A stretch of 64,000 bases of DNA, taken from contig CM059431.1 of NCBI GenBank assembly GCA_030390025.1, forward strand, positions 94,490,001-94,554,000, read 5' to 3'. Shown here one piece after another: positions 1 to 64,000 of this stretch. The DNA comes from Squalus acanthias (lineage: Eukaryota). The position numbers and the translations under genes were made by a program. Under the pieces are notes generated by a model. It was not told the DNA's origin. It saw only the letters and a program-made list of their open reading frames with translations, and did no database searches. The number at the start of each line of letters is the position of its first letter. The first letter of the stretch is position 1.

Positions 1-265
1 AGCAGACTGTTGGATTCCCTTTTATGTTAGCTGCCAATCTATTCTCGTACTGTCTGTTTGCCCCTCTTATTTCCTTTTTCACTTCTCCTCTGTACTTTTT
101 ATATTCAGCCTGATTCTCCCTTGTGTTATCTTGCTGACATCTGTCATACGTCCCCATTTTCTGCTTCATCCTACTCTTTAACTCCTTCGTCAACCAGGGA
201 GCTCTGACTTTGGTTGCCCACCCTTTCCCACTTATGGGAATGTATTTAGACTGTACCCGAACCAT
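1..265 (-). mobile_element. CR1-type LINE ORF2 internal fragment
   Basis: Minus strand reads like RQYENRLAANIKGNP, matching the ORF2 linker of the other CR1 copies in the window. Confidence 0.6.
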
Positions 266-363
266 ACAATAGCAAAATACTGCGGGTGCTGGAAATCTGA
301 AATAACAAGAGAAAATGCTGGAAACACTCAGCAGGCCAGGCAGCATCGAGGAGAGAGAAACAG

Positions 364-400
364 AGTTAACGTTTCTGGTCGAGGACCCTTCGTCAGAACT
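364..400 (-). ncRNA. Minimal type I hammerhead ribozyme motif in Penelope pLTR
   Basis: Minus strand AGUU-CUGACGA-AGGGUC-CUC-GACCA-GAAA-CG-UU-AACU: conserved core, helix I AGUU/AACU, helix II, loopless palindromic helix III (ACGU). Confidence 0.7.
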
Positions 401-427
401 GGACAAGGTTAAAGAGAGATTTTTAAG

Positions 428-850
428 CATAAGAACATAAGGAATAGGAGCAGGAGTAGGCCATTCGGTCCTTCGAGCCTGATCTGCCATTCAATGAGAT
501 CATGGCTGATCTTCTGCCTTAACTCCATTCACCGGCCCTATCGCCATATCCCTTGATGCCCTTACTAGTCAGAAATCTATCGACTTCTATTTTGAATATA
601 CGCAATGACTGAGCCTCCACAGCCCTCTGGGGTAGAGAATTCCAAAGATTCATCACCCTCTGTGTGAAGAAATTTCTTCTCATCTCAGTCCTGAATGGCC
701 TACCCTTGATCTTGAGGCTGTGGCCCCTGGTTCTAGAATCCCCAGCCAAGGGAAACATTCTCCCAGCATCCATCCTATCAAGCCCTGTAATAATTTTGTA
801 TGCTTCAATGAGATCCCCTCTTATTCTTCTGAATTCAAGAGAATACAGGC
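428..850 (-). mobile_element. 5'-truncated CR1 LINE 3' end
   Basis: ORF 519..917 (LYSLEFRR..RGDLIE..FFTQRV..LWNSLP), 3'UTR and (TTCTTATG)n tail; nearly the same as the 3' end of the element ending at 45070. Confidence 0.9.
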
Positions 851-889
851 AAGTGCAAGGACAGGGATAGGGAGGAGGGGAGGAAAGAA

Positions 890-3800
890 GCCCTGTGGAA
901 TGCACATCCTGTGCCATGTGAGAAGTCCTGGATGCTTCTCATGGCCTGGACGACCACGCGTACGGGAAGTGTCGCCAACTGCAGCAACTCGAGCTCCGGG
1001 TTTCGAGGCTGAAAGTTACGTAGATAGCACGTTTTTGGAGGTGGTCACCTCGCAGCTTAAGAGTATGCAGACAGAGAGGGAATGGGTGACCGACAGACAG
1101 AAGAGGAGGACCAGGCAGGTAGTGCAGGATTCCCCTGAGTGCATCTCGCTTGCTAACCAGTATTCAGTTCTGGATACTGGTGAGGGCGATGGTTCCTCTG
1201 GGGAGTGCAGCCAGAGCCAAGTCCATGGCACCATGGGTGGCTCAGCTGCACAGATGGGGAGGAAGAAGAGCAATAGTGGTAGGGGATTCAATAGTTAGGA
1301 GAATAGACAGGCGTTTCTGCGGCCGCAGACGTGACTCCAGGATGGTATGTTGCCTTCCTGGTGCCAGGGTCAAGGATGTCACTGAACGGCTGCAGGACAT
1401 TCTGAGGGGGGAGGGTGAACAGCCAGAGGTCGTGATCCACATCGGTACCAACCACATAGGTAGAGAGGGCTGAGATCCTGCAGGCAGATTTTTGGGAGCT
1501 AGGAAACAGATTCAAAAGCAGGACCTCAAAGGTAGTAATCTCCGGATTACTCCCAGTGCCATGTGCTAGTGAGTACAGGAATAGGAGGATAGAACAGATG
1601 AATGCGTGGCTGGAGAGATGGTGCAGGAGGGAGGGTTTTAGATTCCTGAGGCATTGGGACCGTTTCTGGGGGAGGTGGGACCTGTACAAGCCGGACAGGT
1701 TGCACCTCAACAGGAACCAATATCCTCGCGGCAGGGTTTGCTAGTGCTGTTGGGGAGGGTTTAAACTAGCTTGGCAGGGGGATGGGAACCTGAGAGTGGA
1801 TTCAAAAGGGAGAGAAGCAAAGCTGGAAATGGAAGGCAGAAAATTAGTAAGCGAGTTTAGAAGGCAGAGGAAACAAGGGCTAGGAAATAGACAACAAGGG
1901 AGTTTGGCAGTGCTAAATGGTATATACTTCAACGCAAGGAATCTAGGGAATAAAGCAAATGAGCTGAAGGCATGTGGGATTATGATATTATAGCTATTAC
2001 TGAGACATGGCTGAAAGAAGGGCAGGAATGGCAGCTCAACATTCCTGGTTACAGGGTTTTCAGACGAGATAGAGAGAGGGATAAAAAAGGAGGGGGTTCG
2101 CAATATTGATTAAAGAATTAATTACAGCTGTGAAGAGGGAGGATATCTTAGAAGGATCATCATATGAGTCCATATGGGTTGAACTGAAAAACAAAAAAGG
2201 GGCAATCACACTGCTGGGAGTGTACTATAGACCTCCGAACAGTCAGAGGGAGATAGAAGAGCAAATATGTAGACACATTTCTGAGACATGCAAAAATAGG
2301 GCAGTAATAGTAGGGGATTTCAACTTCCCTAATATTAACTGGGATAAAATTAGTGTGAAAGGTATAGAGGGAGCAGAATTCTGAAAATGCATTCAGGAGA
2401 ACTTTTTTAGCCAGTATGTAGCAAGCCCAACAAGAGAGGGGGCGATTCTGGACATAGTTTTAGAGAATGAAGCTGGGCAGGTGGAAAGGGTATCAGTGGG
2501 AGAGCATATTGGTGGTAGTGATCATAATTCAGTTAGATTTTGGGTAGTTATGGAAAAGGACAAGGATAGATCAGGAATAAAAGTTCTCAATTCGGGAAAA
2601 GCTAATTTTACTAAGCTGAGAGGTGATTTAGCCAAAGTGGACTGGAGACCGAAACTTGATGGTAAATCAGTGTCAGAACAGTGGGAGGCATTCAAGGAGG
2701 AGATAGTGCGCGTTCAGAGCAAGTATGTTCCCTTAAAGAAAAAGGGTGGGACTAACAAATCTAGAGCTCCCTGGATGTCAAGGGGTATACAGGGTAGGAT
2801 AAAGAAAAAAAGGGAAGCTTATGACAGATACCGAGGACTCAATACTGCAGAAAGCCGAGAGGAGTATAGAAAGTGCAGGGGTGAAATTAAAAAGGAAATT
2901 AGGAAAGCAAAGAGAGGGCTTGAAAAAATATTGGCAAGTAAAATCAAGGAAAACCCAAAGATGTTTTGTAAATATATTAAGAGCAAAAGTAAGAGTAGGG
3001 CCTATTAGGGGCCATAAAGGTAATCTGTGTGTGGAAGGGGAAGACATGGGTATGGTTCTTAATGAATACTTTGTGTCTGTTTTCACAAAAGAGAGGGACA
3101 ATGGAGACATTGCAATCAGGGAGGAGGAGTGTGAAATATTAGATGAAATAAACATAGTGAAAGAGGAAGTATTAACGGATTTAGCATCTTTGAAAGTGGA
3201 TAAATCCCCAGGCCCGGATGAAATGTATCTCAGACTGTGAAGAGAAGTAAGAGAGGAAATAGCAGAGGCCCTGACCATCATTTTTCAATCCTCTCTGGCT
3301 ACAGATGTGGTGCTGGAGGACTGCTAATGTGGTACCTTTGTTTAAAAAGGGAGAAAGGGATAGACCGAGTAATTACAGGCCACTCAGCCTAACCTCGATG
3401 GTGGGAAAATTATTGGAAAAAATTCTGAGGCACAGGATAAATCTTCATTTAGAAAGACATGGATTCATCAGGGACAGTCAGCATGGATTTGTTAACGGAA
3501 GGTCGTGTCTGACAAACTTGATTGAATTTTTTGAGGAGGTAACAAGGAGGGTCGATGAGGGTAGTGCGTTTGATGTAGTCTGTATGGATTTAGCAAGGCT
3601 TTTGCTAAGATCCCACATGGCAGACTGGTCACGAAAGGAAAAGCCCATGGGATCCAAGACAAAGTGGCAAGTTGTATCCAAAATTGGCTCAGAGGCAGGA
3701 AACAAAGGGTAATGGTCGAAGAGTGTTTTTGTGACTGAAAGGCTGTTTCCAGTGGGGTTCCGCAGGGCTCAGTACTGGGTCCTTTGCTTTTTGTGGTACA

Positions 3801-4758
3801 TATCAATGATTTGGACTTGAATGTAGGAAATATGATTAAGAAGTTTGCAGATGATACAAAAATTGACCGTGTGGTTGATAATGAAGAAGAAAGCTGCAGA
3901 CTGCAGAAAGATATCAATGGACTGGTCAGATGGGCAGAACAGTGGCAAATGGAATTCAATCTGGAGAAGTGTGAAGTAATGCATTTGGGGAGGGCTTACA
4001 AGGCAAGGGAATACACTATAAATGGTAGGACACTGAGAAGTGCAGAAGAACAGAGGGACCTTGGAGTGCATATCCACAGATCACTGAAGGTAGCAGGACA
4101 GGTAGATAAGGTGGTTAAGAAGGCATACGGGATATTTGCCTTTATTAGCCGAGGCATAGAATATAAGAGCAGGGAGGTTATGCTTGAACTATATAAAACA
4201 CTAGTTAGGCTGCAGCTAGAATACTGCGTGCAGTTCTGGTCACCACATTACAGGAAGGATGTGATTGCACTAGAGGGGGTGCAGAGAAGATTTACGAGGA
4301 TGTTGCCTGGGCTGGGGAATTTTAGCTATGAGGAAAGATTGGATAGGCTGGGGTTGTTTTCTTTGGAACAGAGGAGGCTGAGGGGAGAACTAATTGAGGT
4401 GTATAAAATTATGAGGGGCCTAGATAGAGTGGATAGGAAGGACCTATTTCCCTTAGCAGAAGAGTCAATAACCAGGGGGCATAGATTTAAAGTAATTGGT
4501 CGGAGGTTTAGAGGGGATTTGAGGAGAATTTTTTTCACCCAGAGGGTGGTGGGGGTCCAGAACTCACTGCCTGAAAGGGTGGTAGAGGCAGAGACCCTCA
4601 TCACATTTAAAAAGTACTTGGATATGCACTTGAAGTGCCGTAACCTACAAGGCTACGGATCAAGTGCTGGAAAGTGGGATTAGGGTGGATAGCTCTTTGT
4701 CGGCCGGCACGGACAAGATGGGCCGAATGGCCTCCTTCCATGTTGTAAATTTCTATGA
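890..4758 (+). mobile_element. Near full-length CR1 LINE, degenerate (ORF1 esterase; ORF2 APE endonuclease + RT)
   Basis: AIVVGDSIVR/VIHIGTN (SGNH esterase), VYYRPPN/VGDFNFP/SDHN (APE), QHGF..GRSCLTNL, KFADDTK (RT); multiple frameshifts and stops. Confidence 0.95.
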
Positions 4759-5365
4759 GCTTCCACCCACCTTACTTTACCTAACACTATCAGTATATTC
4801 TTCTATTACTTCCTCCCTCTTGAACTTATCTAGCTTCCCCTTAAAAGCATCTATGCTATTCGCCTCAACTACTCCATATGGTAGCAAGTTCCACATTTTG
4901 CCCATTTTCTGGGTAACAAAGATTCTCCTGAATTCCTTGTTGGATTTATTAGTGACAATCTTATAGGTATGCTAGCTATGATTATACCGATCCCTCCAGT
5001 TGAGGCGTGGTGATCTGTGTTGAGATCGAGCCAGGCTTCACTCTGGTGTAGTGCTTGAATCCCTTGGGGGAAAAAGAAAATTTGTGATCAAGCAGCTAGT
5101 GATGTAACGCCATTCATACATGGGTGGGGAGGTAATTTTCAACTTCGCCGCCCCATTGGCAACCTGGCCAAGTGAATCCCCCTATTGCAGAACCCACCTG
5201 ATTCTCATCTCATTGAAATTGATGCAATTGAAAATGACCCATGCTCATTACATCACTATTGAACTGCTATGTTGAAGCAATGGGAGCATCAGGATTTTCC
5301 ATTCTCTACAATGAATGAATGGAAAATCCTGGCCTCCCCACCTGAATAACCGATATATACATATA

Positions 5366-6256
5366 GGGGGAAAAATTCAGTCGCGCCCCATTTGGGGCGC
5401 AAATATCAGCCGGGCGTAAAGATTAGTGCCTGGCGCTAATTATCGCCACCGACTGCAAACTTGACTTTTATCGCCCCTGGAGGTGATTGCAGCGCTAAAT
5501 CAGGCGCTTCACACCTGTCTTAAGGCGCAAAGGCCGAGGAGCGAGGCGCTACCTCAGAGCGCTGGCGAAGCTCATGTAATGTCAGTCAGCAATGGAACAC
5601 ACACACAATGGCACGGGCCAGTTCTTAAAGGGGATGGTTAATCTTGCTTTCCATCCACATCCTGCTCATTGCAGCGTTGAATCTCGGCCTGGAGAGACCT
5701 GCACTTCAATTGTGCTGGAAAGAACAATGGAGAGTACCAGGCAAAGAGCTCAGAGTGCAGCCCCCACAGTCTCTGCTAAATCGATACAAGGAATGGCAAA
5801 TCAAAATGAACCTGCAAAGTGCTGCTCAGTACCCAAAACTCCTTCACACAACGTTGAATCTCTCCAGAAGTCTCTCCCTCTCTCTCTCAGAATGCGTAGT
5901 TCAAAAATGGCACCAACAATAAAAGGCAGGAAGCGGTCACCTTTACATAGCGCTCCCCCTTTCCCTTCATGACTGCAGAACGCTCCCCTCAACCTGTCGT
6001 TGCTAGCGTCAGGCGGTAAGGCAGGGGGCGCCACTCAATATCCGCTCCGGGGCGATACCGGGGCGTTGCGCACTCGAGTGACGCCATGATCGGCCGGCGC
6101 AGGAGATCGTGGCGGTAGTGTTTAGCGCCACCGCAAAATGTCATTAATTTCGCGAGCGACGCAAACTTCGCCGCGCCTGGGCGCTAGATGCTTTGTGCCC
6201 CATTAGTGCCCTCTTAAGGCGCTAACAGGAGGCGCAACCAACTGAATTTTTCCCCC
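5366..6256 (+). mobile_element. Non-autonomous PIF/Harbinger-type element, copy 1 (about 890 bp, CpG-rich)
   Basis: TIRs GGGGGAAAAATTCAGT / ACTGAATTTTTCCCCC, 3-bp TSD ATA; homologous along its length to 16666-17567 in inverted orientation. Confidence 0.85.
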
Positions 6257-7614
6257 ATAGTGTCCCCGGCACGCAAAGCGGCAGAAAGGGTGTTGTAAAT
6301 AAAGCATTTTGTTTTACTTGGAACAACAGTGTCTGTCTTCTATTCGATAAAGAGCCAGAGATGAAAAACATTCTGCAGTTTTCTTTCACTGTGCTTGGCT
6401 AAAAACAAGAAACAGTTGGGCTCTTGTCTGGTATAAGGCAAACTCAGGACTGTGCGATTTGCTGTGGTCGGATTGATGTATAAGCAATTCTGTTGCAACA
6501 GAAAACAGAACATCATGTAGACTTTAGGTTTGTGAGTACGTGTGTGTGTGCATATGTGTGTCTATATATACATGTGAGCGTATTGGAAGCATCTGAGGGT
6601 TTCTATAAAGCAGTATATAGAAGTCATACCACACGTAAGCCCTGTTATCAGAAGAGGTTGTGAGTTGCAAAATGGTGGATGGTAATTGCTGGTGACATCA
6701 CATTACCAGCACAACATGGTAGAATTGACAGACAAGAGAATGGTTCCGTTGCAACACATTTAGCACAAATTTGATTGCTTCACAAATGCAGCCCTTTGTA
6801 AAGTCATTCTTAAAGCTTCACACTTATTTGGAAACAAGAGCTCTGAAAATCTGTGAACTTTTTGGTGGATTCGGATCACGATTGCGGCGGGAGGGGAGGG
6901 GATTTGTGGCGGCCACCTGTTTATGTTGGGTCTGCGCTCCATTTGTGCAGTGCAAGGGTTTCCTGGGAGGGTGGGCAATTTCTACATCCGCCCTCTTTGA
7001 ACCTACTGTCACTACCCGTGCACTTTATTTAAATTGCCTGGCACCAGAAGTTCTGAGGGGGGGTCAAGTGCGTAAACGGTTAGCGCTGGAAAAATCCCAC
7101 TTCATCAGTGTTATGGCGACGGAATGGGTTCACATATTTTCAGCCGCCAGAGATCAATATTCATGCCCACCCCTTTTACACCAGGTACGCATTTCCAGGG
7201 GGACTGTGTAAAGCTGCAGGAAGCTCCATCTAAAACTATGTGCAAACTCCTGACTAACCATCATGCTGGAGGATTCTTCTGAAGCATTCCAATCACAATA
7301 GGGTTGATTCCACACCCCCACGCTCCAGCATGCAATGTTGCTCGCATGAAGCACATCACAGTTGCACAATTCATGATTTTCCACCATTAAAATGAATAAA
7401 TGGGAAATCACAGCCCGAGCGTCCATGATTTCCCACCATGCACTCCCTTGGGGCACAAAATCAGCCCCAGCACTTCAGGCTTCCTTTAAATACTGAAACG
7501 TACGCAGGAGAAATTTCCTGATGTTAGTACGTGCAGGACACTCAATGGCACGTAGGGTTGCTAGGGATTGAACAATTGTACAGAGTTAATTTAAAGGGCA
7601 CACAGTGATATAAG

Positions 7615-9158
7615 GGCCCGGATTTTGTGGTAAGTTTAGTGGTGAGGCTATCAGCGCTCACCATTATTAAGGAGTAAATCAGACAGTGTCTGCATATGCA
7701 TAGTTAAATGTGGAAATCAGGAAGTTGCTGTCCGATTTGCCCTGCTCCTCCACAAGCTTTGCTACACAGGTACCTCGCCCAGAGACTCGGTATTCACACA
7801 CATGAAGGGTGTGAAGTTGCGGTACTTACCCACTAGAAACCCATTAAACACGCCAGATAAAAGTTGCATTCAAGTGTAAGTGAATTTTTAACAGTGATAA
7901 GTCTTAATTACTGCCAAACAACCTCTCCGGCACTGAAAATTTATTTTCAAGTGTGGAGTCTCATTCCATCAGATTTTAATTATTGTTGGAGATTTAAAAA
8001 AAATTAAAAATTGAAAAATTATTTTTACATTTTCTTTCTTTCTCTTTTATCTCTCTCTCCTAATCCCATATTTCTTTCCCTCTCTTTATTTTGCTTTCTG
8101 TACATGCTTTTACATTGAATTAAATATTCTAATTTACACTTCCTGGTTTAGACTGTGGCAATGTTCTTGTTAAGCTGCATGGCCGTGTGGCGCTTTGGAG
8201 GTCCCACGCCAGCCGCTTGCTGACTTCACAATGGAAAAAGCACGCATGTGCGGAAATTTGAATGGGCCGTGCGACCCTTTAAAGGGGCCATGCACCCAAA
8301 AAAAATAGAGGAAACATTGCTCTGCGGCCCTGATATTTAATGGGGTGGGATTTCCAAGATTTCTCTGATTGACAGGCTTGGCTCCCTGTCGGGTGGGGAA
8401 TGCTCCAGAAGAGGCAGCAGCAGAGGAGCAGGTAAGTTCCTGCTGCTCGGGGTAGAGATCGCAGTGGAGGTTGGGGGTACAGAGTGACTTATAGGGTCGG
8501 TCTGGCTGGGGAGACTAGAACTAGGGGGCATAGTCTCAGGATAAGGGGTCAGCCATTTAGGACTGAGGTGAAGAGAAGTTTCTTCACTCAGAGGGTTGTG
8601 AATCTTTGGAATTCTCTACCCCAGAGGGCTGTGAATGCTGAGTCTTTGGATATATTCAAGACTGAGAGCGATAGATTTTTGGACTCTAGGAGAATCAAGG
8701 GATATGGAGAGCGGGAGGGAAAGTAGAGTTGAGGTCGAAGATCAGCCATGATCTTATTGAATGGTGGAGCAGGTTCGAGGGGCTGTTTGGCCTACTCCTG
8801 CTCCCATTTCTTCTGTTCTTATGTTCTTATGTTTACCTGTTGGGTTTCCCGAGGCCCAGGCTTCCTTGGTTGCCCATCCCCCATCCTGCCTCCATTAAAA
8901 GTGGGCAGGTTCGAAGGCGGGTTGGGTTTGGGTTTGAGATTTTTTACATTTTAACATCCCACCCAAACCCACCCGTTTTTGATTAAAATTAGCCCCGATG
9001 TGCCTCAATCTGATTGATTGATGAGACATGCCCTGTTCACACAGATCCAAGATTGTCTGATAGTCGCAAATCACAGTGTAAAAGAACTTCTGTGGCCAAG
9101 TTTAAGCGTAATGAACGGCAAACGCCATTCGTTCGCCGCTGACCGCAAAATCCAGGCC
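7615..9158. mobile_element. Non-autonomous Harbinger-type element with nested insertions
   Basis: TIRs GGCCCGGATTTTGTGGT / ACCGCAAAATCCAGGCC; contains a small TIR element (about 8157-8320) and a second MITE (about 8326-8996) that itself holds a CR1 3' end. Confidence 0.65.
8490..8832 (+). mobile_element. CR1 LINE 3' end
   Basis: ORF 8484..8726 ETRTRGHSLRIRG..FFTQRVVNLWNSLP; tail TTCTTATGTTCTTATG. Confidence 0.9.
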
Positions 9159-9363
9159 AATGTCATCGCCTCAGGCCTTCACTACATTGCTATTTGTCAC
9201 TTTTATTTGTTTCTTTAATGCTCGCACTTGGGTTCTTTGGTGCCTTTGAGGGAGACTTTTGGTTTGGATGCTGAACAGCCATGATATCGCTGATGCGCCC
9301 ACGGCACCCGTCCAACACGGCAGTCAGGGTTTCCAAACCACTTTCAGGTTTGGCCCTTATTAA

Positions 9364-10112
9364 TGGACCAGGTTTTGCTGTAGCAGGGCATCTAAAGGCA
9401 TCTGCCGTAAGTTAGGCTTGCCCCTGCACCATTCAGCTCAAAATAATTTTGCCCACAAAGCTGAAAGGGCGAGCTGATAATGGAAGGAAGCAGGGCAGCT
9501 GGATCTGAGTGAACAGGGCAACCAAGAGGGTATCTCCTCAACCCAATGAGATTTAAGGATTGGGAAATAAATAGTGGAAGGACTGAGAAGGAGGGTGAAA
9601 TCGAGTGGGTGAATTCAATGTCAAATCAGGTACAGAAAGAAAGATTGGATTAAGAGAGAGGGAAAAAGATACAGAAAGTAAAAATAAGATAAAAATATTG
9701 ACATTTTTAAAATCTCCCCAAATAATTCAAAACCTGAAGGACTGAGGCTCCACACTTGTAATAGTTAATTTTCAGAGCCAGAGAGGTTGATTGACAGTAA
9801 TTAACAATTTTCACAATTTTAAAAGGGTACTTATGCTACAAATTACTAGCCCTAAATATCTGCAGTGGGTTTAATTCGTATCTACCGTGCAAATACATCA
9901 ACTTCACGTCATTCAATGCATGTCAATGGTGAGGCAGACAGCAAAATGGCATTTTCACGAAGTTAATGGCGGAGCAGCGCAACTCGGACAGCAACCTTTG
10001 GATATTTGCATTTAACCACACATCTGCTCCTCGCCTGAAGTTGCTGTACCATTTACACGTAAATAACGGCAAGTGCCAGTTGCCTCACTGTTATTTACAG
10101 CAATATTTGGCT
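9364..10112. mobile_element. Diverged inverted relative of the 7615-9158 element
   Basis: 9710-9810 is the reverse complement of about 7905-7995; its right end mirrors the 7615 terminus. Confidence 0.6.
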
Positions 10113-11279
10113 CAGTATATTGTCAGCAAGCTCTGGGCGCCAAACGGGCACTCTGCTGCAGCTCAGTAGTTTCTCGAGGTGGAAAATCAGCCGACTGTAG
10201 CACCCAGATGCCTGGCAGGTAAGTCCAGTCTGACAACAGGTCGGCAGCAGGCCAGAAGATTTGTGTGGAAACCGAAAGATTTAAAGGCCTGCCTGAATGT
10301 TAATTCAGCCAGGCAAATTGGCCGATAACTTTCCTGCCACCAATGGATATCTCAATGGGAATCTCCAATGTCAACTTTTGAAGGAAGTGGAGGAGGTCCA
10401 AAGGAGTTTACATCACATTTCCACCATGGCTGATAATTCCAGCTGTACTTGCTATGAGGAGACCCATTGGAAAATCATCGAAGATCTGTTGGAACTTTCC
10501 CAGATTTGTGGCACACCCTCCCCCCAATTCATGCTGAGACAAATTCCCCTTCTTTCGGCCCCTCCCCCTCTTCTCCCTCTGAAACTATCATGACATGAGG
10601 AAATCCCACCCACAGCACGTACCAGAGTAGGTCAACAGCAGCTGTAATCAAACTGCGAACAAAATGATGTAAGTTTCTGATATCTGCAAAACAAAGAAAT
10701 CCATCAGCAATAACAATAACAACTTACATTTATATAGCGTCTTTAACATCCCAAAGCGAGGGCCGATTCCCTGCTATTGAACTCCCAGAAGGAAGCGATT
10801 CTCACTGAGCGAGCACTGCAGGAAACGTGGGCATGCAGCCCCTGAATTTCCATGCATTAAGTTTAGTGGCCAGAAAATGATGGCTCTGAGCGCCAATGTT
10901 TTTCCACAGTGCGCTTCTTGTGGGTGCTGCACCTTGTTGGGAGAGCAGAATCAGCCCTTTGCACTGTTTGAGATTATGCAGCACTTACAACATTGGAAAG
11001 GAGCACATGATTTTATGAGAGGCAGAGACTCGCGAGACGCGAGTGTGTGTCGGAGATAAGGCTACAACATTGAAGGCCCGATCCTGCGCCCTGTGCTCAC
11101 GCTTAGCAAGGCTCCACACTGGCTGTGAAGCCTCTTTATTTCTGACATACAGCATAAATTCCAGGCTGTGCTCCATCTCAGCAGCAAAATTACAGAATTA
11201 TCTGTTATCTCTACCAAATAAAAAGATTCTGACTATCTTTACATCACAAATTACAGATGCAAGCAATCTGACAGTACAG

Positions 11280-11595
11280 AAGTCTAGTGATTACATTGTT
11301 GAGCTAACAAGCCAGAGGTCATGAGTTTAAATCTCATCATGGCAAATTGTGAAACTAAATTAGAAAATCTGTGCCAGCACCAAAAAAATGCCCATGAAAG
11401 CTGCTGGATTGTCATTAAAAACCCAATTGGGTTACTACTAGCCTTCAAAAGGAATGTGTTGCCATGTAGCCAGTCTGGCCTATATGTGACTTCAGTACCA
11501 TACTACACGGTTGACTCTTAATGCCCTCAGTACAACTAGGGATGGACAATAAGTGCTGTCTTGTTGCTGTCACCCACACTGGAAAAAAATAATAG
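11280..11595 (+). mobile_element. tRNA-derived SINE sharing its 3' tail with the LINE at 48290-49585
   Basis: Degenerate A box (AGTCTAGTGA) and B box (GAGTTTAAATC); tail CTAGGGATGGACAATAAGTGCTG..CACCCACA matches the LINE end TTAGGGATGGGCAATAAATGCTGG..CACCCACA. Confidence 0.65.
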
Positions 11596-13204
11596 AATAA
11601 AGTCAGACAGATCAGACAGATGGACTATGAAGTCTTTTCCAGTTCTGCACTTTCCAATGTTCCTATGCCAGAAGTGTATGCAATGTGTTCCTAAGTGTGT
11701 TTTTGGCATAAAGTAGTCCTTCAATATGAAAAGTATTACAATCATCATTATTACTAAAATCATGTTGGAGATGTTGAATATTTATAACTTACTGTGTTAT
11801 ATACATTGGATCTATATGATAATAGTAGTTCCTGGAGTTAGCACCAAGGGGATACAATTATACACAAGCTGTGCTCAGTGCACTTATTTTATGGCAAATT
11901 GCACATGAGGGTAAATTTTATAAATGTACATTCCTGGCATGGTGTTTCATATCAGGAAATCGCACATCCATGCTTTTCCGTTCTTTCTTTAAAATGGATC
12001 AAAAATTGTGCTAACATGTCTTTGCATTTCTGATACACGCTTCCAGCGTGTGAGGCCACACAGCGGGATTGGACATTCAGAAAATGTACCCATTGGCATT
12101 TGCCGCCTACCAATCAGAATGTAGGTGAGTGAAGTGGGTTGTACGCATTTGGTACTTCAGTTTCCCTCTTACAATTCAGCACCATTGCATGTGCAAGAAG
12201 TATATGTACATGATGCCTATTGCAGTGTATATGCACCTGTATATCCAACTTTCTATGGAAACCAGTGTACCACTGACTCAAGTTTGTTATAGCCCAGCTG
12301 GCACAGGTGCAGTGGCATTCTTTAATATGCCACACCAACCATTCACAGGTACTTCAACCAAAGGCAGGGAATTCAGCAAGCTAAGATTCTATCCCAAAGA
12401 CTGAGGCCAGAATTTTCCGGGGTGTCAGCGGGCGGGATTGGTGGTGGGTCGGGTGGGAAAGTGCTTTTTTTGACAGTGGGTCCCGAACCCGCTGTGAACC
12501 AGCTGTAATGCACCTTTCCCAATGTTGGTTCTGTCAGCGCTGAGCAGACCCAACAGGCAGCGGCGGGCGACCCAATTAAACTCATTATAATGTACTTACC
12601 AGACCCTTAACAGGCTTTATAATCTTACTTTTTAACTTTAACTTCATGGTCACGGGAACTACGCTGTTCAGTGACCACAACTGTACCCAGGTCCTCCTGA
12701 CCACATCCCTGTTTGTGCCTTCCTGTGCCAGGGTTGAGGTCTTGTCAGTGTTGAGAGGGGAGAAAAGAAAGAACTTGCATTTATATAGCCCCATTATTAA
12801 GGTAATTGGCAAAAGAATGAGAGGTGACATGAGGAGAATTTTTTTTACACAGCGAGTTGTTGTGCACTGCCTGAAAGGGCGGTGGAAGCAGATTCAACAG
12901 TAACTTCCAAAAAGGAATTGGATAAATACTTGAAGGAGGAAAAATTGCTGGGCTTGGGGAAAGAGCAGGGGAGTGGAATTAATTGGATAGCTCTTTCAAA
13001 GAGCCCGCACAGGCATGATGGGCTGAATGGCCTTTTTCTGTGTTGTATGATTCTTGTGCTCAGGACTTCCCTAAGCACATCACAGCCAATGAAGTATTTT
13101 TGAAGTGCTGTCACTGTTGCAGTGTAGGCAAACACAGCAGCCAATTTCTGCACAGCAAAGTCCCACAAACAGCAATGGGATGAATGATCAAATCACCTGT
13201 TTTA

Positions 13205-15630
13205 GTGAGGGGTGATATCGGTTGAAGTGGAAAAGGTCGAAGCAATGGAAGGGGTGAAATTAAATAGACAAGATGTACTAGAAAGGCTGAGTATGCTTAG
13301 AGTGGACAAGTCGCCTGGTCCAGATGGCTTGCATCCCAGGTTGCTAAGGGAATTGGGGGAGGAGATAGCGGAAGGGCTTGCCATAATTTTCCAATCTTCC
13401 CTAGTTGCGGGGCAGGTGCCTGAGGATTGGAAAGTGGCAAATGTGACACCATTGTTCAAGAAAGGGTGTAAGGACAATCCTACTAACTACAGGCTGGTCA
13501 GTTTAACATCAGTGGTGGGTATATTTTAAAAACAATAATCAAGGAAAAAATTAACAGGCACTTGGCGAGGTTTAAGCTCATTAAGGAGAGCCAACATGGG
13601 TTTGTAAAAGGCAGATCATGTTTGACTAATCTAATTGAATTTTTTGATGAAGTAACAGAGAGGATTGATGAAGGGAATGCAATGGATGTTGTCTACATGG
13701 ATTTTCAGAAGGCGTTTGACAAAGTACCACACAGAAGGCTGGTTAACAAAATTGAGGCTCATGGAATAGGTGGGCCAGTGGCAGCTTGGATAAGGAATTG
13801 GCTTAAGGACAGAAAACAGCGAGTTGTGGTAAATGGTTAATTTTCAGACTGGAGGATGGTAGACAGTGGTGTTCCCCAAGGGTCAGTGCTGGGGCCACTG
13901 CTTTTTTGATATATATAAATTACTTGGATATTGGAATACAGAGTAGAATTTCTAAATTTGCCGATGACACCAAACTTGGGGGTGTGGCAAACAGTGATGA
14001 TGATATCAATCAACTGCAACAGGACATAGAAAGGCTAACAGAATGGGCAGAGAAGTGCAGATGGACTTTATTACAGAGAAGTGTGAGGTGATGCATTTTG
14101 GCAGAAGGAACAGGGAGAGGCAATATACATTTAATGGCACAGTTTTAAAGAGTGTGCAGGGACAGAGAGACCTGGGAGTTAATGTGCATAGGTCCCTGAA
14201 GGTGGCAGGACATATTGAGAGAGTGGTTAACAAAGCATATGGGATCTTGGGCTTCATAAATAGAGGTATTGGCCCAGAAATTAAACATCGATGGTTCCCG
14301 CGGGGGTAAGAATTCCCCGCGATATCGCACTTCGCGCCTACCTTTTTGTTTGGGGCCCACACGAACTTTAGCTTCCGAGCCTCTCCCTGTTGCAACCGTG
14401 CAGTGCTTGCATTTCCCAGAGGCGCAATTAGTTCGTGCGAGCTCTGGGATCACGTGATTCAGTTAGCGCCAATGGCAGCACACCATCTTTCATTCATAGT
14501 TTTAACAGCAAGGGCTGTCAAAGCTATGAATACTACAAACCCCCAAAAGAACAGCTAAACCTCAATTAATTTTTTAAAAAACCATCACATTAATAAAATA
14601 AGTATAGTTAAATAAATTAACCACTTTAAACAAAAAATTAAATTTTTGAAAAAATTTAAAATCTTTTTAAAAGTTATAAAAATAAACTTACCTTTCTTTA
14701 AAGTCTCTAAAAAAGATAAACCTGTTGAAATGTATTTTAAATAATTCTTAATTAACTACTTACCTTGTTAAAAGGGGGTCCTACGCCTGCTTTCTTTATG
14801 TGTAAAATCTTCACCACTTACCTGCGCGTTCAAAGCTGAAAAAAAACTAAGTGCACTGCGTGCGACAGCCTGTAGTGCGCATGCAGTTCACTTAAGAACC
14901 GCCCCCTTTGAAATTCACGAAGTGCCGGTTTCCCGCGCATGCGCAGTGCATGCAGGAAACCGGCAATTCGGGAGCTAATACGCGAGAGTACACAATGCGT
15001 ACTCTCGCGTATTAGGTTTAATTTTCGGGCCATTGAGTACAAAAGTAGAGAAGTTATGCTGAACCTTTATAAAGCGCTGGTTGGGCCACAACTGGAGTAT
15101 TGCGTCCAGTTCTGGTCACCACACTTTAGGAAGGATGTGAAGGCCCTTGAGAGGGTGCAGAGGAGATTTACCAGAATGGTTCCGGGGATGGGGGATCTTA
15201 GCTACAAGGACAGGTTGGAGAGGCTGGATTTATTTTCATTACAGCAAAGGAGGTTGAGGGGTGATTTGATAGAGGTGTACAAGATTATGATGGGTTTGGA
15301 TAGGCTAGACGGGGAAAGGCTGTTCCCACTAGTTGATGGTACAAGGACTAGGGGACACCGATTTAAGGTTTTGGGCAAGAGAAACAGGGGGGATGCGAGG
15401 AAAATCTTTTTTACACAGCGAGTGGTGATGACCTGGAATTTGCTGCCGACGGAAGTGGTGGAAGCGGAGACACTCAATGTTTTCAAGGGGAGACTGGATA
15501 GGCACTTGAGGGAAATAAACTTGCAGAGCTACGGGGATAGAGCGGGGGAATGGGACTGACTGGATTGCTCCACAGAGAGCCGGCACGGACTCAATGGGCT
15601 GAATGGCCTCCATCTGTGCCGTTATGACTC
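13205..15630 (+). mobile_element. 5'-truncated CR1 LINE (RT half) interrupted by a MITE
   Basis: ORFs 13212..13529, 13562..13840, 13906..14091 and 14939..15559 carry CR1 RT motifs (SPGPDGLHP, DFQKAFDKV, KFADDTK). Confidence 0.92.
14271..15031. mobile_element. Harbinger-type MITE (761 bp)
   Basis: TIRs GGCCCAGAAATTAAAC / GTTTAATTTTCGGGCC; TSD ATT; removing it restores the CR1 codons RG-I-EY. Confidence 0.9.
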
Positions 15631-15869
15631 CAAAAAAAACTTGTTTAGGGGGTGGGAGAAAGCCTTAACCCATGAGGGTGAGCCCTGTCTGTTCTATGCG
15701 AGCTCTGTTCTGTCTGGAGTCAGGCAGTCAGAATGGCTCGAATTACACTTTGCAAAGTAATTGATTACTTAGGCAGGCAAGATCTAATTACACATTCCAG
15801 TGAAACTTCTCGGTGTGTCTTGTCCTTCAAGGGGACCAATCAGAAATCTGGTGTTGGAAATAAACGTGA

Positions 15870-16660
15870 CCTTTAAAAAATGCTCTGATCTATCTTTCTT
15901 AGGTTCAAAGTGAATGACCTCAAACTTCCTTACATTGAACTCCATCTGCCACAGTTTTGCCCACTCACTTAATCTTTCAATGTCCCATTGCAGCTTTCTG
16001 CTCCCATCTACATTATTTACTGTGCCACCTAACTTAGAGTCATCAGCAAACTTAGATATACAGCTCTCTATTTCTTCATCCAAGTCATTTATAAATCTTG
16101 TGAAAAGCTGAGGCCCAAGTACAGATCCCTCGGGGAACACCATTAGTCACATCCTGCCAATTTGAGTACATACCCATTATCCCTACTCTCTGTCTCCTAC
16201 CTCCCAATCAATTCCCTATCCAAGCAAATAAGTTGCCTCCAATGCAGCTCTTATCACTTTTTTGTATCCCTTTGCTGTTATTTATATCTCTCCCAGTCTG
16301 CGGGATCTATACTGTTCTTTGCTTTCGTATAAGCCCTTTCTTTTAGCTTGATACTATCTCGCACTTCCCTTGTTCACCAAGGTTGTTTAATCACACACGT
16401 AGAGCTCTTGCCCTTTCAGTCTTGTATTCTACCAATTACTTTTTTTGAACACCTCCGACTGTTCATCCATAGTTTTATCCATTAATAGTTCTGCCTAGTC
16501 GATTGTGGTCCATTCCTGCCTGATCCCTCCAATATCAGCCTTTCTTAAATTTACGCTTTGCTTTCCCTAACCTAATATCAAATTCTTTCATATTATGGTC
16601 ACTATTAGTTGGTGTTCCCTTACCATTAGATTATTTACTCATTCATAGACATTACTCAGC
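15870..16660 (-). mobile_element. Degenerate CR1 ORF2 fragments
   Basis: ORF 15784..16143 GSVLGPQLF..KFADDSK. Confidence 0.8.
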
Positions 16661-16665
16661 ACTAA

Positions 16666-17035
16666 GGGGGGGAAATTCAGTTGGTTGCGCCTCCCGTTAG
16701 CGTCTTAAGAGGGCGCTAATGGGGCACAAAGCAACAAGCGCCCGGGCGCGGCGATGTTTGCGCTGCTCGCGAAATTAACTAGACATTTTGCGGCGGTGCT
16801 AAACAGTACCAACACGATCTCCTGCGCTGGCAGATCGTGACATCAGTCGAGTGCGCAACGCCCCGGTAGCGCCCCTGAGCGGATATTGAGTGGCGCCCCC
16901 TGCCCTACCGCCTGCCGCTAGCAACAACAGGTTGAGGGGAGCATTTTGCAGTCAGGAAGGGACTGGGGGAGCGCTATTTAAAGGCGACCGCTTCCTGCCT
17001 TTTTTTGTTGGTGACATTTTTGAACCACGCATTCT

Positions 17036-17066
<31 letters not shown>

Positions 17067-17567
17067 CTGGAGAGATTCAACGCTGTGTGAAGGAGTTTTG
17101 GGTACTGAGCAGCACTTTGCAGGTTCATTTTGATTTGCACTTCCTTGTATCGATTTAGAAGAGACTGTGGGGGCTGCACTCTGAGCTCTTTCCCTGGACT
17201 CTCCATTGTTCTTTCCAGCAGATTTGATGTGCAGGTCTCTCCAGGCCGAGATTCAAGGCTGCAATGAGCAGGATGTGGATGGAAAGCAAGATTAACCCTC
17301 CCCTTTAAGAACTGGCCGGGGCCATTGTGTCTGTGTTCCATTGCTGACTGACATCACATGAGCTTCGCCAGCGCTCTGAGTTAGCGCCTCGCTCCTCGGC
17401 CTTTGCGCCTTAAGACAGATGTGTAGCGCCTGATTTAGCGCTCCAATCACCTCCAGGGGCGATAAAAGTCAAGTTTGGAGTCGGAGGCGATAATTAGCGC
17501 CAGGCGCTAATCTTTGCGCCCGGCCGATAATTGCGCCCCAAACGGGGCAATGCTGAATTTTTCCCCC
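16666..17567 (-). mobile_element. Non-autonomous PIF/Harbinger-type element, copy 2
   Basis: TIRs GGGGGGGAAATTCAG / CTGAATTTTTCCCCC; canonical PIF/Harbinger TSD TAA on both sides; inverted homolog of 5366-6256. Confidence 0.88.
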
Positions 17568-18205
17568 TAAATCTAATATGGCCTATTCTCTTTTTGGTTC
17601 AAAAACATATTTTTCCAGAAAACTGTCACAAATACACTCAAAAAATTTGCGGCCTTTGGAACGCAAGCGAACATCCCCATTTCTGACCTTATGTTGGAGG
17701 GAAGGTCATTAATGAAGCAGCTGAAGATGGTTGGGCCTAGGACACTGCCCTGAGGAACTCCTGCAGCTATGTACTGGGGCTGTGATGATTGACCTTCAAC
17801 CACCACAACCATCTTCCTTTGTGCTAGGTATGTCTCCAGCCAGTGGAGCGTTTTCCCCCCGATTCCCATTGACTTCAGTTTTACTAGGGCTCCTTGATGC
17901 CACACTTAGTCAAATGCTGCCTTGATGTCAAGGGCAGTCACTCACACCTCACCTCTGGAATTCAGCTCTTTGTCCACGTTTGGACCAAGGCTGTAATGAG
18001 GTCGGGAGCCGAGTGGTCTTGGCAGATCCCAAACTGGGCATCCATGAGCAGGTTATTGGTGAGTAAGTGCCGCTTGATAGCACTTTCGATGACACCTTCC
18101 ATCACTTTGCTGATGATTGAGAGTAGACTGATGGGGCGGTAATTGGCTGGGTTGGATTTGTCCTAGTTTTTATGGACAGGACATACCTGGGCAGTTTTCC
18201 ACATT

Positions 18206-21200
18206 CATAGAATCATAGAATCATAGAAGATAGGAGCAGGAGTAGGCCATTCGGCCCCTCGAGCCTGCTCCGCCATTCAATGAGATCATGGCTGATCATC
18301 CAAATTCAGTACCCTGTCCCTGCCTTCTCCCCATATCCCTTGATCCCTTTAGCCTTAAGAAATATATCTAACTCCTTCTTGAATATATTTAATGAGTTGG
18401 CCTCAACTGCCTTCTGTGGTAGAGAAATCAACAGGTTCACCACTCTTTGGGTGAAGAAATTCCTCCTCATCTCTGTCCTAAATGGCTTACCCCTTATCCT
18501 TAGACTGTGACTCCTGGTTCTGGACTCCCCGGCCATCGGGAACATCCTTCCTGCATCTAGGCTGTCTAGTCCTGTTAGAATTTTATAAGTTTCAATGAGA
18601 TCCCCTCTCATTCTTCTAAACTCCAGCGAGTATAAGCCCAATCGACCCAATCTCTCCTCATACGTCATTCCTGCCATCCCAGGTATCAGTCTGGTGAATC
18701 TTCACTGCACTCCCTCCATGGCAAGAACATCCTTCCTCAGATAAGGTGACCAAAACTGCACACAATACTCAAGATGTGGTCTTAGCAAGGCTCTGTACAA
18801 CTGCAGCAAGACAACCTTGTTCCTGTACTCGAACCCTCTCGCTACGAAGGCCAACATACCATTTGCCTTCTTAACCGCCTGCTGCACCTGCATGCTTACC
18901 TTCAGCGACTGGTGCACAAGGACACCCAGGTCTCATTGCATTTCCCCTTCTCCCAATCTATTGCCGTTCAGATAATAATCTGCCTTCCTGTTTTGCCACC
19001 AAAGTGGATAACCTCGCATTTATCCACATTGTACTGCATTTGCCATGCATCTGCTCAATCACCCAACCTATCCAAATCATACTGGAGTTTCTCGGCGTCC
19101 TCCTCACAGCACACACGCCCACCCGGCTTTGTGTCGTCTGCAAACTTGGAGATATTACATCTAGTTCCCTCGTCTAGATCATTAATATATATTGTGAATA
19201 GCTGGGGTCCTAGGACCAATCCCTGCGGTACCCCACTAGTCACTGCCAGCCACTCGGAAAAAGACCCGTTTATTCCAACTCTTTGCTGCCTGTCTGCCAA
19301 CCAGTTCTCTATCCAAGTCAGTACCTTACCCCCAATCACATGTGCCTTAACTTTACATGCTAATCTCTTACGCGGGACCTTATCGAAAGCATTCTGAAAG
19401 TCCAAATACACCACATCCACTGGTTCTCCCTTATCTATTTTCCCAGTTACATCCTCAAAAAATTCCAGTAGATTAGTCAAGCACGATTTACCTTTTGTAA
19501 ATCCATGTTGACTTTGACCGATCCTGTCGCAGTTTTCCAAGTGCATCTATTACATCTTTTACAATGGACTCTAGCATTTTCCCCACTACCGATGTCAGGC
19601 TTACCGGTCTATAATTCCCTGTTTTCTCTCTACCACCTTTTTTGAATAGTGGGGTAACATTAGCTACCCTCCAATCCATGGGAACTGTACCAGAGTCTAT
19701 ACAATTTTGGAAGATGACCAGTAATGCATCTATTATTTCTAGGGCCACTTCCTTAAGTACCCTAGGATGTAGATTATCAGGCCCTGGGGATTTATCGGCC
19801 TTCAATCCCATCAATGTCCCTAACACCATTTCCCTACAAATACTGATTTCTTTCAGTTCCTCCCTCTCATTAGACCCTATGTTCCCCGACATCTCTGGGA
19901 GGTTATTTGTGTCCTCCTTTGTGAAGATAGAACCAATGTATGTATTTAATTGGGCTGCCATTTCTTTGTTCCCCATTATAAATTCCCCTGATTCTGACTG
20001 CAAGGGACCTACGCTTGACTTCACCAATCTTTTTCTCTTCACATATCTATAGAAGCTTTTACAGTCAGTTTTTATGTTCCCTGCGAGTTTACTCTCATAC
20101 TCAATTTTCCCCCTCTTAATTAATCCCTTTGTCCTCCTTTGCTGAATCCTAAAGTGCTCCGAATCCTCAGGTTTGCTGCTTTTTCTGGCCAATTTATATG
20201 TCCTCTCCTTGGATCTTATGCTATCCCTAATTTCCCTTGTTAGCCACGGTTGATTCACATTTTTTGTTTTATTTTTATGCCAAACAGGGATGAACAAAAT
20301 TCTGTAGTTCATCCATGCGATCTTTAAATGTTTGCCATTGCCTATCCACCATCAACCCTTTGAGTAAAATTCCCCAATCAATCCTACCCAATTTGCGCCT
20401 CATACCATCGTAATTTCCTTTATTTAAATTCAGGACCCTAGTCTCTGAGTCAAATAATTCACTCTCCATCTTAATGAAGAATTCTATGATATTATGATCG
20501 TTCCGCCTGTGGAAGTGTATGTTTTCTTGGACACAAAATGGCTTCCTAGACACAGAAAGAGTGATACAAAATGGCCGACTCTGACTTGTTTGGGTAAAGA
20601 TAAAGTTGTTTATGACTTCTCATGGAGATGAATTTAAACTTTGCAGACTATGTTGTTTTCATAGTCTGCTAGTACAGAACAAAAAGGCTTCTTCTAATCA
20701 ACTTGAGATAACCAAGGACTAGTGAAGTAAACATCCAGATGCCTTGGCCTTGGTGGGAGAAGAAGAACAGACAGACAGACTCCATGACTGTAGAGATTAG
20801 CTAGTCTCATCGTAAGGCATTTCTATTTTTTTAACTTTTAACTTAGCTTACTTTAAACAACATGTCATGTGATATGGAAAGCTTGTATTTTCAGTGTATA
20901 AAGATGTTCCATTTTCTGTGATTCTTCAGAATGTCATGTAACCGTTGACTACATGCAGTCTCCTTGCGTGCAAGTAAATAATAAAGCCTGTCTTTTACGA
21001 TATTTTATGTTTCAAGAGTCTTACTCGGAAGTCGAAACTTCGACACGCCCCAAGGGGCCTCGCACAACAAGATTGCTAATTATTCCTTTCTCATTACATA
21101 ATACCCTGTCTAAGATGGCCTGAGCTCTAGTTGGTTCCTCGACATATTGGTCCAGGAAACCATCCCGAATACACTCCAGGAATTCCTCCTCCACAGTATT

Positions 21201-23151
21201 GTTACTAATTTGGTTAGCCCAATCTATATGTAGATTAAAGTCACCCATGACAACTGCAGTGCCCTTATTGCACGCCTCTCTAATTTCCCATTTAATGCCA
21301 TCCCCAAACTCCGCATTACTGTTTGAGGGTCTGTATGCAACTCCCACTAACGTTTTCTGTCCCTTGGTATTTCTTAGCTCTACCCATACAGATTCTACAT
21401 CATCAGAGCTGATTTCCTTCCTTACAATTGTTTTAATCTCCTCTTTAACCAGCAATGCTTCCCCGCCTCCTTTTCCTTTTTGCCTGTCTTTCCTGAATAT
21501 TGAATACCCCTGGATGTTGAGTTCCCAGCCCTGGTCACCCTGGAGCCATGTTTCCGTAATCCCAATCATATCATATCCGTTTACATCTATTTGCACCGCT
21601 AATTCATCCACCTTATTACGAATGCTCCTCGCATTAAGACATAAAGCCTTCAAGCTTGTTTTTTTAACACTCTTAGACCTTTTAGAATTATTATTTACTG
21701 TGGCCATGTTTGATTTAAACCCTTGATTTCTCTGACTGCCACTTTTGCTTTTCTCCTTCCTGTCGTTTGCTTCTATCCTTGTTTCCCTTTCCTCTGTCTC
21801 CCTGCACAGGTTCCCAACCCCCTGCCATTTTAGTTTAAACCCTCCCCAACAGCACTAGCAAACACTCCCCCGAGGACATCGGTCCCGGTCCTGCCCAGGT
21901 GCAAACCGTCCAGTTTGTACTGGTCCCACCTCCCCCAGAACTGGTTCCAATGTCCCAGGAATTTGAATCCCTCCCCCTTGCACCATTCCTCTAGCCACAT
22001 ATTCAGCTGAAATATCCTTCTATTTCTACTCTGACTAGCATGTGGCATTGGTAGCAATCCTGAGATTACTACCTTTGAGGTCCTATTCTTTAATTTACCT
22101 CCTAACTCCATATATTCAGCTTTTAGGACCTCATCCCATTTTTTACCTATATCGTTGGTACCTATATGCACCACGACAACTGGCTGTTCACCCTTCCGCT
22201 CCAAAATGCTCTGTAGCCGCTCTGAGACATCCTTGACCCTTGCACCATGGAGGCAACATACCATCCTGGAGTCTCGTTTGCAGCCGCAGAAACGCCTATC
22301 TATTCCCCTTACAATAGAATCCCCTATCACTATAGCTCTCCCACTCTTTTTCTTCCCGTCTTGTGCAGCAGAACCACCCATGGTGCCAGGAAGTTGGGTG
22401 CTGCTGCCTTCCCCCGATAAGCCATCTCCCTCAACAATATCCAAAGCGGTATATCTGTTTGAGAGGGGGATGGCCACAGGGGACCCCTGCACTACCTGCC
22501 TGCGCCTACTACTCTGCCTGGTGGTCACCCATTCCCTCCCTGCCTGTGCAGCCTTTACCTGCGGTGTGACCACCTCCCTAAACTTGCTATCCACGAGGTC
22601 CTCAGCATTGCGAATGCTCCAGTATGTATCCATTCACAGCTCCAGCGCCGCAATGCGGTCTGTCAGTAGCTGCAGCTGGATACTTCCTGCACACACGGTC
22701 GTCAGGGACACAGGAAGTGTCCCCGATTTCCCACATAGTGCAGGAGGAGCATATCACGGCGCCGAGCTGTGCTGCCATGACTTACCCTTTAACTAATTCA
22801 AATTAAGTTAAATCAAATCAATCCCACCAATTACACTACAATTAAATGTTATACTCAAGGGCGCTTGTTTAACAGCACTCCCCGTTACACAACAGAGACC
22901 CTAGAAACTAGAAACCACAAAATTTAAGTTTGGAAAAAACGAGAAAGAAAGAAATACTCACCAACCAATCACTTACCTGCTTTCTGGTGACGTCACACTT
23001 CGATTACTTTTTACTTCTATCTCCCACTCTCGGAGCTTAAGTTGGTAAGCCTACCTGCACCTCGGGCTCTCCTTTTATCGCCGCCGCCGCCTCGCCACTC
23101 CTCCCAGGTCTGCACTGCCACCGCCTCTATTGCTGCTGTGGGGCCTACCTG
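18206..23151 (-). mobile_element. Full-length CR1 LINE (5'UTR, ORF1 22778-21830, ORF2 about 21707-18306), degenerate
   Basis: ORF1 GDSIVR/HIGTND/DGLHL; APE CLNARSIRNK/GITETWL; RT KFADDTK; (TTCTATGA)n tail; apparent TSD CATT. Confidence 0.95.
20508..21045 (+). mobile_element. Solo LTR (538 bp) inserted in CR1 ORF2
   Basis: TG...CA ends with inverted termini TGTGGAAGT / ACTTCGACA, 4-bp TSD CGCC, TATA-like TATAAA near 20898, AATAAA near 20980. Confidence 0.88.
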
Positions 23152-24752
23152 CATTGTCAGATAAATGCCAGTGTTGTAGCTGTACTGGAATAGCTTGGCT
23201 TGAGGCGTGGCTAGTTCTGGAGCACAAGTCTTCAGCACGACAGCCGGGATGTTGTCGGGGCCCATAGCGTTTGCTGTATCCAGTGCGCTCAGCCGTTTCT
23301 TGATATCACGTGGAGTGAATCGAATTGGCTGAAGACTGGCTTCTGTGATGGTGGGGACCTCAGGAGTAGGCCGATATGGATCATCCACTCGGCACTTCTG
23401 GCTGAAGATGGTTGCAAATGCTTCAGCCTTGTCTTTTGCACTCACGTGCTGGGCTCCACCACCATTGAGGATGGGGATATTCTTGGAGTCTCCACCTCCC
23501 GTTAGTCGTTTAATGATCCACCACCATTCACGACTGGATGTGGCAGGACTGCAGAGCTTTGATCTGATCCGTTGATTGTGGGATCGCTTAGCCCTGTCTA
23601 TAGTATGCTGCTTCCACTTTTTAGCATGCATGTAGTCCTATGTTGCAGCTTCCCCAGGTTGGCTCCTCATTTTTAGGTACGCCTGGTGCTGCTCCTGGCA
23701 AGCTCTTCTTGAACCTGATTCCTGATATACATTCCCCTTGTGCGAAACCCTGTGCCAGGATCGTTAATTCATAAAACTGCTCTTCGATAAATAAAATTAT
23801 TTCCAATTTAGAAAAGTGGAAGAATTTGAGCTAATTTTTTCATATAACAGATTTAGATTGAGTTACAGGCACAATGAGCTGATGGCCTCTGTAATTTTAC
23901 TGGGTATATTTTGCAAATTGACATTCCTGTTACCGGAATGCATTGGCGTAATTTGGGCACACTGACTTCTGCACTCAAATTCCTGATCTACATTCCCCTG
24001 TGCCAATTCCACCTTGATAAATAGTGGTCTTAATAAATGTATTTTGAATAAAGAAAAGTGGAACAATTCGAGCTTTTTTTATACCAGATTTAGCCTGGGT
24101 TACACTTACTGGTACATTTAATGTTTTCTAATATTTTTAGCACTGCCATTAGCATCTCGCACCACAGCACAAGGTAACATAACTAACTCAACCAAAAGCA
24201 TCAAAGTTACTGTTTTGTAACACAATTAGATTCCATTCCTTAAATACATATATAATTAACAATCATTCTTTCAACATTACAATTGCTTTTAACTCATCCT
24301 TGTTCATTTAACACTTTCTGTGTATTTTACAATAATTATTTTAGCTGACTTTATTTCTCGTTTTTTGTTTAAAATCTACAAGAGCGCATCACCTTAAACC
24401 TAAAGGGGTATAAATTCATCTTGGACAGTACAGCAGAACAGTCAATCGAAAATAAAATCAGGCAGAGTGCAAAACAGACTGTCGATTCGCTATCACACGT
24501 TTTGTAATAAGTATTGTAGTATTGCCCGAGGCAAATTTATACTCCAGGTGAAGGGAGAGAGAAAACACAGTTTAGATGTGACTACAGAGGTTGGTGAATA
24601 TTTCAAATGGACTCCCAAAGGGCTGATCAAGAGAAGGTTAACTAAGAACCAGGACAGAAATGTGATCAGGGGTATGAAAGGTATCATTAGATATATCTCC
24701 TAGACACTGGGACCAGATACATGTATCGTCGCCATCTTTTCCAGAAAATGTT

Positions 24753-25008
24753 TTTAGTCGTTCACGGGATATGGGCGTCACTGGCAAGGCCAGCATTTAT
24801 TGCCCATCCTTAATTGCCCTTGAGAAGGTGGTGGTGAGCCACCTGCTTGAACCGCTGCAGTCCATGTGGTGAAGGTACTCCCACAGTGCTGTTAGGGAGG
24901 GAGTTCCAGGATTTTGACCCAGCGATGCTGAAGGAACGGCCGATATACTTCCAAGGCAGGATGCTGTGTGACTTGGAGGGGAACTTGGAGGTGGTGGTGT
25001 TCCCATTC
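24753..25008 (-). mobile_element. 3' end of the second LINE family
   Basis: Reverse complement of about 49330-49575. Confidence 0.85.
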
Positions 25009-25154
25009 TGTACATTCCTATGTTCCTACAGTCTTATCTTGTTTCAAATTTATTCTCGCTCCTCCTTGGTATGATCATAACTCACACCTTTCCCAAGTAG
25101 TAAGGGAGCATAAACATATATTTTGGTAAGTGCATTATTCCCAACAACTGTACC

Positions 25155-25330
25155 TACAATCCAATTTTTCAACACACCCTCCTGCAAGTACCATGTTACA
25201 AGCCTGTACAGTGACTTCACAACATTTATGCATGCATTTGTTTCCCTGAGTTAAAACAATTGAAGTAAACACATATTTTGGACACATTTCTCTTATTTTT
25301 AAGAGTCCTTCTTCCACATTGCCAGTGTTC
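25155..25330 (-). other. Candidate host (or pseudogene) coding exon, product unidentified
   Basis: Acceptor CTCTTACAG, open frame NTGNVEEGLLKIREMCPKYVFTSIVLTQ..., donor AG/GTACAG; lies in non-repetitive sequence. Confidence 0.3.
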
Positions 25331-27555
25331 TGTAAGAGTTGATTTTGATGATGTAATAATGGAGTGCATGTTTATAACAGAACGTAGAACACATTAGAAC
25401 TGACAAAGTACTTGTTACAACTTATCAGCAGAATTCATTAAAGGTGAACGTTTTAGGATTTGTGAAATAATTCAAAGGTATTCAGCTCTGCTAACTTTAT
25501 TCTTTCATTATATAGCTCATCATTTTGATACAAATTTCAATACATTCATGACCACATGACAACATTGGTAAACAGAAAAATTGAAAAATTGCTAATTTTT
25601 AAAATGTATTTCTAAACAATTTATTTTATTTACCTTTCTCTTTTATTTGGTTTTTATTTTTTCAATGTCATATACAAGGACATTTTTCTTGCCTCTTCTG
25701 GATTAACCCCACTTTACCACAACTTTCTGTCACACCAAGCTGTCAGGAATGCAATCTGGACCCAGGCCTCTGCCAGCCTCACTCTGTAACTGACTGCTTA
25801 TAAATTCGCAGAAACAGTCTGGGATGAATTCGTTCAAAATTTGCAACCCTTCACTATAGAAAACAATGGGAGATGAAAGAACGACCTCAGGGAACTGTTT
25901 GAGGTGGACTGCTATCCTATCACTCCATTGTACAGTGCATTGGAGAACCAGAAGTCATACAACTGCAGGCTCAAAATTTATTGTTGACTAACATTTTTTT
26001 CCACAAGCTAATCAATTTTCATTGCATACCTCATCTCCTTTAAGTACCAGTGATTTGGCTGTCACAGAAAAAAAAGACAGATCTACCTACCTACCTACCA
26101 CCCTACCTACCACAGGTTGAATAAAATAATACTGCTCCGTCATCGTACACTAATAATTGTACAGTAACTGTTTTGCACTCAGCAGCTGTGCTCAACCTAT
26201 GGCCTTCAGAAGTGAGAAGATTAACTGAATTCTCCTCACTTCTCATATGGTCAGTTAACAAACCGCCCATATAAATATGGTTTCAGATCCAAATAACAAC
26301 CAATCAAATAATCCCGATCGCCTAATTTCATCCTTTTGTGTGGGGATGGTATGTTATTGAGTTCACCTTATCTTTCACATTAACCTGAATGCTGTCTCTA
26401 AGGAAATCCGCTTTGCGCACTCAGAAATAAAGAACTATCTAGCAAACCATAGGTGTCAAATAGTAACTAAAAATAGGTATCAATCACAATCTATATAAAT
26501 ATCTTATTAAAACTCTTACATCTTGCAAGATCCCTGTCTGCACAACTTGACTTGCTGTTGCCATGTTTTGTCACAATTTTTGTGTTAACTTTTTCCTATT
26601 ATAAATTCATATGTCTACATTTATAATGAGTTTTGCCTAAGTAAACTCATCACTCTGATTGTGCAATGTGGCTACTGGGTTCCCACAAATCTCTTGCAAA
26701 GCTTTTTGAAATTTCTTATATCACATTGGCCCTGGATATTCTGATCCCTATGGGTGGGTACACCCTGTGTACTCACCCGTAGGGACATCGGAAATGCCGG
26801 TTTCAGGCATGCACAGCGCATGCGCTGGAAACCGGCATTTCCGATCTGTCAAGAAAGGGCTTGACAGATCAAACGCATGCGCAGGATAGGCAGCGCTACC
26901 GGCTAAAAGTTTCGATTTTTTCTCAAATGCTTCAGTCCAGGTATGTCTGAAACAGCTGCGCCTAGGAAAAGCAGGCATACAGCCTGCATTCTCCCGGAAG
27001 AAGCTCCAGGAAGAAGAACTCTTTCAGCAATGGGGCTTGGAAACGGAACATTTTTAATTGTGAAAGTGAGCAAAGTTCTTTGCAGAAAGCCTGAGGTAAG
27101 TTTTTATCAACTTTAATTTGTTAAAAACGGTTTTGGATCTTGTTTTGAGTAGTGTAGTTATAAAGAGCAACTCTTGCTGTGTGCAAGGCCTAATTGAATT
27201 AGATTTCATTTTCTTAAATGTGAAAATGACTGTTTAAAAATGAATTATTTAACATTTACTAAAGTTTAAAAAAATTATGCCAGAAAATATCAATTAGTTA
27301 TGTTAACTTTTCCATGCCCTTTAAAAATTGTATGTATGACTTTGTGGAAATGTTAAAGTTCTTTGAAAATCATCTCGGGCCGTGATATTCATCAGGCGGG
27401 TATGACGTGTACCCGATCCGATACCGCACGTTTCACACCATAGCCCCACGTGATTTTCTAGCCACTCACTTGATTAAAATTACTTTTACAACTCTTTCCA
27501 TTTTTTCCTTACAAGTACTTCATCTGTTTAAAGAGGAAGCCAGTGAGGGAGAAAC

Positions 27556-28688
27556 ATGCCCTTTGACGATGTTGCCCTGATCCTCGGTGTGATTGTGCAT
27601 CAGAGAATTGGAAACGCCAGGGAACAACAAAGAAGACTGAGGAACCATCACCGTCTCCTGATCCACCCCAGAGAGTGTACAGGGAGAGGCTGTCATTTGA
27701 GATGCTGTCGGAGGAGTTGTGTGTGAGGAGGCTGCGCTTCAGTAAAGAGGCAATCGGCCGACTATGTGACATGTTAAAGGAGGACCTTCAAACACGCTCG
27801 AAGACCCGCATTGCCTTGTCAGTGAACATGAAGGTAACCACAGCATTGAACTTCTTTGCAAGTGGGTCATTTCAGGCAGCCACCGGTGACATTTCCAACA
27901 TCTCCCAGAGTGCTGCATTGGCCTGCATTCACCAGGTCACAGATGCCATTTTCCTTAGGGCTTCAGAGTTCATAGATTTTGACTAGTCCACTCGCCATCA
28001 AAAGGAGATGGCCCTTGCATTTTATAGCATTGCTGGATTCCCCAAAGTGATTGGGGCTGTCGATGGAACCCATGTTGCGTTGAAGGCACCACTGGATAAA
28101 CCTGTGACAGACATCAACAGGAAGGGGTTTCATTCACTGAATGTCATGATAGTCTGTGATGCGCACCTCAGGATCCTAAACGTGAATGCAGATCACCGGG
28201 GAAGTGCTCATGACTCCTTCGTCCTCCGTAACTCGGACTTATATGGCGCCCTCAGCGCATTGCCTCCAGGATCCGCAAGGATATTGGGCGACAAGAGCTA
28301 CCCGCTAAGACCATGGCTGATGACTCCCTACCGCAAGACCAATACTGAGGCTCAGGAGAGATACAACCAGGCACACGTGTCCACATGGCAAGTGGTGGAG
28401 AGGACAATTGGAGTTCTGAAATCATGCTTCCGGTGCCTGGACAGGTCAGGGGGGGCCTTGCAGTATTCTCCTCTGAAAGTGTCAAGGATTGTGGTGGCCT
28501 GTTGTGCTTTGCATAACTTTGCCGTGCAGGAAGGACTGACCCTTAACCCTGCAGAGGAGCTCCCTGCTGAAATGGAGGACGTGGACAATGCCAATGTGCC
28601 TGTGGCCAGGCCTGATGGGGCGGAGCCAACTGCTGCCGAAAGTAAGGCTGCTCGGGAACTGCTAGTAGCCAACACCTTCACGAGGTGA
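27556..28688 (+). pseudogene. Harbinger DDE transposase (HARBI1-like) with one frameshift and one in-frame stop
   Basis: ALNFFASGSFQ, VIGAVDGTHVALKAP, NRKGFHSLNV, GSAHDSFV, LGDKSYP, VVERTIGVLK, CCALHNF. Confidence 0.92.
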
Positions 28689-29219
28689 TGATAGTGTCGC
28701 CTTGTACCTCCCCCTCCCCCTCCCCCAGCAAGGCAAAGAAAGGAACAGACACAATTTAAAGTGAAACACTGAACTTTTATTGCAGCATCAAAGACTTTTG
28801 AGGTTCAGTTTTGATGTTCTTAGTTTTTAACTTTTAAATGTTAAATTTTCTACTTTTCAAACATTCGCAAACATAATTTTTTTGAATAAAATTTGTAAAC
28901 AGTTTAAAGTGACTTTTTATTTCTTAGTGCATTAAAGACATTCAAGATGGAAACTAGCTATTTTCTAATTTTCAAACAGTTGTAATTTTAAATATTTTTG
29001 CAAATAAAAAAGTTGACATTTTTTTCAAAGTGACTAGAGGCTGTACTTTTTAAACGAAAAGGTTGCATACACTTTCAGTCACAAATATATATTTCAATAA
29101 AAAAAGCAACGACAACATTTAACATTTAAATAAAACAAAACATTAAAGAATTGAACGATTTGCTCCCTCGCATCTGTGCCTGAGGGTTAAAGGAGGTGGA
29201 TTGTGCAAAAGGTGACACC

Positions 29220-30827
29220 CTACTGTCTCCTGCGCTTTCCCCTTCCCCGTGACCGGAGCCCTCTGCTGCCAATTGAAAGGGCCCTGTGTGCCATCTCTTG
29301 CCCTTCAGCAATTGCCTCCTGACAGGGTTGCTGCTGCTGCTGCTGCTGCTGAAAGGCAACATTTGCTTGCATCAGGACTGGTGGAGCTGCTGTCTTGTGG
29401 GCCTGCACTGTTTCTGCGCTGGGAGCAGGTAAGGACGGCTCTGCGGGAGTCAAACTAATGGCAGCAGAAACTGGTTCAAGCAACTGCAAGAGTCGAACAA
29501 GAGACTCATTTATCTGATTAAGTGACATAGTAACATCTTTACCAAGAATATCAATTCCCTGCCTGATAGAGGCAAGCGAGTCAACTTTCTTCTCATGAAG
29601 AGTACACATCTCTTGTCTCAACCCTTCAATCTGTTGCAACTGAGCTTCTATGTCATTCCATAGCATTGAACGTCTTTCTGCTTCTCCCACCTGCTCTGCA
29701 GTATCAGGTTGGTGTCTGGCTGTGGAACGATAGTCATCTGTGCCTCGCTCAGAGCCAGAGGGGGCCAGGAGATGGAGAGGTACTGTGCAGCCACCCAGGG
29801 TCCATACCCTCCTCTTCCACTAGCTGACAAAGTGCAAATTCCTCCTCCTCCTCCACCACCTCACTTACTGCTCCCACTGCATCTGTAACCCCTTCCCCAA
29901 TGTCCTCTGCGGCCGCAGACTCAACGCACTGTTCATCCCGTGTGTGAGAAGTATGCTGTCCACCTGTGGGAAGGAAACAGTAAACATTTGCAAAGATAAA
30001 GCATGATCTGCCACATCACAGAAGCTGATATTCAACACACACCTAACATTTTTAAACATATAGCTGGCCAGACCAACTCACCTTTCCTTATCCCAATGTC
30101 TGATTGTGCAGCAGGCACTGTACAGCCGCTACTAATTCCAAGCAGCTGCTCGACCCTTTCCTCATGCTCGGATAAATCCATTAGCGTGCCAACACCACCG
30201 CCTGTCAGTGCACGTTCTCTGGCGTTGTGAACAATTTTACTTTAAAATGAAAACAGAAAATATGAAACGTCATGAAACTGCAGCTTTTTCTGCAGAGACC
30301 ATCCACCTGCCTTTGAGACAGGGACACAAGCTGCTTTGGATACAGGGTTCTTTTCACTCACTAATTGAAATTTTACAACTCAAACCTGTGGAATCAAGAT
30401 AAGAGCACAATGGATGATCCTGAGCTGGCCCCAAAGCCATAAAATTTTATGGCAAGCTCAGATGCCTGGATAATGAAGTCACTTGACAACACATATGCAT
30501 CGAACAGCTTTTTAAAACTAGTTCAGTTAAATTTAAAGAAATATTACAGTTGACTTTTCTAATAACTGTACAAACCTTGGCAGATCGCAATAAATCATTA
30601 CATTTTTTGCGGTACTGTTCCGCTGTCCGTGGAATGGTGTAGTTCGCGCTGACAGCCTGGGCAACTTCTGACCAAGCGATCATCTGTCCTTTGCGCGGCG
30701 CCCTGGACTTCTCATTCCGAAGGATCCGCGGGCGCTTCACCTCAACCTCATTGAGGAGTGTGCTGATGTCATCGTCACTGAAATTCTGAGCTCTCTTAAT
30801 GATGTGAATTGTGCTCAGTCCTTCCAT
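29220..30827 (-). pseudogene. Harbinger Myb/SANT-like DNA-binding protein gene, 3 exons (30827-30576, about 30242-30082, 29963-29220)
   Basis: KRAQNFSDDDISTLLNEV..WSEVAQAVSA..RTAEQYRKKCNDL; exon 2 KIVHNARERALTGGG; donors GTTTGT and GTGAGT. Confidence 0.85.
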
Positions 30828-31250
30828 TTCACTTTGCTGATTAATTAAAATGAATGAAAAAATGTTTTCAGGGCTTTTAAAACTCTTTAAATTGCTTCAA
30901 ATCCATGTAAAAGTCTTTAAAAGTTTCTAAAAGTTTGCAAAAGATTCAAAAAACTATAAAGAAACAACTTACCATGCAGTTTTGCAGCTAATTTCAGTTG
31001 CCAATGCTTCTGAAGAGTTGGGAAAAATTGGGGGCGTGGCCTATGCAAATATAACTTTTGAGGGCAGGTCTCCCCTACGCTCGACGCCCTAGGCTCCGTG
31101 CACGCTGCGCTCCTGGGCGGCGTGACGTCATACGCTGCCTAGGAGTCCTCAGGATTACAATGGAACTTTACGTGGGCCCAGAGCATTAAGGTCGGTGCGG
31201 TTCTTTTTTGCAGGTCGGGGGCTTCCGCCTCCGAGTGGAATATCCGGGCC

Positions 31251-31920
31251 ATTATATTCCATTTGCCATGTTCTTGCCCACTCACTTAGCCTGTCTATAT
31301 CCCCTTGAAGCCTCCTTGCAGCCTCCTCACAACTTACATTCCCACCCAGCTTTGTATCATCAGCAAATTTGGATATATTACATTTGATCCCCTCATCCAA
31401 ATCATTGATGTAGATTGTGAATAGCTGAGGCCCAAGCACTGATCCTTGCGGTACCCCACTAGTTACAGCCTGCCAACCCGAAAATGACCCGTTTATTCCT
31501 ACTCTCTGTTTTCTGTCTGTTAACCAATCCTCAATCCATGCTAGTATATTACCTCCAATCCCATGAGTCCTAATTTTGTTTAATAACCTCTTGTGTGGCA
31601 CCTTACCGAATACCTTCTGAAAATCCAAATACACCATATCCACTGGTTCCCCCTTATCTATTCTGCTAGTTACAACCTCAAAAAACTCTAACAGATTTGT
31701 CAAACACGATTTCTCTTTCATAAATCCGTGTTGACTCTGCCCAATCCTATTATTAGTTTCTAAGTGCCCTGTTATCACGTCCTTAATAATAGATTCTCGT
31801 ATTTTCCCTACTACTGATGTCAGGCTAACTGGCCTGTAGTTCCCCGTTTTCTCTCTCCCTCCTTTCTTAAATAGTGGGGATTACATTTGCTACCTTCCAA
31901 TCTGCAGAAACCGTTCCAGA
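31251..31920 (-). mobile_element. CR1 RT internal fragment
   Basis: ORF 31155..31778 [34 protein letters not shown]. Confidence 0.9.
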
Positions 31921-32332
31921 ACATTTGTACTAAGCAACATTTCATAAGACTGCTACAATCCGAAAAGATGACAGAAAAAAACTGATTCTGTTGTACACAG
32001 AAGTAATGATATTTACCAGTATCAGTCAGTACAATCAATCCTGACATCACTCCTTGCAAAGCCAAAGGTTAAAATGAAGAAAGAACTTGCAGTTATATAG
32101 AACCTTATCATATCCTCAGAATATCCCAAAAGGTTTCTCAGACAATTAATTACATTTGAAATGTAGTCACTGATGTTAAGAAGGTGTTTGCCTCAGCAAT
32201 CCCATTTTGAAATACTAGCTTCCACTTTGAGCTGCAGTAGGGACCTTCAGCAACCGGAAGTGGAAATCGAGAGTTCTCGCACACACTGCACACCACTTTA
32301 CGGACATTCATTTAAATGGTTGGAAAAATCAT

Positions 32333-33284
32333 GGGCTGGAATTGCTGGGTTCCTCCCGCATGGTGCGGGGGGACCCGAATGACGGCGGGAAACCCGGAAG
32401 ATTAGGTTTCCCGGCATGCTGTGGCATTTTAACTCGATAGCGAGTGTGCAACGTCAGGCGCAGGTTCCCCGCCTGGATGTCAGCCTGATTGACAGGCTGG
32501 CTTCCAATCGTGCGGGGAACTCGGAGAAGGAGGCCGCAGCAACACGTAAGTGCTGGGCCCAGGATGGGGCGGGGGAGCCACGGGGCGTTCCAAGCCCGGA
32601 GGGGGGGTTCAATCCACCAGAGGGTGGTCGCACTCCCTGTCCCTGGGGTGAGGGGAGTTGCGATCCCGGGGGGGTTCAAGGCCTTGTGGGGGGGGTGTGG
32701 GCGTCTGATCTCGGGGGTTGGGAGGGTCAGCTCCCTGACCCCGGGGAGGGGCGGGCTGATGGTGGGGGAGATTGGGGGGCCGGGAGGGTCAGCTCCCTGA
32801 CCCCGGCGATGGGTGGGCTGCTGGTGGGGGAGATTGGGGCGCCGGGAGGGTCAGCTCCCTGACCCCGGGGAGGGGTGGGCTGCTGGTGGGGGAGATTGGG
32901 GGGCCGGGAGGGTCAGCTCCCTGACCCCGGGAAGGGGCGGGCTGATGGTGGGGGAGATTGGGGGGCCGGGAGGAAGCACTCCTGCTCCTCCCAGCCCACA
33001 AGGATTTCTCCCCGAGGCTGAGGCCGCCTCGTAGCAGCCACCGGGAATCCCGAGTCCCCAAAGCAGGTTAAAGTAGAGGCTTCAGGCCACATTATCATAT
33101 GTAAATTGCCAACCCGCCTCTTGGCAGCGGATGGCAGCCCCCCCACCCCCACCCGTCCCGCCTGAGTGAAAGGTGAAAGTGGGCCGGTTGGAGGCCGGTT
33201 GGGGTCGGGGTTCACATTTTTTCAACTTTCACTTCTCCCCCCACGCCTCCAACCCACCCGTTTTAGCTCAAAAAATTCTGGCCC
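32333..33284. mobile_element. GC-rich Harbinger-type non-autonomous element with an internal minisatellite
   Basis: TIRs GGGCTGGAATT / AATTCTGGCCC; right end resembles that of the 8326-8996 MITE. Confidence 0.7.
32720..32972 (+). repeat. 62-bp G-rich minisatellite, 4 copies
   Basis: GGGAGGGTCAGCTCCCTGACCCC... recurs at 32720, 32782, 32844 and 32906. Confidence 0.92.
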
Positions 33285-34003
33285 ATGTGTCGCATGGGGC
33301 TAATTATTGATATACACTTTGGGTGGGCAAAGATCCCCTTCTGGAGTGCAAAGTTGGAAAATCAGCCCTCCAATCTCTGCCCTTCCCAATAATGGAACAT
33401 AATAATCATTATTAATGATACAGAACAACATGTAATGGAATATGTTTAAGAGAGTATCATAATACCACTCACAATTTGTGAAGTTGCCTCAACTAGCAGT
33501 GCAAGACTGAAATAAAAACCAAGACTGCTGGAAGTACAAGGCATGTAAAGAGACAACCCAGGTTAACGTGCACACTCAAAATATCAATAACCTGTCTTTT
33601 CTGTTTACAGGTGCTGATGTGTAGTTCCATAATTTTCTGTGTCTATTTTGCATTTCCAGAATTTGCAGTTTGTTTCCTTTTTATTTACATAGTATAGTCA
33701 GCAATCACAATTAGTCCCTGCCCCAGTGATCTGATCTTATCAGATCTTTGCTCTGTGTAAGTTCACAGAAAACCTTCTGGGTGCCTTAGCCTACTAACCA
33801 CACTGCACGACGGTTGCTGTGCTTCTCTCACTCTGCCCTTACGGATGTTTACGTGTGGTCATTTCTTCATCAATTATTCCACAAGTAAGTGTAGAGCTCA
33901 GAAAGACACCCACCTTAATTTTCGGTTTTGTAAGAATGCTGCTCATACAGAGCACCAGTACTTTTGTACACTACTCTACACATCAGATTCTCAAATTCAC
34001 AAA

Positions 34004-34123
34004 GGGAGTGAAATTGGTCAATGACAGTAGTGCAATGAAAAAGAAATGGTGCGTGGTATGAAACAGGCTGCTGATTTGCTATCAGCCCATTTTGCGCTGC
34101 TGCAGTTGACACGTTTCACTCCC
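34004..34123. mobile_element. 120-bp palindromic MITE
   Basis: TIRs GGGAGTGAAA / TTTCACTCCC, TSD AAA. Confidence 0.65.
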
Positions 34124-34245
34124 AAAGATTCTGCACCCAAACATTAACCCATCTTCTCTTAACACCTCCTAACTGATCTGCTGTGTATTTCCAGTGTTCT
34201 CTGTTGAATCAAATATAGTATTAATTGAAAGGAAACCAATGTTTA

Positions 34246-35045
34246 TAGAATCATAGAATGATCCAGCACAACAGGCTATTTGTCCCATCGTGCCTGTGGC
34301 AGCTTTTTGAAAGAGCTCCCAATTAGTCCCACTCCCCTGCTCTTTCCCCACAGCCCTGCAAATTTTTCCTTTTCAAGTATCCAATTCCCTTTTGAAAGTT
34401 ATTACTGAATCTGTTTCCACCACCCCTTCAGACAGTACATTCCAGATCATAACAACTCATTGCATAAAAATGTATTTCCTCATGTCGCCTCTGGTTCTTT
34501 TGCTAATTATCATAATCTGTGTCCTCTGGTTACCGACCGTCTGCCACTGGAAATAGTTCCTCCTTATTTACTCTATCGAAACCCTTCAAGATTTGAACAT
34601 CTCTATCCAATCTCCCCTTAACCTTCTCTGCTCTAAGGAGAACAACACAAGTTTCTCTAGTCTCTCCACGTAACTGATGTTCCTCATCCCTAGCACCATT
34701 CTAGTAAATCTCCTCTGCACCCTCTCCAAGGCCTGTACATCCTTTCTAAAGTGTGGTGTCCAGAATTGAACACCATATTCCAGCTGAGGCCTAACCAGTG
34801 TTTTATAAAGGTTTAGCATAACTTCCTTGCTCTTGTCAATGCAAGTTGTTGTTGTTGTCGTCTATATGCCTCTATTTATAAAGCCAAGGAACCCACATGC
34901 CTTTTTAACAGCCTTCACAACTTTTCCTGCCACCTTCAAAGATTTGTGTACGTGCACCCCCAGGTCTCTCTACTCCTGCACCTCCTTTAAATTTGTACCA
35001 TTTAGTATAAATTGCCTCTCCTCAGTCTTCCTACCAACATGAATC
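34246..35045 (-). mobile_element. 5'-truncated CR1 3' portion
   Basis: ORF 34586..34819 LYKTLVRPQLEYGVQFW; tail TAGAATCATAGAAT on the + strand. Confidence 0.88.
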
Positions 35046-35239
35046 ATTCACTCTTCGCTGCATTGCAAGTTGCATAAGGTCAGTGGCTTGTTTGTGACAT
35101 GTATATATTCTTCATAGCTGAAACTGTGATCACAAGTAGATTAATTTAGTCTGAAGTGTGAGTCGAATCTCACACTCAACCATCCAGTAGTGCCAAACCT
35201 CAGGTTCGTTCATCTTCCACAGTGATGACAGACCAAAGG

Positions 35240-35610
35240 ATGCCCACCATACTGTAAAACTCCAGTAGCACCACTGCAGTACTGTCAAACCCCAGGACTC
35301 CCACCCTAGTATCATCAAATTACAGGACCCCCACCCCAGTATTGTCAAATCCCAGGACCCCTAATCTAATTTTGTTAATCTATAGGATCCCCCACCCCAG
35401 TACTGAAAAACTGAAGGACTCCCACCCCAGTTCTTTAAACTTCAGAACCCCCATCCCAGTACTGTTAAAATTCAGGACCCATACCCAGTACTATCAAACT
35501 CCAAGTCCCCATTTAGTTACTTTCAAACTTCAAGACACCCACCCCAGTACTGCAAAACCCTAGGACCACTTCTCAGTGCTACCAAGGTGCGGGACTGCCC
35601 CCCAAGTGCA
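35240..35610 (+). repeat. Degenerate ~30-bp minisatellite (CCCCCACCCCAGTACTGTCAAA..CAGGA)
   Basis: Motif CCCAGTA..T.AAA..CAGGAC recurs about a dozen times. Confidence 0.8.
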
Positions 35611-35649
35611 GCTTAACCCCATTCCGCCTCCCCACAACCACTAAATACC

Positions 35650-37140
35650 AGGGGCTGAATTCTCCTCCCAATTGGTGGGTTAGTGGCCGAGCGTAAATAT
35701 CGCCTGTCAACATGAATCCACCGCCATTGTGAATCCACCTGCAATTGGCTCCCAGAGCCCTCCTTTGCTATGCAGGCAGATGTGGATGATAATATAGCTC
35801 CAGATTCATTTGCCATCACTGAGAGGGAGGGAAATACAGTTCTGGTGCAGCCTTTAAAAGGCAGCAGCCAGTTAAAGGTCGACATCACTTTGAGCAGCAG
35901 CAGAAAGAGGAATGACAGAAATGTCTGAAGGGGCAGCAGTAGCAGCAGCATCCTTGGTCGGGAGAGTGGATCAACAAGCTGCAAGGGCCCCCAGCTTTTC
36001 AGATGCATCTATGGAGGTGTTGCTGGCTGTACTGGGGTCCAGAAAAGGCAGACTGCTGGGCACTGAGTGCAGAAAGCCCCATAAAAGGTGGTGGAGGCAG
36101 TCAGTGTAACCTCCACCACCCATGAACTGCTGTACAGAGCAGGAATAAGGTCAATGATCTCACAAAGATGACCCAGATAAGTCAGGGCACTGGTGCCACC
36201 AACAACGACAGTGATGATGACAACAACAACTTATATAGCACCTTTAATATATACACATCCACTACCAGTCATAGAGCCTTCACTGATGCAAGGCAATGGG
36301 CTTCACTTACTTGAAGCTGAGTGTGAGAACATGATTCCTTTCAAGATTGTGGCTGTTTCAATTTGCACTGTGCTGCTGAGTTTGAGCTTTCTCCCTCTGC
36401 CTTTCCCCAATCTCTTGGGTGAGCTCAGAAAGGTGTTCCTCTTTCAATCCCACTTCACTCCCCTCAACAGTGATATCCCAAAGTCACTGGTATTGCTTTG
36501 TTAAGGGCCTGACACAAGTCTGCCACCTGAAAACAAGCTGCCTCTTGATTCTGTTCAAGTAAGTGAAGCCGATGACTGCATAAGACAGGAGTCTGATGGC
36601 CGAGACCTCAAAATTCCAAGTCCTACTATCCACCACCAGAAGTGCAATGGGATGGGGCTTCCACATGCCCAATTGCTCCAGTGCTGACCCCATCAGAAAT
36701 CCCAGGGTCAGCTAATTTTAATATTGTTGGGCATGATAAAGACACGAATCCCTCCAGCAATTGGTCATTTACCAGAGTCCCAGAAAATACATGGGGAAGA
36801 GAATGGAGGAAGCACTTCTGAGGACACAGGTGCTGCATTTGAAGTTGGACAGTTCTTAAAACAGAATGACCATGCAGAAGCCTGACGACATGGCTGCAAC
36901 AGAAGCCAATAAGGAGAGAGACTCAGAGTGACGTAACTTTTCTTCCAACTGAAATTAGGCACAGGCGGGGTGGAATAGTGAGAGCAGGCAACAAGAGACC
37001 TACCATGTGAAAGGAGGTGGCACAGACAATGCAGGAAGAAGTTTAATGAACTCACAAGGTCAGCAACGATATGTATGATAGCAGTAAGGTGCAATTCAAC
37101 TATATTTTTAACTTTACAGACTACAGACCAATATGAACCC
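35650..37140 (+). mobile_element. Highly decayed Harbinger end and Myb/SANT gene remnants
   Basis: Terminus GGGGCTGAATTCT; RAPSFSDASMEVLL and QCRKKFNELTRS motifs. Confidence 0.55.
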
Positions 37141-37227
37141 TACAAATGTAAGGGTAGAAACCTGTGAACTTAATGTGCTACACAGACCCCTTCACAGGAG
37201 AAGTCATATGGGCTGTTGGGAATGATT

Positions 37228-39497
37228 CTGCTATTGCCATTTACATCTCCTCTAGACCCATTTTTTGTTTCTTTACTTGTCCCATTGCCATCTCCTTTTG
37301 CCTTGCACCATCATCCCTTTTGTCATCTAATCTCTCCTGCCTTCCACCCTAACAGACCTTCCCTTTTGTTCTATCCTCCTCTCCCCCATTCCCTATCTCT
37401 GTACTTGTTTAAAATCTGTTACATGTCTAACATTTTCCAGTTCTGACGAAAGGTCGTCAATCTGAAATATTAACTCTGTTTCTCTCTCCATGGATGCTGC
37501 CTGGCCTGCTGAGTATTTCTAGCATTTTCTGTTTTTATTTCAAATTTCCAGCCTCCGCAGTAGTTTGCTTTTGTATTAGTGTTTAATTCACTGTCTCTTC
37601 TCTTCCAGGAATGCCGACCTTGAAGATGTTCTGCTGTTCTCTCCGACGGGATTTCCATTTGTCTCTTTTATCTTGTTCACCTTCTATACTTCCTGTTTCC
37701 CTTCTCATGTTTGATCAGGTATATACCAGAACTCGCTTTCACAGCCACATCTCTTTTCTCAGCAACTGTCTCTGGTTCCAACTTTTTCCATGTGGATTCC
37801 AACTGAAATTCCACCATTCATGTTTCGGATCCACCCATGATTACAGATATCTCCAAGATATTCAGCGTTCCTCGTACCACTGCTCTCGCCGCATCCTGAG
37901 ATCCACGCTCAATGCCATGCAGCACCTCATGCAGGCTCTCGACCTCTCTCTTCAACAGCACTAACTCACTCTATTTCAAAGCTTTCCTAGTTTCCAGCTC
38001 CATTTTATCGTTCACCTCATCCGGCGCTTTAACAAAAAACTTTTTTTTCTAACTTTCAGGTGTCAATGATCGCAAGCTTCAACAACTCTTGGATACCAAC
38101 ACCCCTCTGGAACCTTCTTCTTCTTCACTTTCCTCTAAACCAATCCCTCCTTCCAATCTCACCCTTTGCCATGTTTTCACTATCCCCTCTAACCTTTCCC
38201 CTATGACACCGAACGCTCAGTCCTCAGCAAAGGCCTCAGCTTGATTCCCTTATGCCCCCACTTCAATGAATTTCAAGCTCGGCACGACGCTGAGCTCTTC
38301 TTCCATCGCCTTCGCCTCCACACCCATTTCTTTAGCCAGGGGTCTTTCCCTTTCTCCCATCTTCGGAATTCTTGCTCCACCTGGACCCCTCCATTTGGCC
38401 TCTTACCCTCTCTAAATCTTTTCACTGGTAACTGCCATCGGTGACATCGGCTGTCTCAATTTTTCTACTCCGCTCACTCACTCTAACCTACCTCCTTCTC
38501 AACTTGTAGCACTCTGTTCTCTCAGGTCCAACCCTAACATTGTCATTAAACCTGCTGACAAGGGTGGCGCTGTTGTTGTTTGGCGAACCGACCTTTACCT
38601 CGCAGAGGCTGAACACTAATTCTCTGACACCTCCTCCTACCTCCCCCTATTCCCGCTGGAGCATGACCCCTTCCACCAAAAAGCAAGCCATTGTTTCCCA
38701 GACTGTCACTGACCTCATCTCCTCTAGAGAACTTCCCTCCATGGTCACCAACCTCATGGTCCCCCAACCCCATATAGCTTGCTTCTACCTCCTTCCCAAG
38801 ATCCACAAACAGGATTGCCCTGTTAGTCCCATCATTTCAGCCTGTTCTTGCCCCACAGAACTGATTTCTTGCTCCACGGAACTGATTTCTTCCAACCTTG
38901 ACAATTTTTTCTCCCCTTGTCCAGTCTCTACCCACCTACATCCTCGATGCTTCCAACGCTCTCTGTCACTTTAACAGTTTCCAGTTTCCTGGCCCTAACC
39001 ATCTCCTTTCACTATGGACATCCAGCCTCTCTACACCTCCATCGCTCACCAGGACCGCCTGAGGACGCTCCACTTCTTCCTTGAACAGAGGTCCAACCAG
39101 TTCCCATCCACCACCACCCTCCTCCGCCTGGCTGAACTTGTTCTTACATTGAACAACTTCTCCTTTGACTCCACTCACTTCCTCCAAATTAAAGGTGTTG
39201 CTATGGGAACCCATATGGGTCCTAGCTCTGCCTGCCTTTTCATGGGATATGTGAAACAATCTTTGTTCCAGTCCTATTTAGGTCCCCTCCCTCACCTCTT
39301 TTTCTAGTACATTGATGACTGTATCGATGCTGTTTCCTGCTCTCATCCTGAACTGGAAAATTTGATCAACTTTGCTTCCAATTTCCACCCTTCCCTCACC
39401 ATCACATGGTCCATTTTCCCTTCCTCGACTTCTCTATCTCCATTTCTGGTGATAGGCTATCGACTAATATCTACTAAAAGCCCACTGACTCCCACAG
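37228..39497 (+). mobile_element. Penelope-like retroelement: pLTR + degenerate RT ORF, 3'-truncated before the GIY-YIG domain
   Basis: IVIKPADKGGAVV, FYLLPKIHK, MDIQPLYTSI, LTLNNFSF..QIKGVAMGTHMGP and YIDD, all typical PLE RT motifs. Confidence 0.9.
37439..37475 (+). ncRNA. Minimal hammerhead ribozyme motif (degenerate) in the PLE pLTR
   Basis: AGUU-CUGACGA-AAGGUC-GUC-AAUCU-GAAA-UA-UU-AACU. Confidence 0.6.
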
Positions 39498-39652
39498 CTA
39501 ATACAAAAGCAAAATACCTCGGATGCTGGAAATCTGAAATAAAAACAGAAAATGTTGGAAATACTCAGCAGGTCAGGCAGCATCTGTGGAGAAGAAACAC
39601 AGTTAACATTTCAGGTTGTTTTCCTTTCATCAGAACTGGAAAAGTTAGAGAT
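39498..39652 (-). mobile_element. Inverted PLE pLTR (continues at 45071-45152) with a third hammerhead motif at 39601-39637
   Basis: Reverse complement of 37420-37580; minus strand AGUU-CUGAUGA-AAGG..CCU-GAAA-UG-UU-AACU. Confidence 0.8.
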
Positions 39653-39658
39653 GTGCAG

Positions 39659-39875
39659 ATTGGGAGCAGCAGCGAGAGCAGACCGACTTGTGAGGGAACA
39701 GGCGAAGGAGGAGCGAGGAAATAAAGCCCGAGGCTCGAGGCCCAGGCCGAGCTATTGGGAGCAGCAGCGAGAGCGGACCAACCTGTGAGGGAACAGGCGA
39801 AGGAGGAGCGAGGAAATAAAGCCTGAGACTCGAGGCCCAGGCCGAGCTATTGGGAGCAGCAGCGAGAGCGGACCA
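39659..39875 (+). repeat. 95-bp tandem monomers (about 2.3 copies) at the CR1 5' end
   Basis: ATTGGGAGCAGCAGCGAGAGC recurs at 39659, 39754 and 39849. Confidence 0.9.
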
Positions 39876-42406
39876 AAACAAGCAACATTCGAAAGTGATG
39901 TCAGAGATTAAAAGTGACGTCAGCACAAGGGAAGGAGCTGATTGGTAAGTAGGACCTGGTGAGTATTTCTACAGTCCAGTCGTTAAAGTAAAAGTAAGGT
40001 CTCTAGTTTAGAGTAAGTAGTGTTTAAAGTGAAGTAAGGTCCCTAGTGTATTTAATATTCTTTAATTTAAAGGAAGTAAAGGGACTAAATTAAGGGTAGG
40101 ACATGGCAAGGCAGCTCGGCAGCGTGGAGTGCTCCTCCTGTGCTATGTGGGGAGTCAGGGACACTTTCGGTGTCCAGGGCGAACACGTGTGCAGGATGTG
40201 TCTCCAGCTGTAGCTACTCGAAATCCGCGTTTCGGAGCTGGAGCTGCAGCTGGAGTTACTGTGGAGCATCCGCGAGGCTGAGATCTTCATGGATAGCATG
40301 TTTAATGAGGTGGTCACTCCGCAGGTAAAGAGTGCACAGGCAGATAGGGAATGGGTGACCGCCAGACAGAGTAAAAGAACTAGGAAGGTAGTGCAGGAGT
40401 CCCCTGGGTCCATCTCCCTCTCCAACAGATTTTCCGTTTTGGATACTGCTGGGAGAGATGGTTTCTCAGGGGAATGCATCAAGAGCCAAGTCCGTGGCAC
40501 TACGAGTGTCTCAGCTGCACAGGAGGGGAGGAAAAAGAGTGGGAGAGCAATAGTGATAGGGGATTATATCGTAAGGGGAACAGATAGACGTCTCTGTGGC
40601 CGCAGACGTGACTCCAGAATGGTATGTTGCCTCCCTGGTGCCAGGGTCAAGGATGTCACTGAGTGGCTGCAGAACATTCTGAAGGGGGAGGGTGAACAGC
40701 CAGAGGTCATGGTCCATATCGGTACCAACGACATAGTTAGAAAGAGGGACGAAGTCCTGCAAGCAGAATATAGGGAGCTAGGGAATAAATTAAAAAGTAG
40801 GACCTCAAAGGTAGTAATCGCAGGATTACTCCCAGTGCCACGTGCTAGCGAGAGCAGAAATAGAAGAATAGACCAGAAGAATGCATGGCTGGAGAGATGG
40901 TGTAGGAGGGAGGGATTTAAATTCCTGAGGCATTGGGACGATTCTGGGGAAGGTGGGACTTTTACAAGCTGGACAGGTTACACCTCGGCAGAAATGGGAC
41001 CAACATCCTCGCAGGGGGGCTTGCTAGTGCTGTTGGGAAGGATTTAAACTAGTTTTTCAGGGAGCTGGGAACCTAAGTGTGGGCCCAGAATGGAGAGAAA
41101 CAAAGCTGGAAGTGCAAGTTAGAAAAGTAGTCAGCAAAACTAGTAGGGAGCAGAAATAAAGGCCAACAGTAAAGAGGGTCAAAGTGCAGAAAAATATTAA
41201 ACAGGCAAAGTTGAAGGCACTTTATCTAAATGCACATAGCATTCGCAACAAGGTGGATGAAATAATGGCACTAATAGAAGTAAATGGGTATGATTTAATT
41301 GCCATTACAGAGATATTGGTGCAGGGTAACCAAAGCTGGGAACTGAATGTTCCAGGGTACTCAACATTTAGGAAGGACAGACAAAAAGGAAAAGGAGGTG
41401 GCATAGCGCTGTTAATAAGGGATGAGATCGGTATGGTAGTGATAAAAGATCTTGGCTTGGCAGATCGTGATGTAGAACTGGAATCAGTTTGGGTGGAGCT
41501 AAGATACAGCAAAGGACAGGAAACATTGGTGGGAGTTGTGTATAGGCCACCAAACAGTAATGGTAATGTAGGGCACAGTATCAATCAAGAGATTAAAAGT
41601 GCATGTAACAAGGGCAATACGGTAATCATGGGGGACTTTATCTACATATTGACTGGGCAAATCAAATCAAAATGGTGTGGAGGACGAATTCTTGGAATGC
41701 ATGCGAGATGATTTCCTGGATAAGTATGTGGAGGAACCAACCAGGGAACAGGCTATTCTGGATCTAGTACTGTGTAATGAGAAAGGGCTAATCAATAATC
41801 TTGTGGTAAAAGGGCCTTTAGGGACAAGTGACCATAATATGATTGAATTTTACATTAAGTTTGAGAGTGATGTTGTCCAATCTGAAACTAAGGTCTTCAA
41901 TCTAAACAGAGGAAACTACAAGGGTATGAGGGACAAGTTGGCCATGGTAGATTGGGAGACTACACTAAAAGGTATGAAGGTGGATATACAATGGCTAACA
42001 TTCAAGGAAATAATGCATAATTTGCAACAAACATATATTCCTCTAGGGCATAAAAACCCAAAAGGAAAAGTGATCCAACCATGGCTAACAAAAGAAATTA
42101 AAGCTAGTATTAAGTCAAAGGAGGAAGCTTATAAAGTTGCCAGAAAAAGCAGTCAGCCTGAGGATTGGGATCTTTTTAGAAATCAGCAAAGGGGGACCAA
42201 GAAATTGATAAAGAAAGGGAAAATCGAATATGAGCACAAACTAGCGAAAAATATGAAAACAGATTCTAAAAGCTTCTATAGGTATGTGAAAAGGAAAAGA
42301 CTGGCAAAGGTAAATGTAGGTCCTTTACAGTCAGAGACGGGAGAATTTATAATGGGGAATGAGGAAATGGCTGAGAAATTAAATAAATACTTTGTTTCTG
42401 TCTTCA

Positions 42407-43366
42407 CATAAGAACATAAGAACATAAGAAATAGGAGCAGGAGTAGGCCAATCGGCCCCTCGAGCCTGCTCCGCCATTCAACAAGATCATGGCTGATCTG
42501 ATCCTAACCTCAAATCTAAAGAACACAAGAAGTAGGAGCAGGACTCGGCCACTCAGCCCCTGGGCCCGCTCCGCCACCCACAGGGCCCTGACCGATCCGA
42601 ACTCAGCCTCATGTCCAATTTCCTGCCCGCTCACCGTAACCCCTAATTCCCTTTACTTCTAGGAAACTGTCTATTTCTGTTTTAAATTTATTTAATGATG
42701 TAACTTCCACAGCTTCCTGGGGCAGCAAATTCCACAGACCTACTACCCTCTGAGTGAAGAAGTTTCTCCTCATCTCAGTTTTGAAAGAGCAGCCCCTTAT
42801 TCTAAGATTATGCCCCCTAGTTCTAGTTTCACCCATCCTTGGGAACATCCTTACCGCATCCACCCGATCAAGCCCCTTCACAATCTTATATGTTTCAATA
42901 AGATCGCCTCTCATTCTTCTGAACTCCAATGAGTAGAGTCCCAATCTACTCAACCTCTCCTCATATGTCCACCCCCTCATCCCCGGGATTAACCGAGTGA
43001 ACCTTCTTTGTACTGCCTCGAGAGCAAGTATGTCTTTTCTTAAGTATGGACACCAAAACTGTATGCAGTATTCCAGGTGCGGTCTCACCAATACCTTATA
43101 TAACTGCAGCAATACCTCCCTGTTTTTATAATCTATCCCCCTAGCAATAAAAGCCAACATTCCGTTGGCCTTCTTGATCACCTGCTGCACCTGCATACTA
43201 ACTTTTTGATTTTCTTGCACTAGGACCCCCAGATCCCTTTGTACTGCAGTACTTTCCAGTTTCTCGCCATTAAGATAATAACTTGCTCTCTGATTTTTCC
43301 TGCCAAAGTGCATAACCTCACATTTTCCAATATTGTATTGCATCTGCCAAATCTCCGCACACTCAC
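42407..43366 (-). mobile_element. Young 5'-truncated CR1 nested in the opposite orientation inside the full-length CR1
   Basis: Uninterrupted RT C-terminal frame (within ORF 42609..43577), (TTCTTATG)3 tail, apparent TCAC duplication; host reads VSVFT|EEDT across it. Confidence 0.92.
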
Positions 43367-45152
43367 TCACGGAGGAAGACACAAAAAACCTCCAAGAAAT
43401 ACGAGAAAACCAAAGGTGTGACGAGAATGAGGAACTTAAAGAAATTATTATTAGTAAAAAAATGGTACTAGCAATATTAATGGGGCTAAAAGTCGACAAA
43501 TCCCAAGGACCGGATGACCTACATCCTAGGGTTTTGAAAGAGGTGGCCATTGGAATAGTGGACGCATTGGTTTTCATCTTCCAAAATTCTATAGATTCTG
43601 GAACGGTTCCTGCAGATTGGAGGATAGCAAATGTAACCCCGCTATTGAAGAAAGGAGGGAGAGAGAAAATGGGGAACTATAGACCTGTTAGCCTCACATC
43701 AGTATTGGGAAAATGCTGGAATCTATTATAAAGGATGCAATAACTGGGCACTTAGAAATTAATAGTAAGAATGGGCAGAGTCAACATGGATTTATGAAAG
43801 GGAAATCCTGTTTGACAAACCTATTGGAGTTCTTTGAGGATGTAACTAGTGGAGTAGACAAAGGGGAACCGGTAGATGTGGTATATCTGGATTTTCAGAA
43901 GGCCTTCGATAAGGTCCCACACAAGAGGTTGGTGAACAAAATTAGGGCACATGGAATTGGGGGTAATATACTTGCATGGATTGAGAATTGGTTAACAGAC
44001 AGAAAACAAAGAGTAGGGATAAACGGGTCTTTTTCAGGATGGCAGGCTGTGACTAGTAGGGTACTGCAAGGATCAGTATTTGGGCCCCAGCTATTCACAA
44101 TCTATATCAATGATTTGGATGTAACATTTCCAAATTTGCTGATGATACAAAGCTAGTTGGCAGTGTCAGTTGCGAAGAGGATGTGAAGAGGCTTCAAGGG
44201 GATCTCGACAGGCTCAGTGAGTGGGCGAGAACATGGCAGATGGAATATAATGTGGATAAATGTGAAGTTATCCACTTTGGTAGAAAAAACAGAAAGACAG
44301 AGTATTTCCTAAATGGTGAAAGATTGGGGAATGCAGATGCTCAAAGGGACCTGGGTGTCCTTGTACATGAGTCACTGAAAGTGAATGTACAGGTGCAGCA
44401 AGCCATCAGGAAGGCAAATGGTATGCTGGCCTTCATTACAAGAGGATTTGAATACAGGAGTAAAGAAGTCTTACTGCAATTATATAGGGCCTTGGTGAGA
44501 CCACATCTGGAGTACTGTGTACAATTTTGGTCTCCTTACCTAAGGAAGGATATACTTGCCATAGAGGGAGTGCAACGAAGATTCACGAGATTGATTCCTG
44601 GGATGGAGGGACTGTCGTATGAGAAGAGATTGAGTAAACTAGGCCTGTATTCTCTTGAATTCAGAAGAATGAGAGGGGATCTCATTGAAGCATACAAAAT
44701 TATTACAGGGCTTGATAGGATGGATGCTGGGAGAATGTTTCCCTTAGCTGGGGAGTCTAGAACCAGGGGCCACAGCCTCAAGATAAAGGGTAGGCCATTC
44801 AGGACTGAGATGAGAAGAAATTTCTTCACACAGAGGGTGGTGAATCTTTGGAATTTTCTAACCCAGAGGGCTGTGGAGGCTCAGTCATTGGGTATACTCA
44901 AAACAGAAGTCGATATATTTCTGACTAGTAAGGGCATCAAGGGATATGGCGATAGGGCCGGTGAATGGAGTTGAGGCAGAAGATCAGCCATGATCTCATT
45001 GAATGGCGGAGTAGGCTCGAAGGGCCGAATGGCCTACTCCTGCTCCTATTTCTTATGTTCTTATGTTCTTAGTACAGAGGCAGGAAAAGGGGAGGGGAGG
45101 AAAGAACAAAAGCGAAGGTCTGTGATCGGGGGGAAGGCAGGAGAGATTAAAT

Positions 45153-45428
45153 AGCCTGACCTGCTAATTATTTCCAGTATTTTCTGTTTTTATTTCAGAT
45201 TTCCAGCACCCGCAGTATTTTGATTTTGTATTAGTGTTTAATTCACTGCCACTTCTCCTCTAGGAATGTCCACCTTGAAGAAGTTCTGCTCTTCTCTCGA
45301 GCGGGATTTCTGTTTATCTCTTTTACCTTGTTCACCTTCTATGCTTTCTTTTTCCATTCTCGTGTTGGAACAGATATCTACCAAAACCCTGCTATTCCCA
45401 TTGACACCTTTTGTCATTTAATCTCTCA
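45153..45428 (+). mobile_element. PLE pLTR end and ORF start fragment
   Basis: Homologous to 37498-37730. Confidence 0.8.
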
Positions 45429-45828
45429 CAGTTGAGGCAATAGGGGAAGGAGGAGTAGGAGATCCTCCGCCCACAGTTGGTTTGTGCAGAATAGTACTAA
45501 TACTCAACGATTTTAAAATGATTTTCGCTTTATAACTTTTGTACTCTGGGACGACCCTTGCTGAAGAAGTGGGGAAATGACGGCTCGTGAGAGACACATT
45601 GCATTTCTCTGCCTTTTTCTTTTCAAGGTGTAGGAAGCAGGGAAGAAGCAGCAGAGAGAAACCATGACCCAAGGCAACAATATGAACAGCCAACAGAAAT
45701 TCACCAGCACCATCCTTCACCCTCTCACACACACTCAGCCGCCCATATCGAGTAACTCAGGTGGGCTAAAGTTAGTTTAGGTGAGAAGTAGACACTGGAT
45801 GTTACACAAGGAAGCCAGAGGAAGAGGG

Positions 45829-46190
45829 CATAGAGTCATAACGGCATAGAAGGAGGCCATTCGGCCCATCGAGTCCATGCCGGCTCTCCGTGGAGCAATT
45901 CAGTCAGTCCCATTCCCCCACTCTATTCCCGTAGCCCTGCAAGTTTATTTCCCTCAAGTGCCTATCCAGTCTCCCCTTGAAAACATTGAGTGTGTCCGCT
46001 TCCACCACTTCCGTCGGCAGCGAGTTCCAGGTCCTCACCACTCGCTGCGTAAAAAAGTTTTTCCTCACTTCCCCCCTGTATCTCTTGCCCAGAATCTTAA
46101 ATCTGTGTCCCCTAGTCCTTTTGCCATCAACTAGTGGGAACAGCTTTTCCCCATCTAGCCTATCCAAACCCGTCATAATCTTATACACCT
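45829..46190 (-). mobile_element. CR1 3' end, same subfamily as 15032-15630
   Basis: ORF 45904..46188 nearly matches the end of ORF 14939..15559. Confidence 0.9.
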
Positions 46191-47410
46191 CTAGGTCGTG
46201 GAACTGGAGAAAGATGCTCCTGAGTGGAGACTAAGGAAATGTCAATGCTAGGCTGATGAGAATTTGGACAATGACCTCAAGGATCCTGCCATGAAAACAA
46301 GGATGCTAGAAGAACATCAAACTTATATGAAGGCCCTACAAAGCATCTCTGAAAATGCATGGCAGATGCCAGGACTGGTGCACAGTCCAATGCCATTTTC
46401 TGTAGCAACATCAAAGAAGGTTTCTCAACAATGCAGAGCCTGGAGCGAGTAGTTGCTGCAGGAATCTTTGTTTATATTCCACAGAACACAGAGGCCTAGA
46501 AGCAGGTCATGAGCTCCACCTGCTGGCTTTGACCGGTGGCATTCAGACCTTGAGTTACAGACTGAAGAGAAAGAGAGAGCAATATCGACCAGATTACGAG
46601 ACACCATTTCAGAGGGTTTTGCAAGATATTCATGATAGTTTCTCCCAGGGACTAAGGGATATTATAATTCAATAAGTTCTTTTTTCACCGTATCAATAGC
46701 AACCCATATCCTGAACCCATGCCTTGTGGGAAAGCAGGAGATGGTCCCTCAGGACAATAGCACCAAAGCAGTCAGCCTAGTCCACCCAGATGCCTTCACA
46801 GGTGGAAGAAAGTAAGCAGGCCAAGGCCTTGGAGATTCCAAGCCCAGAAAAGCAGTCCAACATGGATCCATCCCTGGAATCAATGGCCTTGAGACGAGTT
46901 CTACATTCGTCCCAAGAGGCCTCAGGCCTCAACTTACACTTGGAAGAAATATTAGACTAGGACTGAGCAAAGAGTGAAAAGTCACAAAGGGGATTGCACA
47001 GTGGTAATTCTAAATGAGTTTCAGAACCTTTATATAATTGTTGTTATCAGGAATATTAGAGTCAATTTTAAACCCCCCACACACTATGAGAACAGAGCTT
47101 GTGAGGGGTTAAAATAATGGTTGACAAAAGAGATAATATAAAACTAAAGGAAAGAGCATAGAAAAATGCAAAGAATAGTGTAGATCCAGGGGGCTGGGAA
47201 GGATATAAAGAACAGCAAAGGAAGACAAAAAAGATAGTAAGAGCTGCAAAATGGAATACAAGAAGAAACTTGCGAGGGATATCAGGATTAACACAAAAAG
47301 TTTTTGCAATTATAATAGAACTAAAAGGGTAGTCATAGGTAATCAAAACAGATGTGGGTAATATTGCAAATTAAAATAAGGAAATTACAGAATTGTTGAA
47401 CAATTACTTT

Positions 47411-48245
47411 GGGCTGAATTTTGCCAATGGGGAGCTTTTGGAGGCGGGATTCCCACTTGTCGGGTTTCAGTCCCGCCTCCACCAACTTCCGGCCAAACCA
47501 CGCTATTTTCCCTTGATTGACCTTGTTAAGCCTGCCAGCAGGCTTAGCAGCCAATTAAGGGAAAGCCGGTTACAGAGAACGTCAACGTATGACGTTTCAT
47601 CTGTCAAAAATTTTTGACAGATGAATTGTCATCGTTTGACAGCTCTGTGAAGCTTTCAAACACTGACATTCTCTGTAGTTTGATGAGGTCTTGAATTCAA
47701 GACCTCATCAAACAGTTTTCTTTTGCAGGAATGAGATGGTTGCTGCATTGGAGAATGCAACGGCCATCTGTCATCTCTACCGCGGAGGTGCGAGACTCTC
47801 CGCATACACACCGACTGAAGCCTGCAGGGAGAAACAAAGATAAGTACACTTTTACTAACACTTTGCACTTACCTCAGATACTCACCTCTCCACACTTGCA
47901 CCCATCACTTACCTTCACAGCGCACTTTTACACCCCTCCGACCCCCGCAGACCCACTGCTCGCCTCGGTGACCCTGACAGGGTTTCGCAGCCTTCGGGAA
48001 GCCCGCACTTGTGTGGGCAAAATGGTGATAAGCCTATTTTCTGCCTGTTAACTAACTGTTAACAGGCAGTTAAGTAGCTGTAATCCCCTTCCCGCCTCCA
48101 AGGAGACGGGACCTGGCGCGGGACAGCTACTCGCCTCCTGGCAAGATGGCACGGAGGCGGGTTGGACACCCGCCCCCAAATTCTGCCATTTTCCCGGCAG
48201 TCCCATCTCCATACCCGCCTCCCCAGGGCTGGCAAGATCGAGCCC
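47411..48245. mobile_element. Harbinger-type non-autonomous element (835 bp)
   Basis: TIRs GGGCTGAATTTTGCCA / TGGCAAGATCGAGCCC; TSD TTT; empty site restores the CR1 frame. Confidence 0.85.
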
Positions 48246-48289
48246 TTTGTGTCAGTCTTCATAGTAGAGGAAGAGGATAACACACCTCT

Positions 48290-49585
48290 CGTGATGGAAG
48301 GTGTCGTCGACAGTGCTATCAAGCGGCATTTATTCACCAATAACCTGCTCATGGATACTCAGTTTGGGTTCCGCCAGGACAACTCAGCTCCAGACCTCAT
48401 TACTGCCTTGGTCCAAACAGGGACAAAAGAGCTGAATTCCAGAAGTGCGGTGAGAGTGACTGCCCTTGACATCAAGGCAGCATTTGACCGCGTGTGGCAT
48501 CAAGGAGCCCTAGTGAAATTGAAGTCAATGGGAATCAAGGGGAAAACTCCCCACTGACTGGAGTCATACCTAGCACAAAGGAAGATGGTTGTGGTTGTTG
48601 TAGGTTAATCATCTCAACCCCAGGACATCACTCAGGGCAGTGTCCTAGGCCCAACCATCTTCAGCTGCTTCATCAATGATCTTCACTCCATCATAAGGTC
48701 AGAAGTGGGGATATTCGCTGATGATTGCACAGTGTCCAGTTCCATTCGCATCTCCTCAGACAATGAAGCAATCCATGCCCACATGCAGCAAGACCTGGAC
48801 GACATTCAGGCTTGGGCTTATAAGTGGCAAGTAACAGTTGTGCCACACAAGTGCCAAGCAATGACTATCTCTAAGAGAGTCTAACCACTGCCTCTTGACA
48901 TTCAACATCATTACCATCGCCAAATCCGCCACCATCAACATCCTGGGGGTCACCATTGACCAGAAACTTAACTGGACCAGCCACATAAATACTGTGGCTA
49001 CAAGAGCGGGTCAGAGGTTGGGTATTCTGCGGCAGGTGTCTCACCTCCTGACTTCCCAAAGCCTTTCCACCATCTACAAGACAGAAGTCAGGAATATGAT
49101 GGAATACTCTCCACTTACCTGGATGAGTGCAGCTCCAACAACACTCAAGAAGTTGACACCATCCAGGACAAAGCAGCCCACTTGATTGGCACCCCATCCA
49201 CCACCTTAAACATTCACTCCCTCCACCACTGGCGTACCATGGCTGCAGTGTGTACCATCTACAAGATGCACTGCAGCAACTCACCAAGGCTTCTTCGACA
49301 GCACCTCCCAAAGGGTAGCAGGTGCATGGGAACACCATCACCTCCAGGTTACTCTCCAAGTCACACACCATCCTGACATGGAAATATATCGCCATTCCTT
49401 CATCATCACTGGGTCAAAATCCCAGAACTCCCTCCCTAACAGCACTGTGGGAGTACCTTCAGCACAATGACTGCAGTGGTTCAAGGTGGTGGCTCACCAC
49501 CACCTTCTCAAGGGCAATTAGGGATGGGCAATAAATGCTGGTCTTGCCAGTGACACCCACATTCACTGAACAAATTTAAAAAAAA
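48290..49585 (+). mobile_element. 5'-truncated LINE of the second CR1-clade family
   Basis: QFGFRQ, ALDIKAAFDRVWHQG, FADD, ILGVTIDQKLNW; A-rich tail. Confidence 0.88.
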
Positions 49586-50738
49586 CTGACATTCCAGGGA
49601 ATCTAATAATGAATCAAGGACTGGAACTCACTAAAGCTGACGTAAGCTAGAAAACAGTATTAGAAAAAATAATATGAACGTACATACGAACATACGAATT
49701 AGGAGCAGGAATAGGCCACTCAGCCCCTTGAGCCTGCTCCACCATTCAATAAGATCATGGCTGATCTGATTACTCCACATTCCCGCCTACCCCCGATAAC
49801 CTTTCACCCCCTTGCTTATCAAGAATCTATCTACCTCTGCCTTAAAAATATTCAGAGACTCTGCTTCCACCACCCTCTGAGGAAGAGAGTTCCAAAGAAT
49901 CACGACCCTCTGTGAGAAAAAAATTCTCTTCATCTCTGTCTTAAATTGGCGACCCCTTATTTTTAAATAATGGCACTTAAGACTGACAAATCCACAGAAC
50001 CTGATTGTTTCCACCCTAATGGCTTAAAGGAAATAGGTGAGGAAATTGCAGATGCTTTAGCTATAATTTTCAAAAGCTGTCTTGATTCAGGAATTGTCCC
50101 TTTAGGTTGGAAAATTGCAAATGTAACTCCATTATTTAAGAAAGGTGTGAGAGAGAAACCAGGAAATTATAGACCTGTTAGTCTCACATCTGTTATGGGA
50201 AAATTATTGGAATCTATAATTAAGGACAAAGTGACTGAGCACTTAGAGAAATGTAAGCTAGTTAGAAAGAGCCAACATGGATATGTAAAAGGTAGGTCAT
50301 GTCCCACTAACCTAATTGAATTACCTGAGGAAGTAACTAAAGTAGTAGACAGATGAATGTCTATGGTTGTAGTTTATATGGACTTCCAGTAGGCATTCAA
50401 TAAGGTTCCACATAAGAGACTGTTCGCTAAAGTTAAAGGCCATGGAATTGAATGCAAATGCACGATGCACGATCTGTCCATGCCCTTTGAAGGTAATGCA
50501 GGCAGCACGCGAAATTCATACTGCCTGCTAATTAACATAATGGAAGTGCTGAGCGTAATGCTGAACGCACTGCTGGTTGGCTCAGCACTCAGCAGGGGCT
50601 CCAATTTTGTGGGAAGTGTGATCTCTATTTAAAGGTTGCCTGCAGAGTGAAACACTGTCTGCACTTCTTAAAGGGGGGGTGTGCTTTCTGAAAGAAGCAC
50701 CTAATTGTTAGCGTAGGTCAGGAAAGGGGAAGGTACCA

Positions 50739-52633
50739 ATGTCGCAACATGGCAGAGAAAGGGCACCTTGGTTCTTGGACACAGCACTGGAGGCCTTAGT
50801 GCAGGGGGTCGATAGGAGGAGACAGGCCCTCTACTCGCAGGGGGCCAGGAGGCCCTCCAGACAGACTGTACGAAGGCAGTGGGAGCAGATTGCTGAAACG
50901 GTCAATGCTACCAGTCTTTCCCCCAGGGCCTGGATCCAGTGCCGAACGAAGTTTAATGAGTGGTCAAGGTCAGTGAATGCATCTTCAAATGTCATATCCG
51001 ACCATCTGCACCACTAGCCTCACACATTGCTCAATGCACCACACACCCATCACTCACCTACCAACAATCTCTATCAATCACAACTCATATCTAACAATCA
51101 TAGCTTCACCTCGCCATCACACACTTACCAATGTTACAAGCCTCATACCCACATCTTACACATTTCATACTATTCAACCATGACAAGCATATCACCCAAA
51201 CACATTGCACCGCACTCACTGACACACTTCCCTTTCTCTTGCAGGCCAAGGTGGCACATAACCGGCACCAGCAGCAGCTAACAGGCAGGGGGCAGGCACG
51301 GCTGCAGAACCTGACCCAGCTGAAGGAGACTGTGCTGGATATCATTGGAGGGGCCGTCACTGAGTCCGTGGTGATCTGCAAGGCTGAAAGCATTGATGAT
51401 GACGGTATGCTCATAGTTAATCTTCATTCTCACATCCTACTTCCCCCTCATCCCACAATCTCTTCTCACTTGCCAGCTGCTAATGGTGTAAGCATGCACA
51501 TTTTCCTTTCCCTCCGCCCCCTCACCACAATCCTACCCTTGTGCCTTTCTCCTTTCAAATACCGAAGAACTTCCACCAGCCCAGCCTGTGCATGAGAATA
51601 AGAGGAGGAGGGTGTTAGAGAAGAGACACTGTCAATTGATCTGACACTCGCAGGCACCAACTCAGAAAATGTTACTGCGCGAACTTTAGAGGGTAGTATA
51701 GAGGCATGATCTGCATGTGGTGAGTCACCGGGCACGAGTGGGCAGCAGCCAGGACAGGGGAAAGGGTAACACAGGGGCCAGCTCCCCAGAGGGTGAGGTC
51801 ACACATGGGTTCTGCTGCAGTGGAGTCAGATGAGGACTTTGATGGGGCAGCCTTCGGAAGAAGGGTGAATGACATACACATGGAAATGCTTGGTGAAATG
51901 CCAGGTCTACCAGAGAGCCTGTTGTCACTGTCAAGGAGAATGAAGGCGTCCAGCTCCAACTTTTCCCAAACCTTTGCGCAGAGCTTGGAGTCCATGATTT
52001 CCAGGATGGAAGTGATGAGCAACTCCATTAGAGCACTTGTGGCCCCAACCATGATGCAGGGTCTGATTGGGCAATGTCTCAGCTTCCATTGGAGCACAAG
52101 TGGAAGCAACAAAACGTCTGAGTGCTGCAATGGAAACTCAGACTTCTGTTATGCAGGCTCAGCTTACTACCATGCAAACTCAGACTGCTGCCATCATGGC
52201 TGCATTTACCAGTGTTGAAAGGGACTTTCAGGGTCTCTCAGTCCAGCAATCTGCCCTCCAACAGATTACTCGGATTGTTGAGGCGCCTCCCTGGGGGAGT
52301 GGCAGTGGCTCTGTGGAGCATGAACCTGCTGTCCTCTCTCAGGGTGACAGGTTTCATCCTCCCACCACTGCCACTGCATCAGTGCCCTTGCTGTTGCCTG
52401 TCAGCCAGCCAGTACAGACTGCTGCCCCCCATGCCGAGGTGGTGCAGTCTACAGCTGGGCCTTCTAGGTCCAGAGCTGCTCGAGATTGTCCTGCAAGGCC
52501 ATCTGCAGTCTCCCCCATGAAAAGTCAGCAGCCTTCCACCAGCCATGCTGCAGCCACTGGCATAGCACTTTGTAGGAGCACTAGAATAGGCAAAGGCACA
52601 CAAAAGACAGACATTAACGGAATGTACAAGTTG
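50739..52633 (+). pseudogene. Harbinger Myb/SANT gene, 3 exons (50739-50968, 51245-51404, about 51560-52633)
   Basis: RERAPWFLDTALEALVQGV..WEQIAETVNA..WIQCRTKFNE; exon 2 AKVAHNRHQQQLTGRG; GT donors at 50969 and 51405. Confidence 0.82.
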
Positions 52634-52894
52634 ACCTTGTTATGTAATTTTGGAATTAATCCTTTATAAATTATGTTTGGAATGTTTCTTATGTGGTGGC
52701 TTTCATTTCAGCATTGTGACCAAGAGGACGCTGTGATGATCCGTGACAGAGGGTTGGTAAGGTGGGGAAATGTTGAGCAACGGGGATCTGGGGTTTCATT
52801 CAGGGGAACCGGAATCTGATGATGCGCTCACGGACAGCCTGTCAGGAACGGGGATTTGCAGGCTGTCTCTTCCTTCCTCCTCCTCCTCCTCTTC

Positions 52895-53141
52895 CTCCTC
52901 CTACTCTTCCTCCTCTCCCTCCTCCTCCCCCTGAGGTGGTCGTGGAACCTGTGGTGGCAAGAGCTGTGCCCTCATGATAGCCAATTTGTGAAGGATGGAG
53001 CATGTAAGAAATAGCTATTAGATTCATAGATGAAGTTTGACTCTTAGAACAGAAATTAAAATGCAGTCAGGAACAAATGGTTGAAGTGTCAGCAAGGTCA
53101 AATAACAAACACCAAAATGATAAGAGGATCGTAAAATGCAA
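52895..53141 (+). repeat. 247-bp direct duplication, copy 1 (copy 2 at 57168-57414), flanking the ERV
   Basis: No mismatch seen by eye; offset 4273 bp. Confidence 0.93.
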
Positions 53142-54443
53142 CAAGCCTTCTATAAAGTTCCGGCTAAAGTTAAAGAGACCGAGTACCTGTCGTACTCCTC
53201 TCACGTTTATGGGCCTTGGCATTTGGCTGATTGCCTCCTTCCTTTCCTCTGGCATAGCCCTTTTTCCCATACTGACCCTATACCCGAGGTATGTGACTTC
53301 CAATTTTCCTACCTGGGCTTTGGCTGGGTTTGCTTTAAAACCCGCCTCCCGTAGGGTTGAAAAGACCTTTACCAGGGCCCCCTTATGTCCCACTTTCGTT
53401 TCTGACGCTATTAGGAGGTCATCCACGTATTGTAAGAGGGTACTATTTTCACCCTCTAAGTCTAGGTCTTCAAGAGCTCTGGCCATATGGCGGTGAAAAA
53501 TGGCTGGACTGTTATGGAATCCTTGTGGGACCCGTGTCCATGTATACTGTTTGCCGCCTATTGTAAAGGCGAACTTTTCCTGTGATTCCTCATGCAGGGG
53601 AATGGACCAGAACCCGTTTGCGATGTCTAACACGGTGAATATTTTGTGTTCCGGTTTTAAACCGTTAAAGATAGTAGCTGGGCTTGCTACAATTGGATAT
53701 TCCTTTGGGGTCACTTTATTTAAGGCTGTGTAATCGATTGTAAGTCGATATGACGCATCAGGTTTCTTTACGGGCCATACTGGAGAGTTAGTGCCGGACA
53801 CTGTTTCTCGCAGAATTCCCTGTTTCACGAGTTCCAATACTATACTCCGTACGGCTGTCTGGGCCTCCACTTTTAGGGGATATTGTTTATGGGGTCGGTG
53901 GGTTGGCCCGGGGACTCTGACTGGGTTCATCTTAACCAGTCCGCAGTCCTGCTTGTGTTTGGCCCATAGTTCGGGGAATCGGTGGCAAATTGCCCCCCAC
54001 CCTCCCTTTTCGTCCCATTTGGGGTCTATTATTTGGATAGCGCTGATGGCACATGCTGTCTTGGATCCCTTTGAGTTATGTCTCCCTTCCTTGTGGTTAT
54101 CGGGCCATAGCAACTTATCCTGTTTGGGGTCTATTAAAACTCCCACTTCCCTTAGTATGTCTATACCCAGGATGGTTCCCTCAGTATTCTCACAGATCCA
54201 GAAACATGTAGGTATAATGATTTTTCCCAATTCTAGTAATACTGTCTCACTTTTCCATGCTTTAATTTTTACTCCCCCTATCCCAGATATAAAAATATTT
54301 TCCTTGGTTCGCGGCAAGGGTACGTTTGTTAGAGATATTGCTGCCCCGGTGTCTATGAGCATTCTGCACTGTCGGCCCCCTACCAGTGCCTCAATAAACA
54401 TTCTAGGGTCTCCCTTTACCGGGTCTCCGAGGGCCGCTACCTT
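53142..54443 (-). CDS. pol: Retroviral protease + reverse transcriptase (truncated; no RNase H or integrase)
   Basis: LIDTGA, ILGIDIL (PR); KQYPL, NSPVWPVKKPD, LDIANGFWSIP, YTWTRVPQGFHNSP, QYVDD (RT); same frame as gag after TGA. Confidence 0.93.
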
Positions 54444-55991
54444 TCAGGCGTTGCCTTTTTTTATCTGTTTGACCAGTTTTTCCATTTTCCTTGTCAGCTC
54501 CACTATGTCTTCCTCGTCGGAGGTGTCTGAGGAATCATCTCTCTTATACTTCCTACTCTTTCTCCTCTTCCTTTCTTCTCTTTCTCTGTCATCCTCCCAG
54601 TCTTGCATTCCCTTCCTGATCAGTTTCGCCATGCTTTCCTCGTTATTCTCTGACCTTCCAATACTTGACCCCGGTTTTCCTCCCTGTCTAGGTCCCTGAC
54701 CTTCCCTTCCTCCTCCTTTATTCCAACATTGTTGTTTCCTATGCCCTGGTTTTCCACAATTATGACAGGAAGCCTTTTGCTGAGATGTCTGATTATCCCC
54801 TTTGTTCTGTTGCCTCGGGCAATCCCTTTTCATGTGGCCCTCCTGTCCGCAACCGAAGCATGCCGCCACACTTAATGCATCCTCATTGTCGCTATCCGTC
54901 CTTAGGGCAGCTATTTTAGGTTTGGCTTGTTCTTGGACCTGATTATCTACTTCGCACGCCCACTGTATTAAGTCCTCCCAATTATGGTGGACCACTAGCC
55001 CCATTTTTATTGCATTCTGGTGCATTGGACTTAGTCCCTGTTTAAATGTTTGCAGAAAACAAGCGTTGTTTTTGTTTAAGGGGCCTGGGATCCCACAGTT
55101 ACCCTCAAAGGCGGACCACTTTCGTTTTCCATAATCGATAGCGCTTTCTCCCTTTTCTTGTGTGATTCCGCTTATAGCTGCCCAATTTACGGGGGCCTGT
55201 CCCATTGCTGCTTCCACAGCGGCCTTGAATTGGTCGAACTCAGTGTTTAATTGTTGGATTGTCTGTCCTGTATTTGTGGCCCACTGGCCATTTCCGTGGT
55301 TGCCCTGCACTAATCTCCACTGTTCCTCGGGACATTTAGCTCGTACCAATTGATCGATATCTATACTATGTAGGGCATGGTTTATGCGTACTTCGCGCAG
55401 TTTGTGCCAGAATGTCTGATTATTCTGGCGGTGTTTTAAGGCTGGTAATTCATTGAGGAGAATCACCCGATCCTGCAGGCTTAACGGTGTGTAGGTCAAC
55501 GTTGTGGTGGCCGGCCTGCCCGGTACTGCCGGGACGGCCGGATTCCCCCCTGCCGCCGGAATTTCCGGAACCGCGGGGATTGCTGGCCTATATTGCAGTG
55601 TCACTGGTGCCATCGGAACAGGCTCCGGGGCTGCCGACTGGTGTCCTGTATATGGGGGAGGACAGCCAGTCGGCCCCCCCTGGGGCAGCTCCGGGTATAA
55701 CCTTTCCTGGGAGTTACCCGGTTTTGGGTTGGCTGCAGCTGCTGGATATGTTTTAAGGGCTCCGCGCTGGAGCATACGTTCCCGATCGTATCGTGCCGCT
55801 ACGATAATGCACGCTTTCTCCAATTTATTTTTGGTTTGTTTCCTCCACCAGTCCCTTTGTGTGTCTGGTTTATCGTCCTGGTTCCACCCTGCCTTTCTCA
55901 TTTTCTCAATTAATTTTTTATTCTTGTCGTAAACATATCGTGTTACAGACTCTGGGTCTCCCCAGGGTTCCTTATCCTCTTTGCTAGCCAT
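54444..55991 (-). CDS. gag: Gag polyprotein, 515 aa, intact
   Basis: LYPEL and PPPY late domains, MHR-like ITQEKGESAIDYGKR, two CCHC knuckles CFGCGQEGHMKRDC and CHNCGKPGHRKQQC. Confidence 0.93.
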   Translation of the reverse strand: MASKEDKEPWGDPESVTRYVYDKNKKLIEKMRKAGWNQDDKPDTQRDWWRKQTKNKLEKACIIVAARYDRERMLQRGALKTYPAAAANPKPGNSQERLYPELPQGGPTGCPPPYTGHQSAAPEPVPMAPVTLQYRPAIPAVPEIPAAGGNPAVPAVPGRPATTTLTYTPLSLQDRVILLNELPALKHRQNNQTFWHKLREVRINHALHSIDIDQLVRAKCPEEQWRLVQGNHGNGQWATNTGQTIQQLNTEFDQFKAAVEAAMGQAPVNWAAISGITQEKGESAIDYGKRKWSAFEGNCGIPGPLNKNNACFLQTFKQGLSPMHQNAIKMGLVVHHNWEDLIQWACEVDNQVQEQAKPKIAALRTDSDNEDALSVAACFGCGQEGHMKRDCPRQQNKGDNQTSQQKASCHNCGKPGHRKQQCWNKGGGREGQGPRQGGKPGSSIGRSENNEESMAKLIRKGMQDWEDDREREERKRRKSRKYKRDDSSDTSDEEDIVELTRKMEKLVKQIKKGNA

Positions 55992-56018
55992 AGTTTATTT
56001 ATTTATTTATTTATTTCT

Positions 56019-56400
56019 TTTTCGGCCAGAAGGAACTCCCCGTTTTAACTACTACCTAAGTTTACTTTTCGGCCAGAAGGACTCGCCCTCCACCGTGTTA
56101 AAACTCCCCGTTTTAACTACTACTTAAGTTTACTTTTCGGCCAGAAGGACTCGTCCTCCACCGTGTTAAAACTCCCCGTTTTAACTCCTACTTAAGTTTA
56201 CTTTTCGGCCAGAAGGACTCGTCCTCCACCGTGTTAAAACTCCCCGTTTTAACTCCTACCTAAGTTTACTTTTCGGCCAGAAGGACTCGTCCTCCACCGT
56301 GTTAAAACTCCCCGTTTTAACTCCTACTTAAGTTTACTTTTCGGCCAGAAGGACTCGTCCTCCACCGTGTTAAAACTCCCCGTTTTAACTACTACTTAAG
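56019..56400 (-). repeat. 68-bp tandem repeat array in the ERV leader (5 units + 1 internally deleted unit)
   Basis: TTTTCGGCCAGAAGG at 56019, 56066, 56134, 56202, 56270 and 56338. Confidence 0.95.
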
Positions 56401-56628
56401 AGCCGCACCTCGTGGGCCTATCAGGTTTCTAAACCCTTGTTTTCCGGTACCGCAGTCCGGCAGTGTTAACCGCCTTCAATTAAAGGTGTCTTTCTTTTTA
56501 TAGTTCTTTTGTACGTCAATCTTACTTAACGTCTCGCCAGCGATTAACCTCTAATTTTACAGGTGGTAATTTAAACGTACTCACCCGTCTTAGGTTATCG
56601 CTGTCCGAGAGTTTTGTTCAGATCGCGC

Positions 56629-56646
56629 ATCCCATCCTCGTCGCCA
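56629..56646 (-). promoter_or_regulatory. Primer binding site for tRNA-Ser(GCU)
   Basis: TGGCGACGAGGATGGGAT, 2 nt after the LTR CA; complementary to the vertebrate tRNA-Ser-GCU 3' end ATCCCATCCTCGTCG-CCA as I recall it. Confidence 0.9.
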
Positions 56647-56648
56647 AT

Positions 56649-57167
56649 TGATGTAAGCTCCCAAAGTGCGGACCCAGTGATATACAAGGTCGACGCTACT
56701 GAGCTTGTTGGAAGAAAGACTGACCAAGTAATTGAAGTCACAACGGTTTATTACAGGCCTGGGGAGAACCTCTCATGTCGCTTACATGAGTACAACTCCA
56801 CCGAGCTAATGAAAACACACATATTTATATCCAATCAGGTTTAAAAGTTACACACAATGCTAGGTCTAAAAAAACACATTACTCGTTTTACAAATATTTC
56901 TGTCTTGCCTTTACAGAGATCCAATTAGGTTTAAAAGTTACTTGGTTAGCAAACATTTCTGTCTCGCCTTATGGGGATCTCGTTATCCGAGGGTGGCTGT
57001 AAAAGTTACATACAATGCTATCTGTAAATCTCGTTGAAGGAGGTAGACTCCGAAAGCTTGTAAGGTGTTGTGTGACTTGAAACAAATCTCGTTAAAGGCC
57101 TGGCTTTCTGCAAATGAGTCATGCCCGAATTGCCCTGGTTATATCCAATTTTTAATATCTTACTTCA
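56649..57167 (-). mobile_element. ERV 5' LTR (519 bp)
   Basis: Termini TGAAGTAAG...CTTACATCA; TATAAA near 56825-56830; AATAAA at 56747-56752. Confidence 0.9.
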
Positions 57168-57275
57168 CTCCTCCTACTCTTCCTCCTCTCCCTCCTCCTC
57201 CCCCTGAGGTGGTCGTGGAACCTGTGGTGGCAAGAGCTGTGCCCTCATGATAGCCAATTTGTGAAGGATGGAGCA

Positions 57276-58025
57276 TGTAAGAAATAGCTATTAGATTCAT
57301 AGATGAAGTTTGACTCTTAGAACAGAAATTAAAATGCAGTCAGGAACAAATGGTTGAAGTGTCAGCAAGGTCAAATAACAAACACCAAAATGATAAGAGG
57401 ATCGTAAAATGCAAGAAAACACAGGAGGATAACATCGTAACTAGAAAACAAAGAGCCACAAAGTCATAAAATGTCCTTAAAGAAACATAACAAAACATTC
57501 CTCAGAAAGATAAGAGAAAGGCCTTGTCAGCCATGCAGAAAGGGGCAGTGAGAAATGTCTGCCCGCACCACACTTGGATTATAAATGATTGACACTAGAT
57601 AGATCACAGCCCACCGAAATAACTATAAATATAGACCACTGAGAGAGGAAATCGGACAGCGAGGGGTGAAGGCTTTTTCGACGTGGAAATCAACACTGGC
57701 TCAGACTAAGTTTAGCCTCTGAGGTGGATCAATGCTGGCTTATGCCTAACACCTCCAACAGCTCGGGGGACGAATCAACAGAAGTGACTGCTGTTACTGG
57801 CTGCAGAGACCCGCTGACCCGAGACCTCCAACCGTCCATCCGGTCGTGGCATTCCGCTTCGGGAGTTGTAGATCGCTCTCTACTGTCACGGGTTGTATGT
57901 CTATTATACTCAGCTTAAACCACATGTAATATCTGATGATGCATTAAAACTGTAGCTCTTTAATAAAAAGCCTTACAACTCCTAAGACCCTTTGGGTAAT
58001 CTGTGTGTGACCTGTGATCCTAACA
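57276..58025 (+). mobile_element. Solo LTR (750 bp), unrelated to the ERV LTR
   Basis: TGTAAG...CTAACA, GCA/AGCA target duplication, TATAAA near 57624, AATAAA near 57962; interrupts the transposase codons VVVC|SILH. Confidence 0.85.
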
Positions 58026-61000
58026 GCAGACCACCACACATTGGGACACCCACTCCAGTAAGTGCTGGAGAGCTCCTCCTGAGCGGTCAAGGTCGTGGAA
58101 CCATTGCTTGAGCACCCCAATAGTCAGCTCATTGACATTCCTTGTGGCAGCATGGCTGTCATTAAATGAGTGCTGGCCACGAGTGGTGGGTTTGTGTAGG
58201 GGAGTCATCGGCCAGGTGTACAGCGGATAGCCCTTGTTGCCTAGCAGCCACCCTCTTGTTCGACATGGCGGCTGAAAGATTGCTGACACAGCGGACTGGC
58301 ACAGGATGAAGGCATCATGACTGCTGCCAGGATACCGTGCATTCACCATCATGATGTGCTGGGCGTGGTCGCACGCCAACTGCACAATAAGTGAGTGGTC
58401 GCCTTTGTGGTTACAGTACATCTCAGCATTGATATGTGGCACCTGTTTGTGCAGTTGATGGCACCCTGCATCATGGGGAAGCCTGATATCCTGGCAAAGC
58501 CACATGTATGCCCCTCCTGCTTCTCTCTGTTTAGAGAGAAGAAAATTAATTTCCTCCTCCTAGAGTACAGAATATTTGTGACCTCCCAGTTGCAGCAATG
58601 GGTGGCGAACTGTGAGATCTTTGTTATGTTGCCTGTTCCAGTCTGGAAGGATCCGTTGGTGAAAAAGTTCAGGGCCATGGTCACCTTGAAGGCCACTGGC
58701 AGCACCATCGTCATCCTGCTCTGAGGTTGCAGGTCTGGTAGCAGGAGGTGACAGGGTTCTGCGACCACCTCCGTGGTGAAGCGGAGCTGCTGAACACACT
58801 GCTCCTGGCTTAGGTGCAGGTAGGAGAAGTGCTCCCTGAAGACCCTGGGTAGGTAAGACCTCCTGCTGAGAGCCCATCTCCCCCCCACTCCTCCTCCCTC
58901 TGCGAGCAGCTTGTCTTCTTTGCTGCCTCTGTTCCAGCCCCCTGTCATGCTGTAGCACGAGGAGGACTGCAACTAGAGCCCCCATGACTGGGAGCAAGTG
59001 GTGTACTCCGAGACCTTCCAGTAGCTGCCAACACCTTCCCAACATCCAGCAGCACTCCCTGCACACTTTAACAAGGTTATAAATAGCTTCCAGCAACCCA
59101 GTACAGACTCTGCAAGAGCCAGTATGAGAAATAATCAACTTACCTGCAAGTTGGATGTATCCCTGTAAATAATGCTGGTGGGGGCAGGCGGGTCCTTTGT
59201 GTGGCTTTAGGAAAGGGAATTGATTGGAGTGGCGACATCGAAAATGGCAGGTCTTGCTTCAAATCAGCGTTACATGCTGACTGAAGTCGTGATCTGCCTA
59301 CTCTGCATACTGCCGACCTGCTCCTGCTCCTATTTCTTATGTTCGACATATAGGTGAGAAACAGGCCTAAGTCTTACACACCCAGTCCCACCAACCAGCC
59401 CCACAAGGATAGCCACTGGCTGTCTCTTCTATACCCACTGAGTGTAAATGTTGGTGAGGAGGCTGGGCCCAACAGCCGCTGGATTTGCCTGCTTACTGCT
59501 GCTGTCTCTATTGACTCCAGGGACCTAGCAAGCATAGGGTAGCAGTAATCCCTGGGGCAGTAGTGGTAGCCCCCTAACTCACAGAATCGAGGGTGAAGGT
59601 CGAGTAGTGGTCGTCTCTCCCTGCACATAGGCCCCAAATGCAATTCTTTCCCCTATTGGCTGAATCCGATGCCATCAAAGAAAATTTAAATGCACCACTA
59701 CATTTTCTGGCCTTTAATGGTGGGGGTCCCACTGGGAGCCCAGCATGTTTACTTAAAGAGTCCTGTCCCAGGAAAATAGGTCGGGGTTACGACAGGTTTA
59801 GGGCGATGGGTTCACTGTGAGGAAAGTCCAGCCCTACACCTTCAAAGTGTATGTAGAACATCATCTTAGTAGATGATTCAATGTAGTTTTCAGCCTCTTC
59901 CATTCAAGCAGCCTGACTCACACTTTGTCATTCTGGTTTTCTCCTATTGTTGCGTTATTATTACCATCTCTGGTCAGAATGGCTGTGAATATTACAGAAA
60001 GAGGAAATGTTTAATTGTGTGCTGGTAAACCAGGCAGCTGACCATAAATTAAATTGTGGAGTCTTCTCACATTACAGGCAGTCTGTGTCAAGCAGTGGCC
60101 ACACGTGACTTTTGAAATATAATCCATAGAAACTGTGGGCTCCATTCAAAGCACAAAACAGAGTTTGGTCATTTCACTCTCCCAGCAAGGAGCCTCACCC
60201 ACCAGCAGAATGTATCAGAAATCTGACCATATGTTGTGTGTGGCTTGCCAGTAGGTGAAGCGCTCAGCTGGGAGCACAAGATCAACAATTAGCCGGCATT
60301 AACAACAACAACCTGTATTTATATAGCGCCTTTAACGTAGTAAAACGGCCCAAGGCGTTAAGTAAATAAGCATTGATAAAATCAGGTGCTGAGTAAAGGT
60401 GCAATGTATTCATAAACAAGTGTTTGGTGGACAGATGGCACAAAGGCATATGTCCTATCGAAACAGCATCACATCACCTCCATATCACACGATCATTATA
60501 AAAATGATACACTCTCTGTCTGATGCCCTCAAACAGAGAGAAGGCTCTGTGGAGACAGTGCCCTATTTTATTTTAGAAGGGAGAAGATTTCCCATGTCAC
60601 ATTGTCAGGATGATATGAGGGCTTGGTTTCACAATCGGGCACCCACAGAGGGCATGGAACTGGAATTCATGGGTTGTGATTAGCTGAGTTGCACCAGCTA
60701 CAGGTACCACTCCTCACTGGCAGTGCCCGGTCGCAGGTTCGGCCCTCGTGACACGACGGCACATTTCATTCTGATTCACATCACGGTCCGTTTAGAAATT
60801 AAAAAGGGATTCTGTTGACAACAGTACCCCTCACAAGTAATGTGTGGGTTTATGAATTAGCTTCCCCAGCACATAGCTTCATGGAGCCAGGAGCATTGAG
60901 CAGAAATGTTTTTATTCATCCATCACTCACATTCAAAGAGCATTGCCTTGCACAGGTTAGAAAGAATGCCATAGAATGTTTTTGTCACTGTTGCAGACAG

Positions 61001-61734
61001 CCTGCACTCTCCACGTGGCTGATCCCCAACCCTGGCGCGAGGCCGAGGCAGCCCACCTCCCAAATGTAAGTGACTGTGAAGCTGGAAGATCAGCCAGAAT
61101 CAGGGGCTCCTCTTTGCGACAGGTGGAAGTCCCACATGCACCACCCCGCTTCCAGCTCCCCAGATTTGCATCCCAACTATGGTGAAAAATGTATTGGCAA
61201 ACAGTAGCCATATCTGGGAGGAAAATGTCACATCCTCTGGCGATTCAGTGACCATCTTCTGAGGAATGAAAGTCGGAGACGGAAAGTCCAGTTCGTACTC
61301 GCAGAAAAGGCTGTGTGAGTGAAGCATTTTTCACATACACGAACAAAACTGTTTTGCGCATACGCATAATCTTTTAAAACAATCCACTCCCCCACATTCA
61401 AGGTGGCCTCTTTATATGAAAGGCACTGTGGGTTGAAACTTTGCAACTAAAACTGCTTTGAAATATGCCAGCTCCATCATCCTTTACTTGCGGCCAGCCA
61501 TGGAGCAGGCCAAAGTGGCCGGATTTCTGGGCGAGTTTATGATTCCACCTGTCCTGCCCCTAAAGTCACAGCTGGTGTCATCCCAATTTCCTGCCCCTCC
61601 TCTCCCACTGCACTAGGTTTCTGCATCTCAAAACAGCGACACTTCTAGTTTAAGGTCATCCTACTCACATGTCATCCAGCTCCAAAATCATACCAGTTCT
61701 GGCAAACAGTTATACTCAAAACATTAAACCCACC

Positions 61735-62085
61735 TTTTCTCTTAATAGATACTAACCGACTCGCTGTGTATTTCCAGCATTTCCTGGTTTTATTTCAGAT
61801 TTCCAGCAAGTGAAGTTTTTTTCTGGGTTTATTTACCATTTGAGTTACTGCCACTTCTGTTTCAGGAATGTCAGCCCTAACCGTCACAAATTCTTCTTCT
61901 TCCTGTTCTATTGTTCCTCTCCTCTACCTCTCCCTTATATCTTTTTCTTTGTCCAGCTTGCTCATTTTTCAGTTTCCATTTCTAGTGAAGAGTACATTCC
62001 CAGAACATTGCTCTCCTCTCTTTACAGATTCCGACTGATCAGTTGAATATTTCCAGCATTTTCTGTATTTGATTCACATTCTCAG
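61735..62085 (+). mobile_element. Decayed PLE pLTR fragments
   Basis: GTATTTCCAGCATTT..GTTTTATTTCAGATTTCCAGC and CCACTTCT..CAGGAATG match 37510-37615. Confidence 0.6.
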
Positions 62086-62656
62086 CGGCTAGTTTTGGAG
62101 TTTCAATGAATTGTGCTGTGATAGATGTGAGGCTGTGGAAATCACTTCCAGGGTTAGTGGTTGAGGCAGAAACTATTTATGGCCGAGAATTTCATGGAGA
62201 CTTACACCATTGGAATGGCCCAACTACAGCAGTGGGCTTGTCTTACACCATAAATGTCCCAGGAAATTTTGTATTGCTGAATAAAATTTATATATTGGAC
62301 ATTATTAAATTTTAAGTTTCTTAATCTTAAGTGAACATTTCCCCACAGTGACAGAAGGGAAATTATGATTTGACAAATAAACCCTTGGGCTCTTAAGCAG
62401 AGCCACAATGGATTCTCTGCTTTCTTTTGTTATATGGAAGTTACTTTGTAAACTAATTGCGAGCACTTCTGTCTCGAATGTTAAAACACCATGTAAACCA
62501 CCAAGCCTGGAGTTGATAAAGTGAATTGTTAAAAATAAAATTGATATGAGTTGCACTCGAGAAGGGAAAATCTAACTGAAGTTTAAGGGGATAGTCAAAT
62601 TTGCATTAAAAGAAACCGGTGAAAAGCAGTCTAGGTGATCCTGCCAATTGCTGTGT

Positions 62657-64000
62657 ATTGTAGGGGGTGGTATGTGGGGTCAGCCTTCACCTCTGACTCA
62701 GTGAGCGGTTCGAATCGCTCCCACGCCCCTGGTTCCTAGAATTTGGACTTATTTAGGGGTTGTGAACAAAGATGCAGTAGACAACAGGTTCTAATGAAAG
62801 AATTTTGACTTTATTAAAAGAAAAAGGTAACAAACTTAAAACACACTTAATACTTAAACACAGGTTGGGGAACACACGGTACAGGCGAGGGAGAATGACA
62901 ATATACAAAAAAAAACTTATCCCTCCCAAAAATCCCACTATCTAGCTAGGTTTTGGTTTCAGGAGATCAGGGATAATGCTCACCAAATGAATCCTTGACA
63001 GTTGAGAGTTAGGGTTTAGAGTCTTTTGAGTAAAAGGTTTCGTAAGGCCCTTGTTGCCGTGAGGTGTCCGATGGTCACTGAGGCAGTCGCTCTGGTTTCT
63101 TCTTGTGTGTTGGTCTGCTTGTGAAGTTGTTGGCCTTCTTTCCTCCTCCTCCTCGTGGCTTGTGGTGTCTTGCTGGAGCAGAGCTGAGAGAGAGCTGTGC
63201 GAGCATTGAGAGCGTTGTCAGAGAGTCCAGAGAGAGAGCGTCTTGGGGGATAGGCCCCCAATTATACTGTCAGCCCCTTTGTCATTTTCGCGCCCAAAAC
63301 CCCTTACTAAATCGGTTTCCTTTAGATTTCAAATGAGCCCTGTTTATTCCATTGTCTTAGTTTTGGTGGGCTTGTCAGTTTCGATGGCTTTAACTTGGTG
63401 TTAAACATGTCTGATAGCTTCCGAATGTTTCCCATTTAGGCAAGGCCTTTATCTGCGCGCCAAATCTTGTCCCTATTGTCCGAGGTTTTTTGGTGGGCTT
63501 GTAAATCTGTCCCTGTGGATACCTGGTTGATTGGTTTTTGATGAAGTAATCGGGGTACTAAATGTTTTATTGATTTCAGGCTTCTGTTGTCCTGTTTGGG
63601 CCTGGGAATTTCAAAAGAGGTCTTGGATTATTCATATTTCGATGTGTGTGTGAGGCTTTGGGTTTGTCTCTTCCTTCTTGGTAGGAATGCAGTGTAAACA
63701 AATTCCCAGACAGCTTGATTGGGCCCCAATACCCAAAGCTGTCCACTGCCTGGCCATGCCCCTCCGCAGCCTGTCTGTGTCTGTGAAAGGTGTCTTTCCC
63801 AACAGTAAGATTCAAAGGTCATTTTCCTCAGGGTTTTTTTGTTCCCTGATCTTTTAAAATGTCCAAAACTGAGGTTTTTACCTCAAATCACTTCACTTAG
63901 GTCCCATCATCCCAAGTTTGTATGAAAGGTCCAAAAATCACTCCCTTTAGGTTCTGTTCGAGTTTCTGGGGGATTTTGCGAAGCCTACAGTATCAAGGAA
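62657..64000 (-). mobile_element. Possible LTR-like repeat running off the window
   Basis: Starts TGTAG, has a minus-strand AATAAA near 62810 and internal degenerate repeats; other end not visible. Confidence 0.3.

Follow-up and report, generated by a model that had tools for sequence, protein, structure and literature searches.

The window analysed here, a 64-kb stretch of Squalus acanthias DNA, contains a Harbinger-type DNA transposon, the transposase of which is interrupted by an older solo LTR (Table 1). Terminal inverted repeats of the Harbinger element were looked for and none were convincing, and the coordinates given for it are not bounded by defined ends. Contigs of the family to which the solo LTR belongs are 4-8% divergent. 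Inside this host DNA, between two copies of a 247 bp sequence, lies a minus-strand endogenous retrovirus (ERV) remnant made up of an LTR (57167-56649), a primer-binding site (PBS), gag and pro-RT, with no 3' LTR. No tRNA genes were found in the window, and there were no Rfam matches in 50000-60000.

Table 1. Features of the ERV remnant and the surrounding host locus
Feature	Position	Strand	Evidence and remarks
Harbinger-type DNA transposon	50712..59258	.	Myb/SANT ORF pieces on +, DDE transposase pieces on -; Myb_DNA-bind_5 and DDE_Tnp_4 matches
Polypurine (GAG)n-like host tract of the Harbinger tail, 69 bp	52865..52933	-	66/69 purines in viral sense; TRF period 3 x 19.3
Duplication copy 1, viral-downstream	52895..53141	.	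247/247 vs 57168-57414; Harbinger acidic tail runs on leftwards
Lone junction base, fits neither ERV family nor host continuation	53142	.	ERV family from 53143; solo-LTR family to 53141; mismatch to 57415
pro-RT, open, broken in RT thumb/connection	53143..54443	-	RVP and RVT_1 matches; stop-free translation
In-frame TGA separating gag and pol	54444..54446	-	One stop in the 53142-55994 frame
gag, 515 aa, open, two CCHC knuckles	54447..55991	-	ORF; zf-CCHC match; second knuckle from translation
Leader tandem array, 68 bp x 5.4	56034..56400	-	TRF, 97% matches
Primer-binding site	56629..56646	-	2 nt past the LTR's CA; read from sequence
5' LTR, 519 bp, TG...CA, sole LTR of the provirus	56649..57167	-	Inverted repeat ends 8/9; AATAAA at 56752
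Duplication copy 2, viral-upstream	57168..57414	.	Leads into the remainder of the solo LTR
Older solo LTR, 750 bp, TG...CA, interrupts Harbinger transposase	57276..58025	+	AATAAA at 57962; flanks GCA/GCA

The preliminary description of this DNA had the provirus begin precisely at the terminal TG of the LTR, and this is supported by the terminal inverted repeat, the first 9 bases matching the reverse complement of the opposite LTR end at 8 positions. The window contains no further copy of this LTR, and neither a second LTR nor an LTR fragment was found around the broken end (53143). The PBS resembles a tRNA-Ser 3' end, and the TGA between gag and pol is a putative readthrough-type junction. RNase H, integrase, env and the 3' LTR are missing, while homologues run on into the tether, RNase H and integrase; the nearest of them, P0002, carries PF17919, PF00075 and PF00665.

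The order LTR-PBS-gag(CCHC)-PR-RT is present, and the RT is nearer to those of retroviruses than to Ty3/gypsy. The best relatives with solved structures were foamy Pol (E 2e-50) and an MLV-type RT (E 3e-48), versus E 7e-25 for Ty3, and the best protein relatives are 58-59% identical. An RT tree was built from 51 hand-picked members of the 120 listed matches, P0087 and P0096 being dropped for short alignment, which left 50 rows including the window sequence. In this tree the RT falls beside P0002 (support 0.93), with Heterodontus more loosely attached, and away from the gypsy elements and the REV cluster. Hence, identification as a gypsy element was rejected on both E-values and tree. The closest affinity appears to be with basal fish/shark retroviral lineages, the nearest named protein being from Heterodontus francisci (57%), in a tree without snakehead, foamy or lokiretrovirus references. 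When viral and metagenome contigs were scanned for the family, the protein patterns gave 4 and 74 matches, respectively, none of which was confirmed, and the LTR-end pattern gave 0 and 0.

The sequences 52895-53141 and 57168-57414 are identical at 247/247 positions and their ends are flush, with 0 bases of extension on either side, in agreement with the preliminary description. Apart from the provirus's own leader array, this pair is the sole exact repeat of ≥60 bp in the window and is therefore far beyond chance, and a chance repeat was rejected. The repeat consists of 108 bp of the Harbinger transposase tail (57168-57275) and the first 139 bp of the plus-strand solo LTR, a make-up that had been proposed and that the DDE_Tnp_4 match upstream and the reading frame bear out. 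Because the host reads continuously as left flank, one 247-bp copy and solo-LTR remainder, the repeat represents duplicated target sequence rather than captured DNA, and the same context implies an empty allele that would carry a single copy. Same-chromosome tandem duplication alone was rejected, as a second LTR or provirus would remain.

Public contigs reveal a young, near-identical, multi-copy retrovirus family, and the sequence over 53143-54400 has 1 difference from the family contigs designated X1 (about 1/1,258). As the two copies of the repeat do not differ either (0/247, upper 95% bound 1.2%) and gag and pro-RT are open, the provirus is very young.

The other end of the provirus had been described as broken mid-RT at 53142. 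The break is indeed in RT, but it falls late, in the thumb/connection region that follows the YVDD motif, and the match to ERV-family contigs begins at 53143, not 53142, in 4/4 sequencing runs. Solo-LTR-family contigs end at 53141, and the two bases at 53143-53144 are compatible with both sides of the junction. The search for microhomology or filler that had been proposed, run against family contigs, found ≤2 nt shared plus one unmatched base, and from its letters the junction looks more like end joining. No stable hairpin was found at either junction. Family contigs go past the break by 1,779 (X1), 2,012 (X5), 430 (X3) and 96 (X7) letters and, as these near-identical sequences continue up to 2 kb beyond 53143, the break is specific to this copy. 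An LTR-gag-pol-host recombinant that had spread is disfavoured, since a multi-copy junction would be expected in the contigs and was absent among the pieces listed.

The contig comparison covered the contigs of 4 of 14 public sequencing runs over 52200-54400 (one repeat copy, with the tract at 52865-52933 skipped); the listed output comprised 32 pieces out of 34,475 and 24 loose ends out of 791, none of them at a junction. Contigs drop rare variants. Both junctions are known from the assembled sequence alone, and that neither was seen spanned by a read or contig in this span counts against one-ended integration. It is improbable, in our view, that a provirus-haplotype contig ending in the repeat was joined to an empty-haplotype contig through a false 247-bp overlap. 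Such an artefact would suit the 100% identity of the copies and a near-identical, multi-copy family that is hence hard to assemble. No contig among the pieces listed bridges 53141-53143, and in 4/4 runs the depth bin 53162-53235 was accounted for by a single family contig, where a junction contig of depth at least 5 should add about 0.7 or more. However, the private bases of this copy, at 53652 and, in the flank, at 52662, are also missing from the contigs of all four runs, so the contig sets do not represent this copy and the missing bridge is uninformative. In addition, the window is N-free, and a base foreign to both sides is unexpected from a clean haplotype switch.

Concerted retroviral integration generates a target duplication of 4-6 bp. 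Here the duplication is 247 bp, there is one LTR instead of two, and TG...CA does not occur at both provirus ends. What is found is a precise TG at 57167, a truncated end joined to host DNA and a duplication of hundreds of bp, as in one-ended integrants. We favour, with moderate confidence, a single aberrant germline event in which integrase joined the U3 end only and the other end was sealed by host repair, with 247 bp copied in the process; the youth of the locus fits a single event. At 57167/57168, the processed U3 end would have been linked to host DNA by integrase. The U5 end would have stayed unjoined, because its strand transfer failed or because synthesis of the plus strand had stopped short or left gaps; in the latter case, the standard reverse-transcription scheme leads one to expect a mature U3 end together with a free 3' end inside the viral DNA. 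Repair may then have connected the internal end, which lies 4,025 bp away from the U3 end, with host sequence 247 bp upstream of where the virus inserted, and the outcome would be 247 bp on both flanks of the remnant. The viral 3' end could have primed on nearby host or sister DNA and been resolved by recombination, as in the model of PMC5041404, or strand displacement could have started at the host nick and been followed by end joining. L1-type retroposition was rejected as the insert starts at U3 and has no poly-A, and internal deletion in reverse transcription was rejected as a U5 remnant is absent.

Though novelty was implied in the preliminary description, both this architecture and the one-ended explanation have been published before, for human HML-2 (6p25.2 and 21q21.1) as well as for HIV, RSV and XMRV integrants. 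The 3'-truncated HML-2 proviruses have duplications of 111 bp and 450 bp (PMC5488345, PMC4422153) and, like the Squalus acanthias locus, are germline ERVs with one LTR, a truncated interior and a long, near-perfect host duplication. The long repeats at HML-2 loci have been ascribed to inefficient integration, by analogy with RSV experiments (PMC4422153, PMC5488345). The Squalus acanthias locus differs in that the virus is not betaretrovirus-like, the host is a shark and not human and the repeat is mismatch-free; its U3 joint, moreover, lies in a polypurine tract. HML-2 duplications of >10 bp were found at 8/451 sites, two of these 3'-truncated, and one at 7p21.2, of 250 bp, flanks a solo LTR (PMC5488345). 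That most of the long-duplication HML-2 sites are solo LTRs counts against one-ended integration.

In cells, one-ended integration leaves one end normal and the other truncated and most commonly duplicates hundreds to thousands of bp of host DNA; the aberrant integrants of HIV-1 and ASLV/RSV arise when one end is bad, when the inhibitor is suboptimal or when integrase is weak (PMC5041404). These resemble the present locus in the normal end, the truncated end and the duplication of hundreds of bp, but are experimental and somatic, and short homology is usual, though not universal, at their junctions (PMC5041404). The in-register microhomology of ≤2 nt here, broken by an unmatched base, counts against one-ended integration, as does the 0/99 and 0/85 aberrant integrants in unperturbed HIV infections (PMC5041404). 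In an untreated XMRV infection, 1/15 proviruses (clone C-3) had a 273-bp duplication beside a damaged end; 5 bp were lost, at the U3 end, and both LTRs were kept (PMC2857682). The kilobases lost here (the rest of pol, env and the 3' LTR) compared with those 5 bp are a further point against. Asymmetric-LTR HIV-1 proviruses also have an intact 5' LTR and a large 3' loss, but their deletions end within the 3' LTR, part of which, including the U5 end, is retained, and are ascribed to reverse transcription (PMC9278108). In the Squalus acanthias provirus no 3' LTR base is left, and host DNA is duplicated. PMC6407205, PMC10435555, PMC12193657 and PMC7947760 provided background only.

The preliminary description had specified half-site integration, and the anatomy and youth of the provirus fit that proposal. 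However, the letters alone do not separate it from later repair off an empty homologue, and this counts against the one-ended reading. In that case, a provirus that had integrated normally, with its 4-6 bp duplication, would have suffered a break in pol while still heterozygous. The distal end would have copied the empty homologue back across the site for 247 bp before end joining attached it to what was left of RT, and tandem duplication with a subsequent deletion would have the same result. We regard such rearrangement after integration as unlikely. It gives exactly the letters seen, new insertions are long heterozygous, and one filler base with ≤2 nt shared is generic end joining. On the other hand, two events would have to fit within the short time that 0/247 and about 1/1,258 differences allow. 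The normal template for repair of a mitotic break is the identical sister, not the homologue. Duplication-plus-deletion models have been proposed for 6p25.2, but the truncation point there is common to four apes and no longer allele is reported in the excerpt of PMC5488345. An empty allele by itself would not separate one-ended integration from later homologue repair, and recombination between long repeats can recreate an 'empty' allele (a caveat in PMC5488345); the 247-bp repeats here can excise the remnant cleanly and so mimic one. A different two-step history, in which a duplication of >247 bp around a complete provirus was followed by deletion of the 3' half of the provirus and part of the repeat, is very improbable: most long-duplication HML-2 loci keep complete LTR ends, so long repeats without truncation do occur, but a second event would be required in a very young locus.

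The odd feature of the locus is that the U3 joint lies inside the 69-bp polypurine tract, which is oriented as a viral polypurine tract (PPT). One-ended integration does not predict a tract there and, as about 0.15% of positions are of this kind, this too counts against it. Of the 37 bases adjoining the LTR, 36 are purines in the viral sense, and window positions with 19/20 purines upstream make up 0.15-0.16%, those with 28/30 only 0.03-0.05%. The tract may have blocked the second strand transfer or attracted a break as non-B DNA. It could also point to insertion without integrase, starting from a break in the host (GAG)n tract. The purine-rich 3' end exposed there would have paired with the PPT complement, carried either by a 1-LTR circle or by a reverse-transcription intermediate; LTR-PBS-gag-pro-RT would have been copied for 4 kb before a switch back to the host 247 bp upstream, and the 'integrase-perfect' TG end would be the PPT boundary. 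We consider this quite improbable. The purines before the TG occupy the place and strand of the PPT before a 3' LTR, few window positions are as purine-rich, and on a 1-LTR circle, too, a single LTR precedes PBS and gag. Nevertheless, the idea is post hoc and the tract is plainly host, encoding the Harbinger acidic tail. Furthermore, there is a 2-nt spacer between the LTR U5 end and the PBS, and if U3 also has a spacer, insertion by this route should have kept it; none is evident. A literature search for integrase-free PPT-primed insertion gave no paper with 4 of the 5 terms sought. If this route were true, some 'integrase-perfect' ERV ends with long duplications would be repair products, marked by a PPT-like host flank.

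Provided that the junctions are real, this is a clean germline record, and a very young one, of concerted integration having failed in a non-mammalian host; no other such record was found in the open literature searched. One locus by itself does not alter any model. In a family with so many near-identical copies, however, one could count how often aberrant integration occurs naturally and test for preferential loss of the U5 side; it is the 3' side that is missing at the Squalus acanthias locus, at 6p25.2 and at 21q21.1. ERV pipelines that rely on target site duplications would miss or misdate such loci.

The 247 bp at 52895–53141 recur at 57168–57414 with all 247 bases identical, and the match cannot be extended by a single further base. 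The window contains no N, and the only other exact repeats of at least 60 bp in its 64 kb belong to the leader array of the provirus. As the preliminary description had stated, the same 247 bp lie on both sides of this minus-strand retroviral remnant. They consist of 108 bp of Harbinger transposase tail joined to the initial 139 bp of a solo LTR 750 bp in length. The Harbinger acidic tail carries on to the left of the first copy and the solo LTR to the right of the second; this implies a single copy at the pre-insertion site, and, judged from sequence, the repeat is a target duplication. Captured DNA as its source is ruled out by the same host continuity, and a longer original repeat with a deletion afterwards is very improbable.

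Three layers are nested between 50712 and 59258, namely the Harbinger transposon, the solo LTR and lastly the ERV; ends of the Harbinger element were sought in the window and not found. The solo LTR splits a Harbinger transposase motif in frame and is flanked by GCA on each side, which is a direct repeat of 3 bp, or of 4 bp (AGCA) with one A lost at the right end.

Features of the provirus and of the solo LTR
Feature	Position	Strand	Description
Solo LTR	57276–58025	+	750 bp, inside Harbinger element
LTR	57167–56649	−	519 bp; end inverted repeat 8/9 bases
PBS	after 2-nt spacer from LTR	−	read from sequence
Tandem array in leader, between PBS and gag	56034–56400	−	68 bp × 5.4, 97 % matches
gag		−	515 aa, open, CCHC knuckles
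In-frame TGA between gag and pol	54444–54446	−	single stop
pro-RT		−	open frame, ends at break beyond YVDD motif

The proposed start of the provirus at the terminal TG of its LTR (57167) was borne out by the pairing of the LTR ends. The PBS presumably resembles the 3′ end of tRNA-Ser. MLV-type viruses read through a TAG between gag and pol, and the TGA found here may be a putative, and unusual, opal readthrough site. The RT is retroviral by its scores, foamy and MLV-type enzymes scoring near 1e-50 versus 1e-25 for Ty3, and in a tree of 50 rows, which held no snakehead, foamy or loki references, its partner was an unnamed protein (0.93), a Heterodontus protein joined them loosely, and gypsy elements stood apart. 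The Heterodontus homologue and the shark-type repeats listed below suggest a cartilaginous-fish host. Its homologues go on past the break into the tether, RNase H and integrase, and neither a second LTR nor any piece of one is present for the provirus. Lacking a 3′ LTR, transcription from the intact 5′ LTR would run into the Harbinger tail. The RT frame enters an antisense piece of the solo LTR for 25 codons (53067–53142, minus strand) and then meets a stop.

Contigs from four of 14 public runs were compared with window positions 52200–54400. In one run the main family contigs differ from the window once over 53143–54400, at a depth near 590, against 10–25 for all but one of the four long contigs listed for the flank, the exception having 51; the summed depth for the Harbinger transposon exceeds 100,000, contig depth not being equal to copy number. 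The ERV family is young and multi-copy. A second variant of lower depth, differing at 7 of 119 bases (53304–53422) in three runs, is possibly a subfamily or a recombinant patch in RT. In all four runs the family contigs start at 53143 and then extend for 96 to 2,012 letters unlike the window, and contigs of the solo-LTR family stop at 53141, so base 53142 fits neither side; 53143–53144 match both. The break previously placed mid-RT at 53142 does lie in RT, after YVDD, though not at that exact base. No contig among the 32 listed of 34,475 pieces in the four runs bridges this junction, and no extra contig was seen in the adjoining depth bin. However, none of the four runs contains the bases private to the window at 53652 and 52662, so the contigs do not represent the window copy and the unbridged junction counts only weakly against a one-ended origin. 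Assembly error is unlikely; the structure is real in the assembly and probably a fossil of one-ended integration.

The preliminary description had proposed half-site integration, and one-ended integration is the reading we favour, with moderate confidence, for the provirus and its repeats, other histories retaining some weight. Under the standard scheme of reverse transcription, second-strand transfer is directly followed by maturation of the U3 end, and the U5 end awaits full plus-strand synthesis, so unfinished or gapped cDNA would lose its 3′ side, as here. Strand displacement from a host nick followed by end joining would give the same product, and suits the junction because of its one filler base. 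When integrase inserts only one end in cells, the other is often truncated, and its joining most commonly duplicates hundreds or thousands of bp of host DNA; a proposed route has the free viral 3′ end priming on nearby DNA before recombination (PMC5041404). Of 15 XMRV sites, one had a 273-bp duplication adjoining a damaged end (PMC2857682). The locus fits this pattern.

Later breakage of a normal provirus, with repair from the empty homologue, would yield letters identical to those of the window, and duplication-plus-deletion models were proposed for one human case (PMC5488345); we consider such a repair improbable, yet the strongest competitor. The U3 joint lies within a tract of 69 bp in which, read in the viral sense, 66 bases are purines; of the 37 bases directly before the TG, all but one are purines; 19 of 20 upstream purines occur at about 0.15 % of other window positions. 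This tract, a post hoc observation, counts against a plain one-ended event and permits an integrase-free route, unlikely overall, in which the host tract imitates the PPT and starts synthesis on a 1-LTR circle. It may also be due to chance or to the structure of the target.

Among 451 HML-2 (HERV-K) sites, 8 have duplications >10 bp (PMC5488345). The one at 7p21.2 measures 250 bp; that at 6p25.2 measures 111 bp and surrounds a truncated provirus with one LTR, the truncation point of which is common to four apes. A 3′-truncated provirus with a 450-bp duplication is also recorded, and the long repeats of such proviruses were put down to inefficient integration, citing RSV work (PMC4422153); thus, the interpretation first offered for this locus is already published for germline ERVs. 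Asymmetric HIV proviruses form a separate class since their deletions stop inside the 3′ LTR (PMC9278108). No non-mammalian case was found in the openly accessible literature.

The absence of differences over 247 bp bounds divergence of the duplicates at <1.2 %, and the provirus departs from its family by no more than about 0.4 %, calculated over 1,318 letters in which overlapping stretches count double (1,258 unique), versus roughly 4–10 % for the host solo-LTR and Harbinger families among the pieces listed. By these divergences, insertion and duplication are both recent.

Elsewhere, the window holds many LINE fragments, tandem arrays at 32713–32973 (62 bp), 35250–35552 (30 bp) and 39659–39876 (95 bp), and dispersed SINE/LINE-tail-like repeats at 420–511, 18206–18297, 42407–42498 and 49675–49766, which we take to be shark-type and SINE-like.

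Follow-up and report, generated by a model that had tools for sequence, protein, structure and literature searches.

The 5′ part of a probably young shark endogenous retrovirus in a basal grade with SnRV

INTRODUCTION

Endogenous retroviruses (ERVs) of cartilaginous fishes have been described near the base of the retroviral tree, where the ERV kin of SnRV form the ‘clade Huo’ of Xu et al. 2018 (PMC6001957, in the available text). CmiERV lineage I was grouped with SnRV in a study that dated two complete elephant-shark proviruses at 54.5 and 75 million years (PMC4422223), and CmiFLERV (PMC5512871) and ERV-Spuma.0-Sca of the small-spotted catshark (PMC10699275) are assigned to the foamy-like region, the latter in a report that dates catshark ERVs at about 35.9 million years. 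Shark ERVs near this position are filed as SnRV-like, as ‘clade Huo’ or loosely as ‘foamy-like’ in published work. Lokiretroviruses are summarized as deep-branching, fish-borne and possessing an MLV-like capsid fold (PMC7947760), and the available description of the Gag of the loki element Bik-1 gives it a glycine-rich tail in place of knuckles. A survey of 2004 vertebrates, 13 of them cartilaginous fishes, screened for ERVs whose LTRs are identical and whose genes are intact, and a figure legend of that survey names 37 host orders, none of which is chondrichthyan (PMC10435555). Going by the published shark ERVs and this legend, recent ERV activity is not reported for cartilaginous fishes.

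MATERIALS AND METHODS

The window is the whole stretch of DNA analysed, 64,000 nucleotides (64 kb), and positions are counted from its first letter. RT tree 1 was built with 64 rows from 170 reverse transcriptase (RT) cores over 289 columns, the dropped rows being mostly near-duplicate bird ERVs and foamy or gamma genomes. RT tree 2, with 65 rows, differs by the loss of three long rows and the gain of four from a foamy search, three of which joined the foamy clade. Neither tree holds lokiretrovirus, ERV-L, CmiERV, CmiFLERV or ERV-Spuma.0-Sca sequences. Age and copy evidence was taken from contigs of four public runs under two organism labels, which are coded and possibly stand for close kin or for one species.

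RESULTS

With a probability that we put at about 0.8, positions 53142..57167 of the window are the 5′ 4.0 kb of a young multi-copy ERV of orthoretroviral type, with its nearest relatives in sharks and a place in a basal grade with SnRV. The whole fragment lies on the minus strand and reads, in order, LTR, tRNA-Ser primer site, repeat-bearing leader, gag, protease and ~280 residues of RT (Table 1). Retroviridae features present are the TG...CA LTR, the tRNA primer site, the gag-pro-pol order and an RT within the retroviral clade, and RNase H, integrase, env and a second LTR were found nowhere across the 64-kb window. Because the RT end, RNase H, integrase, env and the 3′ LTR are missing, the window copy is replication-incapable, a dead 4-kb fragment. 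For want of env, integrase and a second LTR, this copy alone cannot separate a retrovirus from an env-less LTR element, and an LTR–LTR age is not computable from it. The first-pass annotation had listed an intact gag, a pro-RT frame without stops up to the break, no Gly2 myristoylation site, a perfect tRNA-Ser(GCU) primer site, and a Gag with two CCHC knuckles, an MHR and YPxL (here YPEL) and PPPY motifs; all of these were recovered from the sequence, the Gag motifs by regex.

Table 1. Positions of features of the element and its flanks in the window
Feature	Position	Strand	Remarks
Upstream flank copy X	57168..57414	.	247 bp; identical to 52895-53141, 247/247, offset 4273
5′ LTR	57167-56649	-	519 bp, TG...CA ends, from sequence; public-run contigs break exactly at 57167
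TATAAAT box in LTR	56829-56823	-	read by eye
AATAAA signal in LTR	56752-56747	-	read by eye
PBS for tRNA-Ser(GCU)	56646-56629	-	2 nt past LTR; 18/18 letters matched
Leader tandem array, 68-bp unit	56034..56400	-	5.4 copies, 97% matches; between PBS and gag
gag, intact	55991-54447	-	515 codons, no stop
Gag YPEL, PPPY	residue 99; residue 111	-	regex
Gag MHR, Q-x3-E-x7-R	residue 278	-	regex
Gag knuckles, C-x2-C-x4-H-x4-C, two	residues 378 and 409	-	regex
gag stop TGA	54446-54444	-	in frame with pro-RT; the two ORFs abut
Candidate long-range stem	54373..54436	-	begins 8 nt past stop; 54436-54429 pairs with 54380-54373
pro-RT ORF	54443-53143	-	stop-free; RVP 4.6e-7, RVT_1 1.9e-36 (Pfam)
Protease domain, DTGA active site	54132..54398	-	RVP 4.6e-7; pro-RT frame residues 16-104
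RT	53143..53996	-	cut after NFIEG motif; RVT_1 core 53771-53274 (1.9e-36)
Joint base	53142..53142	.	between cut RT and second X; fits neither upstream flank copy nor other copies' continuation
Second flank copy X	52895..53141	.	direct repeat; runs uninterrupted into rest of (TCC)n microsatellite
(TCC)n microsatellite	52875-52932	.	spans X/downstream boundary

Contigs of the four public runs end or change at the LTR start, and the primer site agrees in 18 of 18 letters with the start of the human tRNA-Ser(GCT) primer printed in the accessible text of PMC9072684. By established retrovirology, the LTR would drive transcription and tRNA-Ser(GCU) would prime minus-strand DNA synthesis. The leader array, which the first reading had missed, varies among other copies by small indels and shows extra depth in public-run contigs.

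Gag begins with MAS and hence has no Gly2; from its N-terminus on, it comprises a helical domain, a disordered linker holding YPEL and PPPY, a capsid of two domains that includes the MHR, the pair of CCHC knuckles and a charged, helical tail. From what is established for retroviruses, the capsid with its MHR would build the shell, the two knuckles would package RNA, and PPPY and YPEL would recruit the ESCRT budding machinery. A Pfam search of Gag returned zf-CCHC only (1.5e-6): Gag_p30 (PF02093) gave no match at E≤0.1, and no Gag_spuma match was obtained, three such families being matched by a foamy virus (L017). The predicted Gag fold (pLDDT 77.5) matches whole capsids, with MLV first (MLV CA 6hwx, E 3.2e-6), and the Gag family profile finds orthoretroviral CA-CTD/NC chains (6rwg 3.4e-20, RSV Gag 5a9e 1.2e-16, 8pug 1.7e-12, MLV CA 4.9e-5). 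SnRV Gag (NP_043925.1; L065 in our set) was matched by BLASTP at E 2e-12 with 33% identity over 133 columns, including a common stretch directly after the knuckle, and the two proteins can be aligned throughout CA-CTD/NC. Gag is orthoretroviral and homologous to SnRV Gag. Its relatives emerged from exhaustive search only, a full HMMER search giving 736 matches at E≤1e-3, 42 at ≤1e-10 and 5 at ≤1e-30, and a word-index search giving zero among 8000 candidates.

The arrangement of gag, a single stop and pro-pol in one frame is found also in SnRV and in L066, and established retrovirology suggests that Gag would be made alone and Gag-Pro-Pol by read-through of the in-frame UGA. The candidate stem after the gag stop is in the MFE fold, yet the energy of this fold is no better than that of shuffles (z 0.11), and a consensus over only 4 sequences has 6 pairs, 2 of them with both-sided changes; as a read-through structure it is a hint only. 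In the protease, Spuma_A9PTase (PF03539) was not matched at E≤0.1, in contrast to a real foamy virus.

The RT carries the motifs VLDIANGFWSIPL, QYTWTRVPQGFHNSP and QYVDDLL, for which foamy genomes have LDL[AS]NGFW and Y[CV]WTRLPQGFLNSP. Compared with solved structures, the highest score was obtained for foamy PR-RT (175 bits), followed by MLV-type RT (168-172), Ty3 (94), HIV-2 (88) and HIV-1 (~77). The first-pass annotation was thus right about these motifs and their foamy resemblance, which is real on both counts. Its view of the feature combination as unusual is not supported: cyprinid-fish relatives and the P0004 family, which belongs to the element's own clade, have these motifs too, those of SnRV are near-identical, and 7 of the 24 Gag relatives that were aligned have two knuckles. 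Foamy-like RT motifs with a two-knuckle Gag are the norm for the SnRV-related lineage. The RT insert of the gammaretroviruses MLV and REV is missing.

In both trees, the RT of the element falls in the Retroviridae clade (100/100), set against 9 (tree 1) and 7 (tree 2) gypsy rows. Its nesting in tree 1 is with P0001 (99/84), then P0003 (97/93), then P0004 (95/83). The class I+II clade, comprising epsilon, gamma and class II, excludes the element (97/98 in tree 1, 98/98 in tree 2), and a retrovirus of deep-branching type, as had been proposed, is borne out. The foamy clade of tree 2 (100/99, 10 rows) consists of true foamy viruses, the foamy-like ERV P0331 and the catshark foamy-like RT P0333, which is 54% identical to foamy RT; the element lies outside it, on a branch with the remaining, non-foamy retroviruses supported by 92/84 (87/85 in tree 1). 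Within this branch tree 2 leaves a polytomy of the element's clade (97/89), the SnRV clade (99/92), the cyprinid clade, the long single row P0084 and class I+II. Among three groupings compared by AU test, joining the element with the SnRV clade was cheapest and was not rejected (dlnL 3.0, p 0.19). The element is part of an unresolved basal grade with SnRV, inside Retroviridae and outside both the foamy/foamy-like and the epsilon+gamma+class II clades.

Nearest to the element are predicted, uncharacterised ERV-derived proteins of sharks, with RT identities of 59% (P0001, P0122) and 53-57% (P0003) and clade support of 97/93-95. The 90% cluster of P0001 includes Mustelus asterias XP_078069418.1. 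P0003, from Heterodontus francisci, has a Gag part of the same layout, 33-36% identical to that of the element and bearing an MHR and two knuckles; unlike the element, P0003 has lost its protease. These proteins represent families distinct from that of the element (53-65% RT identity), and our literature search found no description of the Mustelus and Heterodontus proteins.

SnRV shares with the element, besides the one-frame arrangement and the RT motifs, a Gag that begins with MAS and lacks Gly2, the post-knuckle stretch and a helical tail after NC. However, pro-RT identity is only 35%, SnRV Gag has one knuckle rather than two, and the two clades are left in a polytomy by the free tree. The SnRV primer site reads as what we take to be tRNA-Arg, rather than tRNA-Ser.

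The ERV is covered by public-run contigs in pieces of up to 2049 nt, each with 0-3 differences; the copies so sampled are >99.8% identical to the element and differ by about 0.1-0.2%. Contig word depth is ~570 in a 2.0-Gb run, and LTR contig depth is about 1.4-3.5 times internal contig depth; contig depths are not copy numbers, and youth and copy number rest on these depths. The window copy departs from the majority at 53652 and 55157 (4 of 4 runs) and at 54499 (1 run). In other copies, unlike the window, contigs pass beyond 53143 by up to 2012 nt, and one contig extends 2944 nt beyond the LTR start. Runs under six organism labels from 8 studies contain 32-80% of the sampled words. Judging from these sequences, the family looks very young and recently active; the recent activity suspected in the first reading agrees with the high identity and depth of the contigs.

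The fragment stands between the two copies of flank X, and the last part of the upstream copy, which on the minus strand reads as a purine-rich (GGA)n run, adjoins the LTR. The second copy looks like an empty target site, and the insertion target is a (TCC)n microsatellite within a Harbinger-type transposon; neither the flank duplication nor the type of target had been noticed in the first reading. The RT is cut at 53142/53143, and tblastn homology to 7 of 7 relatives tried stops at 53142-53151. A loose end is listed at 53143 in 3 of 3 DNA runs, and the fourth run (X7) has a contig with 186 nt beyond 53143. Barring assembly error, loss of the 3′ part together with an exact 247-bp duplication would fit the repair of a break, either with an empty allele as template or by end-joining. 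For the break only, an error of assembly at a locus heterozygous for a full-length insertion is a serious possibility, though not the explanation that we favour. It would account for X copies that are identical at all 247 positions, where a further copy of this repeat in the genome shows 6 differences in 137 bases, and for a second copy that continues into an intact-looking empty site; moreover, the family is young enough for insertion polymorphism, and no listed contig bridges 53142/53143. However, low-coverage contigs are incapable of bridging a single-copy joint, and their silence is uninformative; the joint has no common sequence to mislead an assembler, and one base fitting neither side is more like end-joining.

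DISCUSSION

Three other identities may be weighed against an orthoretroviral element in a basal grade with SnRV: a foamy-like endogenous retrovirus (FLERV) belonging to the base of the spumavirus lineage; a class I ERV of the ordinary epsilon- or gamma-like sort; and a lokiretrovirus or a lineage like it, branching as the sister of every other retrovirus. In RT, the motifs ANGFW, TRxPQGFxNSP and LGLxNFxRNFI are common to foamy genomes and the element, and foamy PR-RT leads the solved-structure matches by a narrow margin (175 versus 172 bits), the near-equal similarity to foamy and MLV RT speaking also for a loki position; the motifs, however, recur in the cyprinid, P0004 and SnRV sequences, and identity with three aligned foamy RTs is only 33-34%. 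Grouping the element's clade with foamy viruses is not rejected by the AU test (dlnL 15.3, p 0.090; first data set, RT alone, 289 columns), but the clade of foamy viruses, P0331 and P0333 excludes the element with 100/99. A position outside all other retroviruses, by contrast, is disfavoured (dlnL 13.6, p 0.039, in a tree without loki sequence), although the branch joining the element to non-foamy retroviruses has only the modest values given above, and direct exclusion is impossible without a loki reference in the comparison. As to class I, class I ERVs and REV come next after the shark and fish relatives among the database matches, but the clade of WDSV-type and MLV-type genomes with their ERV kin (97/98, 98/98) leaves the element out, and the gamma RT insert is missing.

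The other proteins bear on the same choices. A gag-stop-pol read-through is the gamma/epsilon arrangement and the best capsid fold match is MLV, as class I would have it, but Gag_p30 is not matched at E≤0.1. The Gag with MHR, two knuckles and predicted orthoretroviral capsid fold, the RVP-type protease in place of Spuma_A9PTase, and gag and pol in one frame across a single stop codon all differ from foamy viruses, even if some shark ERVs are labelled foamy-like in the accessible literature (PMC5512871, PMC10699275). A knuckle-bearing Gag homologous to that of SnRV is also unlike the glycine-rich patch described for Bik-1 Gag in the available text, and cartilaginous fishes are not among the five host classes in the abstract of the loki paper (PMC7947760), with which the host range given in the first-pass annotation agrees. 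The spuma-related and lokiretrovirus-like candidacies raised there are thus not upheld, the former in the strict sense and the latter with neither loki sequence nor env in the comparison. We consider a FLERV quite unlikely, a class I ERV very improbable, and a lokiretrovirus the most improbable of the three. The element is neither a foamy virus nor an epsilon- or gammaretrovirus, nor, as far as testable, a lokiretrovirus.

Among the described ERVs of cartilaginous fishes, CmiERV, CmiFLERV and ERV-Spuma.0-Sca resemble the element in lying near SnRV or the foamy-like base, a likeness of published placement. CmiERV and ERV-Spuma.0-Sca differ from it in age, the available reports dating them at about 35.9-75 million years, in contrast to copies ~0.1-0.2% apart here.

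The window copy itself, a dead fragment, has no further consequence. It is doubtful, though conceivable, that the family is a genus-level lineage of its own beside SnRV, still invading the shark germ line or having just stopped, with hundreds of near-identical proviruses across several host species; if true, cartilaginous fishes would for the first time show signs of ongoing retroviral endogenisation, possibly with cross-species spread. The family also brings an intact, foldable Gag and new taxa to the SnRV region, a weakly resolved part of the retroviral tree on which the branching order of foamy viruses, the SnRV-like lineage and class I depends. Moreover, with a shark family of ~0.1-0.2% copy divergence and intact gag, recent retroviral activity would reach into the oldest branch of the jawed vertebrates.

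Structure of the element and its gag-pol junction

The LTR, PBS, gag, both knuckles, late domains, MHR and RT motifs described in the first-pass annotation were all found again in the minus-strand ERV fragment, which is used as the query throughout (positions are collected in the table). The PBS equals the first 18 letters of the primer printed for human tRNA-Ser(GCT) in the excerpt of PMC9072684. Among Pfam families, zf-CCHC was the sole match of Gag, and the pro-RT frame matched RVP (4.6e-7) and RVT_1 (1.9e-36). Within the 64-kb window we found no second copy of the ERV, no RNase H, integrase, env or further pol, and no tRNA genes, and an Rfam search over 52500-57900 returned nothing at E<=1. 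In contig comparison, family copies vary at 56301-56481 by small insertions and deletions, with raised depth, and the leader repeats probably differ in number or form among them.

Features of the ERV fragment and of the transposon around it, in window coordinates
Feature	Position	Strand	Description
LTR	57167-56649	minus	519 bp, TG start, CA end
PBS	56646-56629	minus	18 nt, two bases past the LTR
Leader repeat	between PBS and gag	minus	68-bp unit, 5.4 copies
gag	55991-54447	minus	515 open codons, N-terminus MAS
Gag motifs (regex)			YPEL at residue 99; PPPY at 111; Q-x3-E-x7-R at 278
Gag knuckles (regex)			two C-x2-C-x4-H-x4-C, at residues 378 and 409
gag stop TGA	54446-54444	minus	in frame with pro-RT
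PIF/Harbinger-type DNA transposon	50712-52669; 58020-59258	plus; minus	around the ERV fragment

In snakehead retrovirus (SnRV) and in L066, a contig of the family of database protein P0004, a single stop separates gag from pol in a shared frame, as it does in the query, and a G+C-rich stretch begins equally far past this stop in query and SnRV. Four sequences retain a 6-pair long-range stem, two pairs of which have changes on both sides, and the fold energy of the read-through region was no better than that of shuffles (z 0.11). From sequence comparison, the stem downstream of the gag stop is a candidate for a conserved read-through structure, as a hint and not a demonstration.

RT relatives and reference genomes

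The protein search with pro-RT retained 181 of 4933 candidates at E<=1e-3, of which 120 are listed. The best match, P0001, is 59% identical to the query and its 90% cluster includes a Mustelus asterias protein; P0003 from Heterodontus francisci is 57% identical. Among the matches listed, fish, amphibian and coelacanth ERVs reach 36-45% identity to pro-RT, and class I ERVs and reticuloendotheliosis virus 31%. Against solved structures, the query scored 175 bits with foamy PR-RT, about the same as with MLV-type RT (168-172) and far higher than with Ty3 (94) or HIV (77-88). Because foamy PR-RT and MLV-type RT tie, far above Ty3 and HIV, the foamy-like RT perceived at first reading was right in the sense of resemblance, but this is a resemblance of motifs only and kinship with foamy viruses was not borne out.

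Reference retroviral genomes were taken from a viral-contig collection by motif and profile scans, in which 13/52, 36/66 and 1/82 stretches were confirmed, and two further scans gave 26 and 25 stretches. The references were labelled by Pfam content, gamma by Gag_p30, MA, p12 and TLV_coat, and foamy by Gag_spuma, Foamy_virus_ENV and Spuma_A9PTase; the other labels were delta (by Tax), lenti, beta, alpha, gypsy and a caulimovirus. We take the 12,708-bp reference genome to be WDSV-type, and L065 is SnRV, its Gag exactly matching NP_043925.1. When viral contigs were scanned with a single protein, none of four stretches was confirmed. The first metagenome scan (P0124 query) confirmed none of 30, and the second confirmed 2 of 230, both of the P0004 family, with gag present and env absent. 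Separately, metagenome contig L036 (3549-5681) shows a gypsy-type pol and then a gene matching the Monjiviricetes fusion glycoprotein family (PF24664, 8.7e-260), and thus reads as an env-carrying gypsy element with a predicted glycoprotein of negative-strand-virus type.

Phylogenetic position

The first tree was computed with IQ-TREE on 64 RT cores selected from 170 (289 columns), the dropped rows being mostly near-duplicate bird ERVs and foamy or gamma genomes. With spuma, SnRV, epsilon and gypsy rows included, the RT was retroviral and not gypsy, as had been supposed: Retroviridae formed a 100/100 clade, in which foamy viruses (100/100) branched first and the remainder was held together at 87/85. 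The query grouped with P0001 (99/84), then with P0003 (97/93) and P0004 (95/83), and lay outside a clade (97/98) that joins epsilon-type and gamma-type genomes with those of class II.

In the second tree (65 rows), which was aimed at breaking the long foamy branch, three long rows were removed and four were added, namely the Logan foamy virus P0330, the foamy-like ERV P0331, an RT from the catshark Scyliorhinus torazame (P0333) and a caecilian protein (P0334). All non-foamy retroviruses came together (92/84). The query clade (97/89), the SnRV clade (99/92), a cyprinid clade, P0084 as a long single row, and class I+II (98/98) were branches of one polytomy. Foamy viruses, P0331 and P0333 formed a 100/99 clade; P0334 fell outside it and, in a quick tree, among class I rows. 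The catshark protein P0333 is annotated as PR-domain-containing, and its RT is 54% identical to foamy RT. Its place within the foamy clade shows that sharks do have true foamy-like ERVs, apart from the query family; shark 'foamy-like' ERVs are described in the excerpts of PMC5512871 and PMC10699275.

With the first data set, AU testing returned dlnL 3.0 (p 0.19) for the query clade with the SnRV clade, 15.3 (p 0.090) with foamy viruses, and 13.6 (p 0.039) outside all other retroviruses, i.e. in a loki-like position, and these p-values are soft because an initial tree had already been seen when the groups were named.

Gag homology and structure

A word-index search with Gag, which gave nothing at E<=1e-3 among 8000 candidates, was superseded by an exhaustive search yielding 736 proteins at E<=1e-3, 42 at <=1e-10 and 5 at <=1e-30, with P0003 at the top and Caretta caretta and Anguilla anguilla among the named relatives. 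SnRV Gag aligns with residues 306-436 of the query Gag (E 2e-12), including the segment right after the knuckle. By regular expression, two strict knuckles were present in seven rows of a 24-row Gag alignment, one in seven and none in ten, the knuckle-less rows being mostly fragments; the strict MHR pattern was kept in 15 of the 24, and YPEL with PPPY or PPAY occurred in two other rows as well. Two knuckles are hence common in the family, and the combination of features which the first-pass annotation considered unusual is the normal state of this lineage.

The profile of the Gag alignment matched orthoretroviral CA-CTD/NC chains (6rwg 3.4e-20, RSV Gag 1.2e-16, 8pug 1.7e-12 and MLV CA 4.9e-5). 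In the AlphaFold model of Gag (mean pLDDT 77.5), a helical domain at the N-terminus, predicted with confidence, is followed by a disordered linker with the late domains, then by a two-domain capsid, the knuckles and a long helical tail, and in Foldseek whole capsids were matched, MLV first (E 3.2e-6), followed by HTLV-1, BLV, HML2, HIV and RSV. Since both profile and fold match orthoretroviral capsids, the query Gag is orthoretroviral. The knuckles of the query Gag, its homology to SnRV Gag and the AU result for the outside position, obtained from trees built without lokiretrovirus, ERV-L or published shark ERV sequences, leave the lokiretrovirus-like reading of the element not supported. According to the excerpt of bioRxiv 2024.03.25.586437, one loki Gag (Bik-1) has a coiled-coil N-terminus and a glycine-rich tail.

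Downstream of the nucleocapsid, residues 450-513 of the query Gag (window 54447-54650) are predicted, with good confidence in parts, to form a helix that is long and charged. The C-termini of the SnRV (L065) and P0004-family (L066) Gags align with the last segment of this helix, and at the level of sequence the post-nucleocapsid tail is conserved among the three.

Other copies in public sequencing runs

A stretch consisting to 74% of ERV was sampled by words, of which runs under six organism labels, from 8 studies, contained 32-80%; none of the runs listed is given as RNA. Contigs were compared from four runs under two organism labels, of which the fourth (X7) may be an RNA run. In these four runs the contig pieces covering the ERV are up to 2049 nt long and show 0-3 differences each, which upholds the very young age proposed at first reading. 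ERV contig word depth was ~570 in a 2.0-Gb run and ~33 in a 0.17-Gb run, and LTR contig depth was ~1.4-3.5x the internal depth. Such depths cannot be read as copy number; should the runs be ordinary shotgun data from a few-Gb genome, there would be hundreds of ERV copies or more.

At 53652 and 55157 the window copy departs from the majority in each of the four runs, and in one run it does so at 54499 too. A loose contig end was seen at 53143 in 3/3 DNA runs, and the fourth run had a contig with 186 nt beyond 53143. Contigs continue for up to 2012 nt with sequence that does not match the window, and one goes 2944 nt past the LTR start. Because contigs extend past both the break and the LTR start, the remainder of pol and a 3' internal region are present in other copies.

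The break, the flanks and the insertion site

The window copy is a fragment, truncated within RT, and its flank is oddly duplicated. Homology to RT stops at 53142-53151 for all seven relatives tried, and directly after the break the 247 bp preceding the LTR (57168-57414) recur identically at 52895-53141. The single base 53142 matches neither the upstream flank nor the continuation in other copies. At the second flank copy the sequence leads on into a (TCC)n microsatellite (52875-52932), which at the first copy is interrupted by the LTR. Because the second copy continues into (TCC)n, the order of the locus is flank, 5' 4 kb of the provirus, flank and empty-site continuation.

A break within the provirus may have been repaired by end-joining or by copying from the empty allele. 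Alternatively, truncation and flank duplication would reflect a mis-join in the assembly at a heterozygous locus, which we regard as a real possibility, though less likely than not; no bridging contig was among those listed for the joints 53142/53143 and 57167/57168, where coverage is too low to show one. Another reading would make the purine run next to the LTR a polypurine tract and the 247-bp flank viral. This was rejected, because the same run continues as (TCC)n into the downstream flank at the second copy, and because the flank is nearly absent from the public run X5 although the ERV is present there.

The ERV sits in the (TCC)n microsatellite between two ORFs of the Harbinger-type transposon, one Myb/SANT-like (PF13873, 1.7e-8) and one a DDE_Tnp_4 transposase (2.9e-22). 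Next to the locus, summed word depth over 52500-52861 is enormous in DNA runs (~249,000 at 52500-52680 in run X1 versus ~570 for the ERV), which points to a hyper-abundant short repeat or satellite. A short open frame at 49967-50356 (+), with a weak RVT_1 match (5.2e-7) and unrelated to the ERV, is probably a LINE remnant.

Relation to described retroviruses

The excerpt of PMC4422223 reports ERVs of sharks that lie near SnRV (CmiERV lineage I) and others that are epsilon-like, dated to 54.5-75 My, and the SnRV-related 'clade Huo', with the widest host range, was defined by Xu et al. (excerpt of PMC6001957). The excerpted text of PMC7947760 reports lokiretroviruses from five vertebrate classes, cartilaginous fishes not being among them. 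Chondrichthyan orders are likewise absent from the 37 host orders named in the excerpt of PMC10435555, where 2004 species were screened for ERVs whose LTRs are identical. Our search of article texts found no description of the query family, and this is not proof of absence. Taken as a whole, the element is new and very young, belongs to the SnRV-related retroviruses, a known group, and has shark relatives.

Follow-up and report, generated by a model that had tools for sequence, protein, structure and literature searches.

We found that the window, a stretch of 64,000 nucleotides from Squalus acanthias, contains a dead provirus that keeps its true 5′ end and is truncated on its 3′ side in the middle of the RT. 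It very likely belongs to a multi-copy endogenous retrovirus (ERV) family that lacks env and has multiplied very recently. Phylogenetically, and with the same good confidence, the element would belong among the orthoretroviruses, in the deep assemblage of fish and amphibian lineages that is basal on the gamma/epsilon (class I) side. The features of the locus are as follows (positions in the window).

57168 to 57414, no strand: host target sequence X, upstream copy, 247 bp, 100% identical to 52895-53141
57167-53143, minus strand: truncated ERV, with all parts where the original prediction had placed them
56649 to 57167, minus strand: 5′ LTR, TG...CA, 519 bp; the same sequence bounds the sister copies at both ends
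56829-56824, minus strand: TATAAA inside the 5′ LTR, by direct sequence reading
56752-56747, minus strand: AATAAA inside the 5′ LTR, likewise by direct reading
56629 to 56646, minus strand: PBS, 18 nt, complement of the host tRNA-Ser(GCU) 3′ end including CCA
56034 to 56400, minus strand: leader with a 68-bp tandem repeat, 5.4 repeat copies
54444 to 55991, minus strand: gag, 515 codons plus TGA; ATG at 55991, TGA at 54446-54444
53143 to 54443, minus strand: pro-pol, continuing the gag frame immediately behind the TGA; ORF cut after ...NFIEG
~54398-54132, minus strand: protease, part of pro-pol
~53771-53274, minus strand: RT fingers/palm, part of pro-pol; thumb, tether, RNase H and integrase lie beyond the break
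53142, minus strand: junction base, matching neither the intact element nor the host (both have C), within a TTC microhomology
52895 to 53141, no strand: host target sequence X, downstream copy, followed without a break by the original flank, a simple repeat rich in GGA/TCC

In the sister copies the LTR measures 516–519 bp, or 459 bp in a shorter variant, and the leader carries 3–5 core units of the 68-bp repeat, compared with 5.4 in the window copy. This tandem repeat was not part of the original prediction. The perfect tRNA-Ser(GCU) PBS proposed there was borne out in the host genome: the PBS-derived tRNA pattern occurs 336 times, against 6 occurrences of a control pattern, and in three of the six loci fetched ARAGORN called a tRNA-Ser(gct) whose end falls exactly on the pattern.

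The Gag protein has 515 aa and starts with MASKED, without Gly2. It consists of a helical N-terminal domain, a disordered linker, a two-domain capsid, two CCHC knuckles and a charged helical C-terminal tail. The linker holds two intact late domains, LYPEL (residue 98) and PPPY (residue 111); the knuckles are C-x2-C-x4-H-x4-C motifs at residues 378 and 409 (Pfam zf-CCHC, E 1.5e-6). The MHR reads Q278-x3-E282-x7-R290, of which Q278 and E282 are at least 90% conserved across 30 Gag relatives, and the best match of an AlphaFold model of the MHR/capsid region was the MLV capsid (6hwx_A, E 3.8e-5). Pfam searches of this Gag gave no Gag_spuma match and no Gag_MA, Gag_p12 or Gag_p30; a gamma reference (L040) has all of the latter three. 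In the foamy references L057, L058 and L061 the Gag_spuma_N, central and C domains were matched, and the Gag of L057 has no CCHC motif. The intact gag, MHR, paired knuckles, YPxL and PPPY motifs and missing Gly2 that had been predicted were all recovered. However, the accompanying statement that gamma/epsilon Gag normally has one knuckle is at odds with a passage of Jern et al. 2005 (PMC1224870), according to which epsilonretroviruses, and some gammaretroviruses too, have two NC zinc fingers.

In the window copy, pro-RT runs without a stop from the gag TGA to the break, as predicted, and matches RVP (E 4.6e-7) and RVT_1 (E 1.9e-36) in Pfam. The RT motifs listed earlier, VLDIANGFWSIPL, QYTWTRVPQGFHNSP and YVDD, were all found in it, and the context of YVDD, LLQYVDDLLIAS, is of the gamma/epsilon type. 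The arrangement gag-TGA-pol in a single frame was observed in 13/13 copies (the window copy and 12 sister copies); the 93 nt around and after the TGA folded no better than shuffles (z 0.10). Full-length Pol has 1187 aa and matches RVP, RVT_1, RT_RNaseH_2 (the tether, PF17919, residues 457-543), an added RNase H (RNase_H, PF00075, residues 637-777), Integrase_H2C2 and rve, with WEGPYLV, the GPY motif of IN, near the C-terminus. A degenerate RNase H tether plus a second RNase H is described as retroviral in part of PMC7947760. The bit scores of this Pol were 387–396 with MLV/XMRV RT-RNase H (residues 155-783), 200–224 with foamy PR-RT, 194 with Ty3 and ~85–98 with HIV.

The 12 other genomic copies that we fetched are 7.5–7.7 kb each. 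A complete element has the order LTR-gag-TGA-pro-pol (1187 aa)-881 bp non-coding-LTR, and also the tRNA-Ser(GCU) PBS, the variable 68-bp leader repeat and a polypurine tract before the second LTR. The 516-codon gag frame was present in 11 of these copies, the 1187-codon pol frame in 8 and both in 7. Seven of 11 LTR pairs were identical and the other four had 1–2 mismatches; 5-bp target-site duplications were seen in 8/11 copies. Genome-wide, element copies were 95–100% identical over 4,023 bp (best 37 of 1,648 candidates) and LTR copies 99–100% identical (best 40 of 432 candidates). The family has multiplied very recently in the S. acanthias genome, and the identical LTR pairs together with the intact ORFs of the sister copies agree with the very young element originally proposed. 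Element 31-mers were also present in public runs under six organism codes from eight studies, and the contigs of one of these, organism B, differed from the window by 0–2 letters per piece of 110–1,192 bases. The six codes may be close relatives or one species.

Between pol and the 3′ LTR, no ORF of at least 150 codons was found in any of the 12 copies fetched. The longest forward-strand frame in this 881-bp spacer is 63 aa, and among the best 40 scored 3′ regions all 40 had the contiguous non-coding spacer at 99–100% identity. When the spacer was compared by blastx with six reference Envs and with every protein fetched, no env similarity emerged (best E 0.83), and Pfam gave no env at E up to 10. 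This survey covered the best-scoring genomic copies, and env-bearing relatives may have escaped it. Full-length copies lacking env had been named in the original prediction as an outcome that would refute it, and they are what the search for complete proviruses returned; no such copies had been described there. A 40-aa open stretch of the spacer has a Trp/Gly-rich segment, about 22 hydrophobic residues and then KD, and resembles an Env TM membrane anchor.

Loss of env after endogenisation is the usual explanation for such a structure. In the life cycle that we propose, the LTR would drive the genomic RNA, Gag would be translated directly, and Gag-Pro-Pol would be made by occasional read-through of the TGA, as the reading frame suggests. 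The tRNA-Ser would prime reverse transcription, and integrase would insert the DNA with the 5-bp target duplication seen in the copies. With no env, new copies would arise by germ-line retrotransposition or with an envelope supplied in trans.

It is possible, though we think it unlikely, that an infectious retrovirus survives, either exogenously or as rare env-bearing proviruses, that the family branched off from it with a recent deletion of env, and that the spread of the family, including that to the other host labels, occurred with an envelope in trans. The intact PPPY and LYPEL, the anchor-like stretch in the spacer, and the 31-mers under six organism codes with the nearly identical organism B contigs are consistent with this scenario. 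However, the spacer shows no similarity to env at the levels given above, all 40 scored copies are env-less, and the organism codes need not be distinct hosts.

The window copy itself is not one of the complete members. Its ERV sequence ends at 53143, followed by the one odd base at 53142 and by host DNA from 53141, and the fragment lies between two directly repeated, perfectly identical 247-bp stretches of host DNA (X), a feature absent from the original prediction. Two old repeat families meet within X, and sequences related to X at other genomic sites share just 85–90% identity and stop or start inside it. The truncation and the duplication would most likely stem from an aberrant integration of one end only or from illegitimate exchange with the empty allele; error-prone end joining at the microhomology probably sealed the truncated end.

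Alternatively, though we regard this as rather improbable, a heterozygous full-length insertion could have been misassembled here, with the truncation and the 247-bp duplication as artefacts. The element is near-identical in at least 40 copies, and such repeats break assembly graphs. Moreover, in four public runs every contig extending as far as 53143 runs on into intact pol and none into host, and the RT/host junction was not found among the public-run contigs listed, outside which there are 7,336 further pieces. Yet contigs with intact pol are expected given the many intact copies, and the junction may lie among those 7,336 pieces. The junction also offers no overlap usable by an assembler, only 2–3 nt of microhomology and the odd base, and a chimera formed at random would not resume in this very locus, 247 bp upstream.

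A bolder extension of the env-less family reading, which we hold to be speculative and quite improbable, is that this deep lineage is mobile in the host germ line today. The copies under six labels would then reflect ongoing spread within or between species via a trans envelope, and the window copy would be a rare fossil of one-ended integration.

We placed the element by RT phylogeny. In the careful ML tree (48 rows × 619 columns) it falls in a clade with the ERV proteins P0002, P0004 (Pimephales) and P0012 at 100/96. In a quick tree with 42 retroviral and 8 Ty3/gypsy rows, this clade includes P0008 (Heterodontus) and P0003 at SH-aLRT 96 and is nested inside the retroviruses, which are split from Ty3/gypsy at SH-aLRT 100. 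In this outgrouped tree, built without lokiretrovirus references, the L055 group, the P0017 group and the foamy viruses diverge before the element clade (SH-aLRT 93 and 99). We tentatively take L055 to be snakehead retrovirus and L053 to be walleye dermal sarcoma virus (WDSV), from record lengths and a weak Cyclin_N match. A 98/99 split in the careful tree puts the element outside the clade of WDSV-like (L053/L050) and gamma references. With a lentivirus outgroup, a quick tree joins the element clade to the snakehead-retrovirus-like L055 set (SH-aLRT 98); the careful tree, which includes no ERV-L references, joins it weakly (65/70) to the epsilon/gamma side instead. RT-RNase H identity to gamma-, epsilon- and snakehead-retrovirus-like references is 34–37%.

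The deep branching that had been predicted is thus confirmed to the extent that the element lies deeper than Gamma- and Epsilonretrovirus, but it is very probably neither spuma-related nor loki-like: in trees without lokiretrovirus or ERV-L references it sits beside horn-shark and minnow ERVs, inside the retroviruses. A spuma-related or lokiretrovirus-like deep lineage, combining a foamy-type RT with an orthoretroviral Gag, is very improbable. Its appeal lies in the NGFW of RT motif A, shared with the foamy references, in the position of the clade outside the gamma+epsilon crown, and in an AU test that did not reject a tree with the clade adjoining the foamy branch (p 0.333, lnL difference 5.96). 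However, NGFW also occurs in 8/9 of the deep class I rows shown that are not foamy, the snakehead-retrovirus-like reference among them; the likeness to foamy RT is real at the level of the motif, and the YVDD context is that of the gamma/epsilon type. In the careful tree the element is outside the foamy clade, which is set apart by a branch of 3.3 substitutions/site (100/100); its RT-RNase H identity is 25–28% to six foamy references in full-length alignments and 32–34% to the other seven over the RT half only, below the class I values. The Gag architecture, the pol in the gag frame behind a stop and the nesting with the Ty3/gypsy outgroup also oppose this view. According to parts of PMC7947760, lokiretroviruses are sister to all other retroviruses, have an Env similar to the paramyxovirus/pneumovirus F (PF00523) and in some cases an SMC-like gene; the element, nested within retroviruses in a tree without loki references, has no env, hence no F-like env, and no extra gene. 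A Ty3/gypsy (Metaviridae) LTR retrotransposon would account for the missing env, the many copies and the 5-bp target duplications, but is scarcely credible, as the Pol has both PF17919 and PF00075 (the Ty3/gypsy matches retrieved lack PF00075), a branch with SH-aLRT 100 separates it from the 8 Ty3/gypsy rows, and the modelled capsid resembles retroviral capsids.

Two established genera were also considered. The element has an in-frame gag-pol TGA, two CCHC knuckles and a GPY motif in IN, and the in-frame stop, two NC zinc fingers and GPY/F in IN are given as epsilonretrovirus markers in the portion of Jern et al. 2005 (PMC1224870) that deals with them. Epsilonretrovirus sensu stricto was nevertheless rejected, the RT being excluded from the WDSV-like reference clade by the 98/99 split. 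Gammaretrovirus was rejected as well, with the RT outside the gamma clade and the three gamma Gag domains missing.

Because NGFW is widespread, being common to all deep fish/amphibian lineages in the tree, and two knuckles are known in epsilonretroviruses, the feature combination is not the unusual one that had been claimed. The "foamy" NGFW is an ancestral state retained by many of these lineages; since it is not foamy-specific, reading the motif was misleading. The family leaves the known picture of retrovirus evolution unchanged. Its interest lies in its age: the earlier dated ERVs of cartilaginous fish are tens of My old in the passages giving such dates, with elephant-shark CmiERVs at 54–75 My (Han 2015, PMC4422223) and the earliest catshark ERV insertion at ~36 My (PMC10699275), in contrast to the identical LTR pairs seen here. 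With these pairs, and with gag and pol open in 7/12 copies, the family may be considered a candidate retroelement that is still active in cartilaginous fish.

The closest known sequences are the uncharacterised ERV Pol/Gag-Pol proteins of Heterodontus francisci (P0008) and Pimephales promelas (P0004/P0006) and the unnamed P0002/P0003, in the same RT clade. Their RT is 51–64% identical to that of the element, and therefore the element and the horn-shark and minnow ERVs are different families; the Gag part of P0008 is 33–36% identical over ~430–450 aa. A search of a collection of 5.8 billion proteins found none above 61% identity. As far as the available text of Xu et al. 2018 (PMC6001957) describes them, the snakehead-retrovirus-like 'clade Huo' and the epsilonretrovirus-related 'clade Mu', together with the CmiERVs, are like the element deep fish/amphibian/shark retroviral lineages outside Gammaretrovirus, and have the NGFW motif and in-frame gag-pol in common with it. 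The C-terminal part of the L055 Gag is 33% identical to that of the element; L053 and L055 have an env of 1,134–1,229 aa and extra ORFs, whereas the element has neither env nor accessory ORFs.

Foamy viruses share NGFW, WTRxPQGFxNSP and YVDD with the element RT. In contrast, their Gag has Gag_spuma domains in place of a capsid with MHR and CCHC knuckles, their pol is expressed independently of gag while that of the element appears, from its frame, to follow gag behind one TGA, and their Env is absent from the element.

Env-less, retrotransposon-like ERVs include mouse IAP, MusD/ETn and ERV-L, and such elements were reportedly called 'genomic superspreaders' by Magiorkinis et al. in 2012. The element resembles them in its LTR-gag-pro-pol-LTR layout without env, in its many near-identical copies, in its intact gag and pol and in its canonical target duplications. 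It differs from mouse IAP, MusD/ETn and ERV-L in coming from another retroviral lineage and in having its late domains still intact.

The ERV at 57167-53143 (minus strand) is a truncated copy of an env-less, recently amplified ERV family of the deep fish-type class I assemblage. This family appears to be new; supplements of published papers may list it. All the sequence features that the original prediction had listed for the window copy were recovered: the PBS, an intact gag without Gly2, the late domains, the knuckles, the MHR and the RT motifs. The parts of this copy and of its surroundings are as follows.

Features of the window copy and of the adjoining host DNA
57167-56649, minus strand: LTR of 519 bp with TG start and CA end; TATAAA and AATAAA are readable inside
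56646-56629, minus strand: primer-binding site of 18 nt, which begins 2 bases past the LTR
56400-56034, minus strand: leader tandem repeat, 5.4 copies of a 68-bp unit
ATG at 55991, TGA at 54446-54444, minus strand: gag, 515 codons
From the codon after the gag TGA, minus strand: pro-pol, with protease (RVP, E 4.6e-7) and reverse transcriptase (RVT_1, E 1.9e-36) by Pfam
58020-58559, minus strand: remnant of a DDE_Tnp_4 transposase (PIF/Harbinger-type), on one side of the ERV
50712-51017, plus strand: Myb/SANT-like frame, on the other side
49967-50356, plus strand: LINE-type RT fragment, further left

A search of the 3.7-Gb genome yielded 72 matches of 95-100% identity from the 37 scored of 1,648 first-look candidates, and 12 copies were fetched with their 3′ parts for structure comparison. 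These copies are 7,532-7,728 bp long and have the order LTR-gag-TGA-pro-pol-spacer-polypurine tract (AAAAGGGGGGAAT)-LTR. The 516-codon stop-to-stop gag frame was present in 11/12 of them and the 1187-codon pol frame in 8/12, both frames occurring together in 7/12; the remaining copies had a stop, frameshifts or N-terminal loss in pol, or an altered gag end.

The original prediction had proposed inspecting full-length copies for env, and the outcome went against it. We found no ORF of at least 150 codons between pol and the 3′ LTR in the 12 fetched copies, the longest forward frame of the 881-bp spacer being 63 aa, and the pol end, spacer and LTR start were contiguous in 40/40 scored copies (371 candidates). 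Therefore, the full-length element is without env. A search of the spacer for an env remnant reached a best E of 0.83 with blastx and yielded no relevant Pfam hit at E up to 10. We also observed, in the spacer of the sister copy L015 (1471-1590, minus strand), a 40-aa open stretch in which a Trp/Gly-rich segment is followed by ~22 hydrophobic residues and then KD. By its sequence this stretch, which is without blastx or Pfam support, resembles the membrane anchor of an Env TM and may be what remains of an env since lost; together with the intact late domains, it suggests that the loss was recent.

In 13/13 copies gag, TGA and pol lie in a single frame, and read-through of the TGA would yield Gag-Pro-Pol. 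The RNA around and downstream of the TGA folds no better than its shuffles (z 0.10) with a tool that predicts no pseudoknots, which lends a read-through structure no support. The copies would multiply within germ-line cells by retrotransposition, or with the help of an envelope provided in trans.

That the ERV is very young, as originally predicted, held in a weaker sense. Seven of 11 LTR pairs were without any difference over 459-519 bp and the other four had 1-2 mismatches (n=11, as one of the 12 fetched copies showed no 3′ LTR within the stretch taken), and a perfect 5-bp target duplication flanks 8/11 copies. One difference per 518 bp amounts to ~4 My at the slow rate of 2.2e-10 per site per year assumed by Han for the chimaera (PMC4422223) and to ~0.4 My at the mammalian rate. 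Hence, the family is much younger than the elephant-shark ERVs, which were dated at 54-75 My (PMC4422223), its absolute age being uncertain. Three of the 12 copies (L024, L025 and L026) have LTRs of ~459 instead of ~518 bp, in the same form at both ends, which suggests that a sub-lineage with a shorter U3 has been replicating. The number of leader repeats also varies among copies (3-5 core units), and these numbers and the LTR length variants show several replicating sub-lineages. The family thus described is of interest mainly because it may still be mobile in its host group.

Two full-length copies, L016 and L019, have no matching 5-bp flanks and LTRs 2 mismatches apart; they may be products of inter-provirus recombination or of flank rearrangement. 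Elsewhere, beside a provirus, two LTR copies stand head to tail with nothing internal between them (G000:C11:25822183-25823201), an arrangement that either a tandem LTR or a nested insertion could explain.

The assignment of the PBS to tRNA-Ser(GCU) was borne out: a genome search found its complement (without CCA) 336 times, versus 6 times for a control pattern, and in 3/6 fetched loci ARAGORN placed a tRNA-Ser with anticodon GCT ending exactly at this pattern. Over the window ARAGORN found no tRNA gene. On contig C26 of the same genome (~38.89-40.88 Mb), the tRNA-Ser(GCU) 3′-end pattern repeats dozens of times on both strands at a regular spacing of ~1,623 bp, and so resembles extensive tandem arrays, either of tRNA-Ser genes or of a repeat derived from a tRNA.

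Next, we considered the truncation. From the alignment to an intact sister copy, the element sequence stops at 53143 (...GAAGGCTT); an odd junction base, G, follows at 53142, where element and host both have C, and host sequence runs from 53141. The missing 3.66 kb was not found anywhere else in the window. The 5′ end is the exact LTR end, like integrase-made junctions, and the 3′ end is a non-homologous junction within RT. The ERV sits in a decayed element of the PIF/Harbinger type. The 247 bp of host sequence upstream of the LTR (57414-57168) reappear with zero differences past the break (53141-52895), after which the original flank continues. As this segment lies across the junction between two old repeat families, in which the remaining members reach only 85-90% identity, the duplication is local and recent. 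A TCC/GGA trinucleotide run of 19 copies (52875-52932) directly adjoins the integration site.

Two readings fit this structure: a broken cDNA would have integrated at one end, with end joining making the second join 247 bp away, or an illegitimate exchange would have taken place between a full-length and an empty allele. It is also possible that the truncated structure is an assembly error, as public-run contigs that reach 53143 go on into intact pol; however, such continuation is expected anyway from the other genomic copies. Neither the RT/host junction nor an insert-skipping contig is among the public-run pieces and joints listed, which, with the 247-bp repeat and contigs alone, is uninformative either way. 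The 31-mers of the stretch were found in public runs X1-X20, from six organism codes (not necessarily different species) and eight studies; in the contigs of organism B, each piece of 110-1,192 bases showed 0-2 letter differences from the window. None of these runs is marked as firm RNA, and 4 are marked "RNA?" by guess.

The intact Pol (1187 aa) contains RVP, RVT_1, an RNase H-like tether (PF17919), a second RNase H (PF00075) and the integrase zinc domain and core, with WEGPYLV close to its end. Against solved structures, it scored 387-396 bits with MLV/XMRV RT-RNase H (residues 155-783), 200-224 with foamy PR-RT, 194 with Ty3 and ~85-98 with HIV RT. Its best matches in a collection of 5.8 billion proteins were unnamed proteins (59-61%), followed by Heterodontus francisci (55%) and Pimephales promelas (50-51%), and later ones were fish, amphibian, bird and mammal class I ERVs and Rauscher MLV Pol (~37%); no foamy virus was among the best 120 listed.

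For the trees, a single-Pol search of viral contigs gave no match, and a search with an alignment (A1) was needed to find related loci. Retroviral references were IMG/VR genomes obtained by an alignment-derived pattern search and typed by Pfam: MLV-type and REV-type (Gag_MA, Gag_p12, Gag_p30, TLV_coat), foamy (Gag_spuma, Foamy_virus_ENV), three lentivirus-type genomes, a genome of 12,708 bp in which one ORF has a weak Cyclin_N hit (L053), presumably walleye dermal sarcoma virus (WDSV), and a 10,688-bp complex fish-type genome (L055), on our assumption possibly snakehead retrovirus. Five metagenome contigs (L059, L063, L065, L069, L075) matched the WTRLPQGF pattern without similarity to RT and were rejected; L051, L054, L056 and L073 (split, fragmentary or duplicate) were left out of the trees. 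Ty3/gypsy outgroup Pol proteins were added from a separate search, and 12 crown or foamy rows were removed before that tree.

In the careful ML tree (RT-RNase H, 48 rows, 619 columns, LG+C20), the foamy references split from all else (100/100) on a branch of 3.3 substitutions/site, contrary to the predicted spuma relationship. The element grouped with the database proteins P0002, P0004 (Pimephales) and P0012 (100/96), outside a 98/99 clade of the Astyanax/Coilia group, the WDSV-like reference, catshark and skate ERVs and all gamma-type viruses. The element clade was a weak sister of the epsilon/gamma side (65/70), and in a quick tree with lentiviruses added it joined the L055/frog/unnamed set (SH-aLRT 98). 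Deep branching thus stands as a position outside the epsilon/gamma clade, the basal order differing between trees. Placement of the element clade beside the foamy branch was not rejected by the AU test (p 0.333), which we read as a basal order without resolution rather than as foamy kinship. In the Ty3/gypsy-rooted quick tree (RT and tether, 8 outgroups, 50 rows, 442 columns), retroviruses were set apart at SH-aLRT 100. The element clade (96), now including horn-shark P0008 and P0003, was nested, with the L055 and P0017 groups and foamy viruses branching off below it (93, 99). In this tree the positions of the long branches leading to foamy viruses and lentiviruses are unstable and are not to be interpreted.

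The RT motifs had been considered foamy-like. Motif A is NGFW in 4/5 rows nearest the query (query included), in the L055, frog, P0017 and Astyanax rows and in foamy viruses, whereas WDSV-like and gamma rows have xAFF. Judged from this occurrence in the aligned sequences, NGFW is an ancestral state kept by deep lineages and no foamy signature; YVDD stands in a context (LLQYVDDLLIAS) of gamma/epsilon type.

A kinship with lokiretroviruses was not upheld either, given the nested position and the missing env. According to PMC7947760, lokiretroviruses form the sister group of all retroviruses and have an F-like Env (PF00523), in some cases also an SMC gene; none of these features fits the element, the comparison being by description, with a tree that holds no lokiretrovirus sequence.

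Gag begins with MASKED, and so lacks Gly2, and carries LYPEL at residue 98, PPPY at 111, two C-x2-C-x4-H-x4-C knuckles at 378 and 409, and the MHR Q278-x3-E282-x7-R290, whose Q278 and E282 are the sole nearly invariant columns among 30 aligned Gag relatives. Its AlphaFold model (mean pLDDT 77.9; >90 across most of residues 170-360) predicts a confident helical N-terminal domain, late domains in a disordered linker and a charged helical tail past the knuckles. The best structural match of the model was the MLV capsid (6hwx_A, E 3.8e-5), followed by HTLV-1, BLV and RSV capsids.

Two knuckles, originally regarded as unusual, are no anomaly, since Jern et al. 2005 (PMC1224870) report that epsilonretroviruses and some gammaretroviruses have two NC zinc fingers; they also count read-through and the GPY/F motif among the markers of the epsilon/gamma side of the tree. 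Of our references, L051 likewise has two knuckles, but L053 and L055 each have a single one. A word-based search with Gag gave no match among proteins of 283-902 aa, and an exhaustive HMMER search recovered the relatives. The L055 Gag shares 33% identity with that of the element over 133 aa of the C-terminal part, and a horn-shark protein is homologous to the element Gag at 33-36% identity across ~430-450 aa.
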